Shown one piece after another: positions 1 to 38,466 of a DNA stretch of 38,466 bases. The stretch is from a virus (Duplodnaviria; Caudoviricetes), in the IMG/VR virus record IMGVR_UViG_3300020294_000011, positions 1-38,466 of that record. One strand, given 5' to 3'. The notes beneath the pieces are model-generated. The model worked only from the letters and a program-made list of their open reading frames with translations, searched no databases and had not been told where the DNA came from. Position 1 is the stretch's first letter. The number at the start of each line of letters is the position of its first letter. Both the position numbers and the translations under genes were made by a program.

Positions 1-243
1 GTTCATTTCACAGTGACTGATACTGTAGATGGAGTGACTAAGACTAGGACAGACTTCCAACACATTGACCCTGCTTCAGATAGTAGCTCGTTTACTAAAA
101 TGGAAGACGTTTCTGAAGAACAGCTAATCACTTGGATTAAAGCTACAATGGGAACTGATAAAGTCGCTTATCACGAAAAGAAAGTTGACGATGCTATTGC
201 AGCAGAGAAAACACCACCCAGAGGTGAAAAAGCATTTAGCTAG
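1..243 (+). CDS. 5'-truncated small phage tail-fibre-associated protein (DUF7936-like)
   Basis: Frame is open from base 1 (VHFTVTDTVDG). The F..ED.SEEQLITWIK...G pattern is typical of small proteins beside marine phage fibre genes. Confidence 0.55.
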   Translation, partial: VHFTVTDTVDGVTKTRTDFQHIDPASDSSSFTKMEDVSEEQLITWIKATMGTDKVAYHEKKVDDAIAAEKTPPRGEKAFS

Positions 244-257
244 AGAGGCATTTAAAA

Positions 258-3200
258 ATGACAAAAGCAAAAGACAGAGCTAACAGAAGTGGATCTGACC
301 CAATAATTGTGGGCAATACCAGATTAGAAACAGACAGTAATAATGATCTGGTTGTGAAGGATACATCCGATAACGCCAAAAAAGTTATTGCGTCTGAAGT
401 TCATGTAGGTACTGGCTCTGATAAAGTCATTTTAAAAAGAAGTTCTACAGACGGCAAGCTTCAGCTTCAAACCACAGATGGCTCTTCTACCTCAAACTCT
501 GAAGTATCTGGAGAAAGTGGTGGCTCTGGTGGAGTAACTGTTCAAGAGGAAGGTTCTACTTTATCTACCACTGCAACAGCCTTAAACTTTGTGGGCAGTA
601 CAGTGACAGCTTCAGGTACTGGCGCAACAAAAACTATTACAATTTCCGCAGGTAGTGGTGGCACAACTACTGTCTATGCTAACATTGCAGCAATGGTAGC
701 TACTTCTCCTAGTGCAGGGGATCAAGCTTTAGTCACAGCTAATAGTGGTCTTTACATTTTCAATGGAAGTGGGTGGTATAAAATTGCTACTGTGAACACT
801 TCTCCCACATTGGTTAGCCCAGCTTCAGGAACAGATGTTACGTTGAGTTCAGAAGGTACTGCTACAACTATAGAACTTGTAGGTGCAGACGCAGATGAAG
901 GTACTACCTTACAGTATTCATACGCTGTAACTTCTGGAAGTCTTACAAACGGAGGCGGCACAACAGCAACCATAACAAGTAGCGCTACGTCTGGTGGAAC
1001 TTACTCTGCTTTAGCTCCTAGTACAAATACAACTAATAGATTTATTAAAGTAACGCCTAGCTCAAATTCAGACTATGCAGGTAATTTCTCACTTATTTTT
1101 TCAATATCTGATGGCACAAATGCCGCAACAACTTTACAAAATTTTGGGTTAGCATTTGAAGTTTCAGGATCACTTTACTTTGATGGAACTGGTGATTACG
1201 TAGAAATAGCAGACAGCGATGATTGGCATTTTGGTACTGGCGATTTTACATTAGAAGCATGGATTTGGCCTAACTCTTTTGCTAATGGTTATAATGGTAT
1301 TATAGCTCAATGGCCCCAGAGTGGTGGTAATGCAAATAATTCTTTTGTTTTAGAAACAGTTGGTACTGAATTAGATTTTTATACTGTGCATGGTGGAACT
1401 ACAGTAACTAATCATACAGGATCAAAGACTTTAGATTTATATAAATGGCATCATGTTGTTGTGCAAAGATCGAGTGGTACTATAAAATCATATATAAATG
1501 GCATTGAAGACTTTTCCGTTAGTAATAATAACAATTTTAATAATCCCTCTTCACCTCTAACAGTTGGTGGAGGAGTCGTTGGTACTGGTGGAAGTTGGAA
1601 TGGTTATATTTCAAATGCAAGAATTGTAAAAGGCACTGCTGTTTATACACCAACTTCTCCAAATGCAGGTTCTTCAGCATCTGCTTCTTATGGAATGTTG
1701 CAAACCCCTGCTTCTTTACCAAGTTGGGGAACTACTTGGACAATAGAAACATGGATATACATTACTAATAGTGCCTCATATAATACATTTTTTCATGGCT
1801 TTGGTGGTACATACAATTATATTGCTAGAGTAGGTAATTCAATAGAAGTTAATGGTCTAGGTGGTTATACAACCAGTGGTGGTGGAGCTTCAGTAACATG
1901 GAATTTAAATCAATGGTATCATGTTGCTGTATCTTGTAGTAGTACTTCTGCGAAAGTTTTTGTAGATGGCGTTCAAGTTTCCAGTGGTACTGCTGCTTCA
2001 GCCCCTCACAGTGGTGGGTCTGGAACACTTAGTATGATGGCACAAGGCGGTAATACTTGGCCTACACTTGGTTATATGTCTGACACAAGACTTGTAATTG
2101 GTACATCTGTTTATAGTGGTGCTTTTACTCCACCTTCTGGCCCACTAACTAAAACTGGTGGAACTTATCCTTCTACTACAAATGTTAATACATCATTTCC
2201 TGCTGCTCATACTTACTTATTAACAAACAGAACAACTTCTGGAACAACAATAGCAGATGATAGTGATCAAAATTATACTATGGTAACAAGTGGTTCTCTT
2301 ACTGGCAGTACAACAAAACCCTATTCAGATTATTTTACTGTTCCAACTTCACCTCTATCCCCAGTAACTAACACAAAACTTTTAGTGGCTAAAAATCCTA
2401 CACCTACTGCTGTAACAAATGGATCTTATTTATTTAATGCAAATGCTGAAAATTTATTAATAGCAGATCATGCTGATTTTGCATTTGGATCTGGAGATTG
2501 GACTATAGATTTTTGGTTTAAATTTTTAGCAGCACCCGGCAGCAACAACTGGTTTTGTAATGTAGGTGTAGATAATTCTGATTCTATTCAAATCTATTAT
2601 CTACAAAGTAGTAATTCATTATCATTTTGGGATGTAGGAGGAGTAGGCTCTGGTGGTATGGTTTTAACTAATTTTGGGTCAGAAGTTGGTCAATGGCATC
2701 ACGTAAGATTTTGTAGACACGGAAATAACCATTACATATTTCTTAATGGTAATTGTACAAATTCTTCTGGTAGTATAATTACGACAGGCCAAAGTTGGAC
2801 AAGAAGTTATACTCATGCACCTGCAACAAATAAGCTTCGTATTGCTGGATATGGTAGTGGTAATTATGGATGGGATAATGGAATGCTTATGAGTGATTTT
2901 AGAATTGTTAAAGGTACAGCGGTAAGTCAATCTGCTGCTAAATTTAATTTACCAACAACACCATCAACAGCCGTAAGTGGTACAGTATTATTAACGGCTC
3001 AAAACAGCACTGGTAATCCTACAGTTGACAATAGTGGCACTAATAAAACTATTACTATCGGTCAAGGAAGTCCAACAGTAGACACAAGAAAAGTTGAACT
3101 TGCAACTATTGACGAGAGTTCTACAGCTTATGGGTTAACTTTTAATGGAAATACAGCATTTAATTTAGCAACGCCTTTTGAGAATGCAGGTGGTGGATCA

Positions 3201-3878
3201 GTTTATTTTTCAGGTAATAGTAATAACGTATTAAAAACTGGATCAAACGCTGATTTCACTTTAGGCACAGGAGATTTTACTATTGAGGGTTGGGTTTATC
3301 TTCTTTCAGGCTCTGATAATAATGGGTTTTGGCAAGTCGGTGGAAATAATGCAAATGGATTTGGAACAAATTACACTAGTTCTGTGAGCCTTGTGATGGC
3401 TGGCGCAACCACATTAAAGCTTTATGGAGCAGGTGGTGAATATCAACTTGGCGTTGCTAATGCAGCGGTAGCCAATACTTGGGTACACTATGCTATGACA
3501 AAAACTTCAAGCACAATTAAAATTTATAAAGATGGTACTCAAATATATACAAGAAGCGATAATACAAACTACAGTGGGAGCTATTTAGGACTAGGTGCCG
3601 CTTATGGGCCTGGACAAACCCCTAATATTTATATTAGCAACTTCAGATTAGTCAAAGGTACGGCTGTGTACAGTGGTAATTTTACTGCACCTACAGGCAA
3701 TCTGACGCCAACTGGTGGTACGTATTCTAGTACGACAAATGTCAACACCTCTATTCCTAGTGGTCATTGTTCAATTCTTACAGCAATGACAAGTAATTCA
3801 TTTGCTGATCTTTCTGGAAATAATCATACAATAACTGGAGTAGGCGATCCAATCCCTACTAAGTTTATGCCATATTAA
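258..3878 (+). CDS. Tail fibre / receptor-binding protein with four LamG (concanavalin A-like) domains
   Basis: 1206 aa, G/S/T-rich. Repeated S.YF.G..., FGTGDFT.E.W, W.H....., YISN.RIVKGTAVY motifs. RBS AGAGG upstream. Confidence 0.85.
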   Translation: MTKAKDRANRSGSDPIIVGNTRLETDSNNDLVVKDTSDNAKKVIASEVHVGTGSDKVILKRSSTDGKLQLQTTDGSSTSNSEVSGESGGSGGVTVQEEGSTLSTTATALNFVGSTVTASGTGATKTITISAGSGGTTTVYANIAAMVATSPSAGDQALVTANSGLYIFNGSGWYKIATVNTSPTLVSPASGTDVTLSSEGTATTIELVGADADEGTTLQYSYAVTSGSLTNGGGTTATITSSATSGGTYSALAPSTNTTNRFIKVTPSSNSDYAGNFSLIFSISDGTNAATTLQNFGLAFEVSGSLYFDGTGDYVEIADSDDWHFGTGDFTLEAWIWPNSFANGYNGIIAQWPQSGGNANNSFVLETVGTELDFYTVHGGTTVTNHTGSKTLDLYKWHHVVVQRSSGTIKSYINGIEDFSVSNNNNFNNPSSPLTVGGGVVGTGGSWNGYISNARIVKGTAVYTPTSPNAGSSASASYGMLQTPASLPSWGTTWTIETWIYITNSASYNTFFHGFGGTYNYIARVGNSIEVNGLGGYTTSGGGASVTWNLNQWYHVAVSCSSTSAKVFVDGVQVSSGTAASAPHSGGSGTLSMMAQGGNTWPTLGYMSDTRLVIGTSVYSGAFTPPSGPLTKTGGTYPSTTNVNTSFPAAHTYLLTNRTTSGTTIADDSDQNYTMVTSGSLTGSTTKPYSDYFTVPTSPLSPVTNTKLLVAKNPTPTAVTNGSYLFNANAENLLIADHADFAFGSGDWTIDFWFKFLAAPGSNNWFCNVGVDNSDSIQIYYLQSSNSLSFWDVGGVGSGGMVLTNFGSEVGQWHHVRFCRHGNNHYIFLNGNCTNSSGSIITTGQSWTRSYTHAPATNKLRIAGYGSGNYGWDNGMLMSDFRIVKGTAVSQSAAKFNLPTTPSTAVSGTVLLTAQNSTGNPTVDNSGTNKTITIGQGSPTVDTRKVELATIDESSTAYGLTFNGNTAFNLATPFENAGGGSVYFSGNSNNVLKTGSNADFTLGTGDFTIEGWVYLLSGSDNNGFWQVGGNNANGFGTNYTSSVSLVMAGATTLKLYGAGGEYQLGVANAAVANTWVHYAMTKTSSTIKIYKDGTQIYTRSDNTNYSGSYLGLGAAYGPGQTPNIYISNFRLVKGTAVYSGNFTAPTGNLTPTGGTYSSTTNVNTSIPSGHCSILTAMTSNSFADLSGNNHTITGVGDPIPTKFMPY

Positions 3879-3880
3879 TT

Positions 3881-4069
3881 ATGAAACATGATCTATATGG
3901 CGCTCTGGAAAGGATTGAGGATCTCGATAAAAGGATCATCGTCTTAGAGCATGAGTCTCGGTTACAATTTAAGGAACTCTTCATCCGTCTTAAACGCATA
4001 GAGGGACTACTTATAGGGGCTTGCTCTGCTATAATCATCCTATTAACAACAATGATGTGGAAAATATAA
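3881..4069 (+). CDS. Small coiled-coil protein with C-terminal TM helix (XhlA/holin-like)
   Basis: Heptad-like N-terminus followed by hydrophobic LLIGACSAIIILLTTMMW. Tight coupling to neighbours. Confidence 0.6.
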   Translation: MKHDLYGALERIEDLDKRIIVLEHESRLQFKELFIRLKRIEGLLIGACSAIIILLTTMMWKI

Positions 4070-4197
4070 TGGGAAAACAACCAACGCTAAAGCCCTACAT
4101 GGGCAGCATACCGCACAAGACATCGTCTGGCCCCAAAGGTCACGGGGCTGTCATGGCAGGTAAGCCAATTAAGAAGAAACCCTCTAAGAAAAAATGA
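4069..4197 (+). CDS. 42-aa basic peptide MGKQPTLKPYMGSIPHKTSSGPKGHGAVMAGKPIKKKPSKKK (not in ORF track)
   Basis: Start overlaps the upstream stop (TAATG) and stop overlaps the downstream start (ATGA), filling the gap exactly. Confidence 0.65.
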   Translation: MGKQPTLKPYMGSIPHKTSSGPKGHGAVMAGKPIKKKPSKKK

Positions 4198-4463
4198 ACC
4201 CCAAAGGATCGCTGAATGCGATAGATGCCCTTGAAAAGAGTAAAGGGTGGATAGTCATGCGTAAGGTAATGGAGGAGGAAATCGTTTCTTCTGCTATGGC
4301 AATCGCAGAATCCCCAACGATGTCTTTGGATGAAATAAACTTTAGAAGAGGATCAATCTTCGCAGCTAAAGCTCTGCTCGATTTACCAGCAAAGCTTAGA
4401 TCAAAGTTCCATGCAGAAATAGCTCTAGGAAAGGACGACAGTAGTATAAGCGAAAGTACATAA
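4194..4463 (+). CDS. Small head-module protein preceding the scaffold
   Basis: 89 aa helical. The L..S.GW.......E....RG......L.LP pattern is typical of the gene between portal and scaffold in podoviruses. Confidence 0.6.
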   Translation: MNPKGSLNAIDALEKSKGWIVMRKVMEEEIVSSAMAIAESPTMSLDEINFRRGSIFAAKALLDLPAKLRSKFHAEIALGKDDSSISEST

Positions 4464-4464
4464 T
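4433..4464 (+). promoter_or_regulatory. Putative phage late promoter GGACGA-N20-CATAAT upstream of scaffold
   Basis: One of four gene-boundary copies of the motif (see findings). Confidence 0.55.
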
Positions 4465-4483
4465 GCCATTACATTTAATTAAA

Positions 4484-4501
4484 GCGACGCTACGGCCTCG
4501 C
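4484..4501 (+). promoter_or_regulatory. Leader RNA hairpin GCGA-C-GC[UACG]GC-C-UCGC directly before the scaffold RBS
   Basis: Stem with a C.C mismatch and a UNCG tetraloop. The same core recurs at 6467-6482. Confidence 0.55.
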
Positions 4502-4512
4502 AAGGAGATATA

Positions 4513-5541
4513 ATGGCTATAAACGATAAAGAAATAATAGACTCAATTTCACAGGCAAAGCTCGGTACGCCCAACAATAGACCTGTGGAAGCACCACCTT
4601 CCCCTGCCCCTGCCCCTGCCCCTGAAGCTAAAGAGGCAGACAGCAATCAGGACAAGGCGACTGCTAAAGGTAGCCCTCAGACAGAAGGCGACAAGATGCA
4701 GGCAGAGGCTGTAGTCTATGAAATAGATATGGGTGACGGCAATAAGCGTAAAATGACACCCAAGCAAATCTCTTCGACAATGCAGAGATATGCAAAACTA
4801 AACTACCAGAACGCAAATCTGAAACCAGTCAATGACTTGGTTGGTAAGATACTGAAAGCAAACCCAGGAATGCAACCCAAAGATGTTGCAGGCTCTATTG
4901 AAAACATTCTAAAGGCAAGCAAGAAAAACCCCGAAATGGGTAACACGAAAGGCGAAAAGTCTGGTGACGCCCCAAAGGAAGATATGCAGACAGCTATGAC
5001 CAAATGGTCTGAAGATAATGCAATCTCCCTCCCCCCTGGCTACGCTGAAATTATGCAAGGCAGTACAACTGGCATGAGCAACGTAGACTCAAGAATGGCA
5101 AGGTTAGAAGGTATGCTTCAGCAGGTATTATCACAGTCAGCAGGCAATGTTGATGCAGCGAAAGCTTCGATGGATAACGCCAACAACATGCAGATCGCAG
5201 CAATGCAAAAGCAAATTGCCAATAACGTAGACAGAGTTCAGCAACAACTTGGCTTGCCAGACGAAGCTGCACAAAACTTTACGGTCTTTATGGCAGAGCG
5301 TGGGTACACAATGGAGGATCTTATTGATCCAAACCTCACGATGAAGTTAATGCAAGACTACAAGAACAACCTTAACTCCCCAGAAATGGAGCGTCTAATG
5401 GATATAGCTAAGAAAAGATCAGCCTATACTGGCTCTCTTGGCTCTACTCCGTCTGCGACTGGGGCTGTAGCAGATACCCCTAAAGGAAATAGGTTTGACG
5501 AGTTTGCTAATGCTAAAATGGCCCAAAAAGGGTTAGCATAG
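4513..5541 (+). CDS. Capsid scaffolding protein
   Basis: 342 aa. Low-complexity N-terminus, YEIDMGDG..RKMT..Q....QRYAK core, coiled coil. Strong RBS AAGGAGA. Upstream of the MCP. Confidence 0.75.
   Translation: MAINDKEIIDSISQAKLGTPNNRPVEAPPSPAPAPAPEAKEADSNQDKATAKGSPQTEGDKMQAEAVVYEIDMGDGNKRKMTPKQISSTMQRYAKLNYQNANLKPVNDLVGKILKANPGMQPKDVAGSIENILKASKKNPEMGNTKGEKSGDAPKEDMQTAMTKWSEDNAISLPPGYAEIMQGSTTGMSNVDSRMARLEGMLQQVLSQSAGNVDAAKASMDNANNMQIAAMQKQIANNVDRVQQQLGLPDEAAQNFTVFMAERGYTMEDLIDPNLTMKLMQDYKNNLNSPEMERLMDIAKKRSAYTGSLGSTPSATGAVADTPKGNRFDEFANAKMAQKGLA
4601..4624 (+). repeat. (CCCCTG)x4 in-frame tandem repeat encoding a PAPAPAP linker
   Basis: Directly visible in the sequence. Confidence 0.85.
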
Positions 5542-5560
5542 TAAAGACGCCTCTCCCAAC

Positions 5561-5585
5561 TGCCCCCTTCGGGGGGCATCTTTTT
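5561..5585 (+). terminator. Intrinsic terminator after the scaffold gene
   Basis: TGCCCCC-TTCG-GGGGGCA stem-loop followed by TCTTTTT. Confidence 0.8.
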
Positions 5586-5595
5586 GGGGACTAAG

Positions 5596-6009
5596 ATGCT
5601 CGAAGCTGTTTTATATTTGGCTCTTAACATTTATCACGAAGCACGGAATGAACCCCTGCAAGGTCAGATTGCTGTTGCCGAGGTTACGCTGAACCGTGTT
5701 GAATCTTCATACTACCCAGACACAGTTAAGGGAGTTGTCTTACAGTCTGGCAAAACATCCTGTGCTTTTAGTTGGACTTGTGACGGGAAGTCAGACAAGC
5801 CCCATGAAAAAAAGGCATGGGAAAAATCTATTCAAATAGCCGAGACAATGTATGACGCATACATGGAAGAGGCCAGAGTTACCGTTGTCGGCAAAGACGC
5901 TCTCTTCTATCACGCCACCTATGTCAAACCATACTGGCTTTCAGACGTTTCAAGAATAAAAAAAGTAGGAAGACACATATTCTATGCCAAAAAGGGTAAG
6001 GGCATCTAG
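5596..6009 (+). CDS. SleB-like cell wall hydrolase (Hydrolase_2)
   Basis: LALNIYHEARNE...QIAVA.V.LNRV, CAFSW, FYHATYV.P.W, G.HIFY. The ATG at 5596 is preferred to the TTG at 5584. Confidence 0.9.
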   Translation: MLEAVLYLALNIYHEARNEPLQGQIAVAEVTLNRVESSYYPDTVKGVVLQSGKTSCAFSWTCDGKSDKPHEKKAWEKSIQIAETMYDAYMEEARVTVVGKDALFYHATYVKPYWLSDVSRIKKVGRHIFYAKKGKGI

Positions 6010-6436
6010 CACTGAAAGTCTTGAGATTGGTCAGATTGGTGAGGTGGTCTGTCTGCTGAAGCTGTTACGTCTTGGTATCCCCAGTAATTTTGCACACCTA
6101 GAAAAGACAGACATCCTTTCTATCCATAACAAAAGACCCGTAAGAATACAGGTCAAGTCAACAACATGGCGTTTGATTGATCGAAGAGGAAAAGGGAGAA
6201 AGGAGCGTTGGGGTTATCACTTCTCTGTATGTTCAGGAAGAACTCCTAAACAGCCCCTAACAAGGGATGACTGTGACATCGTTGCCCTTGTTGCTATTGA
6301 TATCGACAAAGTTCTATTTAAAAACGTAGAGCTTTTAGCAGGCAGAGTAACTAGGAAAATAGACCCTAAATCCTTTACTGAGAACTGCGAAAAAGAAAGC
6401 TGGAATGAATGTGTCAATAGGGACGAACACTTGTAA
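5984..6436 (+). CDS. PD-(D/E)XK endonuclease (PDDEXK_5, free-standing homing-endonuclease-like)
   Basis: GQIGE, D-IL, RIQVKS and CDIVALV motifs. Confidence 0.7.
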   Translation: MPKRVRASSTESLEIGQIGEVVCLLKLLRLGIPSNFAHLEKTDILSIHNKRPVRIQVKSTTWRLIDRRGKGRKERWGYHFSVCSGRTPKQPLTRDDCDIVALVAIDIDKVLFKNVELLAGRVTRKIDPKSFTENCEKESWNECVNRDEHL

Positions 6437-6451
6437 TAAATAGTGTACGTT
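6421..6451 (+). promoter_or_regulatory. Putative late promoter GGACGA-N19-TACGTT upstream of MCP
   Basis: Copy of the recurring motif at a gene end, about 115 nt before the MCP ATG. Confidence 0.55.
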
Positions 6452-6454
6452 TCA

Positions 6455-6520
6455 ATTAAGTCACAAGTACGCCACGGCCTACAGACTTAATGAGTAAGTG
6501 AAGGTAATCCCACAACGCTC
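6455..6520 (+). promoter_or_regulatory. Structured MCP 5' leader
   Basis: ATTAAGTC(6455-62)/GACTTAAT(6484-91) encloses GTA-C-GC[CACG]GC-C-TAC. A second imperfect hairpin spans 6492-6520. Confidence 0.5.
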
Positions 6521-6564
6521 GCCAAAAAATAAACCTTAACCTTTAAGCCAGAGGAGATTTTACT

Positions 6565-7755
6565 ATGGCAGCAATACAAGGGATGAGAGGTACTGGTGAG
6601 TTCGGTACAGATTTTCGTCCTAAAAATTATAGAGAGCTTTTTACTCTGTTAGAGCCTAATGGTAATGCACCCCTAAATGCTTTGTTATCTATGGGTTCGT
6701 CTGAGAGTACAGACGATCCTGAATACAAAAATTTTAGAGATGAATTGCCAGACCGAGTGATAACAGTTAATGGAGCGATCAACTCAACATCGACTGCATC
6801 TATTACTATTGATGCGTCAGACGACAACAAGTACGCTATTAGTGGTGCAATCATAATCAACCAGACAACTGGTGAGGTTATGCAAGCTACTGCTGATACA
6901 ACTGCAACAACCCTAGCCGTTACCAGAAACATAGGGGGTACTTCTCACCAAATTGCAGACGATGCAAAGCTATTCGTAAGTGGCTATGCAGCGGCTGAAG
7001 GTGGGACAAGCCCAACAGCCATCTCATTTGATGCGTCTGTAGTTTCCAACTACACTCAGATCTTCAGGACTGCGTTTCAAGTATCTAATACTTTAAGCTC
7101 AACCTACCTAAGAACTGGGGACAAGATGGATGAGAGCATGACTAAAGCTCTTAAGCTACACATGTCTGACATTGAGAGAGCTATGTTCTTCGGTTACAAG
7201 CATGAAGCAAATGGTTCAACATCAGCACCTACTCGCTACACTGGTGGGCTTATAAACTCCTTAACAAACGTCGTAGACATCACTACTTCCTATGCCTCTT
7301 ATGGTGGAGCTAGTGCTGGAAAGATGTCTGAAGAAGGATTTGACAGCCTATTGATGTCAACTGTTTTCAAATATGGAAGCAATCAGAAGATCGCTTTCGT
7401 AGGTGAGACAGTGGCTAACCAGCTACAGCAGATGGGTAAAGACAGATGGAAGCCAACTGTGGTTGAAGGATCTTATGGGGTTAACCTAATAAGATACACA
7501 ACCTTTGCAGGTGATCTAATGGTTCACCTACATCCACAGTTCCGTCAGTTGGATCACATGAAGAATGCTATGGTGATAATCGACTTCCCATACTTGAGCT
7601 ATCGCTACCTCGAAGGTCGTGACACTCAACTCTTGGAGAACCGACAGTCCCCAGACGCAGACTCAGTCAAGCACGAGTACCTAACCGAATGTGGTTTGGA
7701 ACTCTTGCAAGACAAGGTTCATGCTTACATCAAAGGCTGGAACTCCAGATCATAA
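6565..7755 (+). CDS. Major capsid protein (DUF5309 / SU10-like, HK97 fold)
   Basis: 396 aa. NYTQIFRTAFQVS.T, K.LK.H..DIERAMFFG, RYTGGL, Y.T.AG.L and E.GLE motifs. RBS GAGGAG. Confidence 0.88.
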   Translation: MAAIQGMRGTGEFGTDFRPKNYRELFTLLEPNGNAPLNALLSMGSSESTDDPEYKNFRDELPDRVITVNGAINSTSTASITIDASDDNKYAISGAIIINQTTGEVMQATADTTATTLAVTRNIGGTSHQIADDAKLFVSGYAAAEGGTSPTAISFDASVVSNYTQIFRTAFQVSNTLSSTYLRTGDKMDESMTKALKLHMSDIERAMFFGYKHEANGSTSAPTRYTGGLINSLTNVVDITTSYASYGGASAGKMSEEGFDSLLMSTVFKYGSNQKIAFVGETVANQLQQMGKDRWKPTVVEGSYGVNLIRYTTFAGDLMVHLHPQFRQLDHMKNAMVIIDFPYLSYRYLEGRDTQLLENRQSPDADSVKHEYLTECGLELLQDKVHAYIKGWNSRS

Positions 7756-7786
7756 GGACGACCAAGTCTTTAAAATGATCCATATT
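7756..7786 (+). promoter_or_regulatory. Putative late promoter GGACGA-N19-CATATT immediately after the MCP stop
   Basis: Motif copy whose -10 box abuts the terminator stem. Confidence 0.55.
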
Positions 7787-7816
7787 AAAGGGGAGCTTTA
7801 TGCTCCCCTTTATTTT
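7787..7816 (+). terminator. Intrinsic terminator after MCP
   Basis: AAAGGGGAGC-TTTAT-GCTCCCCTTT followed by ATTTT. Confidence 0.8.
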
Positions 7817-7829
7817 ATTAGGAGGAAAG

Positions 7830-8138
7830 ATGTTAAAGAGAAAAAGAGCAAGAACTGAAAAGGGCCACTACAAGAAGGACGACCCGTCAACACCAGATGT
7901 TAATGAAGCCTACGTCCAAGAAGAGCCTATGAAAGTTGTTAAACCTATTAAATCGAACTCTAAGACAGTCTGGTATGAGAGCAGGGAAAAGGAGCCTTCC
8001 ATGTTCCCAGTGGCAGATATTGCCGCTATCAGAAACTTTCAGACAGGCCGTCTTGAATACGAAGTAGACGCAGATGATGTTGAGAGATTTGAGAAGCATC
8101 ACTTTGTTATGAACGCAAGGATCGTCAGGAAAGCATAA
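7830..8138 (+). CDS. Capsid-associated small protein (RAR..KG....DDPSTP.VNEA motif)
   Basis: RBS AGGAGG at 7820-25 favours the ATG at 7830. Motif commonly seen in marine phage proteins next to capsid genes. Confidence 0.65.
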   Translation: MLKRKRARTEKGHYKKDDPSTPDVNEAYVQEEPMKVVKPIKSNSKTVWYESREKEPSMFPVADIAAIRNFQTGRLEYEVDADDVERFEKHHFVMNARIVRKA

Positions 8139-8656
8139 TGGCAGAAACCAGCAATACCAATCCGCATATCAGAACTAAACACTCCCCTCTTAGGACGCTT
8201 GCCATGCAAGCTCTTAGACGTTTTGGTGACTTTAATCCAAGCACTGTGGACGGTGATGTTGTTTTAATGTTCTTGGAATTTGCAAACATGGTTATAGACG
8301 ACATACGTCAGCATCCTTATGCAGCTAGAACATCTGTCACGACAACGGTAAACGGTCAAAAGATTACAACAACAAGTGCAAATGATATTGATTACTATAC
8401 TTCCCCAGACGAAACACGGGAGATAGATGACCAGATCATAATTGCTGGCATTCTAGCCCAATACGCCGTTCAGCAGGGCAGTGAAAAGATGCAGATATAC
8501 ATGCCAAACTATTACAAGACTTTAAACCAACAGCTTTGGAACGAGTTAAACGGCAACACCCGTATACAGCTTCGTGTCGTTGATGACGGAACCAACAAGG
8601 GTAACATCAACGGACTTAAAACTAATCAGTATAACGGGCTTCTATCCACGACATGA
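8138..8656 (+). CDS. Head-tail adaptor (tail tubular protein A-like)
   Basis: 172 aa, helical N-terminus (QALRRFG...FLEFANMVIDDI). Located after the MCP, with TAATG coupling. Confidence 0.6.
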   Translation: MAETSNTNPHIRTKHSPLRTLAMQALRRFGDFNPSTVDGDVVLMFLEFANMVIDDIRQHPYAARTSVTTTVNGQKITTTSANDIDYYTSPDETREIDDQIIIAGILAQYAVQQGSEKMQIYMPNYYKTLNQQLWNELNGNTRIQLRVVDDGTNKGNINGLKTNQYNGLLSTT

Positions 8657-10152
8657 GTATTCAATCGTCATCTGGAGTTTCCTTACAAACATTTTCTTAT
8701 GAAAACTTTCAGGGACTTGATACCTCAAGGGATATTACGTCCCTTGATACAGGAGAGGAACAGCATTTAGTACAGCTTAGTAATGGCTTCTGTGATTGGA
8801 GAGGCCAAATTGTTAGAGATCCTACCGTCGCATTTAGAAAAGGTATACATAAAGTAAACCATGTTTCCTTTTATGGCAGAGAGAATGTTGTCTGGGCCGA
8901 GGAAACTGGGTCTGCAATTAACTTTTTGTCAGACACAGGTCACACCCTTGCAGACGTACACCCTATTTCATCCATCGTTTCATCAACAGTTTTTAATCAA
9001 AGCGTACATTTTGCTTGCCGAGGACGAGCAGCTTATAAGTATGATGGAACAAGCTTTACTAGAAACCAATCGGCAGATTTAAACAAGCTTACCCCTGCAT
9101 TTATTAACTCCATTCAAAGACGCATGGTTGTTGCAGGTATTCCTGGTAAAGAAACTCAAGTTCATTTTAGCCGTGTAGACAATGAAGAGATCTTCCCAGA
9201 CGACGAAGACAAGAACAGCACAAATGTCTTACGTGCTGGGTTTGTTGATATTGCAAACCTACTCGGAACTGCTGACCAGATTACAGGGCTAGGCGCTTTC
9301 GAGCAAAACAGGCTTTGCGTCTTCACAGGCGATAGAGCGATCATCTACAAGATCGACCCATCAATAGACAACTGGCTTATAGATGACGATACATTTATAA
9401 ACATTGGGTGTGCAAGCCACAACACAATATGCAATGCAGGCACAGACCTTATGTTTTGTTCAAGGTCTGGCATTCACTCAATTAAAAGATCAGAAGAAAA
9501 CGGTATTCTTGTTTACTCTTATTCTCTCTCAGACAAAGTAGACATCCTATACCGAGAACTCTTTAAGTCCGTCCCGAACCCACAACAAATATCAGCAGTC
9601 TTTGACCAAGACATGGCGCAATATCATGTCTTCTTTCCTCAAGCTGGTGACTTGCTTTGCAAGAGATTAACGCTCGCCCTCAACCCTGAAGGTGGAGAAT
9701 CTCAACCAAAGTTTAATACAGGAGATTTTCTTAACGCTAGATGCGGTGCTTTCTTAGGAGGTCAGCTTGTCTTCGGGACAACGGGTGGGGTTTTCAATGT
9801 TAATCAGGTAGAGGACACGACAGGCCATGTCCCAGAATTAAACATCACCACTCCCCTACTCTGGCATGGTTCCCTGACCGATACTAAAGATACGTATAGT
9901 GTTGTGATTCAAGCAGCAGGTAAGGGTACAATTACAATGGATGCCCAAGATTTGGATGGGAACCAAATCGGATCGCTTGTGTTTGAAGTGGATGACACAA
10001 CGGACGACAACCACTTTACTGGTGTGGCATTATCCAAGCAATATGAAAGAAAATGGAGCTACAGGTATAAAGCTGCTCAATATAGCTTCAAAGCCGAAGG
10101 AGGTGGAGGTCTTCTTAGGCTTATAGGTTTTGCAGTCAACGTGAAAAAGTGA
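8653..10152 (+). CDS. Tail nozzle / DNA stabilisation protein (tubular B / P22 gp10-like beta-propeller)
   Basis: 499 aa beta-rich. N-terminal F.GLDT, R.VVAG, V.FS, ITGL and IGC.S..TI motifs. Confidence 0.7.
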   Translation: MSIQSSSGVSLQTFSYENFQGLDTSRDITSLDTGEEQHLVQLSNGFCDWRGQIVRDPTVAFRKGIHKVNHVSFYGRENVVWAEETGSAINFLSDTGHTLADVHPISSIVSSTVFNQSVHFACRGRAAYKYDGTSFTRNQSADLNKLTPAFINSIQRRMVVAGIPGKETQVHFSRVDNEEIFPDDEDKNSTNVLRAGFVDIANLLGTADQITGLGAFEQNRLCVFTGDRAIIYKIDPSIDNWLIDDDTFINIGCASHNTICNAGTDLMFCSRSGIHSIKRSEENGILVYSYSLSDKVDILYRELFKSVPNPQQISAVFDQDMAQYHVFFPQAGDLLCKRLTLALNPEGGESQPKFNTGDFLNARCGAFLGGQLVFGTTGGVFNVNQVEDTTGHVPELNITTPLLWHGSLTDTKDTYSVVIQAAGKGTITMDAQDLDGNQIGSLVFEVDDTTDDNHFTGVALSKQYERKWSYRYKAAQYSFKAEGGGGLLRLIGFAVNVKK

Positions 10153-10159
10153 GAACAAT

Positions 10160-11731
10160 ATGGCACGACTTAGACAACAATATCCTCAGAACTACGGCTC
10201 AAGCTCGAACATAAATACTGAATTTGAGAATATTGTTCGGTATATAAACGCAGCAGAGCTGGGAGAAAAGACAGTCGGAGAGTTGCTCGATCAACTCTTT
10301 AATACGTCTGGCGTCTGGGACGGCCCGATAGAAATAAGAAGAGACAGTAGCCTTGGCTTGCAGTACAGGGTTGGCTCTTACTCAGACACCACAACTGGAT
10401 GGATTACCATTGCTTCTAACACTGACATCCGAGGTGAGTCTGGCATAACGGCTGGAACAATCGGTGCGCCAATTCTTCATTCTCGATATGATGTCAACGC
10501 AACTTCAGGCACAACAGTTTATGACTACTCTCACGACGCAACAGACGATCTTTTAGTCTATGTTGATGGTGTCTTAAAAAGAGAGGGTGCTTCCAATGAC
10601 TACACGAAGTCTCCAACAGCAGGCACAGGTTCAGCAGGCGCAGTTACTTTTAACTCAGCCCCCTATGTAAATGTAAACACCTTAATAACGATATATAAAG
10701 TTAGAGCCTCTTCTGTTACTGGGTACACTAGAACAGACACGGTAACAACAGCCAGCCAAAGTGCTTTTCCATTTGTCCATACTGACGAGAGCGTCTTGCA
10801 AGTCTACAAAAACGGTATCTTGCAAAGAGATGGAGGCTCAAATGACTACACCACTAACCCAGCAAGTAACACAGTTAACTTTAACTCAGCCGTAGCTTCT
10901 GGAAACCTTGTTTCAATTATCACCGTAGAAAACACAGCGACTACTACAGTTACTGGCCTGATGATGGAAAGCAAGTTTGTCAATACAGGAACTGGCCTAA
11001 TCGACTTCTCTAAAATAGAGATCGACAATAGTGAAATCCCACAGGCAAAAGTAGCAACACTCGCTACTGATCTTGCAGCCAAGGCAAAGCTCACCACTGC
11101 AAGCTCTACCCCTTCTGCCCCTGCCACGGGAGATCTTTGGCTCGATACTAGCCAGACACCAAACATTCTAAAGTTCTACACAGGAACACAATGGTTGCAG
11201 ACATCACCTGATAGTACCTTACCTACCTTTGCAACGTCTGACGCTGCAAAGTATATTAAGGTAAATGCTTCAGGAACTGCTCTTGAATACGCCACTGTTG
11301 ACTTAACCTCGGTAATAGCAACCTCTCAACGGGGAGCAGCCAATGGTGTGGCCTCACTAGATTCTTCTGGCCTTCTCCCTGCATCACAGCTTCCTTCTGT
11401 GCTTTCGTCTGGCTGTATGTACCTAAAGATATCATCCCCAACCAATACTACATACACGTTCAAAAAGATCTGGAAGCAAAAGATACAGATAACAGGAGTT
11501 TCTGTCTCCACAACTGGTGGAAGTGTTGTTATTCAGCCGCAAGTTAACGGGACAGCCGTGTCAGGTTCATCAACCTACACGGCAAACTCCTCTGGCTTGG
11601 ATACAACTCTAAGCACATTAATTGAGATAGATTGTACATCTACTGCAAAAACTGTCGGCTTTATTACAACAAGTAACAACTCCAGTGCAAACTTAGAGGT
11701 GGTCTTCAGTTACAACATTATGAGCCAGTAG
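10160..11731 (+). CDS. Tail fibre/spike protein
   Basis: INTEF.NI N-terminal anchor, two VY.(D/N)G.L.R.G.SNDYT repeats, GDLWLDT, GAANGVASLDSSG. Confidence 0.7.
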   Translation: MARLRQQYPQNYGSSSNINTEFENIVRYINAAELGEKTVGELLDQLFNTSGVWDGPIEIRRDSSLGLQYRVGSYSDTTTGWITIASNTDIRGESGITAGTIGAPILHSRYDVNATSGTTVYDYSHDATDDLLVYVDGVLKREGASNDYTKSPTAGTGSAGAVTFNSAPYVNVNTLITIYKVRASSVTGYTRTDTVTTASQSAFPFVHTDESVLQVYKNGILQRDGGSNDYTTNPASNTVNFNSAVASGNLVSIITVENTATTTVTGLMMESKFVNTGTGLIDFSKIEIDNSEIPQAKVATLATDLAAKAKLTTASSTPSAPATGDLWLDTSQTPNILKFYTGTQWLQTSPDSTLPTFATSDAAKYIKVNASGTALEYATVDLTSVIATSQRGAANGVASLDSSGLLPASQLPSVLSSGCMYLKISSPTNTTYTFKKIWKQKIQITGVSVSTTGGSVVIQPQVNGTAVSGSSTYTANSSGLDTTLSTLIEIDCTSTAKTVGFITTSNNSSANLEVVFSYNIMSQ

Positions 11732-11740
11732 GAGGTTAGT

Positions 11741-14362
11741 ATGGATAGTATACATGAAGCAATGATAAATCTTGATAGGTGGTTAGCAGAAAACGATAAG
11801 AAAAACTCTGCTTTTTTTGATGCTTTAAGAGATCCTTTGATGATAAAAGAGGAAGTAAAAATAAATCGAGGTGAGCAAGAACCTACAAGTACAGGACTGC
11901 CTCCAGTATTTGATAAAATTGTCAGGTGGCCTATTGACAACCCTGCCTCCTTTATTGGGGCAGGTGGAGTAGCTGCTACTTCTCCCTTATGGGGAAGTGG
12001 TATAGGGAAGCGACTGTATAATGCAGCCTTGAGTCCAGACCACTATTGGTTAGGAGGTGCAATGGATGATGGTATTGTGACTTCTGGATCTCCTATCAAC
12101 AAAGTAGGTGCTTACCTAAAAGCTCTTGGAAAACTATCCTACCCTACAACAATGATGGGTGATTTGCCTGGGTTTAATTTTATGGCGGCAGACAGTTCTG
12201 TCCCAGAAGGACACTGGGAGCAATACGCTAATAAACTGGAAGACGGAAGTTACGGGCTTGCTGGAGAAGACGTTGCCCAGACAAAGACGATAGAAGGTCA
12301 GCCTCACGAACTTGCTTACATCACGCCAGAAGAAGCAGAGCTTTTAAAAGCGCATGGTGGCGCAGGCGTGGACAGTGACGATGATGGGATTAAGGAATAC
12401 TTTAGCCTCCCTTCTTGGGATGATTTTAAGAGTGGTGTAAATGATTTCTTTGGTGGAAATAACCCTGCTAACGCAAACAATAACAATGGGAATTTCTTTG
12501 GAGCAGACACTTGGACGTATGGTGCAGACGACAAAGGTGAAGGTGGATATGAATTTCAGACTGTAGAAAAAGCCAAGGAAGATGGTAACATAACACCTAC
12601 AACCTATAATAATTTCACAGGTAAGGGAGATTATCGACCAGACGGGACGCCAAGGGATAGTAATGACGATGTAGTTTATAATACAGGGGCCAATACAGGA
12701 ACAGGGACAACTACTCCCGTTGCTAACAATTATAACTTATCTGACCTTGATAATCTATACGGTGGATACGCAGACACTCTTAGTCAGTCTGACATGTATA
12801 ACACTCCGAATTTAGGGTCTACAATAGGTGGGATAAATACTGGGATTGGTACACTGTCAGGGCTCAGTGGTTACGACAATCAAGAAAACATACAGGCACT
12901 TTTAGATAACTACAAACTACTCAGAGGCGACTACAAGGGTCTTGAAAACTCATATGTTGATGCTGTTGTAACAGCTAGAGGTCAGGCAGACGAATATGAA
13001 AAAGCTGTGAAGAGTGCAATGTTGGGCTTTGATGACTACACCATTCAGGACATGGACGATGTTAAGAAACTAAAAAACACCTTAGAGTCTTTGCAGTTGG
13101 ATCGTGATTACGACAAAACGATTGATCCAAGAATGAACCTCCTCGCCTCTCAGGGTATGTTTGACCTAGAAGATTCTTTCGCAGACGACATGTCTGGTGC
13201 GCTGGGTAAGATCAATGCGCTCACAGGTCAATATGATTCAGCCGTCTCAGACTTTAAGGGAGGAATTGATAATTTAGGTCTTGGTAATTTACTGACAACT
13301 GCCCAAGGTCTTGATCTTGTCGGAGACATGGAAGGAACTCAATCCACCCTTGATTCTTACAAAGGCAACATCGAAGACCTTGGAAACATTTCTGGTCTAA
13401 GTAATAACCAGCTTGATGATATTTTTGCAAGCTCTGGTTACACAGGTGACATCAACGACATACAAGATGCTATCAATAAAGCTGTTGGTGCGAAGACCAC
13501 CGAACTAGGAAGAATAAGCGATGCTGAAGCTGACGCATTATCTTTAGCACAAGCCGTGCAAGGAAATGTAGGCTCTTCAGGATACTACAGTCAGGCTGTT
13601 TTGGATCAGCTAAAGAAGTCTATAGACGAAGGTAAAGCAAAGTATAGCGACTTCTCCTCTGTACTCGACTACGATTTCAAACCCTCAACGGACATTTTTA
13701 GTTCAGCACAATCCTCTCTTGATGAGCTTACAGCAAACAGAAAGAAAGAGATTGACAGCATTGAGGATGCTTTAACGCAAGCTTACTCCCCTTTTTCAAA
13801 CTTAGAATTACAAGAGGAGAGTGAGTTTAATAAAATCAAGCAAGCTCTAGGCGACGTAGACTATGACTTAGGTTACTTCTCTGGCGGTAGGGTTGGAGAT
13901 TTATACAATACCCTCGATAGTTACCAAGACAATATCACATCAAAGCTTGGTGAGCTTGATACAAAAAGGGAAGGCATTGAGACATCAGCCCAAACTGCCT
14001 TGGAAGATCTGTTGGCTAGTGATTATGGTCGAGACAACTACGAAAAGTATAAAGGGATCTTTGATCCTATCGGTGCAGAAATAGAAAAGTTTGGAGCTAA
14101 ACGGGCCTATGATGAGCGTGATGATATTACGGCAGAACTTGCTCGACGATTGGGTCTTGTGGAGGCAGACGAAAAAGCAGTCGAGTCACGACTGGCTGCT
14201 GCAAACGCAGACTTAAACGACTACCAGTTCTCAGACTACAAGCTGGTTGATCCACTAAGCACCCTGAATACTGGATACGGATTGTATAACGAAGATGAAG
14301 AAGAAGAGGATGAGTTTGGCAATCTAAACTCTGCCTTCTATAAAAACATAATTAAGGTGTAG
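11741..14362 (+). CDS. Internal virion (ejection) protein, acidic
   Basis: 873 aa with a GQPHELAYITPEEAELLK..GG.G motif and a long helical C-terminus. RBS AGGAGG. Located after tail genes. Confidence 0.55.
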   Translation: MDSIHEAMINLDRWLAENDKKNSAFFDALRDPLMIKEEVKINRGEQEPTSTGLPPVFDKIVRWPIDNPASFIGAGGVAATSPLWGSGIGKRLYNAALSPDHYWLGGAMDDGIVTSGSPINKVGAYLKALGKLSYPTTMMGDLPGFNFMAADSSVPEGHWEQYANKLEDGSYGLAGEDVAQTKTIEGQPHELAYITPEEAELLKAHGGAGVDSDDDGIKEYFSLPSWDDFKSGVNDFFGGNNPANANNNNGNFFGADTWTYGADDKGEGGYEFQTVEKAKEDGNITPTTYNNFTGKGDYRPDGTPRDSNDDVVYNTGANTGTGTTTPVANNYNLSDLDNLYGGYADTLSQSDMYNTPNLGSTIGGINTGIGTLSGLSGYDNQENIQALLDNYKLLRGDYKGLENSYVDAVVTARGQADEYEKAVKSAMLGFDDYTIQDMDDVKKLKNTLESLQLDRDYDKTIDPRMNLLASQGMFDLEDSFADDMSGALGKINALTGQYDSAVSDFKGGIDNLGLGNLLTTAQGLDLVGDMEGTQSTLDSYKGNIEDLGNISGLSNNQLDDIFASSGYTGDINDIQDAINKAVGAKTTELGRISDAEADALSLAQAVQGNVGSSGYYSQAVLDQLKKSIDEGKAKYSDFSSVLDYDFKPSTDIFSSAQSSLDELTANRKKEIDSIEDALTQAYSPFSNLELQEESEFNKIKQALGDVDYDLGYFSGGRVGDLYNTLDSYQDNITSKLGELDTKREGIETSAQTALEDLLASDYGRDNYEKYKGIFDPIGAEIEKFGAKRAYDERDDITAELARRLGLVEADEKAVESRLAAANADLNDYQFSDYKLVDPLSTLNTGYGLYNEDEEEEDEFGNLNSAFYKNIIKV

Positions 14363-14363
14363 C

Positions 14364-15746
14364 ATGAGTTGGTCACTAGCATTTGGAGCGTTGGGTCTTC
14401 TTGAGAGCATGACATCTAAAAACAAAGCCTCCTCCCAGTTCGATCAAGCCTACGGGTTTAATCGGATGGCTTTCGATAAAACCTTTGAGGAAATGCTTAA
14501 GGATTCGCAATTCAAGAAAGGAATAGACGAATTAAATCTGTCACTAGCCAAGGACGAAAGACAGTGGGACGAAGAGCAGTATGCCGATTATAAAAAGCAG
14601 TTATTAGAAGAGCGTCAATTTGAAATTGAACGGCTTATCAAGCAAGACAAAGAAGCAGCTAGGCAGTACGCTTTTAATCTTGAAAAGTATTTAGACAATC
14701 AAGAGCTTTCTCAGCAAGAAAGAGAACTTGCCTTAAAGGAGTTAGAAGAAGCAAAGGCCATTGCTCAAGGCGAAAGAGATGAAGACTATAGGCGTTTTGA
14801 AACAGCCAAGGCTCAAAAAGAAATTGAACGAGAGTTCATGCTTGAGGAGTTTGGAAGATCCAGAAATATTGCACAGGAAGAACGCAACTATATGCTGGCG
14901 CAAAGAAAGAATATTATGGATCGCATTCAAGGAATGCAGTCTGGCCTTGAGGGTGTCTATGCTGGGCTGCAAGACATCCCAAATGTGAACCCAGTTACTC
15001 AGGCAGACATAGATGCTGAAGTTCTTAGGCGAACAAATGAATACACGTCAGACGTAGACAGGGCAGCCGATAGAGTTGCTTCGATTGCTGAAGGAGAACT
15101 CATCAGTAAAGGGATGGATTTATCCACCCAAGCAAATCAGACAAGAGGAGATGTTGCGAGCCGTCTTGCTGATGAATACCAGAAGGCTAGATTTAAAGCA
15201 TACGATGACGCAATGAGCTACATTGGAGGCAAGCAGGGAATTTACAATACAGACACCAGTAATATCATTGCTTCAAGAGCAGCCGAACTCGAACAAGCTG
15301 GTGGCGTCTTAGGTTCTGGGATCAATCAAATGACCAGCCTACCAACAGCTCCATCCGCAGGTTCCTATATGCAGTATGCAAGCCTACTCCCTACTGGCAC
15401 GTATGATAGATCACCTACGTTGTCGGCTAATACCTTCCAAGACAAGTACGGCCTAACTTCAGGAGTCAATAATGACTATCTCAATTTGGGTTCCATGCTT
15501 TCAAGTCAACCTGGGGCCAGTTCTGCGGCTGGGTTTGGCGGTGTCTTTGGAACTGTAGGAACAGGTCAATATCAGTATCAACCATACAACTGGGGCAACC
15601 CACAAGGGTACGCAACCAACATGCTGAATAGCTCTCAAACCAATTTGAATAATGCATGGAATAGAGCAACGGACTCTGGAACTAAGTTTGGTGGAGCCTT
15701 TGAAGACTGGCTACTGAATAAAGACAGTAAAGGAAAGAACGCATGA
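14364..15746 (+). CDS. Internal virion / DNA pilot-like protein
   Basis: Hydrophobic Gly/Ala N-terminus (MSWSLAFGALGLL), long coiled coil and G/S/N-rich tail. Confidence 0.55.
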   Translation: MSWSLAFGALGLLESMTSKNKASSQFDQAYGFNRMAFDKTFEEMLKDSQFKKGIDELNLSLAKDERQWDEEQYADYKKQLLEERQFEIERLIKQDKEAARQYAFNLEKYLDNQELSQQERELALKELEEAKAIAQGERDEDYRRFETAKAQKEIEREFMLEEFGRSRNIAQEERNYMLAQRKNIMDRIQGMQSGLEGVYAGLQDIPNVNPVTQADIDAEVLRRTNEYTSDVDRAADRVASIAEGELISKGMDLSTQANQTRGDVASRLADEYQKARFKAYDDAMSYIGGKQGIYNTDTSNIIASRAAELEQAGGVLGSGINQMTSLPTAPSAGSYMQYASLLPTGTYDRSPTLSANTFQDKYGLTSGVNNDYLNLGSMLSSQPGASSAAGFGGVFGTVGTGQYQYQPYNWGNPQGYATNMLNSSQTNLNNAWNRATDSGTKFGGAFEDWLLNKDSKGKNA

Positions 15747-17995
15747 GTATTTTTAGTGCAGCATCTGGAGGAATGCATGAGAGAAAGGAACTAAGACGTG
15801 GACAAAGACAACAAATGGCTGAAGCTTTCGCTAAGTTTAAAGCGAGCAATCCTCTGGCTACCGTTGCAGATTTCCAGAATTTCATTGATAGTTTTTCTGG
15901 CGGTAACAACTACATTGCAGGCGGCGCACCTGGCGAATCTGTTCTCAATCGCATTGCAGCGAGTAATCAAGCTAGGGAAGCGGAGCGTCAAAAGAAACGA
16001 GCCTTTGAAGAGTATCAAAAAAGACGAGCATTAGAAAAAGATTTAACCCCTGAAATAGAAGACTTTTTAATCGACCTCCCTATGACAAAAAACCAAATGG
16101 GTCTTCCTGGCTATGATTATACCAAAGCAACAGAAGACTTTTTAAGTATGCGTCCAGAGTTAAAAGACTTAGGGCTTAACTTCAACGCCATGATGACTGG
16201 AGAATCCAGAGATCAAGCGATTGCTAATCGGGTCAACCAAAACTTAGGGTTAGGTAAGAATTATTTTGAAACTCTTCCTGTCGGAGAGTTTGGAACTCTT
16301 GAGGCTTTTCAGACAGTGACCAATCTACCTAAAGCCGTTGCTGAACAAGTGTATGGCAATCTTAAAACAGCCAAAGAACAAGAGGTAACTCAAAAAGTTA
16401 ATGAGCAAATAGAAAAATATTCTGAAAAATTTAATACTTTAATCAATACAAAAAATGCGAGTGGTCAGTACAACACACCAGCAGAAGCTCAAGCAATAAT
16501 CAAAAGCCAGATGAAAAATAGTCCTTACAAAGAAAAATTAGAAGAAGGCGATTGGTTAACTCAAATTTATAATGCAGGTAAAGAGCGAGCAGACCAAAGG
16601 GTTGACGAAGAGAAAGCTAGTGACCTCGCTACATTATCTCAGATATTATATGCCAAAGATATAAGAGATACAATTACAGACACAATACGATCTCAAGGGA
16701 AAGAAGCAGCAAAAGAAAAAATTCTGAAAATGTTTGGTCAAACAGTTGCTGGTGAAGGCTGGAACAACACTATTGGTAAAGCAGAACTAGATAAGTTTTT
16801 GGATAATCAAATTGGCACAATGGTAGCCGTAAATCAATCCACCTTAGACGACACTGAATGGCAACGTAAACAGGACTTGCAAAAGCAACTTTCTGCGAAT
16901 GTAAATCAAATGAGGGAAGACAATCAGACCGCAGCAAATGAATTATTTAAAGGTGGCGAAGGTGGCTCTCTGGCTAACAAAATATCAAGCATGCCTACCA
17001 TTGTGAAAAATTTGGGAAATAAATGGTTTATGGATAGCAGAACCAAGAACCTAATTCTTACTTTCGCACAAAGTCAAGAGAACGCAGATGTTGGCAAGGA
17101 CGTGCAAGCCTTGCAAGATTCTTTAGACACATATCTTACAAATAGCGGCGCTACCCCATTATCTTCAGCGATAGAGCAAGCTAATGAAACTGCAAGTCTT
17201 AGACCTTTATCAAGAACAACTTTTACAGACTATAGAAAAGATCTTGAAACTCACATCAATAATAACCAGACAAGCATTATAAAGGAAGCTAGAAAAATAG
17301 TTGATGATCTTAGTGGCTCTCAGGATAAGGCTGAGTATGAATCAGCTATTCGTGTGTTGAATGGCTTAAAGTCCCAATATGGAAACTGGACTAAAAGTTT
17401 GAATAAAACCATACAAAGAAACTTTGATGATCGAAGGGCTTGGAGAGACATAGATGGCAAGCAATATGATAAAGGCGTTATAGATAATTTGTTTAACAGC
17501 GCTGAAGGTTTTAGTTTGGAAGACATTGACCGAATGGTGGAGGATTTGAAACAGCAAGCCGACGACATACAAGTCTCCTCTACAGACGGCAATAAAAGAA
17601 CTCTTGAAGACGATAGGACACTGAACGAACAGGATATAGGTAAATTAAAAGCAAACACAGCGTTTAACAAAAATAAGCCGATATATGAAGGCATTAAAGT
17701 AGATGCTATGGATTGGAATATTGTAACAGGCAGAACTTGGGGCGGTTTAAATTCGGGCCAAGCCTTGATACAGAAAGGGATAGAGGATTTCTTTACCCAT
17801 GATGAGCCTAGAGATATTTGGCGAAAGCTTGGCTTAAATGCAAACCTTGAAGGTGTAGAATTTAATTATCAGGACTTTGTAGACACGCCTATTGAATGGC
17901 TTTTAACAAATCCAAAAGCCAAAGAAATAGCCAAAAGAATTTGGGGTGAAAGCAGGTACAAACAAATTGAAGATGCCCTTATAGCCCAACAGTAA
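15743..17995 (+). CDS. Internal virion protein (helical)
   Basis: 750 aa coiled-coil-rich with ATGA coupling. Position in the ejectosome block. Confidence 0.5.
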   Translation: MSIFSAASGGMHERKELRRGQRQQMAEAFAKFKASNPLATVADFQNFIDSFSGGNNYIAGGAPGESVLNRIAASNQAREAERQKKRAFEEYQKRRALEKDLTPEIEDFLIDLPMTKNQMGLPGYDYTKATEDFLSMRPELKDLGLNFNAMMTGESRDQAIANRVNQNLGLGKNYFETLPVGEFGTLEAFQTVTNLPKAVAEQVYGNLKTAKEQEVTQKVNEQIEKYSEKFNTLINTKNASGQYNTPAEAQAIIKSQMKNSPYKEKLEEGDWLTQIYNAGKERADQRVDEEKASDLATLSQILYAKDIRDTITDTIRSQGKEAAKEKILKMFGQTVAGEGWNNTIGKAELDKFLDNQIGTMVAVNQSTLDDTEWQRKQDLQKQLSANVNQMREDNQTAANELFKGGEGGSLANKISSMPTIVKNLGNKWFMDSRTKNLILTFAQSQENADVGKDVQALQDSLDTYLTNSGATPLSSAIEQANETASLRPLSRTTFTDYRKDLETHINNNQTSIIKEARKIVDDLSGSQDKAEYESAIRVLNGLKSQYGNWTKSLNKTIQRNFDDRRAWRDIDGKQYDKGVIDNLFNSAEGFSLEDIDRMVEDLKQQADDIQVSSTDGNKRTLEDDRTLNEQDIGKLKANTAFNKNKPIYEGIKVDAMDWNIVTGRTWGGLNSGQALIQKGIEDFFTHDEPRDIWRKLGLNANLEGVEFNYQDFVDTPIEWLLTNPKAKEIAKRIWGESRYKQIEDALIAQQ

Positions 17996-18053
17996 GGACG
18001 ACCCATTTATACTGTTAAAGTATTCTAGTTCCATAATTAGGAAACTGGAGTAC
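17996..18053 (+). promoter_or_regulatory. Putative late promoter GGACGA-N19-TATTCT overlapping an RBS-occluding hairpin (18020-18053)
   Basis: GTATTCTAGTTCC pairs with GG(A)AACTGGAGTAC, including two G.U pairs, and covers the GGAG RBS at 18047-50. Confidence 0.6.
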
Positions 18054-18057
18054 CTAT

Positions 18058-21000
18058 ATGTCATCATTTAAAGACACGACATGGGATGTAACTGATCCCA
18101 TAGATCAAACTTCATCTGGAAACATCGACCTCGGATACGCTTCTAATGTAGATAGAAGCACTATACTTAGAAATCCACAATTCTTAAAAGACTTGCAAGA
18201 CAGGTATGATCCTAATGGCATTTACTCAGACGATGATCTCATTGAAAAGTTTTATTCAGATGAAAACTGGGCTCAGTTAAATACTTTTGGAGCCGTATCA
18301 AGACTTGTAGACGGAGGCGGTGACACAGACGAAGATAAAGCAAGGAACGCTCGACTTACTAATGTCTGGGACAACCTCCCCCACTTTTATCAGGAAGGTG
18401 GTCGTGGCGTTGGTGCTTTAGGGGACATCGCTGAGTCTGTCTTGCTAGACCCAATCAACGTAATAGGTGGCCTTGCAGGTAAAGCTGCTGCTCGTGGATC
18501 TATGAGGGCAGCTACAGCATTAGGAAAGCCAACTCCAATCAAGTCCACACTCAAAGGCGTAGGAACTGCCGCCGCTACCGAAGGTGCGATATCTGGTGGT
18601 CAAGAAGCTCTCATAAACGTCAGTGAACAATCATACAGGCAAGACATTGGCCTTCAAGACGAGTTTAGCTGGGGGCAGTTTGCAACAGCAACTGGTTTCG
18701 GAACTGTCTTAGGCGGTGGCGTCGGTGGTGCAATCGGTATTCCTTCTTCTATTGCTGGAATGAGGCAAGGAGAGTTTGAAGCTCAAGAACTTCTAAACCC
18801 TAGAATGATGAATGACCCTGAAGACATTGCCCGTCTTACAAATAAGCAAGCAACAGAGGCAATGAAGGAAACTAAGACGATTGGCCCAATGGTTCCTGAA
18901 GGTTTTGTTGCAAAAGGCGCAGACGAAATAACTGAGGTCGCTGAAGAACCTGCACCAAAGACATCGACTGAAAAAATAATAGAAGAGCTTGAGGCAGGTA
19001 ATCAAGTCTTTCAAGATCAACTTGAACAAGCAAGGCTTGCACAAGAAGAATTTGAAGCACAGGGGATTAAAAAAGGAGATGCAACAAGGTCTGAAGTCGA
19101 AGCACAGGTAGCAGAAGCAGAAGTCAATATTGATATAGTTGACAGGCTGAAAGAAGAGCAAGCCCAAATAAAAGTATTTCTTAAAGATAATAGTATACCT
19201 AATCAGAAAAAAGGCAGAGCAATGCAAGCGTTGCTGGATGCTGATGTTGCTAAAGCAAGAGTGGCTTTAAAAAAAGGCGACAGAGTCACAATGAAAAGCA
19301 TAATCGACACCGCTAAAGCGAGGGTCGATGCAAATAAAGAGAAGGAAGTAGAACTCCAAGCAAAGGCTGAAACAGCCAAAGCAACAACAGAAAAAGGTAC
19401 AGCCTCCCCACCCAACGCCGAGGCTGGACAGGCGACGGGAGGTGAACCCACCATTTCCTCCCAAGAAGGCGAACCTCCCGTCACCATAGAAGTTGCTGAA
19501 ACTACATCTACCCCAGAGCAAGAACTGTCAGAAACACCAGAACCTAATTGGGGCAAGAAAGGAGGCGGTGCTGGAAAGGCAAGTGTAGATAATCAGCTTG
19601 CAGAAGCTGGCCTTACGCCAGAGCAGGCAACTGACTTTCTAAAAGAGAATATTGCCAATGGGAAAATACCAACCACCAACGCTGGCGTTATTAAAGCAGG
19701 CGCACCAAAAGCAGTTAGGGCGATACTAAAAGAAACTGCTCCAATCAAAACTCCAGAAGGGGCGATGCCAAAAGAAGAGATGCCATTTGGTCAAGTAGCT
19801 TCCAACTTGGCGTCTGCCAATCAGAGAATCACAGACCCTGACGAAATGCGTCAGGTGATGATTGACCAGATGAAGAGGAACGAGCCTTCTAAAAATCAAG
19901 CAGACATTGAAAAGGACTACGATGAATTAATTTCTGGGGGCGAAGCTCAAAAAGCAGCAGACGATGAGATTATAAGAAAGATACGTCTTAGCGATAAAGA
20001 AGAAGTTGAGATGCAACGTATTGTCAACGAACTAAGGCAAAAAGAATTTGACTGGCAGGCTAACCTTGGGCCAGAATCGTTTAAAAATTTCGCTGATGGA
20101 GAAGAGCTGCTCTTAAACGCTAAGAAGATGGTCTTAGCCAAGAGAGCAGGCCGAGGAGTTAAAAGCCCCAGAAATGTACAGGCAGCGATTGATCGAGCAT
20201 CCATCCTTACCACTGCTGGCAGAACAGAAAGCGGAAGAATACAGTCATTCCTAAAGTGGAGATCAGATCGAGTAGGCTTAGATAAATCAGAGCAAACTTT
20301 TGCAGACAATCGCATGTTGGATTACGGCTCTGCCCATGCTGAATCCATGAAAAGATTGAAGAGTAAGGGAGATAACGTAGAGCAACTTAGGAAGCAATTA
20401 GATAAAGTTAGAAATTTAGATAAAAAAAGAACCTTAGAAAACAAAATAGCCCAGATAGAAAGTGAAAGCGTTGCTGTTCCTTTTGTTAGTTTAAAGACAA
20501 CAAACAATGTTTATTCTATGTCCCCAGATGGTCGCCTTAATGCAAAGACTACATTTGAAAAAGGTTCAGTCTTATATGCTGATGCAAGAAACGGAAAGAT
20601 ATTCGACAGTGAGTACACTGCCGACCTTGTTTACCACCAGAAAGACATAAGAAGAACTGGCAAATCAAAAGTCCTTGACGATCAGCCCCTCCGAAAAGGC
20701 AACAGAATACTTATCATTAAAAAGAAAGACGGAACTGGCGCAGCCCCTATAAGAATTATGAACACCCAGCAAGAAGCTCGTGGAGAAGGCTTGAAGGAAA
20801 TGCTTGGGAACCAAAAGCCAGAAGATTGGGAAGTTCGCTACATTGACCAAGAGTTAGTGACTAGCAGAAAGCAAAGCATCCTCCCTGAATTGTGGGAAAA
20901 GGCGACCACTCCCCTCGATGCCACAGACGGAAAAGGCGTCTTGCGATTTGAGGGAGATGAAACAGGCAACGGCATGGCTACCCCTATTGAGAACCTAGCC

Positions 21001-24000
21001 GAATCTCCTGTAACAGAAGGCGAACTCAATCCTCAACAAGCACTGGCCTTTAAGCGTGGAGGAATGAATGAAACCTCCACACTGGCAGACGTTCAAGCTA
21101 GAATAGATGAGATCGAGCGAAAAGGTTTCTCATTAGCACAGACAGAGACTGACTACGCTATCCTAATAAGTGACCTCGAACAGCTTTACTCTATACAAAG
21201 GGACAAAATGCCTGGTGGCGTTGTAAGAAAGAACGCCGTGAGGGAAGAAGCCACTCAACGGATAGAGGGCATTATGTCCGACACAGACCCTGAACTAGTG
21301 GTCGCTGTTAAAAATATGCTTTCTTATATGGGAGGCGATCAAAACAAAGCTCCAAATATTTTTCGTGGCTCTAATGAAGGATCACGAGGAGGCGGTACTT
21401 GGTCATACGACAAAGGTAAAATTATAGCCGTTACTGGAGCAAAGCCAGACAGGGATTTCTTTCATTCTATATCTCAATGGGCTTACGACAACATCCTGAC
21501 ACCAGAAGACCGCATGGTTTTCTGGAACTCAATCGTCCAAGACATTTCTGTCAAGCGTGGTGCTGGGAAAACCAGAACTAAAAAACTAAGCGAAGAGTAT
21601 GGTGCAGAAGGAAGCATCTTGCCTCGCCAAGTTTTTGGGGATCAGTTTGCCAGTTGGATAATGGATAACCGAACTGCTGGCATTTTTGCGAAGGATCTTC
21701 CAAACGGCAAGAAGATGGGAGCAAAGGTTTCTGAAGTTTTAAAAGGCTCAATCGACAGGTACTTCTCCAAGAAAGAAATCAATCCAAACCTAGAACCTCT
21801 CTTCTCTAAAATACTTCCTGAAGAAATCAGGCAGATGAAGAAGCTGGGCAATATATCTGACAAGCCACAGACCAAAGGAGGTGAAGTAGCCAAAGGGTTT
21901 AAGGCCAAATTAACAATGGCAAAAGAAGATATGGTTGCTGCGATAAGAAAAAATAATTCTGCTGACCCACAAGACGTTGGGAACCCAGATAGTGTGCTTA
22001 TTGCAGCTACAAATTTTAGAGACTTACTTGGGCAAGCCTTTGCAGGCCGTGATATTGGGGGCAAGTCAACAGCCATAGCTAAGACACTAAAGTGGCTAAG
22101 ACCTTTAGATAAGATGGGGCGTGGGCGTTTCGCAGACTTGAACTACATTTTATCTGGAGCAGCACTCCCAGATGAATTGAAATTAACGGCAGAAGAAACG
22201 TCAACCTTGGTGCAAGAAGGTCTATCTGCTGGACGAAGACCAGAAAGTATTGAAGCTCAAGCACACTTAATTGAAGAATTGTTTGAACATGGTCATGCAG
22301 TCAATCTCAAAGGTGGTGCTAATGCACGACCATACGGAGGAACAAAGACAGAATTTACAACCCTTTCTGAACTCATTCGCTTAATGGATGAATATACAGA
22401 TACAGCCTATGTAGAATTTGAGGGCAAGCATTTATCAAACACATCAATCAACCTCAAAACTGGCGAAGTTATAGGAAAACCTGACCCAGCAATTAAGAGG
22501 AGATTAAACCTAAAGAAAAATGAGGATGCAAACGCTGCAAACGAAGCAGAAAAAGTTGTCAAGGTAACACAGAAAAAGAGAAAGTCTTATTACGATCCCT
22601 ATAAGAGAATGGACTACGTCACTGAAGCTACTCGCGTCAGTTATGGAAGCAAGTCTTACAAAGAGCTTTTAGAACTATTCAAGAAAACCAAAGACACACC
22701 ATTGGGCGATCAGATTGCTTGGCTAATGATGTCAAAGAAGAAGGCAGAGCCAGAGCCTCTAAAGACTAAATTGTCTGACTTTGGAAAATCTACCGAAAGC
22801 TCAAAACTTTTTAATTTACAAAAGCCTGAGATTTTAAAGCTCTGGAAAGACGGGATAAGAACAGGAAGATTTGTGCATGGTGGAAAAGAGTATCCCTTTT
22901 CTGCTATTGAGTGGGAAGTTCAAAGGCGTGGTCTTGTTGATAGATATAAAGCAGGCGACAAGAAGCCACCAGTTTACCTAAGACAAAGAATAAAAACAGA
23001 ACTCAATCATGGCGTAGGTGTGGCAACAGAGGACGGTATTCCTCCATCAGCCCCAATCGGTGCTAAGACTATCCTGTCTTACATGAGCCATCGTGACCCT
23101 GAAGTACAGTTCACTCAACGAACTATGCTTTACAGGATGATGAACTTGATGGGGAAGAATGTTCAGAACACCCTCGGTGAAACGAATGTCATGGACGCAT
23201 CAGACATAGCACGTCTTGCTGGAGATGACCCTGCTGGGCATAAGAATGTATCTGTAGATTTTCGTGGAGAGACTTTTAATAAACTCCGAAAGAACTTTAG
23301 AAGGATGTCTATTGGTTTAACAAAAGGAAACTCCAATCCCTTCGATGCAATCCACGAGATTGGTCACACAATCGTCAGGGCTGGCATGCTCCCGAAAGAA
23401 GAAATGGATGCCGTCATTGAGCTATATAAAGCGTCTGATGATGCAATTAAAGCCAGAGTACAGAAAGATTATGCTAATAAATATGACGCCCCAGAAGCAC
23501 AGCAAGAGCAACTGCTTGCCGAGGAGTGGTTTGCTGAAAACCTAGCTAACTACCTTGGGGAAAGAACCATGCGTGGTGACGTTTTAAAGGCTATGTCTGG
23601 TGGAAACTTAGACAACTTACGTCTTAAAAATTCTTTTGAAAGAGCCTTCGATAGGATCGTTGAGCTTGTGTCTTATGTTGTCAATGGATTGATCGGACGT
23701 AAAGATATTAAGCAACAGTTCAGACGATTAACAATCTACGGAGATATGCTTGAAGAAACTGGTAAATCTCCTCTTGTGAGAACAAGCGTTAAAGAGCCTG
23801 CTATATCACCAGCATACGTTAATGCGTATGCTAGTGATGTTCTAAGACAGAGCAAACCCAGTAAGAAAGCTGCTGTCCATAAATATAACGGAGGAGGTAA
23901 GTTTTCTGTTAGAGAAGACGGAACACCTATCGTTTACTACCACGCCACGCCAAATGGCGGAGCCTTTAAAAATAGTCAAGTTGTGATGGAACAAGGTGGT

Positions 24001-27000
24001 GGTCTTGCTGGCCCTGGAATTTACATATCACCAAACTCCCGTGCTGTAGAAATGATCTATGGTAATCGTCCGACGATGGGAGCGATTGAAAGACTGATTA
24101 GGGATAAAGCCCCCGATCTTGGGGAGGAAAAGGCAGAGTCTCTTGTCTATGAAGCTATGGATTTGCACGATCTTCGGGTAGAGATTTCACTGGCAAGACG
24201 AAAACTGGCAGAAGCAGCAGACGATGTTGAGATGCACAATGATGAGGTTATGCACTTTCAAAATGCTATGGGTGGTGAGCTTGATGAAGCTAGTATCTCT
24301 TCCCTCAACAGAGAGCTAAAGACGAAGCAAGAGCATGAATCAGATTTAAGAAACACACTGACTGCTATGCTTGAAAAAGAAGATGCAGTGATGGCTGAGT
24401 TTGACCAACAGGGGGTTAACTTTGAGCCAACTGTCTTGCCACTCGTAACTCGAATGTTAAATACTTTTGACTTGGGTAAAGGGGTAACTCACAAGCTCAA
24501 TGACCCACAAATTCAGTCGATTCTTAGATCAGTCTATAAAATCACAAATAATTTTGAAGGGGGTGACAAAGCATTTGCTGATGAGGTGATGCTAGATTGG
24601 TGGCCTGAGACTGGACTCAGAGGAATAGAAGTTTATGAAAAACTTTATAGCTACGTAAATAATGGAATGGATGGATTTGGTGCAGAAGCCGTTGACAATG
24701 CCCAAGCAATTCTAAATCAAGCTATTGAAGATGCTGGCTTTGACAGTATGAAAGTCCCTCATCAAAATAGAATGACACCAACAGACACAACACCAGAAGA
24801 CGCCATACGTGGTGAGCTTATGGAATATGATGCTTTTGTCGTCTTCAATCCAGAAGGTGTGAAGCACGTTAATGCTGAGTTCTTTGATGCTGAAGACGCC
24901 CGTCTGTATTACAGGGACTTCGGGAAAACTGGGCAAGGGTTCAATGGGTCTGTTGTGAAAGCAATGGCAGACGGCGAAACAAGCAAGCTCGACACGTCCA
25001 ATACAATTCAAATGCTCGAAGCCATAGAGGACGAAGGCGTGTCTGCACCAATGGTGGATGCCATGTCTAGTATTCTTAGGAGCAGAGACTTTACCCCTAT
25101 TCAAGAGCAGGCAGTCAGAAAGCAAGGGCCAATGGCTTGGCTTACAAGTCAATCAGACAGGATGGAACGAATGGGTATGAACTGGCTTGGTAGCTGGTAC
25201 AAGGATCACTTCCCCAATCAGCACCAGACATTTGCTTCTAAGTACATGCCCATCCATAATTTATTAAGGGGCTTACCAGGCGCACACGGAAAGGTCAGAG
25301 CTTGGGCGAGAAGTGCTTCAGCCAGTATTGGACAGAAGCAACCACAAGCCTACAGTAATATTGTTTCAGCCCTAAGACACGGTGACGGAAGCCGTCAATG
25401 GAATAGATTGACCCCATCCGAGAAGTCAGTGGCTGAAAAAATTAAAGACGAGTTTAATAAAGAACGCCAACGAATGTTAGAAGCTGGCATGTTCGTTGGG
25501 TACAGACGCAATTATGTCCCCCAAATATGGAACAAGGACAGGATACAGAAAAACAGAGAAGGCTTCCTTGCTGGCATGAGAAGCTACTATGGGCAAGAGC
25601 AGACATCTTTAGGTAATACATTCCAATCAGCAGACGCTGACGCCTTTGCAGAGAAGGTCTACCAAAGTTTGACACGAGAAAGCGTTGACGGGGTTCAGGT
25701 TCCTGAAAGCCCTAAGTCTCCTATCAAGGGTAGTACAAAAAATCCACGAGCTGAAAGCCTAGACTTTAATAGGGTCATTGAGTTGGAAAAATATCCAGCA
25801 GCGATGAAAGAAATGGAGAAGTTTCTCGAAGACGATTTAGAATTTATGCTGGTTAAATACTTTGAGGGATCAACAAGACGTACTCTTCACGCAGAAAAGT
25901 TTGGCCTCAATTCTCACGGGGTAGATGACTACCTTTACGTGACCGAGAACGGATCAAGAGGCATAGCCAAACTCCTTTCTACTAATAAAGTATATCAAAA
26001 AGATTTTAGGTCAGTAACATCTGATGGAGTTGAGGAAGGTGTCTTGAGATCAGAGACAGTCATGCCTTTCCATAATGATGAAGCTGGTGCGGTAAGGTTT
26101 GCAGACGAACTTGTTGAGATCGCTCAAACACACGGAAGCCCTGCTGTCAGACAAAAATTGGAATCAATCTCTGTTGGGGATATCAACCCCACCTATCGTG
26201 CAAGGATCGAAGCTATCGTCGGAGCCTTGGAGGATCATAAAGGTATCCGAACTAGAATGGAGACTGATGATGCAAGATTTATTGAAAACTCTATGCGAGT
26301 GGCTCGAAAGGATAGCCTCAATGACTTTGGAGGTAAGGCTGGCCTAAGAGCATCAAGAGCATTAAGAACATTTAACAACGTAACCCTCCTCGGTTTTACA
26401 ACCCTGACTTCCCTCGGTGACTTAGTCCTCCCAATCATAAGGTCTGGATCTTTCACTGACTGGACAAAGTCTGTCTATCAACTGGCAACAGATCCTGACT
26501 ACAGACGAGCCTTAAAGGAAGTTGGGATTGCAATGGAGAACATCACGCATGAGCGTATGCTCAACATGTATGGTGCAGCCGATAGTAAATTATCAAACGC
26601 TTTCTTCAACGCTACTATGCTAACGCCTTGGACAGACATGAACAGACAGGTGGCTGGGGCATTAGGGCATCAGACATTTATAACCCACCAAAGGAAAGCA
26701 TTGAGGTCATACATCCCTGGCAAGCCAGTGAGTGAACAGCCACGAGACTATAAAATTGCTTACAGATATATGAAAAACTTTGGCCTTCAGGAATATCTCG
26801 AAGGGGGAACTAAGTCTAAAATTTCTTTGAGTGATACGAGCTTAATGTCGAAAGACGAAAATTTAAGAAAAGCCATGATTAGGTTTGCAGATGAGAGTAT
26901 CTTTCAGCCTAATGCTAACGACACTCCAATGTTCGCACAGACGCCCCTCGGTGCTTTGGCTTTCCAGTTAAAGTCATTCCCTCTAATGATGACACGTCTA

Positions 27001-27618
27001 GCAGGCCATGTAATTAGAGAAGCTAATCTTTCAAAGCTTCTTAAAGGAGACGCAAGCGAATCTAATATCAAGCCCCTTCTTTACTTCGCCTCACTTGGCC
27101 CAGCTTTTGGTATGGGTGCATTAGCGGCGAAAGATATTGTCCAGATGAGAGGTGGCGAAGACGAACAATCGCCAGCACTAAGAATTAGAAACGCTATGAA
27201 AACTTTAGGATACGACGAAAAGATTCATGGGAATGAGGTAGATTTCTGGGGCTGGTACATGGAAGGTATGCTTCAGATGGGTGGCGTTGGTCTTCTTGGC
27301 GACATCTTGCACTCAGCCGTTACGCAGGCAGACAACGGATCATACGGACAGACACGCTTTCTACAGACACTCGGAGGCCCAAGTGTTGGTCTTGTTACAG
27401 GTGGATTGAGTGTCCTTGGCGGTACGCAAGATGCGATCTTCGGAACGACAGACAGCAACTCCAAAGAAAGAACGGCACTGAGAGAAGTGGCTACCCGTAT
27501 CCCAGTTGTTGGTGGGATCAAGAGAGCCAGAGAAGGAATAGTAAACATGATTGGCGGTGAGGCCAGCGGTGGTGGTTCTTCTGGATGGGGTAAAGGATGG
27601 GAAGGTAGTTGGAATTAA
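18058..27618 (+). CDS. Giant internal virion polyvalent protein (zincin-like MPTase, ART-like domain, C-terminal ejection-protein region)
   Basis: 3186 aa. HEIGH...EEWFAE at about 23353-23538. YYHATP...AGPGIYIS...GFDS...EYDAFVVFNP..VK at about 23935-24870. Gly-rich hydrophobic segments near both ends. Confidence 0.75.
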   Translation: MSSFKDTTWDVTDPIDQTSSGNIDLGYASNVDRSTILRNPQFLKDLQDRYDPNGIYSDDDLIEKFYSDENWAQLNTFGAVSRLVDGGGDTDEDKARNARLTNVWDNLPHFYQEGGRGVGALGDIAESVLLDPINVIGGLAGKAAARGSMRAATALGKPTPIKSTLKGVGTAAATEGAISGGQEALINVSEQSYRQDIGLQDEFSWGQFATATGFGTVLGGGVGGAIGIPSSIAGMRQGEFEAQELLNPRMMNDPEDIARLTNKQATEAMKETKTIGPMVPEGFVAKGADEITEVAEEPAPKTSTEKIIEELEAGNQVFQDQLEQARLAQEEFEAQGIKKGDATRSEVEAQVAEAEVNIDIVDRLKEEQAQIKVFLKDNSIPNQKKGRAMQALLDADVAKARVALKKGDRVTMKSIIDTAKARVDANKEKEVELQAKAETAKATTEKGTASPPNAEAGQATGGEPTISSQEGEPPVTIEVAETTSTPEQELSETPEPNWGKKGGGAGKASVDNQLAEAGLTPEQATDFLKENIANGKIPTTNAGVIKAGAPKAVRAILKETAPIKTPEGAMPKEEMPFGQVASNLASANQRITDPDEMRQVMIDQMKRNEPSKNQADIEKDYDELISGGEAQKAADDEIIRKIRLSDKEEVEMQRIVNELRQKEFDWQANLGPESFKNFADGEELLLNAKKMVLAKRAGRGVKSPRNVQAAIDRASILTTAGRTESGRIQSFLKWRSDRVGLDKSEQTFADNRMLDYGSAHAESMKRLKSKGDNVEQLRKQLDKVRNLDKKRTLENKIAQIESESVAVPFVSLKTTNNVYSMSPDGRLNAKTTFEKGSVLYADARNGKIFDSEYTADLVYHQKDIRRTGKSKVLDDQPLRKGNRILIIKKKDGTGAAPIRIMNTQQEARGEGLKEMLGNQKPEDWEVRYIDQELVTSRKQSILPELWEKATTPLDATDGKGVLRFEGDETGNGMATPIENLAESPVTEGELNPQQALAFKRGGMNETSTLADVQARIDEIERKGFSLAQTETDYAILISDLEQLYSIQRDKMPGGVVRKNAVREEATQRIEGIMSDTDPELVVAVKNMLSYMGGDQNKAPNIFRGSNEGSRGGGTWSYDKGKIIAVTGAKPDRDFFHSISQWAYDNILTPEDRMVFWNSIVQDISVKRGAGKTRTKKLSEEYGAEGSILPRQVFGDQFASWIMDNRTAGIFAKDLPNGKKMGAKVSEVLKGSIDRYFSKKEINPNLEPLFSKILPEEIRQMKKLGNISDKPQTKGGEVAKGFKAKLTMAKEDMVAAIRKNNSADPQDVGNPDSVLIAATNFRDLLGQAFAGRDIGGKSTAIAKTLKWLRPLDKMGRGRFADLNYILSGAALPDELKLTAEETSTLVQEGLSAGRRPESIEAQAHLIEELFEHGHAVNLKGGANARPYGGTKTEFTTLSELIRLMDEYTDTAYVEFEGKHLSNTSINLKTGEVIGKPDPAIKRRLNLKKNEDANAANEAEKVVKVTQKKRKSYYDPYKRMDYVTEATRVSYGSKSYKELLELFKKTKDTPLGDQIAWLMMSKKKAEPEPLKTKLSDFGKSTESSKLFNLQKPEILKLWKDGIRTGRFVHGGKEYPFSAIEWEVQRRGLVDRYKAGDKKPPVYLRQRIKTELNHGVGVATEDGIPPSAPIGAKTILSYMSHRDPEVQFTQRTMLYRMMNLMGKNVQNTLGETNVMDASDIARLAGDDPAGHKNVSVDFRGETFNKLRKNFRRMSIGLTKGNSNPFDAIHEIGHTIVRAGMLPKEEMDAVIELYKASDDAIKARVQKDYANKYDAPEAQQEQLLAEEWFAENLANYLGERTMRGDVLKAMSGGNLDNLRLKNSFERAFDRIVELVSYVVNGLIGRKDIKQQFRRLTIYGDMLEETGKSPLVRTSVKEPAISPAYVNAYASDVLRQSKPSKKAAVHKYNGGGKFSVREDGTPIVYYHATPNGGAFKNSQVVMEQGGGLAGPGIYISPNSRAVEMIYGNRPTMGAIERLIRDKAPDLGEEKAESLVYEAMDLHDLRVEISLARRKLAEAADDVEMHNDEVMHFQNAMGGELDEASISSLNRELKTKQEHESDLRNTLTAMLEKEDAVMAEFDQQGVNFEPTVLPLVTRMLNTFDLGKGVTHKLNDPQIQSILRSVYKITNNFEGGDKAFADEVMLDWWPETGLRGIEVYEKLYSYVNNGMDGFGAEAVDNAQAILNQAIEDAGFDSMKVPHQNRMTPTDTTPEDAIRGELMEYDAFVVFNPEGVKHVNAEFFDAEDARLYYRDFGKTGQGFNGSVVKAMADGETSKLDTSNTIQMLEAIEDEGVSAPMVDAMSSILRSRDFTPIQEQAVRKQGPMAWLTSQSDRMERMGMNWLGSWYKDHFPNQHQTFASKYMPIHNLLRGLPGAHGKVRAWARSASASIGQKQPQAYSNIVSALRHGDGSRQWNRLTPSEKSVAEKIKDEFNKERQRMLEAGMFVGYRRNYVPQIWNKDRIQKNREGFLAGMRSYYGQEQTSLGNTFQSADADAFAEKVYQSLTRESVDGVQVPESPKSPIKGSTKNPRAESLDFNRVIELEKYPAAMKEMEKFLEDDLEFMLVKYFEGSTRRTLHAEKFGLNSHGVDDYLYVTENGSRGIAKLLSTNKVYQKDFRSVTSDGVEEGVLRSETVMPFHNDEAGAVRFADELVEIAQTHGSPAVRQKLESISVGDINPTYRARIEAIVGALEDHKGIRTRMETDDARFIENSMRVARKDSLNDFGGKAGLRASRALRTFNNVTLLGFTTLTSLGDLVLPIIRSGSFTDWTKSVYQLATDPDYRRALKEVGIAMENITHERMLNMYGAADSKLSNAFFNATMLTPWTDMNRQVAGALGHQTFITHQRKALRSYIPGKPVSEQPRDYKIAYRYMKNFGLQEYLEGGTKSKISLSDTSLMSKDENLRKAMIRFADESIFQPNANDTPMFAQTPLGALAFQLKSFPLMMTRLAGHVIREANLSKLLKGDASESNIKPLLYFASLGPAFGMGALAAKDIVQMRGGEDEQSPALRIRNAMKTLGYDEKIHGNEVDFWGWYMEGMLQMGGVGLLGDILHSAVTQADNGSYGQTRFLQTLGGPSVGLVTGGLSVLGGTQDAIFGTTDSNSKERTALREVATRIPVVGGIKRAREGIVNMIGGEASGGGSSGWGKGWEGSWN

Positions 27619-27968
27619 TGGACAAGAAACTTGATCCCAACTCTCGCTTTCACAAAGCGGATACCAACGGCGACCATGTGCTAACAGATGCCGAGCTTGA
27701 CGCTGAACTGGCAAGAGAAGAGAAGCGTATTCAAATCGAAAATATGGACAAAAAATCTGATTCTATTCGGATTTTAATATATTTCCAATCTATATCTACT
27801 GTGGTGTTTGTTGCGATACTAACATTCCCTGAGTTTGTTCCAGAGTCCAGACTCGATCATCTCGTGTCTGTCAGTACGACTTTCATCATAGCGCAGTTAG
27901 GCATAATCGGCTCTTACATCGCTGGGACAACCATTGAAAAAGTGAAAGAAAACAAGGAGGGAAAATGA
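27618..27968 (+). CDS. EF-hand-containing membrane protein (holin/antiholin candidate)
   Basis: ATG at 27618 overlaps the upstream TAA. DTNGDHVLTDAE is a 12-residue EF-hand loop, followed by two TM segments. Confidence 0.6.
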   Translation: MDKKLDPNSRFHKADTNGDHVLTDAELDAELAREEKRIQIENMDKKSDSIRILIYFQSISTVVFVAILTFPEFVPESRLDHLVSVSTTFIIAQLGIIGSYIAGTTIEKVKENKEGK

Positions 27969-28363
27969 GTTTATTAGCAAACCTTATACAACCTGTCTCT
28001 ACGATCTTAGACAAAGTTATCCCTGATGTTGATTTAAAAAGAAGGCTGTCCCAAGAAATAGCAACGATGGCAACCAAGCATGCGAATGAAGTTGCCCTCC
28101 AGCAAATAGAGTTAAATAAGATCGAGGCGTCTGGCAACTGGCTGCAAAGATCTTGGCGCCCCTTAATTGGAATGACATGTGCGGTTGCTTTTATGTGGCA
28201 CTTTGTACTCCAACCGTTCCTTGTCTTCGCACTGTCTGCGTCTGGCTACCCTATACCTGATCTCCCGACTTTCGATATGAGTTCGCTGCTCACTGTCTTG
28301 GGTGGGCTTCTCGGTCTGGGCGGGCTCAGAACTTTTGAGAAGGTAAAGAAGCTAACTAAATGA
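27965..28363 (+). CDS. Holin of 3 TMs (GTA_holin_3TM family)
   Basis: ILDK.IPD, E..GNWL..SWRPLIG, LLGLGGLRTFEK. Confidence 0.85.
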   Translation: MSLLANLIQPVSTILDKVIPDVDLKRRLSQEIATMATKHANEVALQQIELNKIEASGNWLQRSWRPLIGMTCAVAFMWHFVLQPFLVFALSASGYPIPDLPTFDMSSLLTVLGGLLGLGGLRTFEKVKKLTK

Positions 28364-28455
28364 GGGATGGGTACGTCTTACTGGCGGTTCTATTCCTTGG
28401 GCTGATGAGTTTCATTGGCCTGATCGAGGAGTTTATAACTAACAGGGGAAAATAA
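28360..28455 (+). CDS. 31-aa single-TM peptide MRDGYVLLAVLFLGLMSFIGLIEEFITNRGK (not in ORF track)
   Basis: ATGA overlap with the holin stop. Ends 1 nt before the endolysin ATG. Hydrophobic. Confidence 0.5.
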   Translation: MRDGYVLLAVLFLGLMSFIGLIEEFITNRGK

Positions 28456-28456
28456 A

Positions 28457-28951
28457 ATGGGATTTAAACTATCAAAAAGAAGCTTGAGTAAACTAGAGGG
28501 CGTTCATCCTGATCTAGTGAAGGTTGTAAAATCTGCAATTACCTTAACTGAAGTCGTGGACTTCGGTGTGATTTGTGGGATGAGAAATAAAAAAGAGCAG
28601 TTAGCTCTCGTGAAGTCTGGAGCCAGCCAAACGATGAACAGTTTTCACTTGCCTCAAGCCTCAGACGGATACAGTCATGCTGTTGATCTCATGGCATATG
28701 TGTCTGACGGAAACGGCGGGTCAAGAGCGTCTTGGGAATTAAATGTCTATGACGACATCGCAGACGCAATGAAGAAAGCCTGCATCCAGCACGGTGTATC
28801 GGTGACTTGGGGAGCAGCGTGGACAATAAAAAATATAGCCGAGTGGGAAGGCACAATGGAAGAAGCCATGAACTCATATATAGATGCACGGCGAAACGGC
28901 ACACCTAAACGTAGGTGCTTCCTTGACGGCCCACATTTTCAGTTGTCCTGA
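28457..28951 (+). CDS. Endolysin, M15 family L-Ala-D-Glu peptidase
   Basis: F.LS.RS..KLEGVHPDLV, G.R....Q, S.HL......HAVDL, WG..W, DGPHFQL. Confidence 0.9.
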   Translation: MGFKLSKRSLSKLEGVHPDLVKVVKSAITLTEVVDFGVICGMRNKKEQLALVKSGASQTMNSFHLPQASDGYSHAVDLMAYVSDGNGGSRASWELNVYDDIADAMKKACIQHGVSVTWGAAWTIKNIAEWEGTMEEAMNSYIDARRNGTPKRRCFLDGPHFQLS

Positions 28952-29157
28952 TGTGGTTAGCTATACTCATCGTTTGTGGTAACATGCATGCTCAGTCCTG
29001 TATTGTTATCACTGGAAATGATTTTCACACTAGTAAAGAAAAGTGTTTTGAAAAAGCTATAGAAAGTGCAAATACTGCAATCACTTACCCACATGTCTTT
29101 CAAGCTAAACCGTTTTGTCAAATCATCCCTAACACAGAATCAAGTCAGGAGATTTAA
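28951..29157 (+). CDS. Small secreted/lipoprotein-like Cys-containing protein
   Basis: MWLAILIVC signal-like N-terminus, four Cys, TGATG coupling. Confidence 0.55.
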   Translation: MWLAILIVCGNMHAQSCIVITGNDFHTSKEKCFEKAIESANTAITYPHVFQAKPFCQIIPNTESSQEI

Positions 29158-29160
29158 TGG

Positions 29161-29310
29161 TTGGACATATCGGTAAGAGATGCGTTGCTTATCTTAATAA
29201 TCTTCCTTGCCTATGTCACAACTCAAGAGGGATTTAGTTTTGTTTGGACAAATACTCCTATTCTACTCAGCTACCTCAGAGAGAGGTACGTGCCGTATCC
29301 CTTCAACTGA
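29161..29310 (+). CDS. 49-aa membrane peptide (TTG start; MDISVRDALLILIIFLAYVTTQ...) (not in ORF track)
   Basis: AGGAG RBS at 29148-52 and one TM helix. Overlaps the convergent gene end. Confidence 0.4.
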   Translation: MDISVRDALLILIIFLAYVTTQEGFSFVWTNTPILLSYLRERYVPYPFN

Positions 29311-29574
29311 AGCCCTCTCAGAAAACTCACCGCCGATAGCGCCATATCCACAGATGTCTACCCAGGAATCATCCTTGTCTGCGTGGATAAGCCGTGCAGT
29401 TTTCATCGCCACCATACAAAGCACGACATGCTTTACAGTAATTTCTCTCTCAAGAATAACAGACCACATGTCTGCAATTCGTTTATGGTTTACATAAGCA
29501 TCACCATAATCTTCGGCTCTGTCACCGTTAATTAACTCCTTGGCCTCTTGTAAAACTGTATCTCTTTTCTTCAT
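29263..29574 (-). CDS. DUF6378 protein (phage nucleotide-modification-associated)
   Basis: L.EA..LINGDR..DYGD...N..RIA..WS...M...K.AR....DSWVDICGY. Confidence 0.85.
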   Translation of the reverse strand: MKKRDTVLQEAKELINGDRAEDYGDAYVNHKRIADMWSVILEREITVKHVVLCMVAMKTARLIHADKDDSWVDICGYGAIGGEFSERASVEGIRHVPLSEVAE

Positions 29575-30398
29575 GTTTGCCCCTTCTCTCTCGGCTTATA
29601 AACTTTATAATCTTCGCAGGGACTTAACGCTTCTCTGTCGTGAATGTCACAGTGCCATCCTCCGTCTTCACGAGGGAAAGCAAACTTACAAGTTGCACAC
29701 CTGACAGGAACTTCCATTCCTTCCCAGCATACAGCTTTCTTAAAACAAAACCTACAGTTGAAGTTGTCTGGACTGTCACTTATCTTTGTGGCCTCTCCAG
29801 ACATGACCCTCTCTACTTTACTTATCAGAAAAGCATAGTGTATGTCGTCATACTCAACGATCTCCGCACCATATTCTGACGTATTTTTATTGATAGCTAT
29901 AAAGATAGATTCCTTAAATCCACTCATGCCCATCATCATTTGTAACTGGCTATAGTATTTAGGGTGTGCATCTTTCACCCCATTCTTTAAAAACTTTTTG
30001 TGACTTGCATCATTCATGGATTTGATTTCAAGCACACGGACGATCTGGTCGTCTGTCTCAATATGCCCATCCATGTGACAAGACACATGACCGCCATATA
30101 AATCGTAGGCATACTGCTGGCCTGTCATTCCGTCTACTTCCCACACTCTCACGTCTGCGTTCTCTTTCAAATCCTTAACAACTATGTCTTCAAGGAGATG
30201 TCCGAGTGCAAAAATCCTCTGCGTTCTTGGTACTATCTGCGGTTCGGGAAAGCCTCGAAGGGAGAAAGCAAGCGTGGCATCGCAAGGCGCACCAACATTC
30301 GACGCACCTATATATTCTCTGGCTTCTTGCGGTTTCTTTTTCCTGTAGCCAACGTCAATGGCTTCTATAATATCTTCGGCGGTTCTTATTTTTTTCAT
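29571..30398 (-). CDS. Cas4-like PD-(D/E)XK exonuclease
   Basis: YIGAS..G.PC, GH.LE, HMDG, LEIKS, Q.Q..M, C-terminal C..C...C plus an extra Cys cluster. The ATG at 30398 has an AAAGGG RBS. Confidence 0.85.
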   Translation of the reverse strand: MKKIRTAEDIIEAIDVGYRKKKPQEAREYIGASNVGAPCDATLAFSLRGFPEPQIVPRTQRIFALGHLLEDIVVKDLKENADVRVWEVDGMTGQQYAYDLYGGHVSCHMDGHIETDDQIVRVLEIKSMNDASHKKFLKNGVKDAHPKYYSQLQMMMGMSGFKESIFIAINKNTSEYGAEIVEYDDIHYAFLISKVERVMSGEATKISDSPDNFNCRFCFKKAVCWEGMEVPVRCATCKFAFPREDGGWHCDIHDREALSPCEDYKVYKPREKGQT

Positions 30399-30414
30399 TG
30401 TCTGCCCTTTAATA

Positions 30415-30440
30415 GTCTCCCCCTCTGCCAAGGGGGAGAC
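30415..30440 (-). terminator. Perfect 10-bp hairpin just upstream of the exonuclease RBS (attenuator/terminator-like, weak U tract)
   Basis: GTCTCCCCCT-6nt-AGGGGGAGAC, followed by TATT on the - strand. Confidence 0.5.
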
Positions 30441-30456
30441 ATACAAGTTCTCGTAC

Positions 30457-30588
30457 TGGTGGACGATAGGATCACCACAGAAAGGTCATGTAGCTCCTAC
30501 TGCTGTGGTTATTTCCCTAGACCAGTAGGGTTATGACCCGACACTCACAGCTTGTCGTGGCTGGTAGGGGCATTAAAAACCTCCAGCC
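30457..30588 (-). ncRNA. Candidate structured (pseudoknotted) cis-regulatory RNA
   Basis: Multiple abutting perfect stems plus loop-junction complementarity GCTGTG/CACAGC (see findings). Confidence 0.4.
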
Positions 30589-30595
30589 TAACTAA

Positions 30596-31042
30596 TTAAA
30601 ATGGAATTTCGTCGTCTATTGGTGTTGCTTCAACTAAACCATTGGACTTCTCGTATGACTTTACTTCGGGCCACTGAGATCCGTCTTCTCTTTTCTTGCC
30701 AAGACGCACGTTAATGCGAACATTGACGCCTTTTATCTCATCAACGCCACCTGGCTTGTTAGGATCTTTGTGGTCAGACGCTTCAAGCATAGCCTTCAAC
30801 TGGCTCTTTCCGATCTGCACTGCACGGTCAGATTGGTTTACCATGTTGTATCTTTCTCGAATGCTCTTGCCATCACCATCGCTGAATACAACTTCCAGAA
30901 ACTTGCCTTTTCCGTTTTGGGTATCCTTCATCGAGGCATCACTGACAACAACGTCGTGTTCCCCCACTTCAATGTACTTCTGTGGTGGGCCTGTATCTGC
31001 ATCTACGTCGGTTAAATCTAAATCTAATAAATTAAAACTCAT
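30596..31042 (-). CDS. DUF669-type single-stranded DNA-binding protein
   Basis: G.H.V.V.DA..K....KG..L...F and acidic C-terminal DDEIPF. Confidence 0.85.
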   Translation of the reverse strand: MSFNLLDLDLTDVDADTGPPQKYIEVGEHDVVVSDASMKDTQNGKGKFLEVVFSDGDGKSIRERYNMVNQSDRAVQIGKSQLKAMLEASDHKDPNKPGGVDEIKGVNVRINVRLGKKREDGSQWPEVKSYEKSNGLVEATPIDDEIPF

Positions 31043-31821
31043 GCTACTTTCCTCTTTTCAAACTGCTCTTTTGTTTCTGCCATCTTTGCCAGTAGTTCTG
31101 TGACATCGTCACATTCTTCGATTGCTTTTAGTCTTCGTTGTGGGTCACGGCTTTTACCGTGCCACCCATTCACTTCGTCGGTAGCAAACATTCTTCTTAC
31201 TTTTGGGTGACCACCTTCAGTCTTTTCTGTCGTTCTCACGCCACAAAAAACATGGTCAAATATTGCAGGGATCTGTTTCGATACTGCTTGTCCTTTGACA
31301 TGAGGCCAGTATTGGGTCACGCCATTAGCGTCTGCTTCTTCTTTAGCAAGGCAGGTTACAAGGACATGACATGGCAAGTCTCTAATCTTTTTAAGGACGC
31401 CGATCATCTGCGTGGCATACTCACCCCAAATCTTAAAGCCATTCTTTTCACCATCGAATTTTGTTTCGAGGCTTTCAAGAAGTCGGTCTGACATCTCTGT
31501 TAAACTATCAATGGCTATCCATTTGTAGCCTTGAGCCTTCAAAAAATCTGGATGCGTTAGCCATTTAAAGATTTGCATGAAAGAGTATGTACCCTTTTCT
31601 TCATTGCTCTCACCATCCCATGAAAGGAAAGGGATGTACTCAATGTCAGTGTCTTCAATAGATTTAAGTCCAGCTTCACCACTTATGATTAAGCCTTTCC
31701 CAAATTTCTTTTGATAAAACCTACATTGAAATGTTTTGCCCCAACCATGATGTGCGTATAGCAGTGTTTTGGTTGGGCCATCCGACTGGAGGTCAGATGT
31801 CTTACTTGGTCTAAATTTCAT
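31039..31821 (-). CDS. Sak4-like ssDNA annealing ATPase (AAA_24)
   Basis: Walker A YAHHGWGKT, E.GL, WIAIDSLT, .WG, P...G......IP..FD, K.R. Confidence 0.85.
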   Translation of the reverse strand: MKFRPSKTSDLQSDGPTKTLLYAHHGWGKTFQCRFYQKKFGKGLIISGEAGLKSIEDTDIEYIPFLSWDGESNEEKGTYSFMQIFKWLTHPDFLKAQGYKWIAIDSLTEMSDRLLESLETKFDGEKNGFKIWGEYATQMIGVLKKIRDLPCHVLVTCLAKEEADANGVTQYWPHVKGQAVSKQIPAIFDHVFCGVRTTEKTEGGHPKVRRMFATDEVNGWHGKSRDPQRRLKAIEECDDVTELLAKMAETKEQFEKRKVA

Positions 31822-31872
31822 TTTTCCTACTTTCTTTTGCGTTGGTTCTATTTAACGCTTGTTAACCCCTTA

Positions 31873-31900
31873 GTTGTATAGTAGTGATAACAGATGTCAA
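31873..31900 (-). promoter_or_regulatory. Leftward sigma70-like promoter TTGACA-N16-TACAAC for the Sak4 operon
   Basis: Consensus -35 in the divergent intergenic region. A palindrome TTAAC-GCTT-GTTAA lies at 31852-65 just downstream. Confidence 0.45.
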
Positions 31901-31919
31901 CAGGAAAGTGGAGATTATT

Positions 31920-32141
31920 TTGAAAAAGTTGAACATTAAGAAACTAATAGAAGACATGGGTGGGGCAACAAAAGTAGCTAAGATTGCAGGCGTTCAAAGA
32001 ACTGCACCGTATGGTTGGATACGGCAAGGCCACATAAGAAGTACCTTTTTGGAAAAGATGACGACGGCTCACCCTCATTTAAAACTAGATTTATATTTTG
32101 AGGAGAGCAATTATGACAAAGAACTTGGGAGCAGCACTTGA
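31920..32141 (+). CDS. Cro/YdaS-like HTH regulator
   Basis: LIE.MGG.TKVAK.AGV...A.YGW...G.I. TTG start with GGAG RBS. Divergent from the Sak4 operon. Confidence 0.8.
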   Translation: MKKLNIKKLIEDMGGATKVAKIAGVQRTAPYGWIRQGHIRSTFLEKMTTAHPHLKLDLYFEESNYDKELGSST

Positions 32142-34026
32142 ACTTTTAGACCTTGGATGGTCTGTCATTCCGTGTAGACCAGACACAAAAAGACCAAGGA
32201 TTAAATGGAAGGAGTTTCAAAGCAAGCTACCTACCGAAGATCAAGTCACAGACTGGTGGAATAAATTCCCCAATGATCCGATAGCACTTATCACAGGCGA
32301 AATTTCTGGTGTGGTCGTGGTCGATTGTGACAATGAGGAAGCACTTCACGCCGCTTTTGATTGTGGGATGAAGTCACACTTTCGAGCAAAGACAAAGAGA
32401 GGTCATCACCTCTACTTTAAGCACCCGAAGGATGGAATAAGGCGTGGCCCTAAAGCTGGCGTGAATAGTAGAGGGGCAGACTGGCCTCGCATTAATGGCT
32501 TAGACTTCAGAGGTGATGGCTCTTATGCTTTAGTTCCCCCAAGCAAGAACTATAGTTGGGATATTCCACAGGGATTCAGTTTAGAGCCAGACGACTTTCC
32601 AGTGTGGCAAGATTGGACACCCTCTCTTAAACAGGAGAGTGGAGACGAGACATTTAGTTTCAATGACCTAGATCTTTCAGATGTGGTTGCCATGAATCCT
32701 ATTGAGTTTATTTCTGAATGGGATCGCACGGCTCGATATGTACGAGAGACATATCCTTCTACTATGAAAATCCCTACAGGTGTTGGCAATGGTAGGAATG
32801 AACGAGTGATGAAGTATATCTCTGAGCAAATTATTGAAGGGATATTTGGAGCAGATCTCCGAGTGAGAGGCTACGCTTTTATGACCGAATTTTTTGAAGA
32901 GCAACTTCAAGAAGCAGAGTTTGAAGCGACAGTTAGGAGCATGGAGGAAAGTGAAAGACGTAATCATCCAGATAGATTTGATGAGAAGGGTGAGTACATC
33001 TATCGTAAGAAGATTGAAGAGGCCAAGGCAGAAGAGAGTGGCAATGGAAGGCATCGTCGCCTTATCAAAATGTCGGATGCACAAGACCTTGCAGATAAGT
33101 CTGACGCTAGAGAATTTCTTGTAGAACCTTGGCTATCCCCTGCGTCCATTACTCAAGTGTATGGATATAGTGGGCATGGTAAATCATTGTTTGTCCAGAA
33201 TGCTATGGCTTCACTGGCTAGTGGAAGAAAATACTTTGGTTGTTTTGAGATAACAAAACCTTCAAAGGTTTTGTATCTCGACTTCGAGATGGGCATGTCT
33301 ACAATAGCCAGACGTTTACTTGAGATGAAACAGATGCACGGCGACACTCAAGATCGCTTGCAGATCTGGACACCTTTTATAGACAACCATGAGATGAACC
33401 TTCGCACCAAAGAAGGGCTCTTAGAATTACAGGGTTGGGTTGACCATGTGAAGCCAGACGTTGTCGTCGTTGATACAATCAGAACAGCGTATCCTGGGCT
33501 CATGGAAAATAGTGCAGACGAATGGGCTAAAGTTAATCAGCTTGCAGTACGTCTGCGTAATTCTGGCTATGCAGTTATACTCGTACATCACTCCAACAAA
33601 CCAAGTGAGACAGGCGTCGGCAGAGAAGCTGGGTCTACAAATCAGTTGACTGTCTTAGAGACTCAGATCCGTGTGACACAAGTCTATCAGGATGAAGAGA
33701 CGGCAAAACAAAATGCTGCAATATTTGACGGCAGTTATGACAGACCAGTATGGCCTATGCTATCGACGAAACTTTTGCCAGACTTCCAACTGTATATGGT
33801 TATGGAAATTCGTTATGGTAAAGTTCGTGAGTGGACTGATAGCCATGACAGGGTTCAGTGGATTGGTTTAGCATCAAACAATCAGACAGATGAGCGTTGT
33901 ATTGTTTCATCTGCAAGCACTAAACAGAAAGCTAAAGAGATGGCTCTCGATGGTAAAGAACCAGAAGAGATCAGTCGTGCTTTGTCAAAGCCTCTGCGTG
34001 TAATAAATGATTGGCTGGAAGTTTAG
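32113..34026 (+). CDS. Bifunctional primase-polymerase (Prim-Pol) fused to AAA_25/RepA-like SF4 helicase
   Basis: GWSVIP...K.P..KW..FQ, TG..SG.VVVDCD, G.HLYF, DFRG.GSY...PPS, G.GRN, Walker A GYSGHGKS, Walker B VVVVDT, ILVHHSNK. AGGAG RBS before the ATG at 32113. Confidence 0.9.
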   Translation: MTKNLGAALELLDLGWSVIPCRPDTKRPRIKWKEFQSKLPTEDQVTDWWNKFPNDPIALITGEISGVVVVDCDNEEALHAAFDCGMKSHFRAKTKRGHHLYFKHPKDGIRRGPKAGVNSRGADWPRINGLDFRGDGSYALVPPSKNYSWDIPQGFSLEPDDFPVWQDWTPSLKQESGDETFSFNDLDLSDVVAMNPIEFISEWDRTARYVRETYPSTMKIPTGVGNGRNERVMKYISEQIIEGIFGADLRVRGYAFMTEFFEEQLQEAEFEATVRSMEESERRNHPDRFDEKGEYIYRKKIEEAKAEESGNGRHRRLIKMSDAQDLADKSDAREFLVEPWLSPASITQVYGYSGHGKSLFVQNAMASLASGRKYFGCFEITKPSKVLYLDFEMGMSTIARRLLEMKQMHGDTQDRLQIWTPFIDNHEMNLRTKEGLLELQGWVDHVKPDVVVVDTIRTAYPGLMENSADEWAKVNQLAVRLRNSGYAVILVHHSNKPSETGVGREAGSTNQLTVLETQIRVTQVYQDEETAKQNAAIFDGSYDRPVWPMLSTKLLPDFQLYMVMEIRYGKVREWTDSHDRVQWIGLASNNQTDERCIVSSASTKQKAKEMALDGKEPEEISRALSKPLRVINDWLEV

Positions 34027-34043
34027 GCTTCCGCTTGTAGGAC

Positions 34044-34316
34044 TTACCCCCTTTTCGTGGGGGTATGACCTGCTTTGGTCTTCGTGACTGAAGCATTGTC
34101 CGAGCAATCGGATTTATTTTCTTTGGCATTCTCATTGCTCTTCACTCGAAAATATCCCTTCTTGTAAATCTTCTTTACCTTTGCCCCTGGAAACACTTGA
34201 CGTATTTCATCAATCACCTTCGCTATGTCTGGGTATTTGGTACGGTTTTGGTCAATCTCTTTCTGCTGACCGTATGTTCTGTAGGTTTTAAGAACGCCTC
34301 GACTAGCTCGTCTCAT
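34044..34316 (-). CDS. Hypothetical basic protein
   Basis: AGAGGAG RBS upstream. Upstream 9-bp hairpin at 34341-34362 and a TTGACC-N17-TAAGAA promoter-like site at 34390-34418. Confidence 0.55.
   Translation of the reverse strand: MRRASRGVLKTYRTYGQQKEIDQNRTKYPDIAKVIDEIRQVFPGAKVKKIYKKGYFRVKSNENAKENKSDCSDNASVTKTKAGHTPTKRG
34045..34065. terminator. Hairpin between convergent genes
   Basis: TACCCCC-TTTTCGT-GGGGGTA, with no clear U tract. Confidence 0.3.
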
Positions 34317-34509
34317 GTTCGCTCTCTTTCTCCTCTTTGTTCACAGCCCCCAAGGGCTGTGACCACTTCGGCTAAAGTCGCTCTCAGCGTTCTTACACCC
34401 TAGAGACAAAAAGGTCAACCCTCTTTTTAAAAAAAGATACTATCTTAGCGTCTTTTAGAATTGACGAGAATCGTGGATTAGAGTACATGTATAGCACAGG
34501 CCACATAAG

Positions 34510-34821
34510 ATGGAGCAGTCATTGCCAAAACCGATTCAACTCGACGAGAGGGAACTAAACTGGCTCAAAGAAAACCATGAACAAACAACCTACGCATACA
34601 TGGCTGAACGCATTGGCGTGTGTGTTGACACACTCAAGCGCATCCTTGTTCGTGTAGGTCTACAAGAATTTGACGGAGCCAAGTACCAACTCAAGCGTGA
34701 TACAGACACATTGATGTGGTCAAGACCATGTCTCGATTGTCTTGATGAAACACCACGCCCTAAGATGTGGTTCTATTGTCGTTCATGCCGAAAGAAGAGA
34801 GGCTTTGACGACGATGGCTAA
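34510..34821 (+). CDS. HTH + C4 zinc-finger transcription regulator (GcrA-like architecture)
   Basis: E..WLKEN...TT...MAERIGV...TL.R HTH, then C-terminal CLDC...CRSC. Upstream TTGACG-N17-TACATG at 34461-89. Confidence 0.65.
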   Translation: MEQSLPKPIQLDERELNWLKENHEQTTYAYMAERIGVCVDTLKRILVRVGLQEFDGAKYQLKRDTDTLMWSRPCLDCLDETPRPKMWFYCRSCRKKRGFDDDG

Positions 34822-35317
34822 GAAGAACTCCCTTTTCAAGAGAAAAGAAAGAGACTTTTACCCTACAATCGACCCTCAATCAGCAATTTGTATTGCTGAT
34901 TTTATCAAAGGGAAGAAATATTATGAACCCTGTTGTGGAGATGGTAGCCTTATAAACATACTTAGCGAGTATGCTGAATGTGTAGGATCATCTGACTTAG
35001 AGAAAGACGCTAGTCGTCTGGACAGAAGAGACATACTAAATGCAACATTACTCATAACCAACCCCCCATATACTTGGCGTGTCCTTGAGCCTATTCTTTT
35101 CCATCTCCCAACAATACTCCCCACTCTTCTTATGCTCCCATCTGACATGATGCACAACAAGCGAATGTCTGTACACATGAAGCGGTGCAAATCCGTCTGG
35201 TCTATTGGCAGACTTTACTGGCAACCCAATAAGATAAAAGGCTTAGACAATTACTGTTGGTATTTATTTCAAGAGACGACAACCCAAACAACTTTTTATG
35301 GAAGACAGAATGGCTAA
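34814..35317 (+). CDS. Small DNA N6-adenine methyltransferase
   Basis: R..RDFYPT, EPCCGDG (motif I), ITNPPY (motif IV), GRL.W, CWY.F. AGAGG RBS before the ATG at 34814. Confidence 0.85.
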   Translation: MAKKNSLFKRKERDFYPTIDPQSAICIADFIKGKKYYEPCCGDGSLINILSEYAECVGSSDLEKDASRLDRRDILNATLLITNPPYTWRVLEPILFHLPTILPTLLMLPSDMMHNKRMSVHMKRCKSVWSIGRLYWQPNKIKGLDNYCWYLFQETTTQTTFYGRQNG

Positions 35318-35732
35318 CCCACAAAAACAAAAGGGCGACAACTACGAGCGTGAACTTGCGTCCTACATCAACACCCACACTGGCCTTGATTCCTCAAGAG
35401 CCCCTCTCTCAGGCGGCGGCGCAATCGGAATCCTGTCTGGCGGTGCTGACCTGCTCGGTGTCCCTGGCCTCTTCATCGAAGCCAAGCGTGTCGAGCGTCT
35501 GAACTTCCACGACGCAATGCGTCAAGCAGAGCGCAACCGTGAGAGTAGACAAACGCAAGACGTCCCCATTGTCATCAACCGAAAGAACCGAATGGCTACT
35601 GGCAACAGCCTCTGCCTCCTCAGACTGGACGACCTACTGGCCTTTTATAAGGCATACTTGCGACAGGAGGGCTACATTAAGGAAGACAAATGCCAACCTG
35701 TCGAGCTTGTGGAACCTCTCTCAGAGTTCTGA
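35310..35732 (+). CDS. Holliday junction resolvase (Hjc-like PD-(D/E)XK)
   Basis: K.KG..YERE.A, R.PLSGG, ADL, IEAKR.E. Confidence 0.85.
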   Translation: MANPQKQKGDNYERELASYINTHTGLDSSRAPLSGGGAIGILSGGADLLGVPGLFIEAKRVERLNFHDAMRQAERNRESRQTQDVPIVINRKNRMATGNSLCLLRLDDLLAFYKAYLRQEGYIKEDKCQPVELVEPLSEF

Positions 35733-35851
35733 ACGTATTCACTCGACAAAAGAAGTGGAAGAAAATGCAAGAGGCTTGCCCTACATGCTGGCAAGAACAG
35801 TTGAGGAGGCTACAGAAGAATGAAGTCAGAGATCCCAAAGATCGTAAATAA
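35690..35851 (+). CDS. 53-aa zinc-ribbon protein (CRAC...CPTC) (not in ORF track)
   Basis: MPTCRACGTSLRVLNVFTRQKKWKKMQEACPTCWQEQ..., with an AAGGA RBS at 35679-83. Confidence 0.65.
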   Translation: MPTCRACGTSLRVLNVFTRQKKWKKMQEACPTCWQEQLRRLQKNEVRDPKDRK

Positions 35852-36467
35852 ATATTTAGACGACACCGATCCCTCCTCTTCTCCAAGGAGAAGTCGGGAT
35901 AAAAAGAAATCAGAAAAACTAGTACAAAAAGTCTGGGACTGGATTGTCCACACACTCCCCACCCCCTCTGAAGACTACAACCACATGCCACCTTGCCCAT
36001 ACGCTCGTGTTGCTCTGTCTTCAGGCCAAGTTTTGTTCCACACCTCAGACGACATCACGTCTGCCATCGACATCAAGTCAGCAGCCAGTGACTACGGGGA
36101 ACTCCATCACGTTTTGATATGGACAGATCCTTTCTCCATGTCTCCAGATGAAATGATCCAATGGATGCGAGAGCAAAACAAAAATCATTTCGGAATATGG
36201 ATGATGGGCATGCACCCAGATCACCCCGACGCAGAATTATCTGTCTGGGAATCGCTCGGTATGGACGACTGGGGCATCATTCTTGTGCAACAATTACACG
36301 AGCTTGACATGGCTCATCGTGTCTTGCTCAAGACGCAATACTATACTGGCGTCGAGGAAGTCGGAGATCTAGTAGAAAGAAGGATGTGTTCTGATGCGTG
36401 GAATGAAAAAGCAAGTAAAGAAATCGTGCAAGAAATATCGAAAGAAGAAGAAGAGGTAATACACTAA
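35820..36467 (+). CDS. DUF1415-like protein
   Basis: W.WI.........PPCPYA and MHPD motifs resemble the CPFA/FHP motifs of DUF1415. GAGGAGG RBS. Confidence 0.55.
   Translation: MKSEIPKIVNKYLDDTDPSSSPRRSRDKKKSEKLVQKVWDWIVHTLPTPSEDYNHMPPCPYARVALSSGQVLFHTSDDITSAIDIKSAASDYGELHHVLIWTDPFSMSPDEMIQWMREQNKNHFGIWMMGMHPDHPDAELSVWESLGMDDWGIILVQQLHELDMAHRVLLKTQYYTGVEEVGDLVERRMCSDAWNEKASKEIVQEISKEEEEVIH
36394..36459 (+). CDS. 21-aa Lys-rich peptide MRGMKKQVKKSCKKYRKKKKR nested out of frame in the DUF1415-like 3' end
   Basis: AAGGA RBS upstream. Shares its first 16 nt and its AAGAGGTA end with the next ORF. Confidence 0.45.
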   Translation: MRGMKKQVKKSCKKYRKKKKR

Positions 36468-36646
36468 TGCGTGGAATGAAAAGACCAAACCGTGGCGTTG
36501 TGTTTACCCGTACTGGTAACATCATGCCTAATCAAATGCGAATGGGAATGAACCCAAACCCTAGACCTATGTCTAGGCCATCATCAATGTTCGGGCGATC
36601 TTTGGGAGGTCGAAAGCCTATCCTTGGCAGACTAAGAAAGAGGTAG
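36467..36646 (+). CDS. 59-aa Arg/Met/Pro-rich basic peptide (MRGMKRPNRG...GRLRKR) (not in ORF track)
   Basis: GAGGT RBS, TAATG coupling, no acidic residues. Confidence 0.6.
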   Translation: MRGMKRPNRGVVFTRTGNIMPNQMRMGMNPNPRPMSRPSSMFGRSLGGRKPILGRLRKR

Positions 36647-36651
36647 CCCAA

Positions 36652-37083
36652 ATCGACCCCATCACAATCGCAATCGGTGCGTTCAAGGTTGCTAAAAAAT
36701 CCATAGAGATGTCGAAAGACGCTCAGTCTGTTGGACGTGACCTCGCTCGCGTCTGGTCTGCTATCGACGACGTTAAGTCTGACGCCAAAAAGAAAACTGG
36801 TGGCAGCGCTATGGAAAAATTTGTGGCCCTCAAGCAAGCCGAGGACATGGAATCCAACCTAGTCGCAATAATTCGTCAGACCCGTGGAGAAACGGGGTTA
36901 AGACAGTTCATGGCTCTCCGTAAGGAAGAGAAGAAAGCAATGGAAGCCAGTGCCATAGAAGCGAGGAAACGCCTGCGTAAATACGCAGACGCCCTCACTT
37001 ATGGTGTAGGTATTCTAATTTTTATTGGGGGGACTACAGGGATGATCTATCTTGCCTGGCTTGTCCGTGAAGGCAAAATTTAG
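36652..37083 (+). CDS. Membrane-anchored coiled-coil phage protein; probable non-AUG (ATC) start
   Basis: In-frame IDPITIAIGAFKVAKKSIE precedes the first ATG at 36709. GAGGT RBS 7 nt before ATC. C-terminal TM helix. Confidence 0.6.
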   Translation: MDPITIAIGAFKVAKKSIEMSKDAQSVGRDLARVWSAIDDVKSDAKKKTGGSAMEKFVALKQAEDMESNLVAIIRQTRGETGLRQFMALRKEEKKAMEASAIEARKRLRKYADALTYGVGILIFIGGTTGMIYLAWLVREGKI

Positions 37084-37325
37084 ATCACGCCCCAATGTTT
37101 CAAATAGTCCTTGGCTTTATCGCCTGCTGTCCATCCGTTCTTCCAGTCATGCTTAACAATCTGACAGTGCTTTAGCCACTTACAGTGGGGACTTATCTGA
37201 CCGCTTGTCTTTCCGATCTGCTCACTAATGTCAGCCAATCTTATTTTCTCCCACCTCTCCTTCTTGCTCTGCATCCACATGATTGTGAGTGCTATCTTCA
37301 TTTCTATTTCCTTCAGCCTGTGCAT
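37080..37325 (-). CDS. Winged-HTH DNA-binding protein
   Basis: IRLADISEQIGKTSGQISPHCKWL...IV.H....W pattern. GAGGTGG RBS. Confidence 0.6.
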   Translation of the reverse strand: MHRLKEIEMKIALTIMWMQSKKERWEKIRLADISEQIGKTSGQISPHCKWLKHCQIVKHDWKNGWTAGDKAKDYLKHWGVI

Positions 37326-37518
37326 CTTGATTCCACCTCATTACATTATTCATTATCCATTTCGTTGAGTGGCACGATGCCGTGAGATTTGAAATAATCT
37401 CAGCGACACCCTCCCGATTTTCCACGTTGGAATTAAATCCTATCTCAACTCCAACGAGCTTGTCGTCTTCCACCATTGCGTATAGGCTTCCGACGTTTAC
37501 AGCTTTCTTACCCATCAA
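37231..37518 (-). CDS. Hypothetical protein
   Basis: Coupled to the upstream ORF with AAGG RBS. Confidence 0.5.
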   Translation of the reverse strand: MMGKKAVNVGSLYAMVEDDKLVGVEIGFNSNVENREGVAEIISNLTASCHSTKWIMNNVMRWNQDAQAEGNRNEDSTHNHVDAEQEGEVGENKIG

Positions 37519-37715
37519 TGAACCTTGCCTCGGTTGTACTTATCCATGAGCCTCTGGGCTTTATGGGCTGACTGTCTTGCCTCTTGAAGGACATCAATCA
37601 AGTCATTAAAGTATACCTTCGTCGTCTGGTTTTTATCTTCAACCTCTTTACTCACGACATCTATTAGCTTGGCGCATAGCTTATCTACCTCATTGGCAAA
37701 ATCTGTACTGCCCAT
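37515..37715 (-). CDS. Hypothetical helical protein
   Basis: Part of the - strand cluster, with a GGGTGG RBS. Confidence 0.55.
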   Translation of the reverse strand: MGSTDFANEVDKLCAKLIDVVSKEVEDKNQTTKVYFNDLIDVLQEARQSAHKAQRLMDKYNRGKVH

Positions 37716-37941
37716 CTACTACCACCCTTCTCTTTTGGCCCTTCCAAAAACTTAGCTGGCTTTGCAAAGTTCCGAGGGTTTCTTGTGAATGTGGAGGACC
37801 AACTGGAAGTCTGGGAGTAAAAATACCAGAGCCCCACTCTGTCCATTCTTGACTGACTCGATATCCCTTGGACACCATGCGTTTTATTCCTATACTATTG
37901 TAATGAAAAGCCTTCATAAAATGGCCTATATAAATCTTCAT
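37690..37941 (-). CDS. Hypothetical protein, first gene of the - strand cluster next to attP
   Basis: Strong AAGGAGG RBS (37950-56). Confidence 0.6.
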   Translation of the reverse strand: MKIYIGHFMKAFHYNSIGIKRMVSKGYRVSQEWTEWGSGIFTPRLPVGPPHSQETLGTLQSQLSFWKGQKRRVVVDGQYRFCQ

Positions 37942-38115
37942 CTGTATTTCCTCCTTGAAAAGTTGTTATATAGTTTAGTTCTTAGTGTATCCTCTTTAAC
38001 GCTAAAGAGCAACTACACCACTTTTTCTAGTGTCCCGTGGGACACATCTGGTAAACGGGGACACCTACACCACAACTGCTTGTGTCTTTGGGTGTCTTTT
38101 TGGGGTGTATTTACA

Positions 38116-38466
38116 TCATTTGGCGCCTCCTTTATCCTTGGTAAGGAACCTTAACGTCTCCTTGTCAACAGAATTTGATGTGTTAATGTGGTTCTTCTTG
38201 TGCTGGCGTAGCTCAGTGGTAGAGCGTTGCTTTGGTAAAGCAGAGGTCGAAAGTTCAATTCTTTCCGTCAGCACCACATTTTCGTGGGACAGATTTGGGA
38301 CAGATGTATCCGAGGACACATCCAAGCGTTCGATAACACTCTTTAACCCACTCGGCGCAAGGTGTGCATAACGCCTCACCATCTCCATACTGGCATGCCC
38401 TAGCAAGTCTTGGATCTCATCAAGCCCTGCCCCACTCTGCCGTAGTAGAGAAGCAAAAGTATGCCT
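38116..38466 (-). CDS. int: Tyrosine integrase, C-terminal part (5' end beyond the window)
   Basis: Reading in from the window edge gives RHTFASLLRQSGAGLDEIQDLLGHASMEMVRRYAHL (box II R, H and catalytic Y). The frame stays open to 38116. Confidence 0.92.
   Translation of the reverse strand, partial: RHTFASLLRQSGAGLDEIQDLLGHASMEMVRRYAHLAPSGLKSVIERLDVSSDTSVPNLSHENVVLTERIELSTSALPKQRSTTELRQHKKNHINTSNSVDKETLRFLTKDKGGAK
38162..38189 (+). promoter_or_regulatory. sigma70-like promoter for the tRNA (TTGTCA-N16-TAATGT with TGn extension)
   Basis: Predicted start is a few nt upstream of tRNA base 1. Confidence 0.45.
38202..38276 (+). tRNA. tRNA-Thr(GGT), complete with encoded CCA
   Basis: Acceptor GCTGGCG/CGTCAGC, D arm GCTC/GAGC, anticodon arm TTGCT-TTGGTAA-AGCAG, T arm GAAAG-TTCAATT-CTTTC, 3' ACCA. 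Confidence 0.95.

What the first reader, a model, noticed from the sequence alone, without database searches (positions are those of the whole stretch)
38030..38466. Complete, promoter-bearing tRNA-Thr nested antisense inside the integrase gene: intragenic attP
Seen: after the catalytic Tyr the integrase frame continues without a stop across the entire 75-nt tRNA and its promoter to 38116. TGGGACA(C/G)AT repeats flank the tRNA on both sides, about 50-85 nt right and 170-205 nt left of the anticodon. Phage genes lie on both sides. Established: attP usually carries only part of a tRNA, and attP-in-int is known from Myxococcus Mx8 (C-terminus swapped on integration) and SSV1. Inference: integration would replace the integrase C-terminal tail (a possible directionality or stability switch), leave an intact promoter-driven tRNA at both junctions, and keep downstream host genes transcribed (in E. 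coli thrT precedes tufB). tRNA transcription would also be antisense to int mRNA.
Basis: partly seen in the sequence, partly recalled or inferred. Interest (0 to 1): 0.8.

Follow-up and report, generated by a model that had tools for sequence, protein, structure and literature searches.

The report
Rescue tRNA hidden inside phage integrase
A marine phage carries a complete threonine tRNA gene inside the end of its integrase gene; the phage likely inserts at a separate 13-base site just beside it, which would break the host's own tRNA, leave the phage copy as the likely rescue, and swap the last six residues of the integrase.

Summary
A full tRNA-Thr(GGT) (38202-38276) lies antisense inside the open integrase frame, with repeats on both sides. 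Eight family loci share this layout, and an independent run shows it is no chimera. The mechanism needs correcting. The phage is CRP-810-type. The likely crossover is a separate 13-bp anticodon-arm mimic at 38135-38147, not the tRNA: 18 of 18 family loci with a full tRNA-Thr have one, and CRP-810 is published to integrate via such a separate core. A protein 97% identical to this integrase ends LTKGVLYP, exactly the antisense of an alphaproteobacterial tRNA-Thr 5' half, so it is likely the integrated form. Integration would therefore split the host tRNA, leave one intact tRNA (the phage's), and replace only 6 residues here. The result is tRNA-dependent lysogeny combined with an Mx8-like intragenic attP. 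The frame is kept open, and the swapped end is under protein-level selection in relatives, but it has decayed in this lineage, and 10 of 18 relatives stop before the tRNA. A regulatory switch is therefore unproven. The scan noted this layout before on other DNA (tRNA-Arg, e1-10046326).

The parts
38116..38466 (-). 3' end of a tyrosine integrase gene (residues 302-417 of P0002), cut by the contig end; catalytic Tyr codon 38370-38368; residues 340-417 predicted disordered
38202..38276 (+). complete tRNA-Thr(GGT) with encoded CCA, wholly inside int on the opposite strand; anticodon loop 38232-38238
   Evidence: 100% of 231 cells paired and 13 of 21 pairs with two-sided changes over 11 distinct family copies
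38135..38147 (.). likely attP core: TCC-TTGGTAA-GGA, a mimic of a host tRNA-Thr anticodon arm; read as L-T-K(-D) in the integrase frame
   Evidence: host-type protein ends begin right after LTK; CRP-810 precedent (PMC11288001)
38116..38136 (-). codons DKGGAK-stop that integration would replace by a tRNA-antisense end such as GVLYP-stop
38162..38189 (+). putative sigma-70-type promoter for the phage tRNA (TTGTCA, 16 nt, TAATGT), between core and tRNA
   Evidence: 6 of 6 closest loci, 1 of 2 sister loci, 0 of 6 short-spacer loci; not listed; untested
38285..38321 (+). int-proximal repeats (two exact TGGGACAGAT plus a shorter copy), likely arm-type Int sites, about 145-180 nt from the core
38031..38064 (.). 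distal repeats (TGGGACACAT, an inverted copy and a partial copy), likely arm-type Int sites, about 77-110 nt from the core
37080..37941 (-). four small phage ORFs following int in the same direction (phage-side flank; two match the CRP-810 genes after int)

Best explanation
The integrase gene of this CRP-810-type phage reads in frame across a complete antisense tRNA-Thr(GGT) and across a separate 13-bp anticodon-arm mimic that is likely the attP core, so integration would split the host tRNA-Thr gene, with the phage tRNA likely rescuing the cell and the last six integrase residues replaced by tRNA-antisense codons. Step by step. (1, shown) Layout on the tRNA strand: distal repeats, core, 54-nt spacer with a putative promoter, full tRNA, proximal repeats, catalytic domain. 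(2, inferred from CRP-810 and from host-type protein ends) Int recombines the 7-nt TTGGTAA overlap with the anticodon loop of an alphaproteobacterial tRNA-Thr(GGT). (3, inferred) attL becomes host promoter + host 5' half + core + phage promoter + intact phage tRNA + int; attR keeps only the host 3' half. One intact tRNA results, not two. (4, inferred) The phage tRNA supplies Thr(GGT) in the lysogen; its anticodon stem differs from the core, which would keep it from being a target itself. (5, shown at protein level in a 97% identical relative) The integrated gene ends LTKGVLYP-stop instead of LTKDKGGAK-stop. (6, untested) The end swap may tune Int stability or activity; this is more plausible in relatives than in this lineage.
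For: Phage family: 22 of 32 window ORFs hit CRP-810, major capsid 84% identical; relative L002's contig is listed as CRP-810-type subgroup V in the paper's supplement. Separate core: 18 of 18 full-tRNA loci among 57 anchored family loci have a second TTGGTAA within 110 nt 5' of the tRNA, against 0.011 expected per locus (several loci are near-duplicates). [quoted passage not shown] Integrated forms: 3 of 60 protein records that reach LTK end in GVLYP, DALYH or GTLYP. Antisense readings of cellular tRNA-Thr 5' halves give LTKGVLYP-stop in 128 of 204 and LTKDALYH-stop in 1 of 204. P0039 is 97.1% identical to P0002, and P0006 94.7% to P0064, up to LTK. The exact host half occurs in 39 of 301 sampled Alphaproteobacteria, once in 37 of them. 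The tRNA is conserved as a structure. Siblings use the same loop with an ordinary 3'-half attP (L036, L040). The half + core + full tRNA junction exists in cellular contigs (L086, L103, L105).
Against: No DNA junction of this clade was seen. The contigs behind P0039, P0006 and P0025 were not read. None of 112 pattern-scan loci had an integrase of this family, 0 of 401 Alphaproteobacteria matched P0002 at E<=1e-35, and no joint was listed in 8 laid runs (2 had nothing laid). The one hint, a contig of run X13 that reads T-L-T-L-L-T-K-G like P0039, runs only 4 nt past the core (read by hand). GTLYP was not among the 204 host readings, and DALYH is also what CRP-810's own phage tRNA reads. The host is unknown (predicted Roseobacter/Poseidonocella for three relatives at scores 0.22-0.29, below the paper's 0.5 cut-off). 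Essentiality of Thr(GGT) in the host is untested, and the exact-match count cannot exclude variant second copies. The window core (TCC..GGA) differs from the host-type arm (CCC..GGG) in its outer pair.
Confidence: 0.85

Rival explanations
1. One reading: the whole tRNA is the attP core, crossover is in its anticodon loop, both junctions keep a promoter-driven tRNA, and about 40 residues of tail are swapped.
For: Full tRNA with TTGGTAA loop between repeat clusters, about 50-85 and 170-205 nt away.
Against: Separate core in 18 of 18 loci; natural host-type protein ends start after LTK, beyond the tRNA; hybrids would have 3 of 5 or 4 of 5 anticodon-stem pairs; the phage tRNA is only 55-64 of 75 identical to host-type tRNAs; the CRP-810 result.
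Confidence: 0.04
2. Same attP and rescue tRNA, but the read-through is a tolerated accident: a lost stop codon gave a disordered tail with no role, and the end swap does nothing.
For: 10 of 18 tRNA-bearing relatives stop before the tRNA. The tail is predicted disordered in two models. Spacer and core codons show no third-position excess in the closest clade (spacer 56/70/73, 7 synonymous vs 109 non-synonymous). The window lineage has a TGA six codons early and lacks the KPP end of its relatives. The antisense of the rescue tRNA also extends a non-integrase gene in Fionnbharth. An open frame here has P=0.14 under base shuffling.
Against: Frame 0 has no premature stop in 11 of 11 long-tail loci while the other frames have 1-9 stops; shuffle P is 0.012-0.10 for the other eight loci tested (lineages not independent); length changes up to the core are multiples of three. 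L014, L027 and L028 lost the tRNA but keep a 99-100-residue tail. In that sister clade the last window (HPxxYxPDK) is, with the catalytic helix, one of only 2 of 9 windows where synonymous exceed non-synonymous changes (21 vs 14).
Confidence: 0.45
3. The phage tRNA serves lytic growth (codon supply or defence against tRNA-cleaving systems) and is not needed for lysogeny, for instance because the host has a second copy.
For: It has its own putative promoter, so it could be made before integration; tandem tRNA copies are common in some alphaproteobacteria (101 of 112 pattern loci; a set selected for tandem layout).
Against: It is the only tRNA in the window, always has the isotype of the core, and sits at a fixed +92 to +97 from the catalytic Tyr. 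Siblings with a 3'-half attP, which rebuild the host gene, carry no full tRNA there.
Confidence: 0.1
4. Assembly chimera or a prophage junction with a host tRNA.
For: The feature lies at the end of a linear, 66% complete metagenomic contig.
Against: Same layout in 7 other contigs; 10 records end with the window's exact tail; runs of other studies bridge it; phage genes on both sides in L002.
Confidence: 0.01

Closest known systems
tRNA-dependent lysogeny (Fionnbharth K4, cluster L, Gaia and others; Guerrero-Bustamante and Hatfull 2024, PMC10865867; abstract, sections 6, 10, 11 and passages read)
   Same: Tyrosine integrase, short core in a host tRNA gene that is not rebuilt, same-isotype phage tRNA; in Fionnbharth that tRNA also lies antisense over a gene's 3' end and has its own promoter.
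   Different: Here the tRNA, its putative promoter and the core all lie inside the integrase frame and between the arm repeats; the target is Thr(GGT) and the host is likely a marine alphaproteobacterium; requirement for the tRNA is untested.
Roseobacter phage CRP-810 and CRP-810-type phages (PMC11288001; passages, section 9 and rows of supplements 2-5 seen; the supplementary docx with Fig. S4 could not be read)
   Same: Same family, same LuxR-int-tRNA-core order, full tRNA-Thr(GGT) beside a separate 13-bp core, integration shown by PCR.
   Different: CRP-810 Int (339 aa) stops before the tRNA and its core-tRNA spacer is 24 nt with no promoter match; in what I read the paper does not discuss complementation or read-through.
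Myxococcus phage Mx8 intragenic attP (review PMC6070905 and Islander PMC4383910, passages read; primary papers not read)
   Same: attP core inside int; integration gives a new 3' end without destroying the enzyme.
   Different: Here only 6 residues (12-17 in most relatives) are replaced, far beyond the catalytic domain; recalled, Mx8 swaps about a hundred residues. Altered activity is shown for Mx8, not here. No nested rescue tRNA is mentioned for Mx8 in the passages read.
SSV1-type integrases (named in PMC4383910 as extending across attP; details recalled)
   Same: int spans attP in a tRNA-targeting virus.
   Different: Recalled: SSV1 int is cut into N and C fragments. Here the crossover is 75 codons after the catalytic Tyr, so the enzyme stays whole.

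Membership tests
tRNA-dependent lysogeny | Phage tyrosine integrase | tested here: met
   PF00589, invariant R-K-H-R-H-Y columns, fold matches to lambda and Tn1549 Int
tRNA-dependent lysogeny | Short (about 10 bp) core shared with a host tRNA gene; host gene not rebuilt | tested here: met
   11-13 bp core at 38135-38147 followed by spacer, not by a tRNA 3' half; host-type end in P0039. Indirect: junction DNA of this clade not seen.
tRNA-dependent lysogeny | [quoted passage not shown] | tested here: met
tRNA-dependent lysogeny | Host tRNA essential; phage tRNA required for viable lysogens | not testable with these tools
   Host unknown; exact host-type half single-copy in 37 of 39 genomes that have it; passages of the Salmonella preprint did not state the status of Thr(GGU)
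tRNA-dependent lysogeny | Arm-type sites flank the core | tested here: inconclusive
   Repeats at -161/-150 and +97 from the core, like -141/-130 and +119 in CRP-810; binding not tested; count not above chance at one mismatch
Mx8-type intragenic attP | Core lies inside the int coding frame | tested here: met
   Core encodes LTK 75 codons after the Tyr, stop 9 codons later; 8 of 18 tRNA-bearing loci
Mx8-type intragenic attP | Integration yields a protein with a new C-terminus | tested here: met
   P0039/P0002 and P0006/P0064 pairs in the same 90% clusters; protein records only
Mx8-type intragenic attP | The two forms differ in recombination activity | not testable with these tools
   Indirect only: selection on the swapped end in relatives, decayed in the window lineage
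Canonical tRNA-restoring attP | attP core runs on into the tRNA 3' half so the host gene is rebuilt | tested here: not met
   Core is followed by a spacer; met instead by siblings L036 and L040
SSV1-type split integrase | Crossover cuts int ahead of the catalytic domain (feature recalled) | tested here: not met
   Core lies after the catalytic Tyr
CRP-810-type phages | Core genes: major capsid, PD-(D/E)XK nuclease, AAA ATPase, primase-polymerase | tested here: met
   84%, 56%, 63% and 65% identity to CRP-810 in the same order
CRP-810-type phages | Core genes: portal and large terminase | tested here: inconclusive
   No hit among the 32 ORFs tested; record is 66% complete

The most novel reading that the evidence does not exclude
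The tail is an integration sensor. An 85-100-residue disordered linker is kept in frame across arm sites, tRNA, promoter and core solely to carry a short selected C-terminal peptide (..KPP or HPxxYxPDK) past the crossover. Integration trades that peptide for a fixed host-tRNA-antisense end (LYP/LYH-stop) and so resets Int stability or directionality, while the same stretch of DNA encodes the tRNA that keeps the lysogen alive, with an anticodon stem recoded to escape its own integrase.
Probability: 0.3. Interest if true: 0.75.

Novelty: new variant of a known kind. Interest (0 to 1): 0.5.

Why it matters
It extends tRNA-dependent lysogeny, tested so far in actinobacteriophages, to a widespread marine phage family with a cultured member, and it gives a likely reason for the tRNA-Thr that the CRP-810 paper only listed. 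One family shows the whole series: ordinary 3'-half attP, core plus rescue tRNA after the stop, core plus tRNA inside int, and long tail without tRNA. That allows the question of how these layouts interconvert to be tested. About 250 nt serve at once as protein code, tRNA, putative promoter, core and arm sites. Natural free and integrated integrase forms differing in 5-12 terminal residues give a minimal test of Mx8-like control. For annotation, such tRNAs are not att cores, and island finders that seek a displaced tRNA fragment would likely misplace these prophage ends.

Tried and rejected
Search for junction DNA: a pattern for host 5' half + core + full tRNA gave 1 viral, 39 metagenome and 72 genome loci. 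Of the 112, 101 were tandem tRNAs, 6 half + intron-bearing copy, 2 degenerate Dyadobacter copies and 3 junction-like, none with this integrase. The pattern misses spacers over 84 nt. Reads: 8 runs laid, no joints. No RNA holder was listed, so expression is untested. P0002 was not found in 401 sampled Alphaproteobacteria. Further viral scans with sub-clade alignments added no new read-through locus; some searches returned only the L002 contig. The promoter-like site at 38110-38138 was set aside: 4 sites found vs 2.4 +/- 1.6 expected, and its -35 is not kept in L002. A 1-nt frameshift after the core, suggested by the alignment, was rejected after the codon comparison showed an in-frame TGA. Two AlphaFold monomers showed no docking of the tail (pLDDT under 50). 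The tree is the quick one (careful search unfinished): read-through falls in three supported groups (SH-aLRT 100, 99, 100) whose relations are unresolved, so ancestry versus repeated gain is open. I considered helical phasing of the core-arm distance but did not test it formally. Pro-stop tagging by tmRNA as the role of KPP is only a lead: Hayes 2002 was seen as a reference title in PMC7246954, both forms can end in Pro, and the sister clade ends in PDK. 23 of the 78 loci lacked my catalytic-Tyr anchor and were dropped before the counts. Literature: one search returned 0 papers; the listings showed no title or abstract start on a rescue tRNA nested in an integrase gene; subscription papers are mostly not held.

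Full report
Observation. The window is a linear IMG/VR virus record, 66% complete. ARAGORN and Rfam find one tRNA, Thr(GGT) with CCA, at 38202-38276. On the opposite strand a tyrosine-integrase frame runs from the contig end past the catalytic Tyr (38370-38368) to a TGA at 38118-38116. It is the exact end of the 417-aa protein P0002. The three exact TGGGACA[CG]AT copies of the window all lie here, although the motif at one mismatch is not above chance window-wide. A 59-kb relative, L002, has the whole 424-aa integrase with the same nested tRNA and phage genes on both sides. A contig from another study spans 38080-38466 unchanged. The feature is real.

The phage. 22 of 32 window ORFs hit Roseobacter phage CRP-810 in order, the capsid at 84%. 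L002's contig is listed as CRP-810-type subgroup V, with a weak Roseobacter/Poseidonocella host prediction. CRP-810 also has a full tRNA-Thr(GGT) antisense to int, but its Int stops just before the tRNA's 3' end. [quoted passage not shown]

The core is not the tRNA. The window has such an anticodon-arm mimic at 38135-38147, 54 nt 5' of the tRNA and still inside int, where it encodes LTK. I anchored 57 family loci on the catalytic Tyr (23 distant loci were dropped). Of these, 18 carry a full tRNA-Thr, and 18 of 18 have a second TTGGTAA within 110 nt upstream, against 0.011 by chance (some loci are near-duplicates). In the window's clade the tRNA's anticodon stem is unlike both the core and host-type arms. 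A crossover in the tRNA would leave 3 of 5 or 4 of 5 stem pairs with six stand-in host tRNAs. Siblings L036 and L040 use the same loop with an ordinary 3'-half attP and no full tRNA.

Natural integrated forms. Of 60 protein records that read through the tRNA to LTK, 57 end in phage sequence and 3 end in GVLYP, DALYH or GTLYP. Cellular tRNA-Thr 5' halves read antisense give LTKGVLYP-stop in 128 of 204 cases and LTKDALYH-stop in 1 (a redundant set). P0039 is in the window protein's own 90% cluster and is 97.1% identical up to LTK; P0006 pairs likewise with P0064. This places the crossover at the separate core and shows the end swap: DKGGAK for GVLYP. The DNA of these records was not seen. A low-depth contig in run X13 reads like P0039 but extends only 4 nt past the core. 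Searches for junction DNA of this clade failed, though three cellular contigs show the half + core + full tRNA junction for other elements. The exact host half is present in 39 of 301 Alphaproteobacteria, once in 37.

The tRNA and its promoter. Across 11 distinct family copies all 231 cells pair and 13 of 21 pairs change on both sides, above all 500 shuffles and all slid controls. A TTGTCA-16/17-TAnnnT element lies between core and tRNA in 6 of 6 closest loci, 1 of 2 sister loci and 0 of 6 loci with 15-24-nt spacers. The pattern was tuned to the window, the generic scan missed it, and the same bases encode a loosely kept I-N-T..V-D-K motif. No RNA run held the stretch. After integration this promoter would point into the prophage, antisense to int, and not at host genes. 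No EF-Tu was found after the host tRNA in 7 loci scanned, and a murA-family gene is divergent upstream in 5 of 10.

Is the read-through selected? For: no premature stop in frame 0 in 11 of 11 long-tail loci against 1-9 stops in the other frames; shuffle probabilities of 0.012-0.14 per locus (not independent); length changes in multiples of three; and three loci that lost the tRNA but keep the tail. In the sister clade the terminal HPxxYxPDK window and the catalytic helix are the only 2 of 9 windows with more synonymous than non-synonymous change (the motif-anchored count is biased by my choice). Most of the window's clade ends in KPP. Against: 10 of 18 tRNA-bearing loci stop early; the middle of the tail shows no codon signal; the tail is predicted disordered; and the window's own lineage has a TGA six codons early and lacks KPP. 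I put a real regulatory role at about 0.3 for the family and lower for this lineage. The quick tree gives three read-through groups with unresolved links.

Comparison. It works like tRNA-dependent lysogeny (PMC10865867; abstract and sections 6, 10, 11 read) and meets every feature testable here; the requirement for the tRNA is untested. It also meets the two structural features of Mx8-type intragenic attP (passages of PMC6070905 and PMC4383910) but not yet the functional one. An antisense rescue tRNA extending a gene is known from Fionnbharth gene 37. I found no paper on one nested in the integrase together with the core (listings only). The scan's own notes record the same layout with tRNA-Arg on other DNA, which I did not check. 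PMC12429752 (passages) mentions a similar complementation in alphaproteobacterial prophages. The supplementary docx of PMC11288001 could not be read and may show the junction sequences.

Verdict. The feature is real and the intragenic attP is supported. It is a new variant of a known kind, interest 0.5.

Noticed in passing
L109 977-1339 (also L111, L099, L092, L098, L117): Junctions of a tRNA-Thr 5' half + core + short spacer + a second tRNA-Thr whose anticodon loop is interrupted by a group I-like intron. Rfam RF00028 matched 4 of these 6 loci at 25.6-29.3 bits, below the gathering score of 50; in L109 the exons rejoin to a full loop. Likely a rescue tRNA shielded by an intron.
   Followed up: partly
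L103 2985-3160, L105, L086: Cellular contigs with host tRNA-Thr 5' half + core + 44-56 nt + full tRNA-Thr, with a murA-like gene on the host side in L103 and L105 (name recalled from the ORF) and no integrase of this family nearby: other elements using tRNA-dependent integration at the same loop.
   Followed up: partly
L014, L027, L028: Integrases with a 99-100-residue tail and the HPxxYxPDK end but no tRNA; at the core position they have CC-N7-GG with other overlap letters, suggesting retargeting with the intragenic layout kept.
   Followed up: partly
L034, L037, L045, L054; L042, L043, L024: The same integrase family also carries tRNA-Ser-like 3' fragments (Ser label recalled from the loop), and Thr 3' halves in the opposite orientation to int; other members (L019, L046, L058) show no att-like site right after int.
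   Followed up: no
L004 (CRP-810), L020, L013, L029: In these early-stop loci the tRNA and the core still read in one common frame (LPx ... LTK or LTN), shifted from int, as if derived from or poised for read-through.
   Followed up: no
window 18058-27618: A 3186-aa ORF with no PHROG hit; its last part matches a CRP-810 gene at 53% over 837 aa, where the region is annotated as two genes.
   Followed up: no
window 37937-38109: Two alleles (11 differences) of the distal arm region coexist in runs X7 and X10, while 38080-38466 is invariant in X7.
   Followed up: no
P0017: A more distant integrase whose tail reads like the antisense of a tRNA 3' end (recalled), possibly read-through of an ordinary attP.
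   Followed up: no
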